From: Methanobacteriota archaeon
GTDB lineage: Archaea > Thermoplasmatota > Thermoplasmata > SG8-5 > JAGLSY01
Direction of reading: 5' to 3'
Assembly (NCBI GenBank): GCA_020697715.1
Contig: JAEHCO010000001.1
Location: 384,001-448,000, forward strand
DNA length: 64,000 nucleotides
A program made the position numbers and the translations under genes. The notes under the pieces were generated by a model. That model was not told where the DNA came from. It did not search any database and saw only the letters and a list, made by a program, of their open reading frames with translations. Of the stretch, positions 1-64,000 are shown piece by piece (the stretch's first letter is position 1; each line of letters begins with the position of its first letter).

Positions 1-96
1 GTAGACCAGCACATACAGTTATCCGGTTACTTTCGCCCATTTTAGAGCCCTCGAAGTTCTAATAAATGAAAATATCCCGTATTCGGGATATCCTCA

Positions 97-822
97 TCAA
101 AACACCTTGGACTCTGCCGAGACATTAATTCCATTGCTAGTTATCAAAAGCGGATGCTTCGTGGTATCATGCTTGGTGAATCTCATCTTTCTTACAGTCA
201 GCGTTCTTCTTAGCTCACCTTTGACATCTTCCAGTCCAAGAACAATGAAGGAGTCAGAAATGAACTGCTCTATTCCATATCTTGTAAGCTGTGTACCTTC
301 AATAGATTCTGTGATCATGAGGGATGTCAATTCTTTCTCCCTGAGGAATGATGCGAACTTGAATAATTCTCTTCGCAGTCTACCTGGCGAATCTTCATAG
401 TGGAGTCCGATAGCAGTAACGGAATCAATGGACAGGCGCTTTGCCCCGCTGAACTTTAGAAGATTGTCCAGCAACCTCATCAACCCCTCGAATCCTACGA
501 CGTCCAACTCTTCTTCACTACCACTTCTCCTTCTGACCTCTCCCATATCCAATAGCAGAAGTTTTCCCTCTTTCTCATATTTCTCGATGTCCATCCCATA
601 GGAGGTCATCGCTCTGATGATATTCTCTCTAGGTTCTTCGAGAGTGAGGTAGATTCCTGTTTCTCCATGGTTCACAACTCCATTGTAGATGAATTGCATG
701 GATATCAAACTCTTAGCACTACCTGCTGGGCCACTAACGAGGTTGACTGAATCCTCTGGAAACCCCCCGCTGATCAATTCATCCAATCCTGATATTCCTG
801 TTGGTACTCTACCTTTAATCAT
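97..822 (-). CDS. KaiC/RAD55-family single-domain RecA-fold ATPase
   Basis: N-term RVPTGISGLDELISGG; Walker A-like GPAGSAKS; YLTLEE; Walker B LSIDS; C-term VRKMRFTKH typical of archaeal KaiC-like proteins. Confidence 0.9.
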   Translation of the reverse strand: MIKGRVPTGISGLDELISGGFPEDSVNLVSGPAGSAKSLISMQFIYNGVVNHGETGIYLTLEEPRENIIRAMTSYGMDIEKYEKEGKLLLLDMGEVRRRSGSEEELDVVGFEGLMRLLDNLLKFSGAKRLSIDSVTAIGLHYEDSPGRLRRELFKFASFLREKELTSLMITESIEGTQLTRYGIEQFISDSFIVLGLEDVKGELRRTLTVRKMRFTKHDTTKHPLLITSNGINVSAESKVF

Positions 823-826
823 TTAT

Positions 827-1075
827 TCATACTCCTATCTTTTTTCCATTATCGCCCAATCTACTGACCTTCATGAGAACATCATTAGATTCTTCCCCAA
901 TGAAGAAGGGAAGAACGATCCTGAGCTTTTCTGTCAATATATTGATATCTCTGGGATTTATTGCACTAAGATCAATACCTGCGTCCATGCTCTGCTTCTT
1001 CAGCACGTGGATACTCATAACCCCCAGGTTGCTTTCTTCCATTATACTGAGAACATTTAGTCCTAGCTTATTCAT
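827..1075 (-). CDS. small helical hypothetical protein, paralogous to 17245..17550
   Basis: Operon-like spacing (4-bp overlap upstream, 4-bp gap to KaiC gene); shares IME..LG.M...KKQ.M..GI....I..RDI..L pattern with the 17245 ORF. Confidence 0.75.
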   Translation of the reverse strand: MNKLGLNVLSIMEESNLGVMSIHVLKKQSMDAGIDLSAINPRDINILTEKLRIVLPFFIGEESNDVLMKVSRLGDNGKKIGV

Positions 1076-1371
1076 TTATCGTCACCAAATAATCCATTAT
1101 GCTGGAGTTCATCTAGTATAAGTGAGGATCTATTTGCTTCGAAACAACATCTAACAGATGTTGTCAGCATTATTTTCGCAGTGGCTTTTCCAAAGGCGCT
1201 CACCAGAGAATTATTAAGTTCCTCAATGGATTCAATTGGCTTATCCTTATCAAAGCCATCCTCTCCCATTTTGACTATATTCCTGGCCATCTGAAACCCT
1301 ATGGCCTTTCCCAAGGTACGATAGAGTTCTCGATAAATCATTTCTGCTGATTCGGGATCTAAATTATTCAA
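1072..1371 (-). CDS. small helical hypothetical protein in KaiC operon
   Basis: TTG start, ATGA-type overlap with next gene, amphipathic helices with LGKAIG/LVSAFG motifs. Confidence 0.7.
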   Translation of the reverse strand: MNNLDPESAEMIYRELYRTLGKAIGFQMARNIVKMGEDGFDKDKPIESIEELNNSLVSAFGKATAKIMLTTSVRCCFEANRSSLILDELQHNGLFGDDK

Positions 1372-1593
1372 GACACGTCCCCACTATTCTTTAAATCCTT
1401 AACTCATAACCTATATAAATGAATTTCGGATGCAGATGAGGCCAGATATCCCATAATTAAATTCAGGATGTCAAAGTTCGAATTCCAAAGGCATAATGCC
1501 CATCAGTCTCGAACAAGGAAAAATACCAATCAAAAAGTATTTCAACCCCATGCTATTTCTCATCAAGGTGGATGATGGTTATCAGCACAGTAG

Positions 1594-1707
1594 GGGCCCG
1601 TGGTCTAGACAGGTTTGATTTACGCGAAAAATGATTATCGCGTAAATCCCTGAAATGACGTCGCCTTGACATGGCGAAGATCTCCGGTTCAAATCCGGAC
1701 GGGCCCA
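1594..1707 (+). tRNA. tRNA-Val(GAC) with 39-nt D-loop intron (1616-1654)
   Basis: GGGCCCG/CGGGCCC acceptor, TCGCC-TTGACAT-GGCGA anticodon arm, TCCGG-TTCAAAT-CCGGA T-arm; intron junction CAGG/CCTG helix with TTT and AAA bulges. Confidence 0.95.
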
Positions 1708-1869
1708 TCTTTGTATTTACATTCTGTATATTATTTTTCAAAGGATGGGTAGCCCATTCCACAGGTAGCCTATTGCATAGCTAACACAGTGGGCGTACCC
1801 TTCAAGCTTCCACAGGAAGGTTGAAATCCCTACAAAATGAAAATAATTATTGGGCGGACTTGGACTGCG

Positions 1870-1904
1870 AAGCAGAACAAGGCCAAGCCCACCTTGTTCT
1901 GCTT
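1870..1904. terminator. hairpin between tRNA-Val and the converging operon
   Basis: AAGCAGAACAAGG ... CCTTGTTCTGCTT 13-bp inverted repeat followed by AT-rich tract. Confidence 0.55.
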
Positions 1905-1919
1905 AATTAATTTATTCGA

Positions 1920-2495
1920 TCACCATGTGTAGAAGTGCATCTTGACATCGCCATCTTCTCCAAATGCCAATGAGTTCCAGGTAGTTGCGTGGACCTCATC
2001 ACCAAGTTCTTTCTTGAAATCCTCAAAGCTCGGCGTCATATCAACCACTGTCTTGTTCATGGATATCCTGACATCCCCGTATTCGGCCCAGAAGGCCCAT
2101 TTGTATATCGGTTCCACGATGAGATTTGCCTGCTCCTGTATCGCTTTATTGAAAGATGTGAATTTGTCTGGATCCATGTCTTCATCTCCGATCAAACGTA
2201 ATTCTTCCATTATCAGGAACTGCACACTAAGATTGTTGTATACATGGGAAGTACTCAAATGCCAGATAGGATCAATGCTCGTGTATGAAACCTCGGGGAT
2301 ACTGGCACTCATCCATGCCAGTCTTACATTATCATTGTACTCCGCGCTTTGTTGGTCCCTTATCAGTTCCGCGCTATCTGACATCGTGACACCTATCGTC
2401 AGGAAAAGACCTGAAATAATAATCATGATAACGAAGAACAGCATCGCATCAAGCAGAGACATCATACCATGATCATTCCAGGTTTTTTTCATCAA
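1920..2495 (-). CDS. pilin-like secreted/membrane protein (class III signal peptide-like)
   Basis: Charged N-term, NDHG/MMSLLDAMLFFVIMIII hydrophobic stretch, soluble C-term. Confidence 0.65.
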   Translation of the reverse strand: MMKKTWNDHGMMSLLDAMLFFVIMIIISGLFLTIGVTMSDSAELIRDQQSAEYNDNVRLAWMSASIPEVSYTSIDPIWHLSTSHVYNNLSVQFLIMEELRLIGDEDMDPDKFTSFNKAIQEQANLIVEPIYKWAFWAEYGDVRISMNKTVVDMTPSFEDFKKELGDEVHATTWNSLAFGEDGDVKMHFYTW

Positions 2496-2498
2496 GTA

Positions 2499-3050
2499 TC
2501 ATCTCCATATTGCCACAATCATGAAGCTAGCTCTGTAATTCCCATCCTCATCCTCAACCACTATAGGGGTGGATTTCGAATATACATCCACTCCAATCGG
2601 CCGATCTTCGGTGCTGATAGGTCCAAAATTTTGTCTTTCACCATGTAGTGTTTCGATATATTCACTTCTATCTAGTATCATTATTTGATATTCAAAATTC
2701 TTGAGTTGTGGGGAAAATTGGTATTCCCAGTCATCGATGTCCATATTGTCAAATGCCTGCCCGTTCAGAACTCCTTCTTGATCCAATGTGATATTGTCCC
2801 AATTAAGTATCTCATCCGAGAAGCCATTTAGATTGTCCATCATCATTGTACTTTCATTGAACCTATTGTATGCTCCATAGACAATGATGGTATTCGTCAC
2901 GAATAAGCCCACGGCAAAGAGAATGAACAATAATTTTGGCAGATCCTCGAAATATCCAGCGACCCCGTTATTATCCAGACATAGGCGGTCTTTTCTAAGT
3001 CCGCTGCTTATTTTATCAGACTCTTTCCAGTTCATCATCCGCCGTGTCAT
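2499..3050 (-). CDS. pilin-like secreted/membrane protein (class III signal peptide-like)
   Basis: DNNG/VAGYFEDLPKLLFILFAVGLF then soluble domain ending in a beta strand (MIVAIWR). Confidence 0.65.
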   Translation of the reverse strand: MTRRMMNWKESDKISSGLRKDRLCLDNNGVAGYFEDLPKLLFILFAVGLFVTNTIIVYGAYNRFNESTMMMDNLNGFSDEILNWDNITLDQEGVLNGQAFDNMDIDDWEYQFSPQLKNFEYQIMILDRSEYIETLHGERQNFGPISTEDRPIGVDVYSKSTPIVVEDEDGNYRASFMIVAIWR

Positions 3051-3056
3051 CTGGGC

Positions 3057-4577
3057 CTACCTGCTTCCCCTATCAAATGCATTACATTCATAGCAGAACC
3101 ATCGCTTTGAATTTCCCAGGAATGACAATGGTTTTTTGCATTTGATGCATTTGTTCTGGAAGCTTCCCTTTCCCAGGTATTTTTTGCAGTTATCGCAATA
3201 CCATCTACTGTGTTTGCCCAAGAATGTGGCATGCTGTCCACATTTTTTGCAGTAAACCTCTGTCGGATCTGCTTTCTCCATTGCTTTGTCCCTTATGGAA
3301 TGTAGGTCGAGAGTTTCTTTGGAACCATGTATCTTGAATTCAACCGCAAGATCTGAGAATGCATCGATCAGGTCATCAGCGTCCTGTATATTCAGGTACT
3401 CCCCTCCTGTCTTATCCGCCACCGTCATAAGGAATTTCTCATCTATCTTATTCCCATAACCCAGAGTGTTGATGATCATGTCTTTTCGAGGAACTATTCT
3501 TTTATTTATTATCTCAAGGCATTTCTCTTCATTCTCTGGTTTACCATCCATCAGCAGCACGATCATCTTATGCTTTTTGTGATCGAGCTTCTTAGCCACT
3601 TCTATAGACTTTATTAAACCATCTTCCAGGTTGGTCAATCCATGCCAGTTTTTAACTATCTTGCCCAATACGGCCTCGCCAAGCTCCGCTGTTGGAACAT
3701 TCGAGCCAGCATTATAGACCCTACTTCCATCTGGAAATGTTACTGGAATGCCCTCGTCACTGAAATATACAAGTCCAAAATTTTTTTTCCCCCCTCCTAT
3801 TTGAGAATAATTCAATATCGCTAGAGCTGCCCCATCGATCCTGGACACCATCCCACCATCTTGAGGCTTCCCCAGGACAGCATCTATCCTGGACACCATA
3901 TCCTTATCTTGAAGTCGCCCCATAAGATCTGTTCCGTACTTATCTGTGAATTTTGACTCGATCGCTTTCACAGTTTCATGTGCCTTGTCATCCATCATCA
4001 TATCTGCGGTATCCATACTACCTGAAAGGTCGATCATCACGACACTATCATATTCCGCATCCTGTTTTTTGGACCAGGTATAGGAAAAATTCTGAATTCC
4101 ATTGAATTTCGCGGCATCATCTTTAGACAATTCTGGCTTCGTATCAATTATGGTCACTTGCAGATCAAGTTCTTTCAAGATAAAGGAAGTTCCCTTTTGG
4201 AATGCCTTGTTCTTCAATGATCTAACTAGTTCGCTCTCTTTTGTTCTCGTTCTCTGGAGAACATCACCTTTTTTCTTAGATCCGGGTACATTCTCTATTC
4301 CAAGCTCCACGGAATTTATTTGTGTCAGATCTCCTTGCCAGACACTAGTATCTATCTTTATTCCTTCCTGAAGCTCATTGGAGATCAATAGCAAAGGGCT
4401 CACTCCTATGGTACCAGATTCCATATCGCTTTGAATCCCCACGATTCCCAGGATCCTATTACCTGTAGATGTTTGTGTGAGAGATATCAGATCTCCCGCA
4501 TTAGCTCCTAAATTTGATGCATCATCTGGGTTGATCACAATATCTCCTAAATTTGATTCCACAATGCTAAGTTCCAC
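3057..4577 (-). CDS. VWA domain protein with Cdc48-N-like N-terminus and two C-terminal zinc ribbons
   Basis: MIDAS DLSGSM, TNL, LMDG; C-term CKKC..WYCDNC and CIKC..WFCYEC; GTG start with GAGGTG RBS. Confidence 0.85.
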   Translation of the reverse strand: MELSIVESNLGDIVINPDDASNLGANAGDLISLTQTSTGNRILGIVGIQSDMESGTIGVSPLLLISNELQEGIKIDTSVWQGDLTQINSVELGIENVPGSKKKGDVLQRTRTKESELVRSLKNKAFQKGTSFILKELDLQVTIIDTKPELSKDDAAKFNGIQNFSYTWSKKQDAEYDSVVMIDLSGSMDTADMMMDDKAHETVKAIESKFTDKYGTDLMGRLQDKDMVSRIDAVLGKPQDGGMVSRIDGAALAILNYSQIGGGKKNFGLVYFSDEGIPVTFPDGSRVYNAGSNVPTAELGEAVLGKIVKNWHGLTNLEDGLIKSIEVAKKLDHKKHKMIVLLMDGKPENEEKCLEIINKRIVPRKDMIINTLGYGNKIDEKFLMTVADKTGGEYLNIQDADDLIDAFSDLAVEFKIHGSKETLDLHSIRDKAMEKADPTEVYCKKCGQHATFLGKHSRWYCDNCKKYLGKGSFQNKCIKCKKPLSFLGNSKRWFCYECNAFDRGSR

Positions 4578-4761
4578 CCATTACACCTCTTGTCGTCCCA
4601 ATAGAGATGATTTTATAAATATCTTAGGGAATTGATCATATTTTCTGTAATTGATTTTTTTTTCCTTTCACTGGCCATAAAATTAACAATAGTTCTTTAT
4701 TGCGCTCATTAGTATACGGGATAGCCAGTACATTATTATAAATATTAACTCTAATGTTAAA

Positions 4762-4872
4762 AAAATAAGAGCCATTCGGGAGTTCAAATCTCCCAGTCTT
4801 GAATTAATAAAAAATAAGAGCCATTCGGGAGTTCAAATCTCCCAGTCTTGAATTAATAAAAAATAAGAGCCA
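4762..4872. repeat. 49-bp tandem repeat (2 copies plus partial) built from tRNA-Thr 3' end and inverted T-arm
   Basis: TAAGAGCCA at 4766, 4815, 4864; unit AAAATAAGAGCCATTCGGGAGTTCAAATCTCCCAGTCTTGAATTAATAA. Confidence 0.95.
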
Positions 4873-4977
4873 CTGGGGAGATTTGAACTCCCGACCTACT
4901 GATTACGAATCAGTCGCTATATAGCGCTTGAATGCATCATGAATCGGCGCATTCAAATACCGCTAAGCCACAGTGGC
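4868..4977 (-). tRNA. tRNA-Thr(CGT) with 38-nt D-loop intron (4921-4958)
   Basis: GCCACTG/CAGTGGC acceptor, ACTGA-TTCGTAA-TCAGT, GGGAG-TTCAAAT-CTCCC; intron junction AGCG/CGCT helix with GTA and ATA bulges. Confidence 0.95.
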
Positions 4978-4989
4978 ATTGTGTATCCT

Positions 4990-6234
4990 TCAAACCACAC
5001 TGAACTTCATCTTCGATCTCTTGAGAGCCTCGACAACTGGCAATGGCTTCCCAGAAAGCATGTTGATCAATGCTCCTCCGCCCGTGCTCAGGTGGTCGAC
5101 CTTTCTTTCCAGACCCAGCCTCTTAGCGACCGTGCCCGTGTGCCCACCACCAATTATACTGAAGGCATCGCAATCCGCTATTGCCTTGAATATCTCGATA
5201 GTGCCGAAAGAAAATTCCTCGATCTCGAATACACCCAGTGGCCCATTCAGTATCACATTATTGGCCTTGTTTATATGGTCTATGTAATTGACAATGGTGT
5301 CCAGACCTATATCGAATATTGGAAATTCAGAAGGTAATTGATCCACGGTGGCTCCATTCCTATTGCCATTATTATTGAGAGCGATGTCTGTCGGGATCTG
5401 GATCTGATCCGGATACTTCTCGAGAAGTTCTTTTGCCTCGGCTACATATTTCTCATAGTCGGGTATTTCCCTTTCGAGCACATCATCGCTACCAGGGCCA
5501 ACATCTATTCCCTTGGCCATTATGAAAATTGTAGCGACCAGACCTCCAGTGAGTATTTGATTCGCCGAGCCTGATTCCAGCATATTGCCCATGACCTCGA
5601 TGGAATCATCCACCTTGGCTCCTGCAAGTATGGCGAGTGTTCCCGAGCCTTTTTTCATCACTTTGCCCAGAACATCAAGCTCCCTCGCCATGAGCCTGCC
5701 AGCTATGGACGGGATAGCATCCCCAAATCCTACGAGACTCGGCTGTGCCCTGTGAGCTGCGGCAAAGGCATCGCAGACATAATAATCCGCAACAGATGAT
5801 AATCGTGATATCATGTGGGTCTTGGCCAAAACATCGGGTTTGGCCTTTTTCAGAATAAGCTCCTCGGCAAAGAATCGAGTATTCTCTAGTAAAATAATAT
5901 CACCATCTTCCATCTGCTCTATCGCCTGGAGGGCTTTGGAATCAAAAAGAGAATCCACATATTTTATCGGGCGCTTGAGGATCTTGGAAAGACGAGTGGC
6001 ATGGTTCTTCAGGTTGGTGAAGTCCTTCTTGCCAGGCTTGCTCTGGTGGGCCAGGATTATGACTTTGCTTCTAGCAAGGTCATCCAGTGTCTCGATATGA
6101 GCGCGCATCCTGGAATCATCCAGTATCTCACCATAAACTGGGTCCATTGGAGAATTGATATCCAATCTTAGTAAAACTCTTTTACCTCTTAGATTGAAAT
6201 CATCCAAGACAAAGAAGTTCCTTGAAATGGTCAT
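4990..6234 (-). CDS. pgk: phosphoglycerate kinase
   Basis: RLDINSP, AHQSKPG, LLENTRF, DAFAAAHRAQPS, GGGHT, STGGGA motifs. Confidence 0.97.
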   Translation of the reverse strand: MTISRNFFVLDDFNLRGKRVLLRLDINSPMDPVYGEILDDSRMRAHIETLDDLARSKVIILAHQSKPGKKDFTNLKNHATRLSKILKRPIKYVDSLFDSKALQAIEQMEDGDIILLENTRFFAEELILKKAKPDVLAKTHMISRLSSVADYYVCDAFAAAHRAQPSLVGFGDAIPSIAGRLMARELDVLGKVMKKGSGTLAILAGAKVDDSIEVMGNMLESGSANQILTGGLVATIFIMAKGIDVGPGSDDVLEREIPDYEKYVAEAKELLEKYPDQIQIPTDIALNNNGNRNGATVDQLPSEFPIFDIGLDTIVNYIDHINKANNVILNGPLGVFEIEEFSFGTIEIFKAIADCDAFSIIGGGHTGTVAKRLGLERKVDHLSTGGGALINMLSGKPLPVVEALKRSKMKFSVV

Positions 6235-6341
6235 CACCCCCCACATATCACTTGATTATTTAATTATTTTCTATTAACATATTATGAATATTGAAGCATG
6301 TGATCTTATAGTGCGAAATGGACTGGGTCGTATTCTGAATA

Positions 6342-7115
6342 TCAATCTGGGCTCAGGTCCTCGCCACCGAAGAAAAGCATCTGGACATAATTGTAGAGAT
6401 CCTCCATGCCCTCCATTTCCATTGAAGATATTGGAATGAGATCTCGATGTATGGAGAAACTTTCCATCGCCCTCAGGAATTCTATAGCTGCCAGAGGTTT
6501 GGATGATTCCATATTCTCATACAATGAGCTCATCAACATATCAGGCTCCTTGGCCCATTCTACCATCTGATTAAGATCTTCTATATCGACCGTGTCCGAC
6601 TTCCCAATGATATTGAGCAATGGCACATTGAACCTGGAATGGATGGATGACGATAATAGGAATAGTGAAACCAGGCCGGTGGGGTCCTTGGCCACCATGG
6701 GATCCATAATGTACGCGAGAACACTCTGGCCGGTTTGGAATGAGTTGACAAACACTTCACTTGCTTTCCTGAAAGCGAAAAGCTCGATCTGGCCAGGTGT
6801 GTCTATGAGTACGTAATCTGATCTGAAAGTGCCGATGGTCTCGACTATCTCGTGAAAATGCACAGCCGCGAGATCCGCGCATGCGACCTGAGCGCCATTG
6901 GGCCCCAGGCCGTATTCTTCCATCACCTCGGGAACCGATACCCAATCTCGAATGTCCACATCTGGCTGATATCCGAGTTTGTCCACACCTGGATCTAGAT
7001 TCACGGTTATCGCGTTCAAACCCCTTTCCTCCGCCCAGTGCTTGTATGCCTGGGTGAGTGTGCTTTTTCCGGATCCTGCTGTTCCGATGAAGTATATTCT
7101 GGTTTCTTCTGCCAT
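6342..7115 (-). CDS. GPN-loop GTPase
   Basis: GTAGSGKS, NLDPG, LGPNGA, DTPGQIE. Confidence 0.95.
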   Translation of the reverse strand: MAEETRIYFIGTAGSGKSTLTQAYKHWAEERGLNAITVNLDPGVDKLGYQPDVDIRDWVSVPEVMEEYGLGPNGAQVACADLAAVHFHEIVETIGTFRSDYVLIDTPGQIELFAFRKASEVFVNSFQTGQSVLAYIMDPMVAKDPTGLVSLFLLSSSIHSRFNVPLLNIIGKSDTVDIEDLNQMVEWAKEPDMLMSSLYENMESSKPLAAIEFLRAMESFSIHRDLIPISSMEMEGMEDLYNYVQMLFFGGEDLSPD

Positions 7116-7181
7116 GTGATCGCCATCATCGCATTAGCCTGCCGAGTAATTAACTTTTTGCACTTAGATAATGGAGGACGA

Positions 7182-7520
7182 TCACAGGAACTTTTGGAAC
7201 TCCAGGTCCCGACCCTCAGGATCTGTGGCGAAAAAATGGTAGATATTGTATTTCTCATTCAACTGTGGCTTGGTCGTGGATATGTCCTTATGCCGGAGAT
7301 AGGCCTCATCCACCTCCTTCTCTGTTTCATAATAGAAGGTGATCATGCCATCCTTACCAGTTTTCTCACGCTGACAGAAGCCGAGCATGAGATTGTCATG
7401 CTTCAATATGACACAATCCGCTTGCTCCAGCCAGATATCCATTCCCAATTTATTGGAATAGAAATCCACGATCGTCTCAAGCTCCCTGGTACTGAAGAAT
7501 ATCAATCCTGACATTTGCAC
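7182..7520 (-). CDS. VOC/glyoxalase family protein
   Basis: VDFYSNKLG and FFATDPEGRDLEF motifs. Confidence 0.88.
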   Translation of the reverse strand: MQMSGLIFFSTRELETIVDFYSNKLGMDIWLEQADCVILKHDNLMLGFCQREKTGKDGMITFYYETEKEVDEAYLRHKDISTTKPQLNEKYNIYHFFATDPEGRDLEFQKFL

Positions 7521-7619
7521 AACCTCGAGGGATAAACATTGGGAAAGTATTTTAATGTCCTCTTATTGTGGGGATTCATAATATGGCATATCTCGGTATG
7601 CTGTGATTGAAAAAGTCCA

Positions 7620-7776
7620 TATGGGCCCGTAGCAGACAGGCCCGTAAATACCAAAACAATAATATTTGGGGCTGTAATTGACCTACGTGCCCGCAAATAA
7701 GAAAACAATACAATATGGGCCCGTAGCCGACCTACGTGCCCGCAAATAAGAAAACAATACAATATGGGCCCGTAGC
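7620..7776 (+). repeat. ~49-bp tandem repeat of the tRNA-Lys 5' end (2 exact, 1 degenerate units)
   Basis: GACCTACGTGCCCGCAAATAAGAAAACAATACAATATGGGCCCGTAGC at 7680 and 7729; ATGGGCCCGTAGC also at 7621. Confidence 0.92.
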
Positions 7777-7839
7777 TTAGCTAGGTAGAGCGCCCGGCTC
7801 TTAACCGGGTGGTCTTGGGTTCGAATCCCATCGGGCTCG
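7766..7839 (+). tRNA. tRNA-Lys(CTT), intronless
   Basis: GGGCCCG/CGGGCTC, CCCGG-CTCTTAA-CCGGG, TTGGG-TTCGAAT-CCCAT (one U-U mismatch). Confidence 0.93.
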
Positions 7840-7843
7840 TATT

Positions 7844-8001
7844 TATTTTTTATATTTGTTAAGAGCCCTAATGCCAGTGACGTGGATTCTGGTGGGATTC
7901 GAATGAAGTTCGACGAGTGATTTCAATGCATACCATTGAAATCACGAGCAAGACTGGGATGCTGGAAGTAGACCAGTCGATGATCCCATCGGGCTCGTAT
8001 T
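7844..8001 (+). mobile_element. tRNA-linked structured element, copy A, ending in a 19-bp duplication of the tRNA-Lys 3' end
   Basis: ATCCCATCGGGCTCGTATT at 7825 and 7983; core homologous to 29264-29399. Confidence 0.75.
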
Positions 8002-8015
8002 CTTTTATTCCAAGA

Positions 8016-9056
8016 TCAAGGTTTTGCATCCTCATTTGGTAAGGGCATTCTATATGTCATCCCCAGGGGCGGATTTATTATGAAACCCATCTTCTCATAG
8101 AGCTTCATCGCGCCGTGGATGTTCTCCGTATCCACTCCAAGCGCGGCCTCGGTCATGCCCTCTTCCTTAATCCTGTGAAGTGCCTTGGCAATGAGTGCAC
8201 TGGCTAGGCCTTTCCCGCGCCAGGGCTTTGCCGTGCTGATGAACTCCACATATCCACGCTTTCTGTTATATTCCTCATTCTCCTCTTTAACTATGAATGG
8301 CTTGACCTGGCCCACCACATCATCACCATGCCAGGCGATCTGCCACAAATGTGGTTGAAATACCTTACTGCTGATGAAGCCATCAATTGCCTTGTCTCGG
8401 TCCATTTCAAAATATCCCCAGCTGTCCTTGAAAGCGTCTATATGAGTGTTAATTATCTGGCGGTAATGTTCAGGAATTACGGGTCGTAATTCCACTTCTT
8501 CTGGAAGCTCTATATTAGGAATGTTTTCAAGATCTGACCTGATCATCTCCGCGCCGTAGCGCACGATCTTGTAGCCGAGTGATTCGTGGATATTCCTTGC
8601 ATGTTTTTCAGTTTCTAGAAGTTCTGTCTCGAAAACCTTTTCTCCATCTGGGTGGGCCTTCGATTGCTCGATTATACGTTCCTGTAGATAAGATATCATT
8701 GCTTCACGAATGCCGAGATTTCTCATTTCTGGAACAATTTGTGTGACGAACCAATATCTGGTGAGACCTGATGGTTCCCTGACCCAAGAATGCCTTCCGT
8801 ATCCCACAGTCTTTTCTTCAGATTCTACAATTAACACATCCTGGCTCAGGTCGCAGTTCGGTATTCTGGGCCATCTTTTTTCCAGTTCCTCCACTGTCAC
8901 GGTCGCATCTATGCAATCTGCTTCCTTGCATTGATTGAACACATCGACGATCCCCACAAGGTCTTCTTTCCCAGCATAGTGCCTAAATTTTATATTCATA
9001 CCTTTTGAAATTCCATCATATTCGATATATCTGTGATCCGTCATCTTATCACTCAC
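8016..9056 (-). CDS. tandem GNAT acetyltransferase
   Basis: Two GNAT halves; PWRGKGLASAL, LGVDTEN, AMKLYEKMGF. Confidence 0.92.
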   Translation of the reverse strand: MSDKMTDHRYIEYDGISKGMNIKFRHYAGKEDLVGIVDVFNQCKEADCIDATVTVEELEKRWPRIPNCDLSQDVLIVESEEKTVGYGRHSWVREPSGLTRYWFVTQIVPEMRNLGIREAMISYLQERIIEQSKAHPDGEKVFETELLETEKHARNIHESLGYKIVRYGAEMIRSDLENIPNIELPEEVELRPVIPEHYRQIINTHIDAFKDSWGYFEMDRDKAIDGFISSKVFQPHLWQIAWHGDDVVGQVKPFIVKEENEEYNRKRGYVEFISTAKPWRGKGLASALIAKALHRIKEEGMTEAALGVDTENIHGAMKLYEKMGFIINPPLGMTYRMPLPNEDAKP

Positions 9057-9182
9057 TGATTATCCAAATTGCTAAACCGCATATATATTAGCTGTGGAAA
9101 ATTCTGACCACTTTATAACTGGAAGTTACTGATTGGCTCATATTTTTTTATTCCATATATTGGGAAAATGTAATTATACAGA

Positions 9183-9890
9183 GTGATCGATCAAGATATT
9201 ATGGATCAGAACGGGTCTTCGAGCATCTTGGGAGTCATAATCGTCATAATGAGCGTGACTGCGGTCATAATAGCCAGTGTTTATTTGGTGGACTATGTTT
9301 CTGATGATGGAGCTTCTGAAGGATACGTGATGGAGGAAATACCAGATGATCTGGAGGACGAGATGCCATATGATGGACCTGTCATTATGCCAGATGATGA
9401 TACATCTGATGATAATGATGGATCTGGCGATACATCCGATGACCCGGTTCCAGATGATGAGCCCACTTTACCACTAGCCGCAGGTTTCACCCTACCGATA
9501 GTGGATGATGGGGGATTATTGCAGCTCTCCAGTCTCAGGGGAAAGGTCGTTGTCCTGGATTTCATGGCAACATGGTGCGCTCCCTGTGCGACCCAGATGA
9601 CGGAATTAGAGAACGTTCAGAGCGCGTATTCTGATTCCGAGGTTGTCATCTTATCTATCGATGTGGATGATAGTGAGGGAGAGGATCTTATTTCCCACTA
9701 CATAGCGAATAAGGAGATCACTTGGGATGTCCTTAGAAATGGTGGCGGAGTGGCGTCACAAGCAGGATATGAGGTGACAAGTATTCCCACTATAGTGATA
9801 ATTGACCAAGATGGTTACATAACCTACAGAAATATTGGAGTGACACAAGATTCGGAATTGATAGCGGAGATAAACGCTCTTCTTCCTTGA
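9183..9890 (+). CDS. membrane-anchored TlpA/ResA-type thiol-disulfide oxidoreductase
   Basis: N-term TM helix, Asp-rich linker, DFMATWCAPC, SIPT; start may be ATG 9201. Confidence 0.9.
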   Translation: MIDQDIMDQNGSSSILGVIIVIMSVTAVIIASVYLVDYVSDDGASEGYVMEEIPDDLEDEMPYDGPVIMPDDDTSDDNDGSGDTSDDPVPDDEPTLPLAAGFTLPIVDDGGLLQLSSLRGKVVVLDFMATWCAPCATQMTELENVQSAYSDSEVVILSIDVDDSEGEDLISHYIANKEITWDVLRNGGGVASQAGYEVTSIPTIVIIDQDGYITYRNIGVTQDSELIAEINALLP

Positions 9891-9963
9891 TAGTAAATCT
9901 ATATATCAAGAACAGGAGAGTATTTAATCTACCATCTGCATGATCATCACTTGAGGAGATATC

Positions 9964-10440
9964 ATGACAAAAGTTCTAATCGTATATTATTCAAGATCTG
10001 GGAACACGGAGAAAATGGCGGAGATGATTGGATCAGCTATTGAGAATGAAGGTGTGACCGTGGATTTGAAGACAGCTGAGGAGGCCATGCCGGAAGATAT
10101 GGTAAAGGCCGATGGTATTATCGTGGGTTCACCAGTGTATTATGGCAGTATGGCTGCCGAGTTGAAGGGATTTTTTGATGAGAGCATCAAAGTGCATGGA
10201 GATCTGGATGGTAAGATAGGTGGGGCTTTTGCTACTGCGGCCAATTCAGGGTATGAGACGACCATCAGGAATATTCACGAGGCCATGTTGGTGCATGGGA
10301 TGATAATTCAAGGAGATACGGCCAAATATCATTATGGACCAGTATCTATAAATGAACCTGGAGAGGAAGAGGAGAAGGCCTGCAAGAGATTCGGAAAGAG
10401 ATTTGCAGAACTCACTATCATGGGATGCGGATGGAAGTAA
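9964..10440 (+). CDS. flavodoxin/WrbA-family NAD(P)H:quinone oxidoreductase-like protein
   Basis: YYSRSGNTEKMA, GSPVYYG; GAGGAG RBS. Confidence 0.9.
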   Translation: MTKVLIVYYSRSGNTEKMAEMIGSAIENEGVTVDLKTAEEAMPEDMVKADGIIVGSPVYYGSMAAELKGFFDESIKVHGDLDGKIGGAFATAANSGYETTIRNIHEAMLVHGMIIQGDTAKYHYGPVSINEPGEEEEKACKRFGKRFAELTIMGCGWK

Positions 10441-10501
10441 TTCAATACTTTCGCCCACCCTGGAGGAAGATAGATACCCTCACACGCTCTTACCCGGCCT
10501 G

Positions 10502-11206
10502 ATGCACGTCGAATCCGAGGAGAAGGGGATCAATATCCATAATGAATATTCACTTCATAATCTGATAAAACATCTTTATTCACTTCCTGGCGACAGGTAC
10601 GAGGTCAAGCACGATAAAGGGTATGTGATCGACCTTGTTCGTGGGGATGTGATAGTGGAGATCCAGACACGTAGCTTTTCTTCGATCAAAGGAAAGCTCG
10701 AAGACCTTGTCAAGGAACATGAAGTGAGGCTGATCCACCCGATAATCGTTAGGAAATGGGTGGTTTATGTTGATAAAGAGACTGGTAAGAGATCTGGGAA
10801 GCGGAAATCTCCTAAGATCGGCAAGGACATTGACCTTTTCAAAGAGTTGATAAGGATACCTGGCCTGGTGAAGCATCCGAATTTCAGTATCATTCTGTAT
10901 ATGGTGCTGGCCGAGGAAACTCGAATTCGTGGGGAGAAGAAGAACTGGCGTGGTCGAGGCTACAAGATACAGGATAGGAAGATCATAGGGGTGGAGGAAG
11001 TGATCAGCCTGAATCACCCTGGAGATTATACCCGGTTTTTACCAGATGACCTGGAACCCATGTTCACGAACAGGATGCTGGCTGAGGCTGCGGGAATAAG
11101 TCTCAGAGAAGCTGGATGGATCACCTATTGTATGAAAAAGATGGGGGCCATTCAGGAAGAGGGAAAAAGAGGAAGGGCTCTTTTGTTTTCGATCAAGATC
11201 CATTGA
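10502..11206 (+). CDS. putative PD-(D/E)XK nuclease with C-terminal winged helix
   Basis: E.SLH, E..(x)..VID, VEIQT catalytic-like pattern; C-term FTNRMLAEAAGISLREA..YCMKKMGAI..GKRGR wHTH; start uncertain. Confidence 0.7.
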   Translation: MHVESEEKGINIHNEYSLHNLIKHLYSLPGDRYEVKHDKGYVIDLVRGDVIVEIQTRSFSSIKGKLEDLVKEHEVRLIHPIIVRKWVVYVDKETGKRSGKRKSPKIGKDIDLFKELIRIPGLVKHPNFSIILYMVLAEETRIRGEKKNWRGRGYKIQDRKIIGVEEVISLNHPGDYTRFLPDDLEPMFTNRMLAEAAGISLREAGWITYCMKKMGAIQEEGKRGRALLFSIKIH

Positions 11207-11267
11207 ATTCAGGACTTTTGAGTTACAATTAAGTATCAATAATCTGTTATCTTGATGTTGAAATAAC

Positions 11268-13838
11268 ATGCCGAAACATCTGACTGTTCAAGATAAGATC
11301 ATTATTCATCTAGCTGCATATATGAGGTATGCGGAAGAGTTCGAATGTCCAGAGGAAGTCTCACAAGCAGGGATAGCTGGAGCCATTGGCAAAAGCAGAG
11401 CGCATACCACCTTGGAATTGAAGGCATTGAGAGATGCGGAACTTATATCCGAGAGAGTGTCACATGTTCGAGGAGCCAAATCCAAGAGAAAGGTGTATAA
11501 TCTCACAGCCTCCGGGATACAACTCGCCCAGAATCTTCGATCCATGATAGACGCTCTGGAGGTGAAGGTGGAGATAGATGGAGAAATATCAGAAACTGGG
11601 GGGCGCATGGCAATAGAAGAGCTGACCAACCGTGCGGGAATAACAGAGTTGGATGCTATGAACCTGATCATTGGTTCAGAGGGTGTCATAAGACCAAATG
11701 CAGCAGCCCCAGATAAAGGCCAGGCAAACAATGTGGAACAAGATAATTTACCAGAATTGAAATACTTTTTTGGTAGACGGGAAGAGCTGGAAAAGCTCGA
11801 AACCTTCCTGAAAGGAGAAGAGGTCCTTCTATCCATAACTGGAATGTCTGGTATTGGAAAAACAACACTGGCAAGGCAGATCATTGCTTCTGATAAGGGG
11901 GAGCGGAAATTCTTCTATATTCAATTGTATGGGTTTGATTCACCCATATCTTTCATCCAACAATTGGCCAGATACTTGAGTTCGGCCAATTATAAACAAT
12001 TGAGCGACTATATCGCGAACAAGATCTCACCGGATCTGAGAGAGGTCAGCTGGCTTCTTGAGGACATATTCTCAAAAGAAAGATTTGTCATGATCCTGGA
12101 TGATCTGGATGTTGTTTCAGGCTCTTTTAATGGTTTCCTAAGGATGATACACGATATTCTGAAAACATCTGGGAATTCTAAATTGATCCTTCTATCTAAC
12201 AAGCCTCCCGAGTTCTATGATAGGAGGGATGTGAACATCGAGAGATCGGTCCTGGAGATGGAATTAGCCGGGCTGGATGATGAAAGTGCCAGGGCCTTGC
12301 TTGACAAGGTCGATAAGGTGGAAGAGGAAACAAGGGCGGAATTGGTAGAGAAGGTGGGGGGACACCCGCTGGCATTGGAATTGGCAGAGGCAGGAACAGG
12401 AACTGCCAGTTTCCACGATTACATTTATGAGCAAATAATATCCAGGGACATAGAAGGGTTTGATTTCCTTTCCCTGTCATCGGTTCTGAGAATGCCTTTC
12501 AGTCCATGGGATGTCAAAGTATTTGGATTCAGCAGGGCGCAAACACTTTCTGGCAATTCATATTTTACAAAATTCGATGATGGGCTGGTGATGATACACA
12601 AAGCGGTGGCCGATGCCGTGCTCGATAAAGCCGGAGAGAAGGGCGTGAAACTGGCCCATGAACGTGCTGCCCAGTATTGCCAGGATTTCGACATAGAGCC
12701 TTCGGAGGTTCTTTATCACCAAATAGAGGCTGGAATGAATGGTCAGGCCAAGGAGATGGTGAATGATATCAGGAATTATCTTCTTTCGAACACGAATTTG
12801 GAAATGACCCTCATCATGCTGGGAAAATTGAATGACCAGCTTGGGGAAGTGGATGCCGAACTATTGGATATAATGGCCGAGGTCATGAACTTGATAGGGG
12901 ATTGGGATGGAGCATTGAACCTATCGACCACCATCGTGCAGGAGGGGTCGCCTGAGCAAAGGATCAGGGCTCTGGTACGCATTGCCAGAATAGACAATAA
13001 GAGAGGGGATTCTAAAAAAGCAATGGGAAATATCGAAGAGGCTGAGGATCTCATGTATTCTCTGGACGATCCAGTAATGGCCTCGGAGATCATGCTGACC
13101 AAGGGCATCATATTGCATGGCATTGGGGAATACAAAGATGCCATGGCCGCCTTCGGTCGATCCATTGATATATCCAAAGAGAAAGGGGATATGAAAGAAT
13201 ATCTCAGAGGGCTTATGGAACGTGGAAATATCGATATCCTCATAGGCTCTTTCAGAACTGCTGGCAAAGATTATGCACTTGCTCTGAGAACGGCAGAAGA
13301 ATTGAATAGTCAGATAGATATTGCCAGGATCAGATTGAACATGGCCCTTCTGCATATGAAGATGGATGAGCTTGAGAAAGCCTCAGAGGGCATGGAGATC
13401 GCCATATCGATAGGGAGGGAGATATGCCAGCCGAGGATAATCGGTTGGGGGCTGATAGGCATAACGGAATGCTATAATAAGATGGGAAAGCCAGAAGATT
13501 CACTTAAGCGAACCGAGGAAGCATTACAGATCTTTGAGAGTCTGGGGGCTTCCGATCTTCTTTCCGCCGTGTATTCCAATATCGGAATGGCGAAAGCATC
13601 TCTTGGTGATGGCGAGGGCGCTATTGCCAGCTTTGAAAAGAGCATTGAGCTTGTCGAGGACCTCGATGGCCCATATACACATGGCCAGAGATATCTGGAA
13701 TATGGTAAGGGAAAGCAGATTCTTGGTAATACCGAGGAAGCGAAGGAATTGCTGGCCAAGGCTCAGACCATATTTGTCGATATTGGAGCGGAAGAAGAGG
13801 CCAGGCAGATCGCGGACATCCTGAAGGATCTTCAATGA
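11268..13838 (+). CDS. wHTH-STAND (NB-ARC-like) NTPase-TPR protein
   Basis: SQAGIAGAIGKSRAH HTH; FFGRREEL; GMSGIGKT; MILDDLD; GGHPLALEL; multiple TPR repeats. Confidence 0.9.
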   Translation: MPKHLTVQDKIIIHLAAYMRYAEEFECPEEVSQAGIAGAIGKSRAHTTLELKALRDAELISERVSHVRGAKSKRKVYNLTASGIQLAQNLRSMIDALEVKVEIDGEISETGGRMAIEELTNRAGITELDAMNLIIGSEGVIRPNAAAPDKGQANNVEQDNLPELKYFFGRREELEKLETFLKGEEVLLSITGMSGIGKTTLARQIIASDKGERKFFYIQLYGFDSPISFIQQLARYLSSANYKQLSDYIANKISPDLREVSWLLEDIFSKERFVMILDDLDVVSGSFNGFLRMIHDILKTSGNSKLILLSNKPPEFYDRRDVNIERSVLEMELAGLDDESARALLDKVDKVEEETRAELVEKVGGHPLALELAEAGTGTASFHDYIYEQIISRDIEGFDFLSLSSVLRMPFSPWDVKVFGFSRAQTLSGNSYFTKFDDGLVMIHKAVADAVLDKAGEKGVKLAHERAAQYCQDFDIEPSEVLYHQIEAGMNGQAKEMVNDIRNYLLSNTNLEMTLIMLGKLNDQLGEVDAELLDIMAEVMNLIGDWDGALNLSTTIVQEGSPEQRIRALVRIARIDNKRGDSKKAMGNIEEAEDLMYSLDDPVMASEIMLTKGIILHGIGEYKDAMAAFGRSIDISKEKGDMKEYLRGLMERGNIDILIGSFRTAGKDYALALRTAEELNSQIDIARIRLNMALLHMKMDELEKASEGMEIAISIGREICQPRIIGWGLIGITECYNKMGKPEDSLKRTEEALQIFESLGASDLLSAVYSNIGMAKASLGDGEGAIASFEKSIELVEDLDGPYTHGQRYLEYGKGKQILGNTEEAKELLAKAQTIFVDIGAEEEARQIADILKDLQ

Positions 13839-13969
13839 TGTGTTGAAAACATCGATGGATCCAAGATCATGTCTAAAATCAACACTGTTGTGATTTGGGC
13901 TTTGTTATTGGCGATTTCATTATATATATATTCATATTAACATCTAATATCATCCCAGGAGTTGATAAA

Positions 13970-14899
13970 ATGCCAGAGACCATCATCCAAGTTAGAGATC
14001 TTGTCAAGCAATATGGTGATAATACCGCAGTCAATAGCATCAGTTTCGATGTCAATGAAGGAGAGGTATTTGCCTTTCTCGGTCCAAATGGTGCTGGCAA
14101 GACCACCACGGTGGAGATCATCGAGACCATCAGAACTGCAACTTCGGGCGACATCCAGATACTTGGAATGGATGTCAATAAGAATAGAACAGAGATTCTA
14201 AAGAGGATCGGTGTCATGCCTCAGGATTTCAGCTCCTTTGATAGGTTGACAGTGTGGGAGACCGTGCAGTACTATGCCAGGCTCTTTGGCAGTGATGTGG
14301 ATATAGATAGATTGCTCAAACTGGTAAATCTTGGCGAGGAGCGAGATAAGCATTATGTCACCCTCTCTGGCGGACTGAAGCAGAGAGTGGGGATCGCCGT
14401 GGCACTGGTCAATGATCCAGAGATAGTTTTCCTGGACGAGCCCACCACGGGTCTGGACCCACGAGCCAGGCGCGATGTATGGGAGGTCGTCAAGGATCTG
14501 AAAAAGAGAGGTAAGACCATCTTCCTTACCACTCATTACATGGAAGAGGCCGAGGTGCTGGCCGATGATGTGGCCATAATTTCCAAGGGTGATATCATCG
14601 CCCATGGATCTGTTGATGGTCTTATCGATCGATTCTGCTCCACCATCCATGTCGCGATCAAGGGAGCTGGACCCGGTGTTAAGGAGATCGCGGATGAAAT
14701 GTCGCTTGTCTCCGAATCCCTGGGAAATGGCAATGTCCAGATAGAGGCTGAGAACAATGAACAGGTCGTGGAGATCCTCAATTCTTTGAAGAACAAGAAT
14801 ATAGGATATGGCAGCGTGGACATAAGAAAGGCCAATCTGGAAGAGGTGTTTTTGGAATTGACAGGTGAGTCTCTTATTGACAAGGGGGATGCCAAATGA
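13970..14899 (+). CDS. ABC-2 type exporter ATP-binding subunit
   Basis: GPNGAGKT, LSGGLKQR, FLDEPTTGLD, TTHYMEEA. Confidence 0.96.
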   Translation: MPETIIQVRDLVKQYGDNTAVNSISFDVNEGEVFAFLGPNGAGKTTTVEIIETIRTATSGDIQILGMDVNKNRTEILKRIGVMPQDFSSFDRLTVWETVQYYARLFGSDVDIDRLLKLVNLGEERDKHYVTLSGGLKQRVGIAVALVNDPEIVFLDEPTTGLDPRARRDVWEVVKDLKKRGKTIFLTTHYMEEAEVLADDVAIISKGDIIAHGSVDGLIDRFCSTIHVAIKGAGPGVKEIADEMSLVSESLGNGNVQIEAENNEQVVEILNSLKNKNIGYGSVDIRKANLEEVFLELTGESLIDKGDAK

Positions 14900-16032
14900 A
14901 TTTCAAATTAGTGTATGCCAGTCTATCCATCACGCTCAAAGAGTTCTACAGAAGCAAGGCATCGATGTTCTTCGTTCTCCTATTTCCAATAATCCTCATG
15001 CTTCTATTCGGATTGATATTCCAGGATCAGGGGGAGACGGTGTACGACCTCCATGTCAGAGATCTGGATGGTGGTTTGAACTCACAGAATATAACGGAGA
15101 TGCTGGGCAATACTGAGATCTTCAACATAATAGAGGTTGGGGATGAGGTTGGAGATATTGATGATGCCAAAGACTATCTCACGGAGCATAAACTGAATGC
15201 CATGCTTGTGATCCCAGAAGGATACTCTGATGGGTTCGATGCCATAATGATAGATAGATTTCTGGGTATACCGACAAACGATACCGTGGATGTCGTGATG
15301 ATCTATGATCCTGCCAACACCGCGGCCATGACCAAGATCAGTATATTGAATTCCATCATGGATGGTGTTAACAAAGCGGCTACAGGTATGCCGGATGTTC
15401 TCGTGCTGGAAATGGAGACCACAGTATCTGATGATTTTGACTATATCGACTTCTTCGCACCGGGTATAATCGCCATGTCCGTCATGACCACCGCGCTCTT
15501 TGGCACTGTGACTATCAACACGGAATTAAGACAAAAGGGCATATTGAGAAAGCTGGCCACCACTCCTTTATCAAGATCCGAGTGGCTTTTGGCCAATATT
15601 CTGTATCAATTATGCATGGCGGTATTATCGACCATATCGATCATCTTGATAGGGGTGGGATTGTTCGACCTGAACCCTCATCTCAATCTGTTCCTACCAT
15701 TGTTCGTCATCCTCAATGTCTTTGCCTTTTCGGGTATAGGTATGCTCATAACACGCTTTGTTAAAGAGGCGGAGAGTGCGCATGCGGCAGCCAATGCCAT
15801 CATGTTCCCGATGATGTTCCTTTCAGGCACTTTCTTCCCATTGGAGGGTATGCCGGACTTCCTTCAGACCTTTGCCAAGGTTCTACCTCTGTACTATGTG
15901 AATGAGGGACTGAGGGCTGCGATGATCACACTGGATGAGGGTACATTGATGACAAGCACGATCGTGTTGATCGTATTGGCCATCGTGATATTCATCCTCG
16001 GCGTATTGCTCACTTCGTGGAAGCATGATTGA
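14896..16032 (+). CDS. ABC-2 type exporter permease
   Basis: ATGA overlap, 1+5 TM layout, FLSGTFFP motif. Confidence 0.94.
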   Translation: MNFKLVYASLSITLKEFYRSKASMFFVLLFPIILMLLFGLIFQDQGETVYDLHVRDLDGGLNSQNITEMLGNTEIFNIIEVGDEVGDIDDAKDYLTEHKLNAMLVIPEGYSDGFDAIMIDRFLGIPTNDTVDVVMIYDPANTAAMTKISILNSIMDGVNKAATGMPDVLVLEMETTVSDDFDYIDFFAPGIIAMSVMTTALFGTVTINTELRQKGILRKLATTPLSRSEWLLANILYQLCMAVLSTISIILIGVGLFDLNPHLNLFLPLFVILNVFAFSGIGMLITRFVKEAESAHAAANAIMFPMMFLSGTFFPLEGMPDFLQTFAKVLPLYYVNEGLRAAMITLDEGTLMTSTIVLIVLAIVIFILGVLLTSWKHD

Positions 16033-16156
16033 TGCTTCCTCGAAGTGCCAATCATGTTTCCAAAATGTAGATCATGGTAAAGATAGATCGCACTCCTGCG
16101 AACCAAATAGAAAATAATATATCCACAGGGGTATTATCGAGGAATGGTGTTAGAAC

Positions 16157-16417
16157 TTGACAAAAGGGATCGTACTCATTGTTGTTGAACCAAGCCTTGA
16201 ACTGGAAATATATGAGAAGCTATTGAAGCTCGAAGAAGTGCTGGAGGTCACACCGGTTCTTGGCACCGTGGATTTTATAGCTCGTGTTGAGGGCGTGGAT
16301 CATAATGAGGTCGCGGCCATCGTGATAAAGAAGATACGAGGGCTTAAGGGCGTTACCAGTACCAAGACCTTTATCGAGGACGAGTTCCTGAAGGAGCTGG
16401 AAGGCCTCTATAAGTGA
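16157..16417 (+). CDS. stand-alone Lrp/AsnC ligand-binding (RAM) domain protein
   Basis: VTPVLGTVDFIARV, IRGLKGVTSTKT. Confidence 0.88.
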   Translation: MTKGIVLIVVEPSLELEIYEKLLKLEEVLEVTPVLGTVDFIARVEGVDHNEVAAIVIKKIRGLKGVTSTKTFIEDEFLKELEGLYK

Positions 16418-16580
16418 TGAGGCTGATATTACTGGTCTGTTAATTTTTATGCGAAAAATCAGCAGGTTTCACACCTGTTTTCATGATTAATTTAAATATC
16501 GAGAGTAATTTATCATCTGCATATTGATTGATGATGGGCTTCAGTGTAGACACCCATCATCAAATTCAGGAGTTGAATTA

Positions 16581-17210
16581 ATGAAGATCATAATGCTGGG
16601 ACCACCAGGGGCTGGAAAAGGAACGCAGGCGCAATTGCTGGTAGAGAAGTTCGGACTGCCACAGATATCGACAGGTGACCTTCTCAGGGGCGCGCTGGGT
16701 GAAGGGACGGAACTCGGTATCGAGGCAAAGAAATACATGGATGCTGGCCAGCTGGTTCCGGATGACCTTATAATATCACTTATCGAAGAAAGGATCAAAT
16801 TGCCCGATTGTGAGGAGGGCTACATCCTCGATGGATTCCCAAGGACCATCGAGCAAGCTGAGGCACTTGGCGGAATCGACAATATCGATACCGTTCTCAA
16901 TATCGTGGTGGACACGGATGTCCTTATGGGAAGGCTGATGGGAAGGCGCACATGCCGAGGATGCAATGCGGTATTCAATATCACTGGCAGGCCATCGAAA
17001 GTAGAAGGAGTTTGTGACCAGTGTGGTGGCGAACTTTATCAGAGGGATGATGACAATGAGGCCACGGTGACCAAGAGACTGGACACTTACAATAATCAGA
17101 CCGCGCCGCTCATAGATTTCTATCGCGGAAAGGGCATACTGAAGGATGTTAGGACAGGTAAGGAGATCCCCGAGACCTTTGGGAATGTCATGATGGCATT
17201 GGGTCATTGA
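16581..17210 (+). CDS. adk: adenylate kinase, bacterial type with Zn lid
   Basis: GPPGAGKGTQA, STGDLLR, LDGFPRT, CxxC...CxxC lid, RDDDNE. Confidence 0.97.
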   Translation: MKIIMLGPPGAGKGTQAQLLVEKFGLPQISTGDLLRGALGEGTELGIEAKKYMDAGQLVPDDLIISLIEERIKLPDCEEGYILDGFPRTIEQAEALGGIDNIDTVLNIVVDTDVLMGRLMGRRTCRGCNAVFNITGRPSKVEGVCDQCGGELYQRDDDNEATVTKRLDTYNNQTAPLIDFYRGKGILKDVRTGKEIPETFGNVMMALGH

Positions 17211-17244
17211 TAATTCCAATTATCAAAACTCTCTAGCAGGATGG

Positions 17245-17550
17245 CTATTCTTCAACCTGGGCTCTCATCACTTTCTCAGATCTGATCAGCTTATGCATGT
17301 CCCTGACCACCCTTGTGGATTTATCCCGGCCAAAATCCTCCATGGCCTCGGAAAGTGCCTGGGAAAGCTTGGGAATGTCCCGGGTGGTGATGAAATCGGG
17401 CATGATACCCAGCTCCATACATTGCTTCTTGATGAAAAATTCCCCCATCTCACCCAGTTCTGATTCCATGATCTTATGGATCTCGAGGCTGAAATTACGG
17501 GGTTCCATGATAGGTGTATTGTTAATGAGGTTCATGAAGTTTTTGCTCAT
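17245..17550 (-). CDS. small helical hypothetical protein, paralog of 827..1075
   Basis: Visible similarity to the KaiC-operon small protein. Confidence 0.7.
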   Translation of the reverse strand: MSKNFMNLINNTPIMEPRNFSLEIHKIMESELGEMGEFFIKKQCMELGIMPDFITTRDIPKLSQALSEAMEDFGRDKSTRVVRDMHKLIRSEKVMRAQVEE

Positions 17551-17588
17551 GCGGAAGATTATTCATTATTGAGCCGAATACACTCACT

Positions 17589-18731
17589 GTGTTGAAATTG
17601 GGTTTTCTGATCAATCCCATAGCGGGGATCGGGGGTCGTGTCGGCCTCAAGGGAAGTGATGGGCCAGATACTCCGAGGAAGGCTCTGGATATGGGAGCGA
17701 GACCCATGGCAGGTCAAAAGGCCATGGATTTTCTATCAGCATTGAAATGCCTGGATGATATCGAGATTTACACATGCGGAGGGAGCATGGGCCAGGATGT
17801 TCTGGAAGAAGCGAGTGTGGCGTATCACGCGATCGTGCATGATGTGGCTGATAAGACAGGAATTGAGGATACTCTAGCTGCTGTTAGGGGGTTCGAAGGC
17901 GCGGGGGTCGACCTTATAGCCTTTTGCGGAGGCGACGGAACTGCCAGGGACGTGCACCATGCCATGGATGCTGAAATGCCTATTATCGGTATCCCATCGG
18001 GTGTCAAGATGTATTCATCCGTATTCGCTCTGAGCCCGGAAGCTGCGGCTTCAACTGTTTGCACCTTCACGCAGGCCTCGGATATGCTGGCAGAGGCCGA
18101 GATCATGGACCTGGATGAGGAAGCAGTTAGAAAAGGAAAGCCAGGAGTGAGGGTGAAGCTCCATGGCCTGGCCATGATTCCATTTGATAAGACCTCGATA
18201 CAGAGGGCGAAAGTTCCCTCGGAGCCCGAAGAGAAAGAGTTCGCGGAAGCAATAGCCAGCTGCCTTGTGGAGGAGATGGGAAAGGATGATGACCAGGATG
18301 TGCAGGGCGTTCTATATATCCTGGGGCCAGGCTCCGTGAAGAAAGCCATCATGCGGGAATTGGGGCTGGAAGGCTCATTCCTGGGCGTTGATGTGATAGT
18401 GAACAAAAAGATCGCTGACCTTGACCTTAATGAAGGCCAGCTTATTCAACTTCTTGATGATAAGATGCCAGGAGATGCCAGGCTGATAATAACACCCATC
18501 GGGGCGCAGGGCTTCGTGCTGGGAAGAGGCAATCAGCAGATCGGCCCGGGGGTCATAAGGAAAGTAGGAATTGACAATATCCAAATAGTGGCAACCCCGC
18601 AAAAACTAGCCCACACGCCGAGGCTGTTCGTCCAGACTGGCGATAAAGAACTGGACATGGAGATAGCGGGATATCGAAAAATTCTCGTCGGATACAGGAT
18701 GTGGGAGATGAAGAAGGTGAAAGCCGCATAG
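17589..18731 (+). CDS. ATP-NAD kinase family protein
   Basis: NPIAGIGGRVGLKGSDG, GGDGTARD, GVKMYS, GRGNQQ. Confidence 0.93.
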   Translation: MLKLGFLINPIAGIGGRVGLKGSDGPDTPRKALDMGARPMAGQKAMDFLSALKCLDDIEIYTCGGSMGQDVLEEASVAYHAIVHDVADKTGIEDTLAAVRGFEGAGVDLIAFCGGDGTARDVHHAMDAEMPIIGIPSGVKMYSSVFALSPEAAASTVCTFTQASDMLAEAEIMDLDEEAVRKGKPGVRVKLHGLAMIPFDKTSIQRAKVPSEPEEKEFAEAIASCLVEEMGKDDDQDVQGVLYILGPGSVKKAIMRELGLEGSFLGVDVIVNKKIADLDLNEGQLIQLLDDKMPGDARLIITPIGAQGFVLGRGNQQIGPGVIRKVGIDNIQIVATPQKLAHTPRLFVQTGDKELDMEIAGYRKILVGYRMWEMKKVKAA

Positions 18732-18738
18732 TATGGGG

Positions 18739-19356
18739 CTACGGTATCCCGCAAAACTCTTCCAGACTGCTGGCCAGCATCACCTTGCTGACCATTTTCT
18801 GATTTCCCAGAGTGTCAAAAGGCTTGTCCCCATAATCATGGCCAGGATACACGATGAGATGGTCTGGTAGTGTCTTTATTTTATCATTTATGGAGGCGTA
18901 CATCACCTCGCAGGAACCGTCCGGGAGATCCACCCTGCCGCAATCACCTATAAAAAGAGTGTCGCCAGTCAGTAGGAATTTGTCATCCACCAGGAGGCAT
19001 ATCCCGCCCCTGGTGTGGCCGGGAGTGTGAATTATCTTGATCTCCACATCACCTATATTCAATATCTGGCCATCCTGTAAAGTGACATCCGCGCCCCCTT
19101 TGATCTTGGGAGCGTCCAGCTCGTGGGCCAGTATCTGAGGTGAGAATAATTTTTTCACCGAATCATTGGCCGCGGTATGATCCGCGTGATGGTGGGTGTT
19201 GATGATATAGGAAAGGTCGAGCCCCAGATCGGAAAGGCGCTTTAATGATCCAGCGGCACTGAATCCAGGGTCTACGAGGGCGGCTTCCTTCTCGCCCTCG
19301 GAATATATTAGATAAGAAAAATTGTCACGGCCAGTCAATATCTGTTCCACAGTCAT
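18739..19356 (-). CDS. MBL-fold hydrolase (glyoxalase II-like)
   Basis: THHHADH, HTPGHT, TGDTLF, YPGHDY. Confidence 0.94.
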   Translation of the reverse strand: MTVEQILTGRDNFSYLIYSEGEKEAALVDPGFSAAGSLKRLSDLGLDLSYIINTHHHADHTAANDSVKKLFSPQILAHELDAPKIKGGADVTLQDGQILNIGDVEIKIIHTPGHTRGGICLLVDDKFLLTGDTLFIGDCGRVDLPDGSCEVMYASINDKIKTLPDHLIVYPGHDYGDKPFDTLGNQKMVSKVMLASSLEEFCGIP

Positions 19357-19379
19357 GCGAGTATAATGGTGGACATTGT

Positions 19380-20387
19380 TTATATTTTCTTGCGGTGTTT
19401 GTCATTGTTGGCTGCTTTTCCCAAAAGCTGGGAGATCAGCATACCAGCCAGCATCAGGCCAGCTCCCGTCATGCCTCTTGGTGAAAGGACCTCGCCAAGA
19501 ATGAGCCAACCACCGATAGCGGCGAAAACAGCTTCCAGGCTGAGGATGATGGCCGCGTGAGCTGGATGGGCTTTCTTCTGCGCGAACACCTGGAGGGTGT
19601 AGGCAATTCCTACAGAGATCGCGCCCCCGTAAAGGATGGGGACCGCGGCCTTGGCGATACTGGATATCAGGATGGTCTCAGTTGCCAGGGCGACCAGCGT
19701 GCTGAGGAGCGCGCATATCGCGAATTGGGTTATGGCCAGCTTGATCGCATTGATACGCGGTGAGAGATGACTGATGATCAACACATGGGCGGCCCAGAAG
19801 ACCGCTCCGAGAAGCACCAGAAGGTCGCCCCAGGCGATATTGAAGCCTTCTGTCACGCTGAGTAGATACAGACCCAGTGCTGCCAGTATTGCCCCGATAA
19901 AGGTCCCTATGCTGGTTTTTCTTCCCAACGCGATGCCCATGATCGGCACTATCACGACATACAGTCCCGTGATGAAGCCCGCGTTTCCAGCAGTCGTGTG
20001 CACGATGCCCATCTGCTGCAATGACGCCCCCATGAAAAGCACCAGGCCGAGAAGGATACTGCCCATGATGACACCTATCTTGTTCCTGGCGAAGGATCGT
20101 CTATCTGGTGGTAATATTTGCCTGGCAGATCGCTTTTTTCGAGGGGATAGTAATAAAAATGGCAGAAGAACAGCAGCACCCAGTGCGAAGCGGATGCCAT
20201 TGAAAGTGAAGGGGCCGACATGTTCCATCCCCATCCTCTGGGCTACAAAGGCGAATCCCCAAATTCCAGCTGTCAGAAGGAGCATGACATCTGATAAATT
20301 GTTACCTTTTTTTGGACTGTGCTTGGACTTCATCAATACGCACCTCATGCTGCTGGCTATACCCTGTGCCATTGACTCCAATGACAT
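19380..20387 (-). CDS. EamA/DMT family transporter
   Basis: IWGFAFVAQR, two EamA repeats; true start probably near 20300. Confidence 0.92.
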   Translation of the reverse strand: MSLESMAQGIASSMRCVLMKSKHSPKKGNNLSDVMLLLTAGIWGFAFVAQRMGMEHVGPFTFNGIRFALGAAVLLPFLLLSPRKKRSARQILPPDRRSFARNKIGVIMGSILLGLVLFMGASLQQMGIVHTTAGNAGFITGLYVVIVPIMGIALGRKTSIGTFIGAILAALGLYLLSVTEGFNIAWGDLLVLLGAVFWAAHVLIISHLSPRINAIKLAITQFAICALLSTLVALATETILISSIAKAAVPILYGGAISVGIAYTLQVFAQKKAHPAHAAIILSLEAVFAAIGGWLILGEVLSPRGMTGAGLMLAGMLISQLLGKAANNDKHRKKI

Positions 20388-20511
20388 GCGGGCATATATT
20401 GTTTATTGAATCCTCTCTAAGCCCAATACTTCAGGATTGGGGAGCCCTCATTGGGAAAAATCCTAATATCGCATGCGGCATATTGCGAATGTCGAATGGA
20501 GAACGAGTGTG

Positions 20512-21270
20512 ATGACTGGAGAACAGATCGAAGGAAATATTTTCGATATCAAGAGATATGCCATCCATGACGGGCCAGGCATTCGTGTTACCGTGTTCTT
20601 GCAAGGTTGTCCGTTGGACTGCTGGTGGTGCCACAATCCGGAAGGAATTGGGCCGTCATCTGATGGTGGAAGAAAGATCACTATCAAGGAGCTCATGGAA
20701 GAAGTGGAAAAGGATACGATATTCATGGACGAATCCGGAGGTGGAGTAACTTTCTCCGGAGGCGAGCCACTAATGCAATCTGATTTCCTGATCCTAGCTC
20801 TGAAAGAATGTGGAGAAAGATATATTCACAGGACGCTGGACACTTCGGGTTACGCAAAACCCGAAGTCTTCGCCAGCGTGTTGGAACATGTGGATATGGT
20901 ATTATTTGACCTGAAGTTGGCCGACCCTGCAAAACATTCTCGATATGCTGGCCATACCAATGATCTTATTCTGGAGAACCTGAGAGCTTTAGACAGTAGT
21001 GAGGTGGAGACTATGATTCGACTACCTATCATTCCAGGTATCACGGATACTGAAGAAAACATACTGGCGATTGCCGAAATCGTATCTGGATTAGGGAGGC
21101 TGGATACCATTGAACTACTGCCATATCATGCCACGGCCAGAGCGAAATACGATAGGCTGGGTATCGAGTTCCGTATGGGTGATGTCGTGCCTGTGAGTGA
21201 GCGGGATTTGGTATCAATTAAATATACTATGGAGAGCATGGGGATCAAAGTGATTGGAGGACCGGAATGA
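20512..21270 (+). CDS. glycyl-radical enzyme activating protein (radical SAM)
   Basis: HDGPGIRVTVFLQGCPLDCWWCHNPE, SGGEP, LLPYH; no ferredoxin insert. Confidence 0.95.
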   Translation: MTGEQIEGNIFDIKRYAIHDGPGIRVTVFLQGCPLDCWWCHNPEGIGPSSDGGRKITIKELMEEVEKDTIFMDESGGGVTFSGGEPLMQSDFLILALKECGERYIHRTLDTSGYAKPEVFASVLEHVDMVLFDLKLADPAKHSRYAGHTNDLILENLRALDSSEVETMIRLPIIPGITDTEENILAIAEIVSGLGRLDTIELLPYHATARAKYDRLGIEFRMGDVVPVSERDLVSIKYTMESMGIKVIGGPE

Positions 21271-23627
21271 ACTCTCGTATCCAGAAGCTCAGGGAAGATA
21301 GCATATCGGCTGTTCCAGAGGTATCGGTGGAGCGAGCTGTCCTTGTAACTGAGTATTATAAGAGCGTGCAAGGGCAGGATATTCCAATCCCCATAAAGAG
21401 AGCCAGTGCCTTCAAACACATTATGATGAATAAGGAATTGTGCATATTGGATGGAGAGATCATTGTGGGCGAGAGAGGGCCGTCACCCAAGGCCACTCCC
21501 ACATACCCAGAGATCTGCATCCATTCTCTGGATGACCTTCAAGTACTGGATACCAGGCTGAAGATACCGTATAAAGTATCTTCAGAAGTGAGGGATATCT
21601 ATGAAAGAGAGATCATCCCATTCTGGAAAGGTAAGTCACAAAGAGAGATCATCTTCAAGAACATGAAAGATGATTGGCTGGCAGCATATGAGGCGGGTGT
21701 TTTCACAGAGTTCATGGAACAAAGACCTCCAGGGCACACGGCGCTTGATGATAAAATATACAAAAAAGGATTTTTGGATATTCAGAAAGATATCCAAGCC
21801 AGTATTGAAAATATTGATGATAATGATCCTGAGGCGCGTGGAAAGAAGAACGAGCTGGAGGCCATGCGGATAAGTCTCGATGCCCTGATCGGCTTCGCAG
21901 AGCGGCACGCGGAAAGATTGGAAGAGATGGCGCGCGTGGAACCAGATGCTGATAGGAGGGGGGAGATCGAGGATATGGCACGCGTATGTCGCCGCGTGCC
22001 AGCAAATGCCCCTGAGAGCTTCTGGGAGGCCATCCAGTATTATTGGTTCGTCCATATCGGTATCATCACCGAGGTCAATCCCTGGGATGCTTTCAATCCA
22101 GGAAGACTGGATCAACATCTTTATCCATTTTACAAGCGAGAGATAGAAGCTGGAACATTGACCGAAGAGAGGGCGAAAGAACTTCTCCAAGCTCTTTGGA
22201 TCAAGTTCAATGATCATCCAGCTCCTCCGAAGGTCGGCGTCACTTCCAAGGAAAGCAACACTTACACGGACTTCGCCCTTATCAATCTTGGTGGATTGAA
22301 GGAAGATGGCTCAGATGCGGTGAACGACCTGAGCTACCTGATACTGGACGTCATTGGCGAGATGCGTATGATCCAACCCAGTTCCATGGTCCAGCTTAGC
22401 AAGAAGAATCCAGATAGGTTCATCAAACACGCGATCCAGATCATTCGATCTGGATTCGGACAACCGTCGGTATTCAATACCGATGCCATTGTTCAGGAAT
22501 TGATACTTCAAGGTAAGAAGCTGGAGGACGCGCGAGCTGGTGGAGCCAGTGGCTGCGTGGAGAGCGGAGCCTTCGGCAAAGAAGCTTACATACTCACTGG
22601 CTATTTCAATATCCCAAAGGTTCTGGAGATCACACTCAATAATGGCCAAGACCCACGCACTGGAAAGATCGTGGGTGTGGAAACTGGCGATCCATCTGAA
22701 TTCAATTCCTTCGATCAGCTCTACGAAGCTTTCGAGAAACAAATGAAATATTTCATAGATATCAAGATCATTGGGAACAATATCATTGACAAGCTGTACG
22801 CTGGACATCTGCCAGTTCCCTTCTTATCCACCATGATAGATGATTGCATATCCGAAGGAAAGGATTATCATGATGGGGGTGCGAGATACAATACCAGCTA
22901 CATCCAGGGTGTGGGTTTGGGAAGTATAACCGATTCCTTAGTTGCGATCAAACATAATGTGTTTGATGAAAAAAGTGCGACCATGGCCGAGTTCCAGAAG
23001 GCACTGGCTCAGGACTTTGATGGTTCTCCAGAATTGCATCATACAGTTATGGCGAACACACCGAAATACGGCAATGATGATGATCGAGCCGATGATATAA
23101 TGAAAAGAGTCTTCAACACCTATTATAGGCTGATAGATGGCCGACCGAATTCCAGAGGCGGCCAGCATAGGATCAATCTTCTTCCCACGACCGTCCATAT
23201 CTACTTCGGCAATGTGATCGGTGCCTTACCAGATGGTAGAAAGGCTGGCCAGCCATTGTCCGAGGGTGTGTCCCCCGTACAGGGGGCGGACAGGAATGGG
23301 CCTACCTCGGTACTGCGATCTGCTGGCAAGATAGATCATATAAGAACTGGTGGCACTCTTTTGAACCAGAAATTCACTCCACAATTACTCGCTGATCAAG
23401 CCGGGAGAAACAAGCTGGCACATCTCATCAGAGGATATTTCAAAATGGACGGCCACCATATTCAATTCAATGTAGTCAGCGCTGAAACTCTCAGGAAAGC
23501 GCAGAAAGAGCCGGATAAACACCGTGATCTGATCGTCAGGGTGGCTGGCTATAGTGATTATTTTGTGGATCTGACACCCGAACTTCAAGAAGAGATCATC
23601 AAGAGGACGGAACATATCGAACTCTGA
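21267..23627 (+). CDS. hypD: glycyl radical enzyme, trans-4-hydroxy-L-proline dehydratase type
   Basis: FTEFMEQRPPGH, NPWDAFNPGRLDQ, KES.TYTDF, SGCVE, LTGY, LPTT, RVAGYS. Confidence 0.85.
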   Translation: MNSRIQKLREDSISAVPEVSVERAVLVTEYYKSVQGQDIPIPIKRASAFKHIMMNKELCILDGEIIVGERGPSPKATPTYPEICIHSLDDLQVLDTRLKIPYKVSSEVRDIYEREIIPFWKGKSQREIIFKNMKDDWLAAYEAGVFTEFMEQRPPGHTALDDKIYKKGFLDIQKDIQASIENIDDNDPEARGKKNELEAMRISLDALIGFAERHAERLEEMARVEPDADRRGEIEDMARVCRRVPANAPESFWEAIQYYWFVHIGIITEVNPWDAFNPGRLDQHLYPFYKREIEAGTLTEERAKELLQALWIKFNDHPAPPKVGVTSKESNTYTDFALINLGGLKEDGSDAVNDLSYLILDVIGEMRMIQPSSMVQLSKKNPDRFIKHAIQIIRSGFGQPSVFNTDAIVQELILQGKKLEDARAGGASGCVESGAFGKEAYILTGYFNIPKVLEITLNNGQDPRTGKIVGVETGDPSEFNSFDQLYEAFEKQMKYFIDIKIIGNNIIDKLYAGHLPVPFLSTMIDDCISEGKDYHDGGARYNTSYIQGVGLGSITDSLVAIKHNVFDEKSATMAEFQKALAQDFDGSPELHHTVMANTPKYGNDDDRADDIMKRVFNTYYRLIDGRPNSRGGQHRINLLPTTVHIYFGNVIGALPDGRKAGQPLSEGVSPVQGADRNGPTSVLRSAGKIDHIRTGGTLLNQKFTPQLLADQAGRNKLAHLIRGYFKMDGHHIQFNVVSAETLRKAQKEPDKHRDLIVRVAGYSDYFVDLTPELQEEIIKRTEHIEL

Positions 23628-23705
23628 ATTTTGACTAGAGAGTGGCTGGAGCAAAAAAACTTAAAACCGTTAATCCAATGACCGAGCATCAAATGGTATG
23701 GGATC

Positions 23706-25559
23706 ATGATTGACTCGAACAAATACAAAACAGCAACATCATATCAACTTTCAGCATTGCGTAGATATCCTGGATTGACCATATTCGCCTTCGGGTTGGC
23801 TATCTTCGCTTCCTTTGTGACAACCCTATCATCCTGGGTCCTGGGTGATGCCATGGACCACCTGAAATTCGCCGTGGATAATGATCTTGGACTTACTCCG
23901 GAATTCATTGGCTCCTGCTGGTTGATCTTTGGACTGGCCCTTCTTCTTTTCATCACATACATCGTGGTCGGTTTCTCTTTTGCCATAATGACACTGAGAT
24001 GGGAAAGGGATGCTAGACAGGAATTCTTCGAGACCATTCAGAACAATAGCATGACCTTCCATGATCAGATCGACAGCAAGAAGATGCTGGCTGTCGCGAT
24101 GCAGGATATAAGGTGGGTGAGATTCTCACTCAACCCTGCCCTTCGTAATATCATCATGTCTATTGGCTCATTGATCATTGCCTCGATACTTTTGGCTTGG
24201 ATAGATATCCAGGAGGGTTTGTTTCCAGTACTGGGTATTATCGTGGCAGTGGGCTCGCCTCTCTATCTATTCTTCGCCTACAGATATGCTGTTTCCATAG
24301 AGCCAGTTCGAAGGGAGCGATCTGAACAGAATGAGCGGCTCACTGCGGTTAGCCAGGAGGTCTTTCGAGGCATCGAGGTGGTCAGGGCATTTGGAGCAGA
24401 CGACCAAGAGATCGGAAAATTCAGAGATGTATCAAAGGAATATGAGAGATTGTTGACCAAAGAAGGAAGACTGGCTGCCTTCTATATCCCTAATATGATA
24501 TTGACATTCACCACCGCTGCGGCCTTTTTATACTGTGCTAATCAGGTCATCCTTGGTGTTTTTCCAATTGGCACTTTGGTAAAGGCAATTGCCTTGCTGG
24601 CAGTTGTCGATGGTTTCAGCCATATGCTTCCAAGGTTCCTGCTGGTCATTCGCGGTGGGCATGTGAATGCCCAAAGGATAGTGGATATTCTGAACTGGGA
24701 TGATCCATTCAAAGAGCCTGTCTCTCCCATCAAGGACATTGACTGGGGAGGGGATATCGTTCTCGAGGATGTTGATTTCAAATACACCTCGGAAAATGGA
24801 AAGGAAGGACCAAATGCCCTGCGTGGGCTGAACCTCACCATACCTGGAGGATCCAGAGTGGCACTTATTGGTGGGCCAGGAAGTGGTAAGAGTACCTTGC
24901 TCAAACTACTGCTCAGACTATATGATCCGACCGATGGGAAGATATTGATCGGGGACACAGACCTGGATAATATATGCACCAGGGATGCCAGAGAGGCGAT
25001 CGGCCTGGTCGAGCAAAATATATTCCTATTCAGGAGAAGTGTGAAGGATAATATCGGCTTCGGGAAAGTGGATGCAACCCAGGAGGAAGTTGAGGAGGCC
25101 GCTGAAAGAGCACAGGCCATCGAGTTTATAAATGAACTCGATGACGGATATGATACTATCATCGGTGAGAGAGGGATGACATTGAGTGGGGGTCAAAGAC
25201 AGAGACTGGCAATTGCCAGAACCCTTCTGCAGGACCCGAAGATACTGCTACTTGATGATTCTGTGAGTGCCATCGATGCAAGGACGGAGTTCCAACTTCG
25301 AAAGGCACTGGATGAGGTGATGAAAGGAAGGACGAGCATCACCGTGACCCAGAGATTGAGAACCTTATTGGAGGCCGATATGATCATAATCATGGAAAAA
25401 GGCAGCATCGTGGCTGTCGGGAACCATGATGAATTGATCAGATCCTCAGAGCATTACAAAAGGATATTCAGAAGGCTGCCAGGAGCGGAGCGGTTCTTTC
25501 ATCAAGATGAAAAATCCGACATGCCAGTTCATTCTGACGAAAGTGGAGGTGGTGCCTGA
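23706..25559 (+). CDS. heterodimeric ABC exporter subunit (degenerate catalytic site)
   Basis: TMD plus NBD; GGPGSGKS, LSGGQRQ, Walker B LLLDD (E to D), VTQR (H to Q). Confidence 0.93.
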   Translation: MIDSNKYKTATSYQLSALRRYPGLTIFAFGLAIFASFVTTLSSWVLGDAMDHLKFAVDNDLGLTPEFIGSCWLIFGLALLLFITYIVVGFSFAIMTLRWERDARQEFFETIQNNSMTFHDQIDSKKMLAVAMQDIRWVRFSLNPALRNIIMSIGSLIIASILLAWIDIQEGLFPVLGIIVAVGSPLYLFFAYRYAVSIEPVRRERSEQNERLTAVSQEVFRGIEVVRAFGADDQEIGKFRDVSKEYERLLTKEGRLAAFYIPNMILTFTTAAAFLYCANQVILGVFPIGTLVKAIALLAVVDGFSHMLPRFLLVIRGGHVNAQRIVDILNWDDPFKEPVSPIKDIDWGGDIVLEDVDFKYTSENGKEGPNALRGLNLTIPGGSRVALIGGPGSGKSTLLKLLLRLYDPTDGKILIGDTDLDNICTRDAREAIGLVEQNIFLFRRSVKDNIGFGKVDATQEEVEEAAERAQAIEFINELDDGYDTIIGERGMTLSGGQRQRLAIARTLLQDPKILLLDDSVSAIDARTEFQLRKALDEVMKGRTSITVTQRLRTLLEADMIIIMEKGSIVAVGNHDELIRSSEHYKRIFRRLPGAERFFHQDEKSDMPVHSDESGGGA

Positions 25560-27490
25560 TGGCGGCACCTAGAGGGCCAGCCCTTATGATGGAGAAGGAG
25601 AAGCTAAGCAGGCCATTTGGAGTTCTGATACGGGCTATGTTCGGTTATCTGGGTAAGTTCAAACGCATCATCTATATCGGTGCCTGTTTATCCATCCTCG
25701 CCACGATATTCATGGCCATAAATCCACTTGTCCTGTCCTGGGGCATAGACCTTGTGCTCGAGCCTGGAACGAACTTCGATAGCATAATCATGCTGGCTCT
25801 TCTCTATACGGGACTCAAGGTGACCGGTTGGCTTCTGGGATCGATAAATACCTGGATATTTTCTGGAGCACAGGCAGGATTCGTCCAATCTCTGCAGCAA
25901 GATGTTTACAGCAAGCTCATAAAGGCTGACCTTTCATATCATAAAGGCGAGCAGAGTGGCGATGTGACCTCCAGAGTCACATCGGATACTGATTCCATGG
26001 CAATGGGCATTCAGATAATCATAGACCTGGCAAGCCAAATACTTCTGGTAATAGCCACCTTCATCTTGATGTGGATGGCCTCACCCTTTATCGCAATGGC
26101 CGCTCTTGTCGTGATACCGGTCGTGATCCTGATAGTCATCATATTCGGAACTGTGGGCCAGCGCATAATGTTAGCCACCCATCGTGCAGCGGGTAAGGTA
26201 TCCGGCCAGATAGCGGAGAACCTTGGCGGGGTGCATGTCGCCAAGGCTTTCAACCGAGAGAATGAGACCGCTGCCATACTAAGTGAATTGAACCAAGAAT
26301 CATACCGCCATGGTTTCAATTTCATGATGTTGATGACCTTGATGCAACCTATGGTTAGAGCGACTGGCATAGCGGCAATGTCGCTCATACTCTTTGTCGG
26401 TGGTGGCCTGATCGTAGGAAGTGATCCAGTACTTACATTGGGTGAGGTCTTCCTGGGAACTATCCTTATCCAGCGTTTCTTCCATCCCCTTTTGATGCTG
26501 AGCATGAACGCCACCCAGTTCCAGGCCTCATTGGCCTCCATGGATAGGCTAATGGATGTTCTGGATAATGAGCCGGGTGTTAAGAATAAAGATGGGGCGA
26601 TCGCCCTTAGGCCAGATAGTGATGGTATAGAGTTCGACAAGGTCTCCTTCTCATATCTAGAAGGCAGTGAGGTATTGAAGGACGTGAGCTTCAAAATAGA
26701 GGCAGGGGAGATGGTGGCCATAGTGGGTCATACAGGCGCGGGTAAAAGCACCATAGCGGCCCTTCTGAATAGATTCTATGATCCGCAGAAGGGAAGCATT
26801 AGGATCGGTCGACAGGATCTTAAAGACATCACTCTGGAGTCCCTCCATGATGATCTGTCTCTCATAGCTCAGGAACCATACCTGTTCAATGGCACGATAA
26901 TGGATAATATCAGATACGGGAGGCCTACAGCCAGTGATGGGGAGGTCATGGAAATGTGTAAGATGATCGGAGCTAATGAGTTCATCGAAGTTCTGCCAGA
27001 AGCCTATTCCTCTATCATTATTGAAGAGGGAAAGAACCTGAGTGCGGGTCAGGTACAGATGATCTCCATCGCGAGAACCATGTTGGCCGATCCTAGAATC
27101 CTGATACTTGATGAGGCAACAAGTCGACTGGATGCATATTCCGAATCCCTGGTCCAGGATGCGCAGGACAAACTTTTCGAGAAGCGGACCACGGTGGTCA
27201 TCGCCCATCGCCTGACCACCATTACCAAGGCCTCGAGGATACTGGTCTTCGAGAATGGTTCTCTGGTCGAGCAGGGCTCTCATGAAGAATTGATGAAGGG
27301 GAGGGGGAGATACATGGCTCTTTACAACACGTACTATTCACATCAATCGGCCAGTGAGATCTCGGACGAGGCCGTGATGATGGCCCAGAAAGAGATGGAC
27401 AAGGTTGGGAAGATCACTGATATGAAGCAGGTGGGAAAGGGTGGGGGATCGATGAAAGGGACTGGGTCTGGGCATCATGCTGGTGGTTGA
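25559..27490 (+). CDS. heterodimeric ABC exporter subunit (consensus Walker B/H-loop)
   Basis: GHTGAGKS, altered signature LSAGQ, LILDEATS, IAHRL; TGATG overlap. Confidence 0.93.
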   Translation: MAAPRGPALMMEKEKLSRPFGVLIRAMFGYLGKFKRIIYIGACLSILATIFMAINPLVLSWGIDLVLEPGTNFDSIIMLALLYTGLKVTGWLLGSINTWIFSGAQAGFVQSLQQDVYSKLIKADLSYHKGEQSGDVTSRVTSDTDSMAMGIQIIIDLASQILLVIATFILMWMASPFIAMAALVVIPVVILIVIIFGTVGQRIMLATHRAAGKVSGQIAENLGGVHVAKAFNRENETAAILSELNQESYRHGFNFMMLMTLMQPMVRATGIAAMSLILFVGGGLIVGSDPVLTLGEVFLGTILIQRFFHPLLMLSMNATQFQASLASMDRLMDVLDNEPGVKNKDGAIALRPDSDGIEFDKVSFSYLEGSEVLKDVSFKIEAGEMVAIVGHTGAGKSTIAALLNRFYDPQKGSIRIGRQDLKDITLESLHDDLSLIAQEPYLFNGTIMDNIRYGRPTASDGEVMEMCKMIGANEFIEVLPEAYSSIIIEEGKNLSAGQVQMISIARTMLADPRILILDEATSRLDAYSESLVQDAQDKLFEKRTTVVIAHRLTTITKASRILVFENGSLVEQGSHEELMKGRGRYMALYNTYYSHQSASEISDEAVMMAQKEMDKVGKITDMKQVGKGGGSMKGTGSGHHAGG

Positions 27491-27642
27491 TGATCGATGA
27501 TTGATAAATAAAAAATGAACACATCGAGGTATTCGATTGACCTGTCTGGCTAAAAGCTCAATCAGGGGGTTATATAAATAGAGTTATTACAGACTGCTTA
27601 TTAGGTGTTTCATCCCCCCCATATTTTTTTGATTGTTCCCAA

Positions 27643-28776
27643 TTATTTGTGAGGATAATCGGCTTTTCGGTTTTGGTAAGATAATATCTGAGATTTTTGG
27701 ATCACTCCCTTTTCAATTACCACGGCACGCCGAATGGTTTCATTCTTGCTCCAACTATCCGGCCCCTCAAGAACCGTTTTCAAATACACTATGAGAGCAG
27801 CTGATATTGAACGAGACGCACTCTCCCACAAATAAGATGGTGTATGATCCACACCATAGTAGTCCACATCACCTGCCTTGAACATTGGATCTTTGAATGT
27901 TGTTGGTTTTGCAAAAGGAAAGCCCATGCCTTCATCGCAACTGACATCGATGATAAGACTAGCTGGCTTGAGATAAGACATCTCTTCGGAGGTAACAAAC
28001 ATATATGGAGATTCGGGATCTTGAAAGCTTCCGTTGACAATTATGTCCGCCTCGCTGATCAACTCCTTAAAGGGTCGCCTGCTCCCATCATGTTCAACAG
28101 CCACCAATCTGGCTTCGTTGTCCATACCTTCTTCAATTCTAATATAGTGACAGTCCAAAACCTCTTCTCTAACCTCATGGTCAGGCCTTTGAATACAAAT
28201 GGTAATATCCTTAAAGCCCCGGGCTTTGAGAGCGTAGATAGCCCCTCTGCTGACGGCTCCAAAACTAAAGATAAGGACTTTCCGCTGGTTTCCATAGTGT
28301 CCGTCAATTCCCTTTAATTGCAGAGCATGTATTATTGCGCAGTAGCCAGCGAGTTCATTATTTTTGTAAAATGTGTGGCGTCCGATCTCCCCTTTAGGCC
28401 CCCAGACAAACATCTCTTCAAACGCAATAAGTGTGAGCTTTCGATCGATTGCCAACTGGGTAATTGGGCGTTGTTGAGCACAATGTGGGTACCCCCACAT
28501 GAATCCTCCCTCCTTCATGGTCTCAAGGTCTGATAAAACAGGTTTGGTAATGATCACGTTTCCAATTTCTGACAATAATTGATCCCGCTCCATCGTACTG
28601 CCACTAGATAGTTCAGCAATTTCATCATCCGTCATGTGAAAGGGCTCACCGTAGCCTTGCTCAAATATGAGTTGGCGGCGTATGTTCTCAGGCAGACGCT
28701 TCAGGTGGTCTGGGTGTATTGGCACCCGGTGTTCGTTTTCCTTTTTCGATGTCCCAATAACTCCAATCTTAATCAT
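27643..28776 (-). CDS. N5-(carboxyethyl)ornithine synthase-like, AlaDH/PNT family
   Basis: KENEHRVPIHP, WGYPHCAQ, FYKNNELAGY, SFGAVSRG, IIDVSCD, VDHTPS. Confidence 0.82.
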   Translation of the reverse strand: MIKIGVIGTSKKENEHRVPIHPDHLKRLPENIRRQLIFEQGYGEPFHMTDDEIAELSSGSTMERDQLLSEIGNVIITKPVLSDLETMKEGGFMWGYPHCAQQRPITQLAIDRKLTLIAFEEMFVWGPKGEIGRHTFYKNNELAGYCAIIHALQLKGIDGHYGNQRKVLIFSFGAVSRGAIYALKARGFKDITICIQRPDHEVREEVLDCHYIRIEEGMDNEARLVAVEHDGSRRPFKELISEADIIVNGSFQDPESPYMFVTSEEMSYLKPASLIIDVSCDEGMGFPFAKPTTFKDPMFKAGDVDYYGVDHTPSYLWESASRSISAALIVYLKTVLEGPDSWSKNETIRRAVVIEKGVIQKSQILSYQNRKADYPHK

Positions 28777-28873
28777 GGGCCACCTATAGCCCTTGGGCTT
28801 AAAATACAACAGGGTCATTGAGTTTGATGATTTTGTTTTGCCAAATTCCTTCTGTAGCCAGATAAAGAAAAAA

Positions 28874-28986
28874 TGGACCCATCGGGATTTGAACCCGAGG
28901 CCTCCTGCTGGTTTGGGATTGGACGAATAACGTCATTCGCCCAAACCATGCAAAGCAGGCGATCTTCCAGTCTGATCTATGAGCCC
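28874..28986 (-). tRNA. tRNA-Ala(TGC) with 39-nt canonical intron (28910-28948)
   Basis: GGGCTCA/TGGGTCC with G3:U70; BHB TTTG/CAAA at 37/38. Confidence 0.95.
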
Positions 28987-29149
28987 ATGTCGTGACCCAA
29001 GTTTGATGATTCAAATCCTGAAATGTCAAACTTAGATTATATAGGTCGGAAAATACCCAATGGATAAAACGTTTTCGGATGATTATCAATAAAACATCAA
29101 TAGGTCAACTGTTAAATACAATTTGGAATTACAGGATTAGTGATATTAA

Positions 29150-29249
29150 GGGCGCGTGGCCTAGCCAGGATATGGCGACAGCCTCCTACTCCGACTGCAA
29201 AGTCAGAGGAGCAAGCTGTAAGTCAAGGGTTCGAATCCCTTCGCGCTCG
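29150..29249 (+). tRNA. tRNA-Arg(CCT) with 25-nt canonical intron (29189-29213)
   Basis: GGGCGCG/CGCGCTC, ACAGC/GCTGT stem, BHB CTCC/GGAG, AAGGG-TTCGAAT-CCCTT. Confidence 0.95.
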
Positions 29250-29263
29250 CTTATCTTTTATTT

Positions 29264-29399
29264 TGTATTTGGAGAGTGAGAAGGATGAGAACGTAGTTCG
29301 ACGAGTGATTTCTGAGTGTGGCGAAGAAATAACGAGCAAAACCTGGATGCCGAAGGTAGACAGGTTGATGATCCCTTCGCGCTCGCTTATCTTTTATTT
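29264..29399 (+). mobile_element. tRNA-linked structured element, copy B, ending in a 29-bp duplication of the tRNA-Arg 3' end
   Basis: ATCCCTTCGCGCTCGCTTATCTTTTATTT at 29235 and 29371; core homologous to copy A. Confidence 0.78.
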
Positions 29400-29441
29400 G
29401 GGATTGTAATTACAGATCATGAATGAGTAAATACCATCCAC

Positions 29442-29996
29442 TCAGTTCATGCTCATTTCCATGAACTTCATTTCCCTTCTCTTACCTTCCAGGAATCGAT
29501 AGACGGCGGCATGTTCACTGCCTTCAAGCACCATCTCGGCCGCTCGTTTGGCCGCATTGAGCGATATGATATCTCCGATCAGGCCAACTGTATTGCCATA
29601 TACCACCATCTCGGACCCTGAAAGTTCCTCTATAAGACGCCGTGTCCTTCCACCAGTGCCGATTATCCTGGCTCTGACCCTTCTGACATGCTTCGAGTCC
29701 TTACCTGAATAATCCCTTATATCTATGAGCTCGAGATAATTATCATCATCAAAGAGACGCATGGCATTTGGTGGAGAAAATCCTCTGGCTATGGCCTTTA
29801 CCACATCTCTGGCAGCCATTGCCTTGAAGTTCGCACCTCCGGCCTTATCCCCGCCCTTGAAGGAAAGGGACACATCTCCAGTCTTGGAATTTATCTTGAT
29901 CTTGACCTCGCCAAGTCTTTCTATCAGCTTCTTGGTCTCTCCTTCTGGACCTATGAGTACCGCCACTCTTTCCTTAGGCATTCGGACATACATCAT
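29442..29996 (-). CDS. KH-domain rRNA processing protein (Dim2/Pno1)
   Basis: VLIGPEG, KAIARGFS, RIIGTGGRTR, GSEH; conserved eIF1A-RIO1-KH cluster. Confidence 0.93.
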   Translation of the reverse strand: MMYVRMPKERVAVLIGPEGETKKLIERLGEVKIKINSKTGDVSLSFKGGDKAGGANFKAMAARDVVKAIARGFSPPNAMRLFDDDNYLELIDIRDYSGKDSKHVRRVRARIIGTGGRTRRLIEELSGSEMVVYGNTVGLIGDIISLNAAKRAAEMVLEGSEHAAVYRFLEGKRREMKFMEMSMN

Positions 29997-30769
29997 TGAG
30001 TATCACCTTTTATTATCTTCAGTATCTCGTCCTTATCAGACTCCACGCCATGCTTATTAAAGAAGTAGGTGATATTATTTATGTCCCTAATTAAGAACTC
30101 CTGAGCCATCGGATGAGTTGTAAGCACTGCCTGGCCAACATCGATGATGATGGGATCTCCTTCCATCATCAGAATATTATACTCACTGAGATCGCAATGG
30201 ACAAGATCCGCATCCTGGTACATCTTCCTCATTTGTTCCACAAGGTGAGTGAATATTGCTTCTGGATCTTCAATCTCAACATCCTTCAAATGCCTGGCCG
30301 GAGTGTCCTTTGTTCCAATATATTCCATTACCACCACATTGTTCTCGCAGAACACTGGTCTGGGCACATGTATTCCATTTTCATACAGTCTATCAAGATT
30401 GCGGAACTCTTTCTGCGCCCACAGGTAAATACCTCGCCTGTGGTTCTTTCCCACTCCTCTGAAACGTCGATCGCCTTGTATGTATTTTTGAATATTCTTG
30501 AAGGATGAATTGGTAACACGATATATTTTGACGGCCAGTCGTTTGCCGTCAATGGTATTCGCCCTGAAAACATTGCCCTCCTTTCCGGTTGCCAGAGGAA
30601 AATCCAGTATATCGATGACATTGTTAGTCATCAATTTGTATAAGGTCATCAGGGTCTTCTCATCAAAGACCTCATCATAGGTCTTTCTCTGATCGGAATC
30701 CTTGTCCCTGTATCTGTAGGACATGATCTTGGATTCGAGATCCATTCTCATCTTCTCGGAAAATGCCAT
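29993..30769 (-). CDS. rio1: RIO1 serine kinase
   Basis: TGKEGNVF, AVKIYR, WAQKEFRNL, LVHCDLSEYNIL, IIDVGQAV. Confidence 0.96.
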   Translation of the reverse strand: MAFSEKMRMDLESKIMSYRYRDKDSDQRKTYDEVFDEKTLMTLYKLMTNNVIDILDFPLATGKEGNVFRANTIDGKRLAVKIYRVTNSSFKNIQKYIQGDRRFRGVGKNHRRGIYLWAQKEFRNLDRLYENGIHVPRPVFCENNVVVMEYIGTKDTPARHLKDVEIEDPEAIFTHLVEQMRKMYQDADLVHCDLSEYNILMMEGDPIIIDVGQAVLTTHPMAQEFLIRDINNITYFFNKHGVESDKDEILKIIKGDTQ

Positions 30770-30783
30770 ATTACCTCATGGAC

Positions 30784-31137
30784 CTAAAAAACATTTATGA
30801 TCTCGGGGATGACGCCCTTACGTGCGAGATTTGTCGCCTGGGTGCGTGTGTATCGATATATTATATCACACTTCTCATCCTGAAATTCCCAGGGTCTGAT
30901 TATGAGAAGGTCACCTTCTCTTATCCACATCCTTTTCTTGAGTTTCCCTCTGATCCTGCCCATTCTGGATTCGCCGTCCGCACACATGACCCTTATCTTG
31001 GAGGCTCCCATCAGCTGATCCGCTATAGCGAAGGATTCGCGTTTCATCTTTTTGGGCATCGGAGAGCGAACATACTCTCCTTCCTCTGGTCTCTTGTAAG
31101 CCAAGTTAATTACCATCCCCGACATATATAAAGCCAT
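30784..31137 (-). CDS. eif1a: translation initiation factor 1A
   Basis: MGASKIRVMCADGESRMGRIRGKLKKRMWIREGD; start may be 31116. Confidence 0.95.
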   Translation of the reverse strand: MALYMSGMVINLAYKRPEEGEYVRSPMPKKMKRESFAIADQLMGASKIRVMCADGESRMGRIRGKLKKRMWIREGDLLIIRPWEFQDEKCDIIYRYTRTQATNLARKGVIPEIINVF

Positions 31138-31273
31138 ATAAGAAGGGTTTGGTCTGGATTATTTCCATATTTGAGTCTAAATCGATAAGGATAATGAGTA
31201 GATTCAACACTGATCCATCATATACTGGATGGGGATTGAAAGCTTATTGGAGATCGGTGATCGGCAGATGATA

Positions 31274-32311
31274 TTAGCCAGATATGGAATAGATCGATGC
31301 TGTCAATAATTTGATGAAATTGGCCAGGTCGTCCATATGAATTACCTCCACCGATGAGTGGGAGTATCTCATTGGAATTCCGATCGGCATCGTGGCAGCT
31401 CCTGATTCCTGCAATGCCATACCATCGGTACTTCCTCCAGTTACTCCAAATTGTACTGGAATTTTATTCTTCGTAGCTATCTTCGCCAGTTTTTCTCCAA
31501 AGCTCGGGGTCGCGATAACACGAGCATCCACCATTCTCAATACAGGACCTTTTCCCATGTACACTGGCTCGAAGAAATCACCGAGGCCGGGAGCGTCCGT
31601 TGTCGAGTAGGTGTCGACAGGAATGGCATAATCCAAAGGTATTCGGTTCGATATGACCCTGGCCCCTCTCAATCCGATCTCTTCCTGAACTCCCCAAACA
31701 AACAATACTTCGTTTTTCAGTTTCTTCTCATCTATTTGTTTGAAGGTTTCCAGAAGGCCAGTACATCCGGCTCTATTGTCCAGTGCCCGAGAAACAGCAT
31801 ATTTTTTGTTCATGATGAAAAAGTCTTTTTTCATCGTGATAGGCTGGAGTAGGTTGATCCCAAGTTTTTCTGTCTCCTCTCGACTTCTGGTTCCAAGGTC
31901 TATGCAGAGCTTGTCCCAGGTGGGGATTTTATCTTTTTCTTTGGGATCCAACATCAGGTGTGGGGCATTGACTCCGATGACACCATAGACCGGTCCTTTT
32001 TTGGTATGAACTTCCACCGCCCTGCCAATGATCACCCTATCTTGCAAGCCGCCTAATTTCTTGAACCTGAGAGTGCCATTATCAAGTATGTTCGAAACAA
32101 TGAATCCACACTCATCCATATGAGCCATGAGACCTAGTTTGGGTTTCTTCAGATTTGGCTTGCCCAGCCTGACAATGAGATTGCCAATTGTGTCCTCTTC
32201 CACATGCCCTTTACTACCAATGGAATCTTTGATATAATCTCTAACCGCCCCTTCATACCCAGGTACGCCTGGGATCATAATCAATTCCTTTAACTGCTCT
32301 GATAATTTCAT
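31274..32311 (-). CDS. M42 family aminopeptidase (TET-like)
   Basis: AHMDE, ALDNRAG, QEEIGLRGA, GGSTDG, MRYSHS. Confidence 0.95.
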   Translation of the reverse strand: MKLSEQLKELIMIPGVPGYEGAVRDYIKDSIGSKGHVEEDTIGNLIVRLGKPNLKKPKLGLMAHMDECGFIVSNILDNGTLRFKKLGGLQDRVIIGRAVEVHTKKGPVYGVIGVNAPHLMLDPKEKDKIPTWDKLCIDLGTRSREETEKLGINLLQPITMKKDFFIMNKKYAVSRALDNRAGCTGLLETFKQIDEKKLKNEVLFVWGVQEEIGLRGARVISNRIPLDYAIPVDTYSTTDAPGLGDFFEPVYMGKGPVLRMVDARVIATPSFGEKLAKIATKNKIPVQFGVTGGSTDGMALQESGAATMPIGIPMRYSHSSVEVIHMDDLANFIKLLTASIYSISG

Positions 32312-32324
32312 GAATCATACCTCT

Positions 32325-33551
32325 TCATTTTTTGATGAAGGGTAATCTCATTACTATCCCATTAAACTTCCTTTTACCTTGTTGTAAGATGAGTTCAGTT
32401 CCTGATTTGGTATATTTTCTATCGATCCTGGCCAGAGCGATGGCTTTTTCCAATGTGGGAGAGAAATTACCACTGGTGACCGTGCCTATGACCTCGAGGG
32501 AGGGACTATCGAACTGAGGGGGAGACCCCTCCGTTTCCTGTGGAAGCCGATTATCAGTCTGTGAGGGGGCTGTGATACCTATCGGAGCAAGAATTTTGGC
32601 ACCAGGACGGGCTACGGCTTTACCTTCTAACATGATGCCGACAAGTCTTTGGTGAAGTTTTTCCTCTTTTTGTTTGATCAAAACATCCTTTCCTATGAAA
32701 TCATGATCCCATTTGACCACCCAGGAACAATTAGATTCCAAAGAGCTATGAGATCCTGTGAAATCAGTACCTGATAGAAGATAACCCATTTCCAATCTCA
32801 ATGTATCACGAGCGCCAAGACCAATAGGAATAAGACCATCTTCTGTTCCGATTTTAAACAATAAATTCCAGAGTGGAACAGCATATTCATTTTTTATTAT
32901 CAGTTCCATACCTTCTTCTCCAGTATATCCAGTACCAGATACTGTTATGATATCATCAGTTTTAAAATCAATATCATTGGATGGGGTGATAATATCAGTA
33001 TTAATATCGATATTATTGGAAGTAACTGACATTATTTTATAATAAGCGAAATTGAATCTTCCAATATCTTTGATACTTTCTCCAAAAATCTTGGAAAGGA
33101 TGTCAATACTCTTTGGACCCTGTATTGCTAAACAGGAATAATCATTTGATAGATCTTCAATGCCAATATCTATATTTTTATTTAGCCAGGAGTGCATCTT
33201 ATCTATTGAAGCAGCGTTTGGGACCATCAAATATTGATCGTCTCTCGTTCTGAAAATTATCGTATCATCGATTATCGCTCCTTTCTCATCCAAAATATGG
33301 GTGTAAACAGATTTTCCTATTATTATTGTGGAAATATCATTCGTGCATAGTTTCTGTAATGATATTGATGGTCCTTCACCACTTATCAAAATCTCCCCCA
33401 TATGAGAAACATCAAAAATACCAGCATTTGATCTGACCGCATGATGTTCTTTTAAAATACCTGTAGGATACTGGATCGGCATCATCCATCCATGGAAATC
33501 TACCAGTTTGGCATCCAATTTCTCATGCTCATCATACAGTGGGGTCTTCAT
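32325..33551 (-). CDS. gcvT: glycine cleavage system aminomethyltransferase T (with two in-frame insertions)
   Basis: KTPLY, FDVSHMGE, TGYTGEEG, GLGARDTLRLEMG, VTSG.FSPTL. Confidence 0.95.
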   Translation of the reverse strand: MKTPLYDEHEKLDAKLVDFHGWMMPIQYPTGILKEHHAVRSNAGIFDVSHMGEILISGEGPSISLQKLCTNDISTIIIGKSVYTHILDEKGAIIDDTIIFRTRDDQYLMVPNAASIDKMHSWLNKNIDIGIEDLSNDYSCLAIQGPKSIDILSKIFGESIKDIGRFNFAYYKIMSVTSNNIDINTDIITPSNDIDFKTDDIITVSGTGYTGEEGMELIIKNEYAVPLWNLLFKIGTEDGLIPIGLGARDTLRLEMGYLLSGTDFTGSHSSLESNCSWVVKWDHDFIGKDVLIKQKEEKLHQRLVGIMLEGKAVARPGAKILAPIGITAPSQTDNRLPQETEGSPPQFDSPSLEVIGTVTSGNFSPTLEKAIALARIDRKYTKSGTELILQQGKRKFNGIVMRLPFIKK

Positions 33552-33687
33552 GAGCTTGGACAATCCAATTATGGATATATAATTTTTCAATAGATGATAG
33601 TGAAAATCAGAATTATCATCACTTTGAAAATGATCAAATTGTCTTTATGAAAGAATCCACTTGATTATTCATAGATCAAATACCCCC

Positions 33688-34068
33688 TCATTTGATCTTC
33701 CATTTGTTCTTTCTTTCTATCACCATCATCTCGAATTTAGGATGGAGTCTCCAAGCTAATTCTTCTATTCTATCCATATTTTTAATGAATTTGGATTTAC
33801 TTTCTTCATTGAATAGTTTATAGAATTGCCTTCTTTTTGATACAAAATCGAATAAATAGAACACTCCAAGTAATAATACGACAGTACCTGTGATAATGAG
33901 CCAGTATATCCACCCACCAAGAGATTCTTTGATCGTGGAAAAGATGGATCCAGATCCTTCTTCCGCCAATATTCCCAATCCGGTGAACAAGACAAGTATT
34001 GCTCCAAAAATAGTTAGGAATATACTCAACTCGATCTTATATTGATGGAAGAATTTATTTATTTTCAT
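33688..34068 (-). CDS. two-TM conserved membrane protein (DUF3198-like)
   Basis: Two TM helices and SKSKFIKNMDRIEELAWRL C-term. Confidence 0.75.
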   Translation of the reverse strand: MKINKFFHQYKIELSIFLTIFGAILVLFTGLGILAEEGSGSIFSTIKESLGGWIYWLIITGTVVLLLGVFYLFDFVSKRRQFYKLFNEESKSKFIKNMDRIEELAWRLHPKFEMMVIERKNKWKIK

Positions 34069-34458
34069 ATATGACCTAAATTTCGATTTGTGATTTATAA
34101 TTTTCGTTAATGTTGTTCGATCCCTTAATTTTCAAACCTTTATTTCATATGTAAGGAAAACGACGTATTTTATCTACAGTTATATTTTCAATAATTGGGA
34201 ATGACAATCAAACATCATAATTTTTTTATTTTTAAAACACACACAATTATTGACCTAGCCAGTTGTCAATAATATATAAATCGATATAAGTGCTCCAAGC
34301 TAAGAAAACTATTAGTAGGATTTGCTTTCTTACCATCCTGCTCATTTGTATAATGCGGCCTTCCAATGGAAATATAGGGGTCCCCCCCACCATTTAGATC
34401 TTGGTGATAGGGATAAATAACCCCCCCATCTGGAACTGCAAATTAGGGGGAGCACACC
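34069..34458. other. probable replication origin oriC (AT-rich unwinding region plus ORB)
   Basis: Very AT-rich 34070-34320; ORB-like TTCCAATGGAAATATAGGGG at 34361-34380; further G/C-run motifs at 34420-34450; directly upstream of cdc6. Confidence 0.8.
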
Positions 34459-35706
34459 GTGACAGCCACGATCTTCGATAAACACCTTAAAAAGCCCTCG
34501 ATATTCAAGAGGGACAGGGATATCATGAGCTCATCATATATCCCGGAGAAGCTATTGCACAGGGATGACCAGATCAACCAGATAGCCAGCATCCTCGTTC
34601 CTGCTTTGAGAGGTGAAAGACCATCCAATATACTGATATTTGGAAAGACTGGAACAGGGAAAACAGCCACTGCCAAATACATGAGCAAAGAAATAACCAA
34701 AGCAGCTCAATCCACTCTTACCAAATTCAATGATGTTGTTTATATTTACATAAATTGCGAGATAGTGGACACCCAATATGGTGTTCTACAGAATATCGGT
34801 AATAGGTTCATAAAGGATTTTGATGAGCGAATCCCTCCAACTGGCTGGGCCACTGAAAGAGTGTATTATAAATTGAAAGAAGAGATGGATTCCAAACCCA
34901 GGGTGTGCATCGTCGTTCTGGATGAGATCGATAGGTTCGTGCACAAGACCGGGGATGATGCTCTTTATCGCCTTACAAAGATCAATGACGAGTTTGAAAA
35001 TGCGAAGATGTGCCTGATCGGCATATCCAATAATATGAAATTCACAGAACTTCTTGACCCAAGGATCAGAAGTAGATTGGGTGATGAGAAAATGGTATTC
35101 CCGCCATATGACGCGGATCAATTACGGGATATTCTCGCACAAAGGTCGGAACTAGCCTTCGCTGAGAATGTGGTAGATCCAAATGTTCTATCACTTTGTG
35201 CCGCTGTTGAAGCCAATGAACAGGGGGATGCTCGAAGTGCCCTGGACCTTCTCAGGGTGTCAGCGGAACTGGCAGAAAGGAACCGTGATGAGAAGGTCAC
35301 GGAGCAGCATGTTTACAAGGCCAAGAACAAAATAGAATTGGATTGCGTCATAGAGGCCGTTAGAACCCTCCCTCTTCAATCCAAAGTCATACTCTTGGGC
35401 ATACTCATGAATGAGGAGATAGGTCAGTTAAAACTCACTACAGGCGATGTATACGCCACCTACAAGGAGCTTTGTAGAAAGATCGGTCTGGCGATGGTCA
35501 CACAACGCCGCGTCACAGATCTGATATCCGAATTGGACATGATGGGTATCATAAGCGCGAGGGTGAAATCCTTCGGCAGGGGTGGCAGGACCAAGGAAAT
35601 TGTTTCCAGTGTTCCTTTACTGGAAACCAAATCCGCACTTTTGAGAGACCCGATGATCGAAACACTGGGTGATTATAAATTAAAACATCAGATGACATTG
35701 ATGTGA
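34459..35706 (+). CDS. cdc6: Orc1/Cdc6 replication initiator
   Basis: YIPEKLLHR, GKTGTGKT, VLDEID, FPPY, GDARSALDLLR, ISELDMMG..GRGGRT wing. Confidence 0.97.
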   Translation: MTATIFDKHLKKPSIFKRDRDIMSSSYIPEKLLHRDDQINQIASILVPALRGERPSNILIFGKTGTGKTATAKYMSKEITKAAQSTLTKFNDVVYIYINCEIVDTQYGVLQNIGNRFIKDFDERIPPTGWATERVYYKLKEEMDSKPRVCIVVLDEIDRFVHKTGDDALYRLTKINDEFENAKMCLIGISNNMKFTELLDPRIRSRLGDEKMVFPPYDADQLRDILAQRSELAFAENVVDPNVLSLCAAVEANEQGDARSALDLLRVSAELAERNRDEKVTEQHVYKAKNKIELDCVIEAVRTLPLQSKVILLGILMNEEIGQLKLTTGDVYATYKELCRKIGLAMVTQRRVTDLISELDMMGIISARVKSFGRGGRTKEIVSSVPLLETKSALLRDPMIETLGDYKLKHQMTLM

Positions 35707-35746
35707 AATAAACTAAAAAAATCAAATGATATTGATATCACGATCA

Positions 35747-36823
35747 TTATTTCGAAGAGATATCTTCATCTGGTGAAGAAGTGCTATCAACCTCTTCGCC
35801 GATATCTTCCTCGATATCTGAAAGAATATCCTTTTTCTCTTCATCTGGGACAGGATCACCAATGTTCACATCCGTCTCTTCCATTCCCGGATCACTGGTA
35901 GGTTCTATTTCCTCTCTATTATCAAGATCCCCAATATCTTCTTGGACATGGTTTCCATCTTCATCCTCGTCATCTTCCTTTTTCATGGCCTTTTTGACCA
36001 ATGGCAAACCAAAATCAAGGAACAGTGGGATACCGATCAGGATTGCAATGGACACAAATAGATTGGGCCAGCTATTTGGCGGGGTATCTCCCCTTATCCC
36101 GCCTGTGAAGGAGAGTTTTATGAGACCGAACCATGGTATTTCCCCAATGGCTTTTCCAACCACCCACTCTTCTTTAACAAGCATGTAGCCTCCGGATCTT
36201 TGGTCGTGAGCGGGAACATTATTATCCCCCATAGTTACAAATCCACTATGCGGCTCCGCGTCCGCATGTCGGAAATTGAATATAATTCCCTCGATCCCGA
36301 TTAATACGCTATTTTCCTTGTAACCATATGCATTTATGACGATGTCATTGCTAATGGCATAAAGTCCAAGTTCTGGAGCATCGAAGCTTAGATTGTAATA
36401 ATCATACCTTCCAGAAGGTTGTTCACTCACCATCGATTCATTGATCTCTAACCATAGTACAGCTCGATGGATGATGGGTGTTGCCAGGGAATTACCATTT
36501 GGTTTGTATATGATCACATTTCCGAATTCTCCATATGATCTTTGATTGGTCCCCTCCCCTCCAACATAGGTCACGATATCATCTTTGGTAGGTGAATCCT
36601 TAACAAGTACCATATCGCCAGTATCGATCACGCCTATTTGGCTATCAATACTGTGGCTCATGCTGCCGGATTCCACAACAACCACTGGCGGCCACACCTG
36701 GCAATAGGCCATGAGAGCGCCCATTATTATCGCAACTACAATGATAGCCGCGATGACATCTTTGGCCACTCCAATTATCGTTTTCTTCGCAATCTCTTTG
36801 TCCATCATAAACCCTGTGGGCAT
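35747..36823 (-). CDS. S26 signal peptidase I with acidic tail
   Basis: VVESGSM, TGD, PIIHRA, TMGDNN, IPWFG. Confidence 0.92.
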   Translation of the reverse strand: MPTGFMMDKEIAKKTIIGVAKDVIAAIIVVAIIMGALMAYCQVWPPVVVVESGSMSHSIDSQIGVIDTGDMVLVKDSPTKDDIVTYVGGEGTNQRSYGEFGNVIIYKPNGNSLATPIIHRAVLWLEINESMVSEQPSGRYDYYNLSFDAPELGLYAISNDIVINAYGYKENSVLIGIEGIIFNFRHADAEPHSGFVTMGDNNVPAHDQRSGGYMLVKEEWVVGKAIGEIPWFGLIKLSFTGGIRGDTPPNSWPNLFVSIAILIGIPLFLDFGLPLVKKAMKKEDDEDEDGNHVQEDIGDLDNREEIEPTSDPGMEETDVNIGDPVPDEEKKDILSDIEEDIGEEVDSTSSPDEDISSK

Positions 36824-36897
36824 CGCAATTTATTGTTCATATATAAAATAAGCCCAAAGAATCATAAACACCTTTCACTTCCACTCTCTGATAAGTT

Positions 36898-37371
36898 ATG
36901 AAAGAACCTACAGAGAAGGAATCCAATCCGGGCACAAGGCCTTCAAAGGACGAATATTTCATGGCCATGGCCCTTCTGGCCTCCAAGAGATCCACATGCC
37001 TCAGGCGAGCGGTGGGAGCAGTTCTTGTGAAGGATGGCCATGTGCTTTCGACCGGATACAATGGCGCACCTAAGGGACTGGATCATTGTGCGATAACTGG
37101 TTGTATAAGGGATCAGATGAATGTTCCCAGTGGAGAAAGACATGAGCTTTGCCGAGGTGTGCATGCGGAACAGAATGCCATTATCCAGGCAGCGTATTTC
37201 GGCGTCAGTGTGAATGGCGCGAAGATATACATCACGAATCACCCGTGCAGTGTGTGTGCGAAGATGTTGCTGAATGCGGGCATCGTGGAAGTGATCTACA
37301 AAGGTGATTACCATGATGAATTGGCTGTTGAGATGCTGGAAGAGGGCGATATCAAGATCTGGCGTTTGTGA
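36898..37371 (+). CDS. dCMP deaminase family protein
   Basis: RSTCLRR.VGA, TGYNG, HAEQNA, PCSVC. Confidence 0.94.
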   Translation: MKEPTEKESNPGTRPSKDEYFMAMALLASKRSTCLRRAVGAVLVKDGHVLSTGYNGAPKGLDHCAITGCIRDQMNVPSGERHELCRGVHAEQNAIIQAAYFGVSVNGAKIYITNHPCSVCAKMLLNAGIVEVIYKGDYHDELAVEMLEEGDIKIWRL

Positions 37372-37465
37372 ATTCGCAGCTCTTTAATTTGTGCATCATC
37401 GAGATCTCATTATCATTTAACAATACAAAATCGGTAAAGGTTTTATATCAATTATAGGCTATTAC

Positions 37466-40426
37466 ATGTTCATGGCTGACAGCAATGGGGGATACAATAA
37501 TGATCTGAGACCTGTTATTCACAGATCTTTCGATCTAATGAAATTCCAGATAAGCCGCATACTGCTGGTATCCAGTCTTTACGATGCTTTCACATTGGAA
37601 GAAGAGGGTTTATTATCCGAACAGATATCTGGAAAATATGAGGACATGGCTCTCTCGTCTCCCCCGCGGATCAGCCGGGTGTCCACTGGTGAAGAAGCAT
37701 TGGCCGAGCTCATGGAAAGGAATTATGATCTGATAATCACCATGCCAAGGCTGATAGATACGGATCCATTTGAATTTGGAAAGAAAGCGAAGGAACTTCA
37801 GCCAGGAGTTCCTGTGGTACTTCTTGTCATGGATAGATCGGATCTACCAACATTTTACAGGCCTGGTCGTCATGATAATATTGACAAGATATTCTATTGG
37901 AATGGAGACTCCGCGCTTTTCATGGCCATCACCAAATATGTTGAAGATCTGATGAATGTGGAAAGGGATACTGAATTGGGACTTGTCCGTGTCATACTGG
38001 TCGTTGAGGATTCCCCACGATATTATTCCATATTCCTACCATCCATCTATACCGAAATAGTGCATCAGACCCAGTCCTTGATAGCAGAGGGTCTGAATGA
38101 TCATGAAAAGGTATTCAGAAAGCGTAGCAGACCCAAGATACTTCTTGCTGAGAACTATGAAGAAGCAATAGACATATACACGAAATACAAGCAGCATATT
38201 CTTGGAGTCATAACTGATGTATCTTATCGAAAGGATGGGAAGAGAGAGCATGAGGCTGGCTTTCTACTCCTTGATGAATTGGACAAGGACACACCAGTTC
38301 TCATACAGTCATCCCATGTCGAGTGTGGTGTGAGAGCCAGAGAACTGGGTAAAGTGTTCTTGGACAAGAATTCTGAAACACTTCTTCAGGATCTGAGAGA
38401 CTTCTTCAAGAGCCATCTTGGATTTGGTGATTTCATTTTCCAGATGCCGACTGGCGAGCATATCGTGCACGCCTCGGACATCAATGAGTTCATCGAGGCT
38501 TTGGCCGACGTCCCGCCCGAGTCAGTGATGTTTCATGCAAAAGCCAATCAATTTTCTAATTGGCTCATGGCCCGGGGTGAGGTGGATCTTGCCCGGAAAC
38601 TGAGGCCGAAGAAAGTATCTGATTTCAAGAATGAGGAGGAAATGAGACATTATTTGATATCTTCTATTTTGGAGTCCAGCCAGGCCAAGCGCCGTGGCAT
38701 AATCACTGATTTTGATCAACAGAATTTCGGATACCAAGAGACCTTCACAAGGTTGGGTGGAGGATCCCTTGGTGGTAAAGGAAGGGGACTGGCCTTCCTG
38801 TCATCCCTGCTGAAGCAGAGTGATGTTCGAAAGAAGATCAAAGGATGTACTGTGAAAGTGCCAGACACCATGGTAATTGGAACAGATATCTTTGATGAAT
38901 TCATGGAATCCAATAACATGCACGAGTACATCAATAATGAACTTACGGATTCCGAGATCGCTGATCTTTTCATAAATGCCAGAGTATCACCTGAAATAAA
39001 AAAAGACTTGAAAAAATATCTATCTTTGGTGAGACAACCACTTGCAGTCCGGTCCTCCAGTTTGCTGGAAGACTCCCAGAACCAGCCATTTGCTGGCATA
39101 TATTCAACTTTCATGCTTCCGAATAATTGTATCGATGAGGATACCAGGCTGGAGCAATTGTGCCAGGCCATAAAATTAGTCTATGCTTCAGCTTTTTACA
39201 GATCGGCCAAGGCCTATATCCAATCAACAGTCCACATCACGGAGGAAGAAAAAATGGCCATCGTCCTGCAAAAGTTGATAGGCAAGCCATATGATGACAA
39301 GTTCTATCCCATATTCTCCGGTGTGGCGCAATCGACAAACTATTATCCAGTAGCCCCGCTCAAGCGGGATGATGGCATCACCAGCGTTGCCCTTGGCCTG
39401 GGTCGTATAGTTGTCGAAGGCGAGAAAGTTCTTAATTTCTCTCCAGAATACCCCAAGATCATACAGGGATTCTCCACGCCAGAGGAGATATTGAAGAATT
39501 CGCAAAATCATTTCTATGTTTTGAACATCGATTCATCAGGTTCATGCTATGATTTCAGAATGGGCGAGGATGTGTCCTTGCTTCAATTCCCAATATCGGA
39601 AGCAGAGAAGGATGGTTCATTGGTATATCTGGCCAGTACCTACGATGCCAATGACAATCGCATCAGGGATGGCGTAGGATATGCAGGTCCGAAGCTGATA
39701 ACATTCGCCGGGATCCTGAATTACAATATGATACCATTGGTCAAAATAGTTAAGGAAATACTTAAGGTCGGAGCCACAGGTATGGGCAGTCCAGTGGAGA
39801 TCGAGTTCGCGGCCACGACCAATGATGAGGGGAAGCCCGAATTCTACGTTCTACAGATACGCCCCCTTGTTGGCCTGAAGGAAAAGAAAGAGGTGAAGAT
39901 CAAGCAGAAGGATATTGACGATTCTTTCATTCACACCCACAAGGCTCTTGGCAATGGAATACTGGAAGGGGTTCGTGATATTCTTTTCATACCTCCTGAA
40001 AAATTCGACAATACAAGGACCATGGAGATCGCTCAGGAAATAGGCCAGATGAATAAGGAATTGGAAGGAAGGCCATATTTATTGATCGGGCCAGGGCGCT
40101 GGGGCACGAGAGATCGCTCACTTGGAATTCCAGTGGAATGGGATCAGATATCCAATGCCAGGGCGATCGTTGAAGCATCTCTAGAGGATTTCAGGATAGA
40201 CCCATCTCATGGCACTCATTTCTTCCATAATATAACATCACTGGGTATCATGTATTTCTCTATTCCTTATGGCACCCCGAAAGCCAATATGAAATGGGAA
40301 TGGCTTGCTTCTCAGAAACCAGAAAAGCAAATGAATTTCGTCACTCATATCGGGCTGGAAAAGGAATTGAATATCAGGGTGGATGGAAGAAGTGGGCAGG
40401 GCACCATATCTGGATCTGTAGAATGA
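37466..40426 (+). CDS. receiver-like domains + PPDK/PPS N-terminal ATP-grasp + phospho-His swivel-like domain protein
   Basis: REC-like ILLVS, VILVVEDS, ILGVITDV; GGKGRGL, AVRSSSLLED..FAG.Y, EIEFA, LQIRP; C-term SHGTHFF..LGI and VDGRSGQG; no PEP/pyruvate TIM barrel. Confidence 0.88.
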   Translation: MFMADSNGGYNNDLRPVIHRSFDLMKFQISRILLVSSLYDAFTLEEEGLLSEQISGKYEDMALSSPPRISRVSTGEEALAELMERNYDLIITMPRLIDTDPFEFGKKAKELQPGVPVVLLVMDRSDLPTFYRPGRHDNIDKIFYWNGDSALFMAITKYVEDLMNVERDTELGLVRVILVVEDSPRYYSIFLPSIYTEIVHQTQSLIAEGLNDHEKVFRKRSRPKILLAENYEEAIDIYTKYKQHILGVITDVSYRKDGKREHEAGFLLLDELDKDTPVLIQSSHVECGVRARELGKVFLDKNSETLLQDLRDFFKSHLGFGDFIFQMPTGEHIVHASDINEFIEALADVPPESVMFHAKANQFSNWLMARGEVDLARKLRPKKVSDFKNEEEMRHYLISSILESSQAKRRGIITDFDQQNFGYQETFTRLGGGSLGGKGRGLAFLSSLLKQSDVRKKIKGCTVKVPDTMVIGTDIFDEFMESNNMHEYINNELTDSEIADLFINARVSPEIKKDLKKYLSLVRQPLAVRSSSLLEDSQNQPFAGIYSTFMLPNNCIDEDTRLEQLCQAIKLVYASAFYRSAKAYIQSTVHITEEEKMAIVLQKLIGKPYDDKFYPIFSGVAQSTNYYPVAPLKRDDGITSVALGLGRIVVEGEKVLNFSPEYPKIIQGFSTPEEILKNSQNHFYVLNIDSSGSCYDFRMGEDVSLLQFPISEAEKDGSLVYLASTYDANDNRIRDGVGYAGPKLITFAGILNYNMIPLVKIVKEILKVGATGMGSPVEIEFAATTNDEGKPEFYVLQIRPLVGLKEKKEVKIKQKDIDDSFIHTHKALGNGILEGVRDILFIPPEKFDNTRTMEIAQEIGQMNKELEGRPYLLIGPGRWGTRDRSLGIPVEWDQISNARAIVEASLEDFRIDPSHGTHFFHNITSLGIMYFSIPYGTPKANMKWEWLASQKPEKQMNFVTHIGLEKELNIRVDGRSGQGTISGSVE

Positions 40427-40498
40427 TATTTTATTTAACTCAATAAAATCTGTACAATGATTTGTGATACGATATAAGATTAGAAAAATGAAAAGTAG

Positions 40499-40533
40499 GC
40501 CCTGGCCTTTGAAAGCCAGGGCATTTATTTTTT
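40499..40533. terminator. hairpin terminator between convergent genes
   Basis: GCCCTGGC/GCCAGGGC stem, T-tract on + side, A-rich upstream. Confidence 0.65.
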
Positions 40534-40571
40534 AGCTTGCTTAGATCAATACATGACTTAGCTAGACCTGT

Positions 40572-41924
<1,353 letters not shown>

Positions 41925-42099
41925 TTAGTTAGTCCAGTAACCTTCCAGGCTACTGATCTATCTCATATTCCGTAGATTTTCATCTGTTTAACACGGTTAT
42001 TTCGGGAGATAAAATACGCATATATAATGTAATAGGTCAAAGAAAGTGTTATAATTAGCAGAAAAACTATAAATGGATGTAATGCTGTCCATTATTTAC

Positions 42100-43290
42100 A
42101 TGCATCCAATAGAGGATATCAGAGGATCTTCATCTTCCAGGCTTGGTGGAAAGACCATCGTACTTGGAATAACAGGAAGTATCGCGGCAGTTGAGACCAT
42201 CCGGATGGCGAGGGAGCTGGCACGGCATGGTGCGAATGTCATACCGGTCATGTCCGAAGCCGCTACCAAGATAATCCATCCAGATGCAATTCACTTCGCC
42301 ACTGGCCATGATCCAATTATCAAATTGGATGGGGCAGTGAAGCATGTGGAGCTGTGCGGTGAGACCAGTAGCAGGGCGGATCTTCTACTCATAGCACCAG
42401 CGACGGCTAATACAATTTCTAAGATCGCCCATGCGATAGACGACACACCAGTGACCACGATGGCCACATGCGCTATGGGATCGAAGATGCCCATTGTGAT
42501 CGTGCCCGCCATGCATGGATCAATGTACAAGCATGAACTTCTTTTGAATAATATTCAGCTTCTGAAAGACCACGGTGTCATATTTGTCCAACCCAGAGTG
42601 GAAGAGGGCAAGGCGAAGATAGCTTCCAGGGATGACATAGTTCATTCGGCCATGAGGACTCTGGGTGACAATACATTCGCATCAAAGAAGGTTCTGATAA
42701 TAACTGGCCCAACTTCCGAACCAGTGGATGACGTGCGTGTGATGACCAACCGTTCCACCGGATACACAGGGGTGCAATTGGCCCTCGAAGCTTTTTATCG
42801 AGGTGCGGAAGTCGAGGTATGGGCATCCACAGGCGTGGACGTCCCGAATATGCTGGTTGTGAAGAGGTTCGAGACCGTTGGTGATCTGGAGAACCTGGCC
42901 GGCGAGGCGAAAGCAGATATCATTCTTGTCCCAGCTGCCATATCGGACTTCCTTATTGAGAAATATGAAGGGAAGGTAAGTTCCTCCGAGCCCACCACCA
43001 TTGAATTGACCCAGGCTCCCAAGATACTGGGACTTCTGCGAAAGAACACGCAAGCTCTTATAGTGGGCTTCAAAGCAGAGACTGGCATAGGCCTTGAGGA
43101 GCTGGAATCCAGAGCCATAAAGAGGATGAAAGAGCATGGCCTGGGTATGATAATTGCCAATCTGATAGAGGATGTCGGGCCATACGATACGAAGGCCATG
43201 ATCCTCCGCAAGGACGGTAAGAAAGATATCTTCGAGCTAAAGAAATCAGAGTTGGCCACAATTGTTTTCGATATAATAAAGGGTGGCTGA
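42100..43290 (+). CDS. coaBC: bifunctional phosphopantothenoylcysteine decarboxylase/synthetase
   Basis: GITGSIAA, APATANT, PAMH, TGPTSEPVDDVR..NRSTG, GFKAET. Confidence 0.95.
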   Translation: MHPIEDIRGSSSSRLGGKTIVLGITGSIAAVETIRMARELARHGANVIPVMSEAATKIIHPDAIHFATGHDPIIKLDGAVKHVELCGETSSRADLLLIAPATANTISKIAHAIDDTPVTTMATCAMGSKMPIVIVPAMHGSMYKHELLLNNIQLLKDHGVIFVQPRVEEGKAKIASRDDIVHSAMRTLGDNTFASKKVLIITGPTSEPVDDVRVMTNRSTGYTGVQLALEAFYRGAEVEVWASTGVDVPNMLVVKRFETVGDLENLAGEAKADIILVPAAISDFLIEKYEGKVSSSEPTTIELTQAPKILGLLRKNTQALIVGFKAETGIGLEELESRAIKRMKEHGLGMIIANLIEDVGPYDTKAMILRKDGKKDIFELKKSELATIVFDIIKGG

Positions 43291-43331
43291 ATGCGAGAGC
43301 AAAGCGATCGCATTCTGAACCTCGACATGAA

Positions 43332-44288
43332 ATGGAGAGGTTAGCAATGACGAGTTCAGCCATTGATACGAAGATCACCAAAACGAAGTCTATCGATGCC
43401 AGTAATACAGCGAAAGCATACTGCCCTGGCCACATAACCGGGATATTCACTATCGAGGATCAGGATCCAAATATTTTGAAGAAAGGCTCGAGGGGCCTGG
43501 GCTTCTGTACAGAGCTGGGGGCCATATCCGAGGTAGTATTTCAACCTGGAAATGGAGCACTGGACATAATCGTCAATGGCCGAACATCTATTTCTCCAGT
43601 CACAAAAAAAGCTTTGGACCACATGGTCCCAAAGCTCAGCCTGGATCTAGATATCAATATTGAACTTCAAGCTCCTATCGGTCAGGGATTTGGTATGAGT
43701 GCGGCAGGTACGATGGCGACATGCCTGGCTGTTGCCACATATCTTAACCTTCCAGCTCCTGAGATACAAGCTCTGAAGGCCACGCACATGGCCGAGGTCG
43801 AATTGGGGGCGGGCTTGGGGGACGCGATAGCACAGACAACAGGTGGTTTCGTACACCGCCTGGCTCCTGGTATTTCCAGCCTCAATAATGCAATAAGACT
43901 CGATACACCAGATACTGAAGTGATATTCTGTATACTGGGCGGAGAGCTAAGCACCAGGAGTATAATCCAGCATCCGGAAAAAAAGAAAATAATTTCTCAA
44001 GAGGGGGCGAAATACCTGACCGAGTTCGAGAAAAAGTCGAATTTCAATGATTTCCTCACCCTATCTGGCAAATTCTCGAAAAGCACTGGCCTTCTGACCA
44101 ACGAGATGTCAGAAGTTCTATTGAAGGTCAGCAATCTATGTAGGGGGAGCATGGTGATGCTTGGCAATAATGTGTTCTGCGTTCCTGACGATCCTTCCGA
44201 TATTCCCGATCTGGAAGATAGACTGGCAAATTATGGAAATGTTATCAGGACCAAGATCACCAAGGCCAAACCAATTATTTTACCCTGA
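43332..44288 (+). CDS. pantoate kinase (GHMP family)
   Basis: PGHITGIF, GSRGLG, PIGQGFGMSAA, H.AEV..G.GLGD; follows coaBC. Confidence 0.92.
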   Translation: MERLAMTSSAIDTKITKTKSIDASNTAKAYCPGHITGIFTIEDQDPNILKKGSRGLGFCTELGAISEVVFQPGNGALDIIVNGRTSISPVTKKALDHMVPKLSLDLDINIELQAPIGQGFGMSAAGTMATCLAVATYLNLPAPEIQALKATHMAEVELGAGLGDAIAQTTGGFVHRLAPGISSLNNAIRLDTPDTEVIFCILGGELSTRSIIQHPEKKKIISQEGAKYLTEFEKKSNFNDFLTLSGKFSKSTGLLTNEMSEVLLKVSNLCRGSMVMLGNNVFCVPDDPSDIPDLEDRLANYGNVIRTKITKAKPIILP

Positions 44289-44346
44289 ATAGTCAGGGAA
44301 ACGTTTAATACAGCATTCACAATTATGAAAGTGGTGGTGAGAGAAA

Positions 44347-44685
44347 ATGTTAGTAGACATATTTGCGATAATAGCAGGATTAGTATTGTTGACAGGAGTT
44401 CTGGGAGTTATTCCAGCCCTGGGAGAACACTTGGAGAAATTGGCCAAATGGCTGGGATCATTCCAGACCATAATCGGTATCATAGCTCTTTTGCTTGGTA
44501 TATTCAATCTAGGAAGCCTATCTGGCATCATGCTGGTGCTAGCTGGACTTATACTTATGATGGGAATACTTCCAGCAATTCCCGCGCTCGGAGAGCACTT
44601 GGAAAAACTGGCTAAGATACTTGCTGGCGTTCAGGTACCAATTGGTGTCATAACCCTTATAGTCGGTCTCCTTGGACTGTTCTAA
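44347..44685 (+). CDS. small four-TM protein with internal duplication
   Basis: IPALGEHLEKLAK occurs twice; GGTGGTGA RBS. Confidence 0.8.
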   Translation: MLVDIFAIIAGLVLLTGVLGVIPALGEHLEKLAKWLGSFQTIIGIIALLLGIFNLGSLSGIMLVLAGLILMMGILPAIPALGEHLEKLAKILAGVQVPIGVITLIVGLLGLF

Positions 44686-44757
44686 ACCAGAACATGAAAT
44701 ATACACGATATTTAAGATAATGAACACTAGATCAAAAGAACTATAGGAGTGGAATAA

Positions 44758-45582
44758 ATGGCAATAGAATTATTTGGATACGGACTGGAGGACGAGATAT
44801 ATGCAGCAATAAGCCTGCTGGATATCATACTGTTCCTCGTTGTTTTGGTGGTCGGGATTATCATCGCGCGTGTGGTAGCTGGCTCCGTAAAGAACAAATT
44901 GAACAAGATGAATGCTGGCGAGATACTCGCTGATTTTGCATCACGAATATTGAGAATAATATTGTATGTTTTCGTTATCGGGATTGCAATCGGTTTCCTT
45001 GGCGTGAATGTCGGAGCCGCTCTGGTCAGTGTATCGGTCGTGCTTGGCTTCGTACTTGGTTTCGCATTGGGCGACACCCTGAGCAACTTCGCCGCTGGAT
45101 TCATGATAGCCATAACCAAACCCTTCAAGAAAGGCGATTATATCGATGTCGCTGGTCAGTCTGGCTCTGTCAAGAGCGTGGGTATAAGCATAACCGAGCT
45201 CAATACACCGGACAACAAACACATCATCATACCCAACAAAGCAGTCTGGGGGGGTGCTATTGTGAACTATTCCAAACACACACTCAGAAGAGTGGATATG
45301 AAAACAGGCGTAGGATATGACGATAACCTGGATCTGGCCCTCAAGACCACGATGGATATAGTGACAGCTCATCCAAAGGTTTTGAAGGATCCCGCACCAC
45401 AGGTGGTAATAGCCGAGATGGCCGATTCTTCGGTCAATATCGTCATCAGGCCATGGTCCAAGAACGCGGACTACTGGGATGTGTTCTTCGACCTCCAGAA
45501 AGCCCTCAAGGAAGGCTATGACAAGGCCGGTCTGAGCATACCATATCCACAGACCGATGTTCATATGATCGAGAAGAATTAG
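44758..45582 (+). CDS. mscS: small-conductance mechanosensitive channel
   Basis: GFALGDTLSNFAAG, PFKKGD, IPN, ADSSVN, IPYPQ. Confidence 0.95.
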   Translation: MAIELFGYGLEDEIYAAISLLDIILFLVVLVVGIIIARVVAGSVKNKLNKMNAGEILADFASRILRIILYVFVIGIAIGFLGVNVGAALVSVSVVLGFVLGFALGDTLSNFAAGFMIAITKPFKKGDYIDVAGQSGSVKSVGISITELNTPDNKHIIIPNKAVWGGAIVNYSKHTLRRVDMKTGVGYDDNLDLALKTTMDIVTAHPKVLKDPAPQVVIAEMADSSVNIVIRPWSKNADYWDVFFDLQKALKEGYDKAGLSIPYPQTDVHMIEKN

Positions 45583-45627
45583 ATCATAATACCAAACACA
45601 ATACAAGTGAACGAGAAGAAAGAGTAA

Positions 45628-45652
45628 TGGCACGGGGTTCAAACCCGTGCCA
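45628..45652. terminator. hairpin between convergent mscS and bioY
   Basis: TGGCACGGG/CCCGTGCCA 9-bp stem followed by T-rich tract. Confidence 0.6.
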
Positions 45653-45694
45653 CCTTTAACATTTTTGAAATTTTTATTTGTCTATCTAGAGGTT

Positions 45695-46288
45695 TTAAAC
45701 GCTCTGCCTGGTGGTTATCACCCTGCTCACAGAAGCAGCGGCAATTGCCTTGATAGCGTCCCCAATTATGAAAGGAATGACAGCCAGTGTCAATACTTGC
45801 ATGACGCCGTAGCCGGTCATTATGCCGAACCACAGGGCTCCGAGGGCGTAGATGATGCCGACACCGACCATCATCAAGGCCAGCAAGTTGTGGAAGTTCC
45901 TTGTTTTGTAATACTTCTCAACAGCCCAGCCTATTATCGCTGCCGCAATTACAAATCCCACCAGATATCCCAATGTGAACATGCCTGTGACACCAGCCAG
46001 CCATGGGACACCAGCGAGACCAAGGCCAACATACAGGCCTTGGCTCAATGCACCGAACCTGCTGCCGAGAATTACACCTGCTAGAAGGACTGCGAAGACC
46101 TGGCCAGTAAGTGGGATCGGGTTGCCAGGCATGAAGAATTTCACTTGTGCCAGAAGCCCAGTTAAACATGCGAAGCTCAGTGCGAGCATGACCTTGCGTG
46201 CAAAGTCCAGTTCATTCTGCCATTCATAGAACCTGTGTCTCAGGAACCTGTACTTGTTTACGGAAACATTAACATTCACGATATTCAC
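45695..46288 (-). CDS. bioY: biotin transporter
   Basis: PIPLTGQVFAVLLAG.ILG, YVGLGLAGVP, GYLVGF, PFIIGDAIK. Confidence 0.93.
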   Translation of the reverse strand: MNIVNVNVSVNKYRFLRHRFYEWQNELDFARKVMLALSFACLTGLLAQVKFFMPGNPIPLTGQVFAVLLAGVILGSRFGALSQGLYVGLGLAGVPWLAGVTGMFTLGYLVGFVIAAAIIGWAVEKYYKTRNFHNLLALMMVGVGIIYALGALWFGIMTGYGVMQVLTLAVIPFIIGDAIKAIAAASVSRVITTRQSV

Positions 46289-46397
46289 CCCAGGGGTTGT
46301 GACCGTGCATGGCGATTCAATATTTAATTTTACTTACACTGAATAATTAAATGTTATGATATTGGAACTGGATATATTACTAGAAACCGTCAATACT

Positions 46398-46694
46398 CTA
46401 TTCAAAAAGCGTGAATAGCTGATCATCCTCTCCAACATCAAATAACCCAAGTCTGGCTCCCGCATCCAGCCAGCCATGCGCGTAGTTCACACAAGCAAAG
46501 GCATTGATGTGATCTCCTGTTTCGAAAAAATGCTCCGCATCTTCAAAATAAGCCTTTGCCATTTTGAGATAATCATCCGCCGCCGTCCTCATGAAGGACC
46601 GTTCTGGGGCGATTATCTTCAATTTCCCCAATGCCTTTCTGGTCTTTTCCAGATATTGTGCCAAATGCTCTTCTGAGACTGTATCTCTTTCCAT
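46398..46694 (-). CDS. DUF357 family protein
   Basis: MAKAYFEDAEHF, NYAHGWLDAGARLG. Confidence 0.9.
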   Translation of the reverse strand: MERDTVSEEHLAQYLEKTRKALGKLKIIAPERSFMRTAADDYLKMAKAYFEDAEHFFETGDHINAFACVNYAHGWLDAGARLGLFDVGEDDQLFTLFE

Positions 46695-47286
46695 CGGACA
46701 CAGATATGCGTTTATCATTAAATACATATGCGCCCAGATGCGTGCTCATGTACGCGATGAAACAATTGATCTCGTCTATCATGTCCATCTCCCATTCGTC
46801 CCCTAATTTCTGCTTCATATTCTCTTTGTGGATCACGTAGGCATAGACACAGACTATTGCCAAATAATTCAGGGCCAGTATGAGGATATTATTCCACGTG
46901 ATCCCCTGAAAATAAACATCGGATGACAATGGGAAAATAAATCTGGTCGCGAACGTACTGGTCTCATGGAAGGGAATATCCAGAAGTATGTGGATGACCC
47001 AGCCAGAGAGGGCGGGAAGAAGTCTGGGTTTTAGTTTCCAGAGTATGATGCCGACAATGAAAACCGTGATAAAACTATGTAGCATGAAATAAATATCGAG
47101 GAATATCTGTGGAATTGTCCTCATCGCGTCACTATAGGTGATCTGGCCTGGCGACCAGAACATGGAATAGAACATTATGAGCAAAAATCCCACGTCTGGA
47201 AGCATGGCGAAAAACAATGCCTCGCTATGCCAGATCTTGTTCCGTGTGGGGATGTGCACCCATAGAATATGAGAGAAGAAATCCAT
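46573..47286 (-). CDS. membrane-bound metal-dependent hydrolase (YdjM-like)
   Basis: MDFFSH, LPD, HS, HILLDIPFH motifs with TM helices. Confidence 0.8.
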   Translation of the reverse strand: MDFFSHILWVHIPTRNKIWHSEALFFAMLPDVGFLLIMFYSMFWSPGQITYSDAMRTIPQIFLDIYFMLHSFITVFIVGIILWKLKPRLLPALSGWVIHILLDIPFHETSTFATRFIFPLSSDVYFQGITWNNILILALNYLAIVCVYAYVIHKENMKQKLGDEWEMDMIDEINCFIAYMSTHLGAYVFNDKRISVSDGKRYSLRRAFGTISGKDQKGIGEIEDNRPRTVLHEDGGG

Positions 47287-47468
47287 TAATAAGAAATTGT
47301 TAGCCGACATATATAAATTAATTGGTACAGGTCTTTGTATAAACAAGTCATTTTCAGATAAAACATGGTCTTTTTATGGATTTTTCCAACCTCGATCAAA
47401 CAAACCAGTGTGAAGTATATGGAATATGAACCTAAATATTAAATATATCAATTATCAATCTACTGGCC

Positions 47469-48002
47469 ATGACAGAAGAGAAGGCTAGGCAGACCCGTGG
47501 AGGCGTGGTAAAAGGTTATGCCAAGTACATCAAGAAGAAATGGGGAACCGATGGTGTTTTGGCATGCCAGAGAGATATTGGAGAGCTGGGATTCGAGGTC
47601 AAAGAGGATGCCTGGTACCCTGAAGAAGTCAATGTCAAGATACTCCAATGGATCGCTGACAATTATGGATTAGAGTATGTGGAGAAGGCCGCGGCCTCCA
47701 CCATATCCGAGAGAGGTGTCGTAGCCTATGCGGCCAAGCTGGCGGGCATCAAGAAGGTTTTGGAGCGAGGGGTCGAGGACTATTACCGCAATTTCAATTA
47801 TGGGAAGATCGACATCGATATCAGTGACAATCAAGCCATGGTCACCTTGACAGATTCAACATCCAATGAGGTGGATTGTGTTTCCTGGAAAGGAGCTCTG
47901 AAAGGAGTGTACAAGCTCGTCAATAAGACTGGGGACGTGCAGGAGATAGAGTGTTGCCATAAAGGTAAGGGTGCGTGCAAGTTTCTTATGACGTGGGAAT
48001 AA
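47469..48002 (+). CDS. V4R-like small-molecule-binding domain protein
   Basis: KYIKKKWG.DG, WYP, C-term C..WKG and ECCHKGKGACKFLMTW. Confidence 0.75.
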   Translation: MTEEKARQTRGGVVKGYAKYIKKKWGTDGVLACQRDIGELGFEVKEDAWYPEEVNVKILQWIADNYGLEYVEKAAASTISERGVVAYAAKLAGIKKVLERGVEDYYRNFNYGKIDIDISDNQAMVTLTDSTSNEVDCVSWKGALKGVYKLVNKTGDVQEIECCHKGKGACKFLMTWE

Positions 48003-48094
48003 TGGCACGCTCTGCTATGTTTTTTAAATATTCAGCAATAGCCAGATAAATAAAGGATTACCTGGCCTGCGTTTTTGGCAGGCCAGTATCAGCG

Positions 48095-49762
48095 TCACTC
48101 AATAATCTTCACAGATTCGCCACCATGCCTCGTCTCTCTTGGTCTGATCTGGACAAATAGAGGATTGGACACTCCACCACCACTGACGATCGCTATGCCA
48201 ATGGGTATGCGTTGTATCTCATCCGCCATTCCGGCTGATAAGCCTTCTACTGACGAGACAATGGCCTTGATATCATTTGGATTCGTAACCTTGAGAATGA
48301 CCTGGGTATTACACTGGCTCAGCACATTCTTATCCACTTTGGCCGCCCTCTGTGTGATGATCACCATGCCGAGTCCGAACTTCCTGCCTTCTGAAGCAAT
48401 GGTACGCATGATCTTGGACGAGTCCATCACTCCTTGCTGGGGGCAGTAATTATGCGCCTCTTCCACCACCATCAACATTGGTGGTATGGAATTGACCTTC
48501 CTCAGTTCGAAAAGCGCCGTGGCTATTCTGGCAACGATCAATGCCTGAATATCTGGAGGTGTCCCTCTCAGGTTCAGAATAGTGGTCATGCCTTTGACAA
48601 TGAGCTCGTTCATCTTGGTCCCGCGCTCGGCGAAGATGTCTATTGAATTGAGATATTCCAGTTCCTGTATGAGGGTTCCAACTCCCCCATCTTCCTCGGC
48701 TTCCAGAACTGTCATCAGCTCCCGCAGGCTGAAGGAGGCCTTGGTGGCCTTCAGAGCCTCGATCGCTTTCTTGAGCGCGGTCAGCTCCTTTCTTCCATTC
48801 TTGATATTGGTAAGATCCATCAGATCCTTCGGTTCCATATTGGACAATGTGAATTTCAGTGGTTTGGCATTGGGATTTATTTTCGTATCTGGTGAGAATT
48901 CCATGATCTTGTCCCTGTATGACCTTGGGCTGATGCCGAATTTCTCCGCACCATCGACCACCACGCCGGAATCCACCATGGAATTGTATTCCCCATGTGG
49001 ATCCACGATGAGCACGGTGACATCGTGTTTCATTAGCTCTTCAAGGATGACACCAGTCATGTAACTCTTACCACCACCAGTCTTGGCCAGAACAGACACG
49101 TGCTTCTGGACCATGGAATTGATATCCAATTCAATTCGAATATCATGGCCATTGAGCATTCCGATGAATGCCCCGGTCTTTGCATCTTCCTTTATGCCGA
49201 TCACATCACGTATCAGCTCATCATCAGCTGTTAGAACTGGCGAGCCAGCTTTAAATGGCGTACCCGGTACTTGAAGCAGGCCGCGGTCATCACGATATCC
49301 CAACATCGTGATCATCGCACTGACCCTTTCCTCAATGCTGACATGCTGACCTTCGGACATCAATTTCGCCTTGTCCAGTGAAAGGTTGGTCTTCCTCTCT
49401 ATGGAATCCACCTGGCCCAGAACCATACCACAGGCCTCGTGGGGCACCATGATGTACTCGGCTTTTTCCAAATGGCCTGTCACACTGCATTTGAAGGTCG
49501 TTGTCCCGACATCGCCGTAGATGATCCCGACAACGTTGGAGCCTGGTGCATGACCATCATGATTCGCCTCATTGAGATTATCATGGGTGTGATCATCCGT
49601 ATGATCTTCAAACGTATCTACATCGTTCTGGCCTTCGCTAACTGTGTCCGTATTCTCTTCATAATCTGAATTATCTTGCATCCCATCCAAGATGAATCTC
49701 TCCATTCTATTTCGAAATTTCCGGAAACAATCACTTACGTTCTCGCTTCCATTCGCTTCCAA
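48095..49762 (-). CDS. HerA-like ATPase (HAS barrel + DUF87)
   Basis: HVSVLAKTGGGKS, DPHGEY, VVEEAH, EGRKFG, TQR, SQCNT; start probably 49707 or later. Confidence 0.92.
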   Translation of the reverse strand: MEANGSENVSDCFRKFRNRMERFILDGMQDNSDYEENTDTVSEGQNDVDTFEDHTDDHTHDNLNEANHDGHAPGSNVVGIIYGDVGTTTFKCSVTGHLEKAEYIMVPHEACGMVLGQVDSIERKTNLSLDKAKLMSEGQHVSIEERVSAMITMLGYRDDRGLLQVPGTPFKAGSPVLTADDELIRDVIGIKEDAKTGAFIGMLNGHDIRIELDINSMVQKHVSVLAKTGGGKSYMTGVILEELMKHDVTVLIVDPHGEYNSMVDSGVVVDGAEKFGISPRSYRDKIMEFSPDTKINPNAKPLKFTLSNMEPKDLMDLTNIKNGRKELTALKKAIEALKATKASFSLRELMTVLEAEEDGGVGTLIQELEYLNSIDIFAERGTKMNELIVKGMTTILNLRGTPPDIQALIVARIATALFELRKVNSIPPMLMVVEEAHNYCPQQGVMDSSKIMRTIASEGRKFGLGMVIITQRAAKVDKNVLSQCNTQVILKVTNPNDIKAIVSSVEGLSAGMADEIQRIPIGIAIVSGGGVSNPLFVQIRPRETRHGGESVKIIE

Positions 49763-49873
49763 TATGTCAAACAGTATATAATTAGGTGAATATAAATATA
49801 TGGGATAATCTGGTTATATAATATTTTGTTTATCAGGTCACAAATGAATGATCACTCGATATATTAACAATTG

Positions 49874-49932
49874 TTAGGTTAAACCATTATATATGGGTTT
49901 TCGGCTATACTAAATATATTCGGTATGCCGAA
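49874..49932 (+). promoter_or_regulatory. three DtxR/IdeR-like operator boxes around the TATA box of the iron permease
   Basis: TTAGGTTAAACCAT (49874), TTCGGCTATACTAA (49900), TTCGGTATGCCGAA (49919); TTATATAT at 49887. Confidence 0.6.
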
Positions 49933-49946
49933 AAGGAGGCTAAATA

Positions 49947-50834
49947 ATGATAGGTCAATATTTGATAACATTCAGGGAAGTATTGGAAGCAGCATTGATA
50001 ACCAGTATAATTGCGGCATATTTTCTGAGAACCAATAGATATCATCTGATGAGGCATGTTTGGCTGGGCATTGGAATAGCGGTTTTGACAAGTATCTCGA
50101 TCGCAGTGATAGTTTCGATCTTTTATGGGGGTCTGTCCGAGGCTGGAGCCAAGTTATTCGAAGGGGTCGCCGCCCTGATAGCTGTGGCAGTTTTGACCAC
50201 TATGATAATTTGGATGGCCATCAAGGGCAAGAATATTAGGGAAGACATTGATGAGGATCTAAGCCAGACAGTTAAAAAAGGCACGGCTCTAGGTTTGGTT
50301 GGTTTTTCTTTCATCGTGGTCTTCAGGGAGGCATTTGAAACAGTATTGTTTTTGATACCCTTCGGAGCTTCAGACCCTGCTGGTACTATTGCAGGCGCGG
50401 TCCTGGGCTTGATATCCGCCCTAATCATATCATTGCTCATATTCAGAGTGGGGGTCAAGATCGATCTGGGAAAGTTCTTCTTCTTCACAAGCATATTGCT
50501 AATATTACTGGCTGCCGGGCTCTTCGGATACGGTGTTCATGAGATCATCTCATATCAAAAAGCTACAGGAACCGAGATAGGGTGGCTGGGTCAGTATGCA
50601 TATGAATTGGACATTTCCAAGGACAGCATATGGTACCACAAAGGCGCATTGGGCTCTATTTTTGCAGTTATGTTTGGCTATAGTGTGAAGATGGAATGGG
50701 CCAGGATAATTGTCCACATAGCTTATCTACTGATCTTCCTCCCTCTAACAATTGTCGCATATACCAAACCCCATTATCTTGACAGGGCTGTAGATTTTAT
50801 AATGCGGGTCAAAAACATTTCCAATGGTTCCTGA
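49947..50834 (+). CDS. FTR1/EfeU family iron permease
   Basis: Two RExxE motifs (REVLE, REAFE), GVHE; AGGAGG RBS. Confidence 0.93.
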   Translation: MIGQYLITFREVLEAALITSIIAAYFLRTNRYHLMRHVWLGIGIAVLTSISIAVIVSIFYGGLSEAGAKLFEGVAALIAVAVLTTMIIWMAIKGKNIREDIDEDLSQTVKKGTALGLVGFSFIVVFREAFETVLFLIPFGASDPAGTIAGAVLGLISALIISLLIFRVGVKIDLGKFFFFTSILLILLAAGLFGYGVHEIISYQKATGTEIGWLGQYAYELDISKDSIWYHKGALGSIFAVMFGYSVKMEWARIIVHIAYLLIFLPLTIVAYTKPHYLDRAVDFIMRVKNISNGS

Positions 50835-51888
50835 GATGAGTCTTTAGATCGGCCAGCATCTTCTCGGTAATTCTATCCAGCTTGTCCGCGGTATATCCAC
50901 CAGGGCGCTTGTATTCAGCTGGAGCCAATGCTCGATAGTCCACATCCAAGCCCTGTATACCGGCGAACATCGCCAGCCAGCCATAGGTTACGAAATCACC
51001 ATATCCACTGACCATCATGTCTATGAGCTTACCACATGCCCCATCTCCCTCGAACACGGCTTTTCTCACCTTGCTAGCCATCATGTTCAGACCATCATAA
51101 TCAAGGCCCAATAATGTCAGTTCATCCCCATGATAAGGATCTGAGCCTCCATTTCTTATTATGACGTCTGGCTTGAACTCATTCACCAGTGGTTGGAATA
51201 TATCGTCGATGGCCCATTCGTATTGAAAATATGACGAGTATGGCGGCATGGGGATATTCACGGTATAACCCTCCCCAGCTCCCACTCCGATCTCATTGAC
51301 AAACCCCCTGCCAGGATAAAGGGTCCTTGGATCCTGGTGTATGGAGATGAAAAGTACGCGTGGGTCATCATAGAATATGTCCATCGTGCCATTGCCTTGA
51401 TGAGCATCTGTATCGAAGATCAATACCCTCTTCTGGCCGTGTCTTTCCAGAAGAGCTTTTGCAGTTATGGCCACATCATTGTAGAGACAAAAACCCTCTC
51501 CATAATCCTTGCCCGCATGATGCAATCCTCCGAATGTGTGGACTATCCCGCCTTTCTCAAGCACTAGTTCAGCCGCTTGCAGACCAGACCCAACGATCAA
51601 TGATTGCACCCCGGTGACATCTGAATTCACCGGAGTGTCCATGGTGATCCGGCCATTGATCTTTTCCAGGTATTTGATATGTGCCAGATAATTATCATCA
51701 TGCACCATCCTAAGGTCTTCATCGGTGGCGGATATCAGGCCCATCTTGTGAATATCATCTATCAATTCGGCTTTTTTTAGAAGTCGAATAAAACTGGCAA
51801 ACCTCTCCGGGTGGAAGGGATGACCCTGCCCGAAGTTGAACTTCGCCAATTGCTCGCTGAAAAATATAGGGATATTATTATCACCCAT
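50809..51888 (-). CDS. histone deacetylase family (AcuC-like) hydrolase
   Basis: HPFHPER, GGLHHA, GFCLYND, DTDAHQGNG, G.DPYHGD, SGY. Confidence 0.93.
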   Translation of the reverse strand: MGDNNIPIFFSEQLAKFNFGQGHPFHPERFASFIRLLKKAELIDDIHKMGLISATDEDLRMVHDDNYLAHIKYLEKINGRITMDTPVNSDVTGVQSLIVGSGLQAAELVLEKGGIVHTFGGLHHAGKDYGEGFCLYNDVAITAKALLERHGQKRVLIFDTDAHQGNGTMDIFYDDPRVLFISIHQDPRTLYPGRGFVNEIGVGAGEGYTVNIPMPPYSSYFQYEWAIDDIFQPLVNEFKPDVIIRNGGSDPYHGDELTLLGLDYDGLNMMASKVRKAVFEGDGACGKLIDMMVSGYGDFVTYGWLAMFAGIQGLDVDYRALAPAEYKRPGGYTADKLDRITEKMLADLKTHLRNHWKCF

Positions 51889-51952
51889 GCTCGAGCCAGT
51901 GCTATCTTGTGGCAAATTCTCCAGTCCTTTGTAAATATTACTTATCGATTTA

Positions 51953-52207
51953 CTAGTTCTGGCGGCCGTCGTATCGTGATGCTTTCTCACGGTATTGACG
52001 GATCTGGGCTCTCACCTTGTTCATCTTGATTTCCATCTTCTGAGCCTTTGCCTCGAGCTTCGCTGCCTTCGCCCTGTATTTAGCAGCTTTAGCCTGGTTC
52101 TTCGCATCCTTCTGCATCTGTTTGGCTTCTCTGGTCATCTGCTTGGCATCTTTCTTCATCGCCTTCGCATCGCCAGCCATCGCCCTGGAGTCATCATAGC
52201 TACTCAT
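51953..52207 (-). CDS. small basic Ala/Lys-rich coiled-coil protein
   Basis: Heptad DAKAMKK/DAKQMTR/EAKQMQK repeats; host-like codon use; GGTTGA RBS-like motif. Confidence 0.7.
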   Translation of the reverse strand: MSSYDDSRAMAGDAKAMKKDAKQMTREAKQMQKDAKNQAKAAKYRAKAAKLEAKAQKMEIKMNKVRAQIRQYREKASRYDGRQN

Positions 52208-52309
52208 AATTATCAACCATTAATAGTCCTGGGATGATATAAGGTTTTACATTTGGAGCAGGAAGGGCCGGGGATAATAAATTTATAGCTAATCAGGATA
52301 AGAGTATCA

Positions 52310-53590
52310 ATGAGGGCGAATCTCGAATCTTATGGCTGCACCCTGAACAAGGGAGAGGCTGAGGAACTGGCCGCCATGCTTGATAAAGGCGGCCATGAGG
52401 TCATACAACTTACTGATGCCTTACCATCGGGGATCGTGGACATCTCCATTATTTTCACCTGCGGCGTCATCAACACCACAGAATTACGGATGTTGAGAAG
52501 GATAGGCCAGTTGAAAGACATCTCAAAAAGCATAATGATCTGCGGATGCCTCGGAGCCATATGCGAGAGTGAGATTCTGAAGATAGCCCCGGATGCCATG
52601 ATATTTCCACCAGCCTCGAATAATGACATCCTCAGGGCGATCAATGGCAATGGCAATGCGAATATGGTCGATGATGCAAATTATATCGCCCTCGAGCCCC
52701 GAGATAATAAGATCGGCATCCTGCCCATATCCACTGGCTGCCTGGGTGATTGCACTTATTGCATCACTAGATCCGCCAGAGGCCAGCTGAAGAGCCGTGG
52801 TCTGGAAGAATTGAAGACCAGGGCATTGGACCTTATTTCCACAGATATTCGTGAGCTCCAGATCACTTCCCAAGATACGGCAGTTTATGGCATGGATATG
52901 GGACCGGAAGGCCCACGCCTACCCGATGTCATGAACATGGTATCATCGATAGATGGTGATTTCATGGCCAGGGTGGGCATGATGAACCCCAGTGCGGTCA
53001 TTGAAATTCTTCAGCCCCTCGTGAAAGCCTATGCTGAAGATAAGATATTCAAATTCATCCATCTACCTCTGCAATCAGGTAATGATGAGGTACTGGAACA
53101 CATGAACCGTCATTATTCCATATCTGATTATGTAGAAATTATCCATGCCTTGAGAGCCGCGCATTCAGATATATTCATCTCCACAGATATCATCACTGGA
53201 TTCCCTGGTGAGAAGGAGGATCAATTCCAGGACAGTATGGATCTCATATCCGCCCTGTCACCCGATATAGTGAATGTCACCCGTTTTTCCGCACGTTCGG
53301 GAACCAAGGCGGCCGTGATGCCAGATCAGGTTCCTGGTTGGATATCCAAGGAGCGCTCACGTATTATGATGGAACAGAGGTTCAGTATATCGAAGGCCAA
53401 AATGGCATCCCGTATAGGGGAAAAGATCGATGTCCTGGCCACGGAATATAAAAAGCCAGGCACCACCTTTCTAAGGTCTAGGAATTATAGGCCAGTGATC
53501 GTGGAGAAACATCTACCACTTGGCGCATGGTATGAGGTGGAGATCGTGGATAATACTGATATTCACATGATCGGCGAGCTAACCGTGTGA
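52310..53590 (+). CDS. t6A37 tRNA methylthiotransferase (MtaB/MiaB-like)
   Basis: YGCTLN, TCGV, GC, CLGDCTYC, HLPLQSG, TDIITGFPGE, TRAM-like C-term. Confidence 0.92.
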   Translation: MRANLESYGCTLNKGEAEELAAMLDKGGHEVIQLTDALPSGIVDISIIFTCGVINTTELRMLRRIGQLKDISKSIMICGCLGAICESEILKIAPDAMIFPPASNNDILRAINGNGNANMVDDANYIALEPRDNKIGILPISTGCLGDCTYCITRSARGQLKSRGLEELKTRALDLISTDIRELQITSQDTAVYGMDMGPEGPRLPDVMNMVSSIDGDFMARVGMMNPSAVIEILQPLVKAYAEDKIFKFIHLPLQSGNDEVLEHMNRHYSISDYVEIIHALRAAHSDIFISTDIITGFPGEKEDQFQDSMDLISALSPDIVNVTRFSARSGTKAAVMPDQVPGWISKERSRIMMEQRFSISKAKMASRIGEKIDVLATEYKKPGTTFLRSRNYRPVIVEKHLPLGAWYEVEIVDNTDIHMIGELTV

Positions 53591-53655
53591 ATCCCATAAT
53601 AATCAATATTCTGCCATTCTAAATATTTAAATAAAATCCATCCATTACGCGTCGT

Positions 53656-53985
53656 GTGAACGAGACAAAATCCTTTTTAATGACAGAGATCGAGCTTCTC
53701 CTATCTGAAAAACAAACATCTCTAGCCACACTGCGAACTGGCATCGCGGTCTTCACCCTTCCTTTCTCTGTTCTGACCATCCTCATAGCCACATCCAGTT
53801 ATTACGATGTAACCTCTGGAAAAGTGATATGGATGTTCATCGCCCTAATTGGCCTATGTGCTTGCCTGAGCTTATTTGGCGGATATCTGGTATTCCATGG
53901 ATTGTCCATGTTAAGAGCCTGCGATCAAAAGATAAGTGCGATAAAGAAACAAAGCAAGTTCATCAATAATCTGATGGTTGAGTGA
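53656..53985 (+). CDS. DUF202-like membrane protein
   Basis: LSEKQTSLATLRTGIA followed by two TM helices. Confidence 0.75.
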   Translation: MNETKSFLMTEIELLLSEKQTSLATLRTGIAVFTLPFSVLTILIATSSYYDVTSGKVIWMFIALIGLCACLSLFGGYLVFHGLSMLRACDQKISAIKKQSKFINNLMVE

Positions 53986-54018
53986 ACTATAGGATCGATA
54001 ATAGCCACATGGCGAACC

Positions 54019-54327
54019 TCAATGAAGTGGCCTTCGACATTTTGAGCAGATGATCTTACTTTCTTTTTTACATTTGGTACATCGACCAGCCATGAATTTC
54101 TCTTCTACCGGGGCGAAGCAACAATCTGACACAGTGTCCACGATATGCCCACAGTATTTACAAGGATGTTGTTTTGGCTTTTTCGGTGTAAGGACCTTGG
54201 TGAAAAGATAATAGCCAATATACAGTCCGATTATTACCAGACCTAGAAGTACAAGATAGGTGAAAAGGAACCCGCCTCCGTCATCTTCCCCCGGAGTGGT
54301 CTGCAGATAATACAGCAGATTGTACAC
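54019..54327 (-). CDS. membrane-anchored zinc-ribbon protein
   Basis: One TM helix then CKYC, CC, CTKC, CSKC. Confidence 0.7.
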   Translation of the reverse strand: MYNLLYYLQTTPGEDDGGGFLFTYLVLLGLVIIGLYIGYYLFTKVLTPKKPKQHPCKYCGHIVDTVSDCCFAPVEEKFMAGRCTKCKKESKIICSKCRRPLH

Positions 54328-54477
54328 GAAATAGGGTAATCGTAATTCTCATAAAAGACTTTGGTTGGGTATAATATGAATTAACAGGGTTCGAAATCAT
54401 CATATGTATATATTTGACCAATTCAATAAGAAAACTTTAAGATGGAAAACATATTTCCACGGCACACGAGACAATAT

Positions 54478-54553
54478 ACGGGTGTGGTGTAGCCTGGTAT
54501 CACTTTAGCTTGCCAAGCTAAGAACTCGGGTTCAAATCCCGGCACCCGTACCA
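54478..54553 (+). tRNA. tRNA-Gly(GCC), encoded CCA, A1-U72
   Basis: ACGGGTG/CACCCGT-A-CCA, TTAGC-TTGCCAA-GCTAA, TCGGG-TTCAAAT-CCCGG. Confidence 0.93.
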
Positions 54554-54718
54554 TTCTATTCTCGTCATATTTTCATCGTACTCATAGAACGGCACTGATC
54601 TTTGTTGAGATATGCTCAATTCTTTTATTGTGATTTTAATTAATTCAGAATTGGGCTGGCGCGAAAAATGAGAATGAACGTCGATAAGTGCTCATTTTTC
54701 CCATCCCGGCACCCGTAC
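54554..54718 (+). mobile_element. degenerate tRNA-linked element, copy C, ending in a 16-bp duplication of the tRNA-Gly 3' end
   Basis: ATCCCGGCACCCGTAC at 54536 and 54703; ATGAGAATGAACGTCGA resembles the left end of copies A/B. Confidence 0.55.
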
Positions 54719-54719
54719 T

Positions 54720-55184
54720 TCATTTTTTATTTGATTCAGAATGTATCATTCCAGCATGTTCCTTCAGGATGCATCTGTCCATGATGACGATCATCCCAGC
54801 TTCTCTGGCCTTATCCGCAGCTCGATTATTGACTATACCTTCCTGCATCCAGATGACCTTGGCCCCTTTTTTTATTGCCTGATCCACTATATCTGGCACA
54901 GCGGCAGGCTTTCTGAATATGTCCACAATCTCGATATCATCCGGAATATCGAGCAAGGCGGGATAGGATGTCTCTCCAAGTATATTTTCATGCATTGGAT
55001 TGACTGGGTATATCTTGAAATCATGATCCTGCATGTACTTCGCCACTCTGTTGCTGGCTCTATCTTCCTTTGGAGATAGACCAATGACCGCGATCTTGGT
55101 GTAATTCTTCAAAACATGTAATATCTCTTCATCCGAAGGCGGTGTCAATGATATCTCGCATGCCATCTCATCTTCATGTGTCAT
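54720..55184 (-). CDS. CoA-binding protein (YccU-like)
   Basis: IAVIGLS, YPVNP, VDIFR, WMQEG, DRC. Confidence 0.93.
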   Translation of the reverse strand: MTHEDEMACEISLTPPSDEEILHVLKNYTKIAVIGLSPKEDRASNRVAKYMQDHDFKIYPVNPMHENILGETSYPALLDIPDDIEIVDIFRKPAAVPDIVDQAIKKGAKVIWMQEGIVNNRAADKAREAGMIVIMDRCILKEHAGMIHSESNKK

Positions 55185-55213
55185 ATTATCAGCTCAATGA
55201 ATACCAGTGAACA

Positions 55214-55938
55214 TTAATAGATATTTCCTCTCATTATGACATTGTCCACATAAGGACTGGCCTCCAAGACCATTTCATTGAAGGCTGGTCGTTCATAAGG
55301 CTCTATGGCCGCGATATCCTCCATATATGATCCAGGCCCGACAAATTGCTGGAGAACGTATTTTCTGGCTCCCTCGATGAACTTCGCGATCTTCACCACG
55401 TCATCCACCTCCACCAGTGTTGGGACCACGGTAGTTCTGAACTCGTAATCAATACCAGACCCCATGAGTATGGATATGCTTTTTTTGATCTTGTCAATAT
55501 CGATCTCCACGCCTGAAACAGCATCATATTTACCATTCAGCTGGGTTTTGATGTCCATTGCGACATAATCTACAAGTCCCTCGTCAATAAGGATTTGTAA
55601 TAGATCTGGATCCGATCCATTTGTATCCAGTTTGATCAGGAATCCCATATCTTTGATACTGCGGAGATATTTTGGAAGTTCGGGATACAATGAAGGCTCA
55701 CCCCCAGTCATGCAAATACCGTCTATGAAATCCTTATGCGCTTCCAGGTATTTCATTACGTCCTCATGTTTCACATCTTCAAAATCATCCGGTTTCTCGA
55801 AAAGAGGCCAGTTATGGCAGTAGGGGCATCTGAAATTACAATTGGGGACGTACAGGGTTGTGACTATCTTACCATCCCAGTCCAAGAAGGATGTCTCGAT
55901 CATTTTCTTTATTGTCACTGACATATCTAATTTCTCCA
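55214..55938 (-). CDS. anaerobic ribonucleotide reductase activating-type radical SAM protein
   Basis: TSFLDWDG, CNFRCPYCHN, TGGEP, KLDTNGS, YEFRTT, YVLQQF; start uncertain. Confidence 0.88.
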
Positions 55939-56284
55939 TTTTGAATCTCTTGTTTCGCTCATTCAATTTCGAAATTTTGGTTATGCGAATCAAATCAACA
56001 TAACCAATCTATCTACGATCAGATATCTCGATCCCACCTATCGAATAATATATCAACTTTCCATTTGATAAGTATCTTTCGCCAAAATATACGTATCTGG
56101 ACACATAATTATTGTTAATTAATACATTCCGGCTCTGATGTTCATGGAGCATTTACTGAATTGTTAAATAAAATCATGAAATAATAGAAAATATTATAAA
56201 CACCACGGCAAAAGGTTTTTATACCCCCCCAATCTATTTACATCATCTACGTGGGCTACGTACAATATAACGGAGCGAAATAAA

Positions 56285-56719
56285 ATGGCAGTAATGACCA
56301 AGACAAAAGAGAGCGAGTTCGTCACGCTCACGGTGGATGACCTCACAAGCGCTATCAGGAACAGTATCGACAGAAGAGGCATGCCTAATGAAGAAGCACG
56401 CCACATGGCTCAGCATGTCATGAACTTCTTCGGTTACAGCGAGAGGATCATCGATAATATTTTAGAGCCAGAGGATAGAGATGCTTTCTACATGCTTGAG
56501 GATTCTGGGCTTTTGACAACAGAAAGAGAAGAGACCACTCTGTACGATGGAAGAGAGTGGCGTATTCATTACTGGCTGTTCAGGAAGGATAAAATCCTGG
56601 GTCTTGTCAAGAATGCGGAAGAAAAAACTCGTGTGGTCGAGGAAGATCTTTCTTCTGTCTATGATGATGTCCCGGATAATATTTGGGAACTCACAGAAGA
56701 GAGTGAAGAAGAAGAGTGA
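56285..56719 (+). CDS. conserved winged-helix-like protein with acidic tail
   Basis: DRDAFYMLEDSGLL...GREWRIHYW; TTTTATA promoter upstream. Confidence 0.8.
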   Translation: MAVMTKTKESEFVTLTVDDLTSAIRNSIDRRGMPNEEARHMAQHVMNFFGYSERIIDNILEPEDRDAFYMLEDSGLLTTEREETTLYDGREWRIHYWLFRKDKILGLVKNAEEKTRVVEEDLSSVYDDVPDNIWELTEESEEEE

Positions 56720-57056
56720 TCTATTAATTCATGGATCATGGCTTGTGAAAATATGATAATACAGCCAAAGCTCTATCGAATATCTCTGTATTCATCATAA
56801 TATATCACATTTTCATTCCATAATATGAATTACCAGGCCAAAGGCCTGAAAGATCCAACTAATACTTTCACCCACCCTGAACTTTCACTTATATATCACA
56901 ACATCATGATGGTGATTGTCGCTGGAATTCCGTTGCCGGTGATAGAACAAACAAACGGAGGTTGAAAGAAGAGTTTCTTGATCCAGCAATGCCAGATCAA
57001 GATAATTTTGCATCAGCCCTCCCCCAAAACGGCGAACACAAAGGAGGTGAAAATAA

Positions 57057-57269
57057 ATGGCCGAATCAAAACTGATCGGATATGTTCGGAAGAGCAAAGG
57101 CGGCTGTGCTTTAAAATTAAGCATAGATGCCAAGGCGTTCTCCGAGGCTGAGCGATTCTCTACCAAAGACGGTAGGGAATATGTCCAGCTCATATCCAAT
57201 ATACCGAAGATCGAAGAGATAATATCGGGTGATCGTGAGGTCACCAGCATCTGCCAACTTGTAGAGTAG
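57057..57269 (+). CDS. small conserved hypothetical protein
   Basis: Perfect AGGAGGTGA RBS, ATG start, downstream hairpin. Confidence 0.8.
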   Translation: MAESKLIGYVRKSKGGCALKLSIDAKAFSEAERFSTKDGREYVQLISNIPKIEEIISGDREVTSICQLVE

Positions 57270-57349
57270 TTGGCCGATATCAAAAAAAGATATCGTAATC
57301 AGATGTCAATGAACATGATCATTTTGATATAATCATTTCATTTTTTACC

Positions 57350-57408
57350 GATCGGAGGACAATTAAGCCTTTTATATTTCGGGTTAAGCCTCCTCCGATC
57401 CATTTTTT
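57350..57408 (+). terminator. hairpin plus T-tract downstream of the 57057 ORF
   Basis: GATCGGAGGA ... TCCTCCGATC 10-bp stem then TTTTTT. Confidence 0.55.
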
Positions 57409-57472
57409 ACTTGTAATATTACATCAAATCATTCCAATATTATTTTATTGGAATTCCCTATTACATTCCATT

Positions 57473-58198
57473 ATGAAGATCATTCCGGCAGTAACTATAT
57501 TGGAAGGAAAATTGGTCGAGGTCAGAGATGGCTCATATCACGCACTCAGAGGTAAAAATAATGAGATCATCGAGTTGCAGGACCTGATACTGGATCTGAA
57601 AAAGGAATATGAGGCTGTTTATATCATGGATATAGATGGCATGGAGAAGAACGAACCCAATCTGAAGGTGATACAGAACAATTCTCCATTAGCGCCCATG
57701 TGGGTGGATGCTGGCCCAGGAGACGGAATGGTAATAATGGACATCATGGTGGCAGGCGTCAGTAAGACGATAATAGGAACGAGGAACATGCAGGATCTGG
57801 ATCTGATCAAAGAGGCTCTGGACATGTCCGATAATGTCGTCCTTTCAATTGATTATGATGAAAAATTACTGTCACCAAGTCAGGACATCTCCGATATGGG
57901 CATGGAACATCTCTGTCAGAAAACAACAGAAATGGGTATAAAACAGAGCATATTCTTTGATTTTGGAAGATTGAATTCTCTTTCATCTCTCGCTCTGGAC
58001 AAGATAAAGTCAATGATATTGAAATTCGACGAGGTCTATGTCGCGGGGATCGTCTCCCCTTCGGATATAGAGAGCCTTGAAGATCTGGGTGTTTCTGGAA
58101 TAATCGCGGATCATAAATATCTCAAAGAATGGGGAATAGTGGGAGAGCCCGCTGAAGACCCAGAAGATCTGGATGATGATGAAGAATGGGATGACTGA
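57473..58198 (+). CDS. HisA/HisF-related TIM-barrel protein
   Basis: MKIIPAV, YIMDIDG, WVDAG, IIGT, VLSID, VAG. Confidence 0.85.
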   Translation: MKIIPAVTILEGKLVEVRDGSYHALRGKNNEIIELQDLILDLKKEYEAVYIMDIDGMEKNEPNLKVIQNNSPLAPMWVDAGPGDGMVIMDIMVAGVSKTIIGTRNMQDLDLIKEALDMSDNVVLSIDYDEKLLSPSQDISDMGMEHLCQKTTEMGIKQSIFFDFGRLNSLSSLALDKIKSMILKFDEVYVAGIVSPSDIESLEDLGVSGIIADHKYLKEWGIVGEPAEDPEDLDDDEEWDD

Positions 58199-58199
58199 A

Positions 58200-58673
58200 A
58201 TGAATGATATCGAGCTTTCCATCGCTCTTCTTTACAAGAAAAAGGGCACATCGTCATTGAGTGAGAAGGACTTCGTGTTTGCGGCATCCATAGACTATCG
58301 CTGGCTCACTCCAAAAGGCGCCCAAAAACTTTTGGATGTCGGTCTGGAATCCAATCTCCTGAAGTCTGATGATGGAATGATATCACCCACCTTCGATTAT
58401 AAATCCTCGGACATACCAGCAGAATTCAAACCCACTTTGGACATGATCAGGGCCAAAGCCATACCAAAGGGAATTCTTTTCCAGATAGCGGACAAGATAT
58501 CAAAGGGAAGTGATAGGTCCACGCAGGATGTTATCGCGATCATCAACAAAAAACAAGAGGCTCTGGACATCGATATAGAGGTCGCGGCCCTTATTGTGGC
58601 AAATAGCATGAACATTGACATATCGGATATTTTGCCCGATGTGGACAAGGAGATCAAAGCCAGATACTCATGA
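58200..58673 (+). CDS. DUF2240 family protein
   Basis: FVFAASIDYRWLTP, PTFD, EVAALIVA..MNIDI. Confidence 0.85.
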   Translation: MNDIELSIALLYKKKGTSSLSEKDFVFAASIDYRWLTPKGAQKLLDVGLESNLLKSDDGMISPTFDYKSSDIPAEFKPTLDMIRAKAIPKGILFQIADKISKGSDRSTQDVIAIINKKQEALDIDIEVAALIVANSMNIDISDILPDVDKEIKARYS

Positions 58674-58714
58674 AGCTCATATTTATTTGATCATATGAGT
58701 GAGAATATCAGCAT

Positions 58715-59476
58715 TTATCCAATGTATCTGAGATCTTCTTTATTTGGCTCCGGCATCTCATCCATCTCTTTCAATTTGGCTGTTACCGCGTCCATCTCTT
58801 CGGATTTTTTAGCAAGTCCATCCACATTGATATCGCGACCCAGTATCTTGGCCAGTATCTTGACTATGAACATCGCGCTGTTTGGATCAATAAAGAATCC
58901 CGATGTCTCTCCCATCAGGCAGACACCTTCCATTCCTTTCAATTCTCCCAGCCCGAGTAAGAGTCCAGAGGCTCCGACGATACCATTTCCCGGCTCGTCC
59001 TTTGAGAATATGACACCATGCCCCTTCATTTCCTCCACCATTTTGGCATTGGTGGCAGCTCCGAGTATTCTGGGCTCCTTGACAACATTGCCAATACCCC
59101 ATCCACCCAGTGTGATCACCCTCTTACCACCAAATTCTTCAAGCATGTCCAGTATGACACTGGATAATTCATACTGCCCCTCTGGTGTGAGGCCTTGATA
59201 ATCCCCAACAAGGAATATCATATCATTTTTCTCATTCTCTTTAGCTATTGAATAATAAAGCTTATTAGATACCAATCTTGCAACGCCCTCGTCATCGATG
59301 AGGACCTGTGGTGGGAAAAATTTGGAATAAATTGAGGCAAACTCAACTGCCTCAAGGGTTTCGATGATATGCTCGGCTGCTAATTTACCAACATTACCAA
59401 CGCCTGGCAACCCTTCTATCAATATTGGATCTTTTAGATCTGGCTTTTCCTTATAATCTATTATTATATTTTCCAT
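58715..59476 (-). CDS. proteasome assembly chaperone (PAC2 family)
   Basis: EGLPGVGNVGK, GDYQ, TLGG, IVGASG, CLMGETSG, C-terminal YIG. Confidence 0.94.
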   Translation of the reverse strand: MENIIIDYKEKPDLKDPILIEGLPGVGNVGKLAAEHIIETLEAVEFASIYSKFFPPQVLIDDEGVARLVSNKLYYSIAKENEKNDMIFLVGDYQGLTPEGQYELSSVILDMLEEFGGKRVITLGGWGIGNVVKEPRILGAATNAKMVEEMKGHGVIFSKDEPGNGIVGASGLLLGLGELKGMEGVCLMGETSGFFIDPNSAMFIVKILAKILGRDINVDGLAKKSEEMDAVTAKLKEMDEMPEPNKEDLRYIG

Positions 59477-59510
59477 GCTCTTCTCCTCCTGGTCTTAAGT
59501 GTATGTGATA

Positions 59511-59696
59511 TCAAGATTTCTTTTCACCAGCAGCTGCCTGGTCCATGGCCTTCAACTGTCTTCGGTATTTTCCATACCTGTCCTCTGGTGAGAACCTTGG
59601 TGGGTGTGGTGTGGATGTTTTCTCATTGCATTTCCCACAAACATCCTTAAGGGAATATTCAAGGCACGTATTACATAAAAGGATATTGGCCTTCAT
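59511..59696 (-). CDS. nop10: H/ACA RNP protein Nop10
   Basis: CxxC..YSL..Cxx[17 protein letters not shown]. Confidence 0.96.
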
Positions 59697-60472
59697 TATT
59701 TTTCCCTTCTATTGAATTTAGCAGTGCCGCCATTTTTTTCTATAGACTCGGAAGCCCTGTCAACAGCCAGCTTCATCTCGTCCTCTGCTGTTTTATAATC
59801 AATTCCCTTCACAACGATCCTGTATTTTGGAGCTCCAACGTACTGAACCTCTATCTTGACATCTTCCGAATCCTCTGCTTTGATCAATGCGGTTCTTATA
59901 TGTTCGATACCATCTGGAGCATTTGATGTCAATTCCAGAAATCCATCTATGGATATTGTCGCAGGAGTGACATTGTCTATGGCGATCTCTATGAAAGCAT
60001 CCACCCATTTTCCCTTGAACAATTTCTTGTCCAGCTTATCATTTGAGGCCGCTTCTTCAAAAGCAGTATACAAGGTTCCATAATATTCAATGAGGTCATT
60101 GGCAAATGTTTCGTGGCACCATTCCACATTCTCTCCCAGCTTTTCGCCCAGGATCTCAAGGAGCTTTTCCGCCCTTTGTTCATTCTTCCAATCCTGAATG
60201 GTCTCTCTTTTCTGGTGCTCGTTAACCTTCTTCAGTGAGATATCGATGTGACCCTTGGAGGGGTTCACCTCAAGAACTCGGCACACGACCCTCTGTCCTT
60301 CTCGGACAAAGTCGCTCATCCTTTTCACCCAGCCAGTTGCAATTTCCGTGATGTGTATGAATCCCTCTTTCTGATCATACTCTTCAAGACTGACGAATGC
60401 ACCAAAATTACGTACACTCTTGACTGTGCAAACTACTAGATCACCAGGTTCTGGATACTCACGGTTAGCCAT
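59696..60472 (-). CDS. eif2a: translation initiation factor 2 alpha
   Basis: YPEPGDLV S1 domain, [20 protein letters not shown]. Confidence 0.96.
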
Positions 60473-60663
60473 TATTCTACAACTCCGACAACTTCCCCTT
60501 TGATATCTGCTTTTCCACCAGTGGGGGTTGCTAGGGTTGAGCCACATGCCAAACAATTGACCTTTGTGGCTGGTTTAAGAAAAATAATTTGCTTATTGCT
60601 GCAGTCTTTGCATTCTACTTCTATGAACCGCGCATCTTCTGGAATTTTTTCAGACAAGATCAT
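60472..60663 (-). CDS. rps27e: 30S ribosomal protein S27e
   Basis: FIEVECKDCSNKQIIF, CLACG..L..PTGGKA. Confidence 0.96.
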   Translation of the reverse strand: MILSEKIPEDARFIEVECKDCSNKQIIFLKPATKVNCLACGSTLATPTGGKADIKGEVVGVVE

Positions 60664-60947
60664 TCCTCCACGAACTCGAATTTCTTCGCCCTGATGGATG
60701 GTGGTTGCACATATTTCTTGCAGTCAACACACTTGTATCTGAGCCACACCCTTCTTGTTGGTTTCTCTCTACCATCTGGCTTAGGTCTTGGGAAACCACC
60801 GTAACCTGCAGTAACGCGTCTGAACTGTCTCTGACCGCGCTTCAGCTCTCCCGGTGGTCGCTTCTTCACTTTTTCCACATCGTGGACAGTGTGTTTCTTG
60901 CACTTGGGGCAATATGTGTTAATCTTTCTTGGTCTTTTCATAGCCAT
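60660..60947 (-). CDS. rpl44e: 50S ribosomal protein L44e
   Basis: TYCPKCKKHT, GQR, GYGGFPRP, KPT, C..C. Confidence 0.96.
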   Translation of the reverse strand: MAMKRPRKINTYCPKCKKHTVHDVEKVKKRPPGELKRGQRQFRRVTAGYGGFPRPKPDGREKPTRRVWLRYKCVDCKKYVQPPSIRAKKFEFVEE

Positions 60948-61127
60948 CAACTTGCTCTATATTTAAACAGGTGTTTATACAGGGTTGGAAGGGGGACTAA
61001 ATATGAACCTATATAATAGTGTTTCCTACAAATATGGTATAATAGGTGTATTAAAAAGGGTTTTATACAATATCATAATACCATAGGCTACTCGACCAGG
61101 CTTGCCTGGGTGAGATATCACATGCGC

Positions 61128-61223
61128 AATCTGGACTTAGCTTAGACTGGCTGAATGATTTTCCCCTTGCGGGGTAACTCATTCTCGCACAATTCCTGTG
61201 GGATCATGCGAGGAGCGGCTGAC
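61128..61223 (+). pseudogene. interrupted duplicate of the tRNA-Tyr 5' half
   Basis: CTGGACTTAGCTTAGACTGGCT (61131-61152) + ~60-bp double-hairpin insert + GAGCGGCTGAC (61213-61223). Confidence 0.7.
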
Positions 61224-61251
61224 CGAATAAAGGATTGCTCATTCGCCAAAT

Positions 61252-61371
61252 CCGGACTTAGCTTAGACTGGCTAGAGCGGCTGACTGTAGTTAAGTACCC
61301 CGGAAATGCTAAGCGCATTTCCGGTATCAGCCGATATCAGCAGATCCCCGGTTCAAATCCGGGAGTCCGGA
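61252..61371 (+). tRNA. tRNA-Tyr(GTA) with 45-nt canonical intron (61291-61335)
   Basis: CCGGACT/AGTCCGG-A (C1-G72, A73), GCTGA/TCAGC stem, CCCGG-TTCAAAT-CCGGG; imperfect BHB central helix. Confidence 0.93.
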
Positions 61372-61549
61372 CTCTCTTTATTTTCTTATTATACGGCCTC
61401 CCGGTGAGCAAGTCATCACGTCAGTGTTGACTTGGCTCCGGAGCCCGGACTCCATTAATTACAGTAATGTATCATCTGCTCATTCTTCGCTCCCGCCTTC
61501 CAGCCCCCCGCCCCCAATTATTTTATCCCGCCCTCTCATTCCACTTCCA

Positions 61550-62395
61550 ATGGCAGAATACCCCATACTTGACAATCACATGCATCTCCAGCAGGATGGA
61601 CTTTGTGAAAAGGCCGCTATGGATTTTGAAAATACTGGAGGAACTCACATCATACTTTCCCACATGCCTTATCACACGATCAATATTACCAAAGGCGATG
61701 ATTTCCAGAAGGAATATGACATCACCCTGAATACTGCCAACAGGGTGAGGGAGACGACCAATGTGAAGGTATTCACCACACTTGGCCCCTATCCCGTGCG
61801 ACTTATAAGATTGGAGGAAAAGCATGGTCTTGAAGCCGCGGTGGACATCATGAAGAAAGGTATGGAACTGGCTGCCAAGGCAGTTGAAGAAAAGCAAGCT
61901 GTCGCTATCGGGGAGGTCGGGCGTCCACATTTTCCAGTCTCTTCTGAAATATGGGAAGCGTCGAATGAGATAATGCTATATGGGATGGAACTGGCCAAGG
62001 ATGTCGATTGCCCCATCGTGCTGCATACGGAAAGTGCGGGTCCCGAGGTCTGGGAGGAGCTGGCCCTGATGGCGGATGAAGCAGGCCTTCGTCGTGAGAT
62101 GGTGATCAAACACTACTCACCACCCATTGTCAAGGAGGAGGAGAACCATGGCCTATTCCCGTCAGTACTGGCAAGTCGCAAATCTATCAAGGAAGCACTG
62201 TCACACAATACCAGGTTCATGATGGAGACCGATTATATCGATGATCTTCGAAGACCGGGAGCTGTGATGGCTCCCACGACAGTGCCAAAGAGAACGAAGG
62301 CGCTGATTTTGAATGGAGACATGGGTGTAGAAGCGGCCATCGCCATTCACCAATACTGGCCAGAGAAATTGTACGGTATTGAAATCGAATTTTAA
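61550..62395 (+). CDS. TatD-related amidohydrolase
   Basis: DNHMH, IGEVGRPH, LHTE, KHYS, METDYIDD. Confidence 0.92.
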   Translation: MAEYPILDNHMHLQQDGLCEKAAMDFENTGGTHIILSHMPYHTINITKGDDFQKEYDITLNTANRVRETTNVKVFTTLGPYPVRLIRLEEKHGLEAAVDIMKKGMELAAKAVEEKQAVAIGEVGRPHFPVSSEIWEASNEIMLYGMELAKDVDCPIVLHTESAGPEVWEELALMADEAGLRREMVIKHYSPPIVKEEENHGLFPSVLASRKSIKEALSHNTRFMMETDYIDDLRRPGAVMAPTTVPKRTKALILNGDMGVEAAIAIHQYWPEKLYGIEIEF

Positions 62396-62424
62396 TAATA
62401 ATAATAATTTTCAAAAGCTTCGCC

Positions 62425-62775
62425 ATCTCCCTCTTGAATAAGGGGTATCTGGACGGCGGCAAAACCGTCCAGATTGAGGAGAGGAGTAAATCCTTAATGA
62501 ACTCTCCAAAACAAAGGGTTTGGGGGCGGTTTGAAACCACCCCCAAGGTTGAGGAGAGGGCTGATAGTGATCCCCTTTGGGCAAAGGGGGTCTGGGCGGG
62601 GTCAAAGCCGCCCATATTGAGGAGAGGAGGTAATCCTTAATGAACTCTCCAAACAAAGGGGTCTGGACGGCGTTTAAACCGTCCAGATTTTGAGGAGAGG
62701 GCTGATATTTAACCCCTGGAAAGGGGTATGGGATGGTTTGAAACCGCCCCGATATGAGGAGAGGAGTAATCCTGA
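62425..62775. repeat. five-unit palindromic (REP-like) array, 64-75 bp period
   Basis: TGAGGAGAGG at 62475, 62550, 62618, 62691, 62755, each preceded by AGGG(G) and a GC hairpin. Confidence 0.9.
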
Positions 62776-62889
62776 TCTTTGTGATTTGAATAGTAAGGTC
62801 AAATGTGGGTGACCAGGCATCCCGGCCAGCCACCCACAATTGGACCAAAGTTTGACATACTGGATATCAAACTTTGGCTCGAAATAGAT

Positions 62890-63165
62890 CTAAGCGTATG
62901 AGTGCTCGACCTCTTCGACATACGTCAGTATGTCATATTCAGCAGTGAGGAAATTGTCCTCAACGCCCATGTGATTGCCAATCATGACATCATCGAAATA
63001 ATGGATCAAACCTACCATTTCAGATATGTTCTCACCGCGATTGTAGAACTCGAATACAATGTCTCTCATGTCCTGGACATTGTGTGTCCTTAACCAGTTC
63101 TCTGTTCCTTCGTCTATGTTCCTTAAGGCGCGTGCCTTGCCTTTTGTTGCGTTTTGTGTATTCAT
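62890..63165 (-). CDS. hypothetical protein
   Basis: Open frame with GAAGGGA RBS-like motif and TTTATATA promoter at ~63240; no recognisable motif. Confidence 0.6.
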   Translation of the reverse strand: MNTQNATKGKARALRNIDEGTENWLRTHNVQDMRDIVFEFYNRGENISEMVGLIHYFDDVMIGNHMGVEDNFLTAEYDILTYVEEVEHSYA

Positions 63166-63190
63166 ATGCATCCCTTCTGACGTTTTCCGT

Positions 63191-63355
63191 CTTATTGTCT
63201 GACATTTGTCAGATCCATACCTTAATTGACACAGGGGTATATAAACCTTTTCATTCAGCAATATTTTGATAGCCAGTATCTTATTTCTGCCTATTTTTCA
63301 AGTGTTATTATGATGAAAAGTACTGTCTGACAAGAGCGCGACTTATTGTCTGACA
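63191..63355. promoter_or_regulatory. repeated TGTC-T-GACA palindromic sites in divergent promoter region
   Basis: CTTATTGTCTGACA at 63191 and 63342, TGTCTGACA at 63324, TGTCAGA at 63207. Confidence 0.55.
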
Positions 63356-63574
63356 CTATGCACAATACGTAGCACCGAAGGATATAAATTCAATTTTCTA
63401 TTACCTAATTGTATAGGGATGCACTTGTGCGATCTCTATTGAAATTTGAATGCGAGAATGAAATGATTGCATTCAGAACTTCAAAAGATTTGAAGCAAAA
63501 TAATGTGCAAAGCAAGTCCACACATTAAAAAAAATCTCGAACAAAGTGAGAGATTCAGAATAGGAGGTTCCCAT

Positions 63575-64000
63575 ATGGGCATCCTGGATTCGATGAATAA
63601 GGAGAAGAGGATATATCGCAAGGCAGCCAAGCTTCTGGAACAGGGGAAAGGGTTTGACAAACAGCATCAGTCAGCCAAAGCACTGGAGCATTACCAGAAG
63701 GCGAAACAATTACTTGATGAGAACAAGGAAGCAATATCAGAATTGAGGAGAGAATACTCCAGCCTCTATGATAATATTGGATTCGCATTGGTAGAGAGCA
63801 ATAGGGTGGAGGACGGTATAAGGTGCATCGAACGCTCTCTGAAGCTCAATCCAGGAAATCTAAAAGCGATCGGGCACAAAGGTATAATATTGTTCCGAAA
63901 GGAGAGCTATGCCAAGGCTCTGGAGCAGTTCGACACGGTCCTGAACATGGACAAGGACAATAAGGCCATATGGAGTCATAGAGGCAATACCCTTGTCAAA
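63575..64000 (+). CDS. TPR-repeat protein, truncated by window end (missing from ORF track)
   Basis: AGGAGG RBS, ATG 63575, open to end: MGILDSMNKEK...ERSLKLNPGN..A..HKG..YAKALEQFDTVLNMD..N..IWSHRG. Confidence 0.88.
   Translation, partial: MGILDSMNKEKRIYRKAAKLLEQGKGFDKQHQSAKALEHYQKAKQLLDENKEAISELRREYSSLYDNIGFALVESNRVEDGIRCIERSLKLNPGNLKAIGHKGIILFRKESYAKALEQFDTVLNMDKDNKAIWSHRGNTLVK

Follow-up and report, generated by a model that had tools for sequence, protein, structure and literature searches.

The 64,000-nt stretch of archaeal DNA analyzed here (the window) carries, directly 3′ of its tRNA-Lys(CUU) gene and on the same strand, a folded segment of ∼160 nt (copy A; Table 1) that ends in a repeat of the 3′ end of that tRNA. 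We consider it probable, with moderate confidence, that copy A is an archaeal member of the kind of element known in Escherichia coli as tRNA-linked repeats (TLRs): a structured RNA module in the tRNA trailer that spreads by recombination at repeated tRNA ends. Copy A is intergenic. A convergent open reading frame of 346 aa terminates at 8016, and a T-rich run (8002 to 8010) directly follows the right repeat. Judging from its letters, the T-rich trailer that precedes the folded part may act as an oligo-T terminator of the archaeal type, as a TATA-like stretch, or as both. Within the 5′ strand of the closing helix P1, GAGCCC (7863 to 7868) is antisense to the acceptor 3′ strand of tRNA-Lys and GGTGGGAT (7891 to 7898) is antisense to its T-stem/T-loop, with a 22-nt insert between the two. 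Of the two arms of hairpin hp0, the left is antisense T-loop and the right repeats tRNA positions 53 to 58 in the sense direction. The core comprises a 12-bp hairpin (hp1) and a second hairpin (hp2) that contains two G·A/G·A internal loops.

TABLE 1 Parts of the tRNA-linked segments and sites of a second repeat family (positions in the window unless a contig of the same genome is named)
Feature	Position	Strand	Evidence
Copy A, folded segment	7841..8001	+	
Host gene of copy A, tRNA-Lys(CUU)	7765..7840	+	aragorn; Rfam tRNA 63.2 bits
Copy A, left repeat: tRNA-Lys positions 59-73 plus 3 nt of trailer, ATCCCATCGGGCTCGTATT	7825..7843	+	Exact 19-nt repeat, spacing 158
T-rich trailer/spacer after tRNA-Lys	7841..7862	+	Sequence
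Copy A, closing helix P1, 5′ strand	7863..7898	+	MFE fold pairs with 7983-7996; ungapped extension count
Copy A, hp0, TCGAAT-GAA-GTTCGA	7899..7913	+	Alignment and MFE fold
Copy A, core half 1: CGAG, hairpin hp1 (7917-7945), CGAGCAA	7914..7951	+	Alignments and MFE fold
Copy A, core half 2: hp2 GACTGG-GA-TGCT-GGA-AGTA-GA-CCAGTC, linker GATG	7952..7982	+	Alignments and MFE fold
Copy A, right repeat (P1 3′ strand): tRNA-Lys positions 59-73 plus 3 nt	7983..8001	+	Exact repeat ATCCCATCGGGCTCGTATT
Host gene of copy B, tRNA-Arg(CCU), 25-nt intron after position 37	29150..29249	+	Rfam tRNA 49.5 bits
Copy B, same parts as copy A	29250..29399	+	Fold; alignment; R2 77.5 bits
Copy B, P1 5′ strand, GAGTGAGAAGGAT	29274-29286	+	
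Copy B, hp0	29287-29301	+	
Copy B, core up to GATG	ending 29370	+	
Copy B, right repeat, 29 nt identical to 29235-29263	29371-29399	+	
Third tRNA-trailing segment, after tRNA-Gly(GCC)	54554..54718	+	Ends in 16-nt copy of tRNA end
Second family, sites in the genome (G000)	C11:818043, C11:474511, C22:215106, C22:239231, C29:104736, C29:127544, C32:19068, C30:5868, C1:213		
Second family, behind tRNA-Ser(GGA)	C11:558604		
Second family, behind a tRNA-Leu	C11:45930		

A first-pass annotation of the window had described copy A and a second segment behind a tRNA-Arg gene (copy B) as homologous and non-coding, and sequence, alignment, and fold all supported this description. The 18-mer AGTTCGACGAGTGATTTC, common to both copies, was present solely at 7907 and 29295, even with 3 mismatches; chance would yield 0.04 matches, and 2 matches were reached in 1 of 100 shuffles. 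In both copies it is followed by the further shared pieces ACGAGCAA and GATG plus ATCCC. The hp2 stems covary as had been stated, copy B reading AACCTG-GA-TGCC-GAA-GGTA-GA-CAGGTT. The antisense copy of the host T-arm was recovered at 7891 (GGTGGGATTCGAA), with the GAGCCC antisense to the acceptor as an additional piece. Direct copies of the host 3′ end were found at all three tRNAs for which they had been reported: tRNA-Lys (19 nt, at 7825 and 7983), tRNA-Arg (29 nt, at 29235 and 29371), and tRNA-Gly(GCC) (16 nt, at 54536 and 54703 to 54718). All three duplications begin at T-loop position 59. The host gene of copy B is missed or mislabeled by aragorn (given as tRNA-Ala), and its intron is absent from the orthologous gene in a congener (G003).

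Copy A folds at −57.4 kcal/mol (z = −5.79), a value matched by 0 of 200 shuffles, and copy B at −36.5 kcal/mol (z = −3.78). Alignment of the four close copies with MAFFT (94 columns) yielded a four-way junction of P1, hp0, hp1, and hp2, in which 8 of 30 predicted pairs keep pairing with both sides changed. When 29 units were aligned, 95.5% of paired cells were retained as pairs and 24 of the 30 pairs had changed on both sides, and slid controls retained 28 to 51% as pairs; this larger alignment was fitted to the covariance model and is therefore biased in favor of structure. All nine pairs of hp1 showed changes on both sides in the 29-sequence alignment. G·U pairs outnumbered A·C pairs by 49 to 6 in the family alignment, which identifies the tRNA-sense strand as the one that folds. 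Together, these data show that the tRNA-sense strand adopts a four-way junction in which the tRNA end pairs with its complement to form the closing helix.

The arms of the units are fitted to their hosts. The host is known for 40 distinct units: the right arm of hp0 matches host positions 53 to 58 exactly in 34 of them, and 28 have an exactly complementary left arm; for hosts with a GTTCAA T-loop, the left arm is TTGAAC in five of five cases. P1 runs 0 to 17 bp past its five inner pairs into the acceptor strand (G·U, 28, versus A·C, 12). Right repeats measure 15 to 38 nt in the units of this genome other than A and B. Since CCA is not encoded in the tRNA genes, the tRNA-derived part of the repeat amounts to 15 to 16 nt. 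From these arm matches, the unit is a fold-back copy of host positions 53 to 73, with the core interrupting the sense arm at 58/59.

This architecture bears directly on the explanation offered in the first-pass annotation, a non-autonomous, ssDNA-folding element that has the tRNA T-loop as its target and relies for its movement on an HUH/Y1, GIY-YIG, or tyrosine recombinase enzyme encoded elsewhere. C-GNA-G triloops and tandem G·A pairs are especially stable in ssDNA, so the fold could also form at the DNA level, and the hp0 loops are such C-G-closed triloops in 27 of 40 units. However, the arms match each host, including the T-loop variant, and elements with fixed ends that move by cut-and-paste or peel-and-paste cannot carry arms of this kind. 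With the further evidence on copy location and enzymes given below, we regard movement as an ssDNA element as unlikely.

A second alternative holds that the units are scars of integrative viruses or plasmids, which recombined in the T-loop by means of tyrosine integrases, each supplying a replacement tRNA end, and whose interior was later deleted. An identity block from T-loop to 3′ end and stacked units at one tRNA are the classic footprint of tRNA-integrating elements, and the archaeal units match that footprint in both respects. Like T-loop-integrated islands and viruses, they show a T-loop-to-3′-end duplication, an intact tRNA on the left, a displaced end on the right, and stacking. In contrast to such islands, the archaeal units are only ∼100 to 160 nt long, contain no genes or integrase, adopt a covarying fold, and include an extra inverted copy of the tRNA end. 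Their covarying core is conserved across Thermoplasmatota and bacteria, unlike random deletion remnants. The lone gene for a tyrosine recombinase (PF00589) in this genome lies on another contig (C29), beside none of the unit loci, and an exact search of viral contigs for the hp0 pattern returned five stretches, none of them beside a tRNA. Differences of kilobase size after tRNA-Arg(CCG) in two related genomes (G003 and G001, described below) would suit a history of integration and deletion, which we nevertheless judge improbable for the family.

We next consider how closely the family is tied to tRNA genes. The genome of origin (G000; 2.12 Mb) has 44 tRNA genes by aragorn, and a copy of the tRNA's own end was found downstream of 13 of them, compared with 2, 1, and 1 in control placements, in agreement with the proposed enrichment at tRNA 3′ ends. 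A copy was counted if at least 12 nt of the last 30 nt of the tRNA recurred on the same strand within 700 nt downstream; among the 13, tRNA-Ser(GCU) reflects a neighboring tRNA-Ser, and tRNA-Met has only a short fold-back. A covariance-model search had also been suggested. The model built from the four close copies (R1) found eight units in G000 and six in the congener G003, every one of them behind a tRNA (Lys, four Arg, Gly, two Leu, and Glu). With strict filters, R1 had no match in 59 further relatives (61 genomes searched, including G000 and G003). A broader model (R2) detected units in 9 of 151 Thermoplasmatota genomes, with up to 10 copies per genome (10 in G112). In other Thermoplasmatota, 20 of the 24 places examined have a tRNA directly upstream; of the remaining four, one belongs to an array as its second unit, one shows a tRNA-Ile in clipped view, one site is N-masked, and one has no explanation. 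An nhmmer search of G000 with the core returned no credible copy away from tRNAs.

The exact hp0 pattern, searched in one genome per species, occurred in at least 117 stretches, and the matches listed comprise 80 loci with 82 motif sites. Of these listed matches, 19 sites, spread over 17 loci, are preceded by a tRNA on the same strand. Archaeal loci account for most of them: among the matches listed, 13 of 16 archaeal loci are behind a same-strand tRNA, with a copy of the tRNA end further on, and 4 of 64 bacterial loci are behind a tRNA (in Patescibacteria, Blautia, Verrucomicrobiota, and a gammaproteobacterium). With 4 of 64 at tRNAs, most bacterial hp0 matches look like chance or coding sequence. 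Copies A and B are single units; tandem arrays occur in G000 at tRNA-Leu(CAG), tRNA-Leu(UAG), and tRNA-Arg(CCG), and elsewhere at four further loci (L086, L098, L104, and L053). R2 had no match in the trailer of tRNA-Gly(GCC) at E values up to 10 with filters off, and we therefore left this trailer outside the core family; it may be a decayed or different unit. Taken together, the linkage counts, covarying stems, and host-fitted ends bear out the proposal that the segments form a conserved non-coding family with a structured fold and a link to tRNA 3′ ends. The patchy spread across genomes (9 of 151) fits a selfish element as well as it fits a functional RNA, and this spread, which reaches bacteria, and the tandem arrays are also what movement as an ssDNA element would lead one to expect.

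Units turn over within the genus. The first-pass annotation had called for empty or variable sites among relatives, and one such site is tRNA-Leu(UAG): in G000 a unit separates the tRNA from an older element of a different type, and in the congener G003 the older type alone is present. The G003 unit at tRNA-Lys differs in hp2, and its right repeat departs from the tRNA at 2 nt, a drift indicating that identity between repeat and tRNA is not always maintained. In the congener G002, the parts that remain at tRNA-Lys are the antisense arm, hp0, and CGAG. Truncated or decayed copies were seen at tRNA-Lys, tRNA-Gly, and tRNA-Arg(CCG), and in two genomes truncated units terminate the arrays at tRNA-Arg(CCG). 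Conversely, species differences in the acceptor 3′ strand of tRNA-Glu and tRNA-Leu(UAG) are mirrored by the right repeat. Identity of hp2 between orthologous loci was 48% (Lys) and 42% (Arg CCU), and between some different loci, within or across G000 and G003, it was 76 to 85%. Because hp2 is closer between some different loci than between orthologs, modules move between loci. These comparisons show that units are gained, lost, truncated, and arrayed in tandem and that hp2 modules are swapped between tRNA loci. Presence, absence, and truncation among congeners are equally features that an ssDNA element would produce. Contigs from four metagenome runs contained no empty site; they held tRNA-sized pieces only, plus the unit of one relative, in which 42 nt of the spacer is missing.

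Two rearrangements were noted at unit-bearing loci. At tRNA-Arg(CCG), the flank that follows the unit lies within 300 nt in G000, is ∼1.3 kb apart in G001, and in G003 is separated from a truncated unit by ∼3.4 kb (G003:C48:10630-13996; L198/L195). In the ∼1.3 kb of the G003 stretch that was inspected at its two ends, we saw ordinary-looking sequence and no right repeat. In G003, tRNA-Glu(CUC) and its unit form a cassette of ∼250 nt whose orientation to the neighboring genes is reversed (L192, G003:C22:45450-46500, compared with G000:C11:155400-155800), and the inverted cassette is adjoined by ∼430 nt of extra GC-rich sequence.

No candidate mover was consistently found among the unit-bearing genomes. 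Cas1 (PF01867) was detected in neither of two, and reverse transcriptase (RVT_1) and the TnpB-type domain (PF07282) were detected in none of five. A Y1 transposase gene is present in two of five (G000 and G003), which speaks for an ssDNA element, as does a second structured family in G000 that lies between 19- to 50-nt duplications of gene ends (see below). Y1 is missing from the other three, however, including G112 with its 10 copies. These genomes are 78 to 95% complete, so the absence of an enzyme is not proven by such counts. Longer copies carrying an open reading frame, which the first-pass annotation had suggested seeking, were not found, and the 3.4-kb stretch at tRNA-Arg(CCG) in G003 has no right repeat in the part inspected. 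Since the arms are matched to the host, no enzyme accompanies the units consistently, and the G000 copies sit only at tRNAs, the proposal of a non-autonomous ssDNA transposon that depends on an enzyme gene located elsewhere was not upheld. As a separate observation, the sole Y1 (HUH) match of G000 lies on the minus strand of a 26-kb contig (G000:C1:16359-16709; L176), ∼350 nt from a 90-nt tRNA-Phe call.

The domain counts also weigh on a guide RNA reading, in which the core and its 3′ tRNA-sense tail would act like an omega-RNA that guides a nuclease or recombinase, GTTCGA serving as target-adjacent motif. The units do consist of a structured scaffold followed by a tail of 15 to 19 nt equal to the tRNA-gene sequence after GTTCGA, and a TATA-like run in some copies is placed at a distance from which transcription might start near the core. 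Against this stand the missing TnpB-type domain (none of five genomes), the pairing of the tail in P1 in most copies, and the harm that cutting essential tRNA genes would do to the cell. We consider a guide function very improbable.

Membership in known classes of small elements was assessed separately. IS200/IS605-type PATEs and REP/REPIN sequences are likewise small, protein-less, hairpin-rich, multicopy elements with a strand-specific fold. However, their ends are constant, their target motif is short, they lack a long duplication, and they are scattered between genes, whereas the archaeal units are host-fitted and lie behind tRNAs. With host-specific ends, no copies away from the tRNAs of G000, and Y1 in two of five genomes, the units were not assigned to PATEs or REPINs. 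Casposon-derived miniature elements were set aside on the basis of Cas1 (neither of two genomes) and of a repeat of 15 to 38 nt as opposed to a fixed duplication of 14 to 15 bp. Neither did we class the units as integrase att scars, there being no neighboring integrase and the interior being a conserved, covarying fold, or as guides of the omega-RNA/TnpB type (PF07282 in none of five).

The class that the units do resemble is bacterial. E. coli has been known to carry tRNA-linked repeats since 1978 (PMC8144298, citing Egan and Landy 1978 and Rudd 1999). As summarized in that source, their members include the 178-bp repeats of tyrT-tyrV, which give RtT RNA (rttR), and rrA, rrB, and rrF behind 5S rRNA; 22 units are distributed over ten loci in tRNA or rRNA operons, with one to five per locus, and the last 18 to 19 bp of a unit equal the 3′ end of the gene immediately upstream (PMC8144298). 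The same source describes TLRs as without known function and reports that rrA, rrB, and rrF are transcribed by read-through, are processed, and bind Hfq and CsrA in vitro (PMC8144298). Among the papers searched, the phrase "tRNA-linked repeats" appears in only two, neither of which deals with archaea by its title or abstract.

By position and layout, copies A and B share the defining features of this class. Both sit directly behind a stable-RNA gene in the same orientation, the 3′ end of each unit equals the 3′ end of the upstream gene (19 nt in A, 29 nt in B), and the number of units per locus falls within one to five, single for A and B and arrayed at other loci of G000. The internal build agrees as well. 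In E. coli K-12, tyrT-tyrV holds four units, each of which starts with the antisense tRNA-Tyr end GGGGAAGGAT and continues with GAGAA, AAGGTTCGA (sense 50 to 58), CTCGAG-hairpin-GAGAGAG, further hairpins that include CCCGAAGGG flanked by GA, and AATCCTTCCCCCACCACCA. The tyrT units show the order of parts seen in the archaeal units, reading the antisense end, GGATGAGAA, GGTTCGA, CGAG-hairpin-GAGAG, GA-stem-GAA-stem-GA, and AATCC plus the tRNA end. Copy B also carries the E. coli-type GGATGAGAA and the GA-stem-GAA-stem-GA hairpin. In both E. coli and archaeal units the T-loop copy is split after GTTCGA, and in the MFE fold of the E. coli unit, as in that of the archaeal units, pairing of the tRNA end with its complement closes a multi-branch junction. 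A unit in a gammaproteobacterium (L107) bridges the two groups, having hp0 and ACGAGCAA as in copy A and a 15-nt hp2 stretch identical to the E. coli unit. In contrast to the E. coli TLRs, the archaeal units have an archaeal host and no encoded CCA, an hp0 with a 6-bp stem and 3-nt loop versus a longer hairpin, one hp2 versus two hairpins, and turnover within one genus.

Sequence-model comparisons were less decisive. Applied to the tyrT units, R2 found four of four on the right strand, with bit scores of 15.6, 15.3, 11.8, and 11.3; in the window, scores of up to 15.1 bits arise by chance. The Rfam model for RtT (RF00391) matched the four E. coli units; at E values up to 1 to 10 it hit neither the window nor any of six other loci. 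At gathering cutoffs, Rfam returned six tRNA hits only across the whole window, and for region 7700 to 8050 only chance-level hits at E values up to 10. Given these weak statistics, we filed the element under the TLR kind by its defining features and not by homology score. Common descent of the archaeal units with RtT appears probable rather than demonstrated: similarity is statistically marginal, and the motif order and the bridging unit L107 argue for it. The first-pass annotation had rated the element as the best candidate in the window for an undescribed system. That rating was not supported, since the units fit the published TLR definition and motif order, and E. coli repeats of this kind had already been named there as background.

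These comparisons place units of TLR build, with common motifs, behind tRNAs of Thermoplasmata and at four bacterial loci of different phyla. The TLR family now has a defined fold, a four-way junction formed with the tRNA end and its complement and with a T-loop copy split at 58/59. An E. coli curiosity that has gone unexplained for more than 45 years becomes a comparative problem open to testing. For annotation, short copies of a tRNA 3′ end behind tRNA genes need not be integration scars.

Each unit runs from a trailer through antisense host positions 73 back to 53, a 3-nt loop (mostly GNA), and sense positions 53 to 58 into a two-hairpin core (YGAG, hp1, CGAGCA or GAGAG, and hp2), and closes with sense positions 58/59 to 73 plus trailer. 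If the units are indeed structured trailer modules of the TLR kind, the folding strand would be an RNA produced together with the tRNA or shortly afterward. Its closing helix would display the same 3′ end as the tRNA, and the tRNA end-processing enzymes might then release and protect the unit, as has been proposed for the E. coli units. Turnover would arise from host recombination between repeated tRNA ends and not from an element-encoded enzyme. Strong T-runs after the tRNA in this genus, which could stop read-through, count against the RNA reading, and recombination at repeats does not account for arms fitted to a new tRNA. A bolder proposal, which we put forward as a single claim and hold to be doubtful, is that the TLR-type units of Archaea and of several bacterial phyla belong to one cross-domain class of self-propagating, protein-less elements. 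Such units would rebuild a fold-back copy of the host from T-loop to 3′ end around a core at 58/59, their arms being re-templated on new tRNAs by an undescribed copying process (template switching at the palindromic TTCGAA, or an RNA-mediated step), and their transcripts would mimic the acceptor end to engage RNase P, RNase Z, or the CCA-adding enzyme.

Other repeats were noted in the same genome. The second structured family in G000 has the form CCGAGCGAGCAG, stem, CAGCACAGCGAGG and lies between exact flank duplications of 19 to 50 nt, with no antisense arm; several copies are at gene ends, in either orientation, and two lie behind tRNAs (Table 1). Another unit type, at G000:C22:278826-279320 (L017) and G000:C28:52421-52700 (L015), starts with GGATTCGA(A/T)AGTAGTA, ends in a tRNA-Leu copy from position 62, and is stacked behind both tRNA-Leu genes; a hairpin AGATGCGACTT...ACGCATCT precedes some copies.

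Within the window, repeats were also seen at other tRNA ends. A stretch of 64 nt at 4760 to 4925 is repeated at period 49, contains the T-arm-like GGGAGTTCAAATCTCCC, and adjoins a partial tRNA match on the minus strand (4876 to 4925, 31.4 bits). At 61133 to 61272, a 20-nt copy of the 5′ part of an intron-containing tRNA (61252 to 61371) lies 121 nt upstream of it. Finally, 5′ of tRNA-Lys (7619 to 7764), a promoter-like stretch and the first 11 bases of the tRNA (GGGCCCGTAGC) are repeated, as 48 nt at period 49 plus a 15-mer 94 nt away. The pattern is equally present in the congeners G003 and G002 and looks like a 5′-end counterpart of the 3′ repeats.
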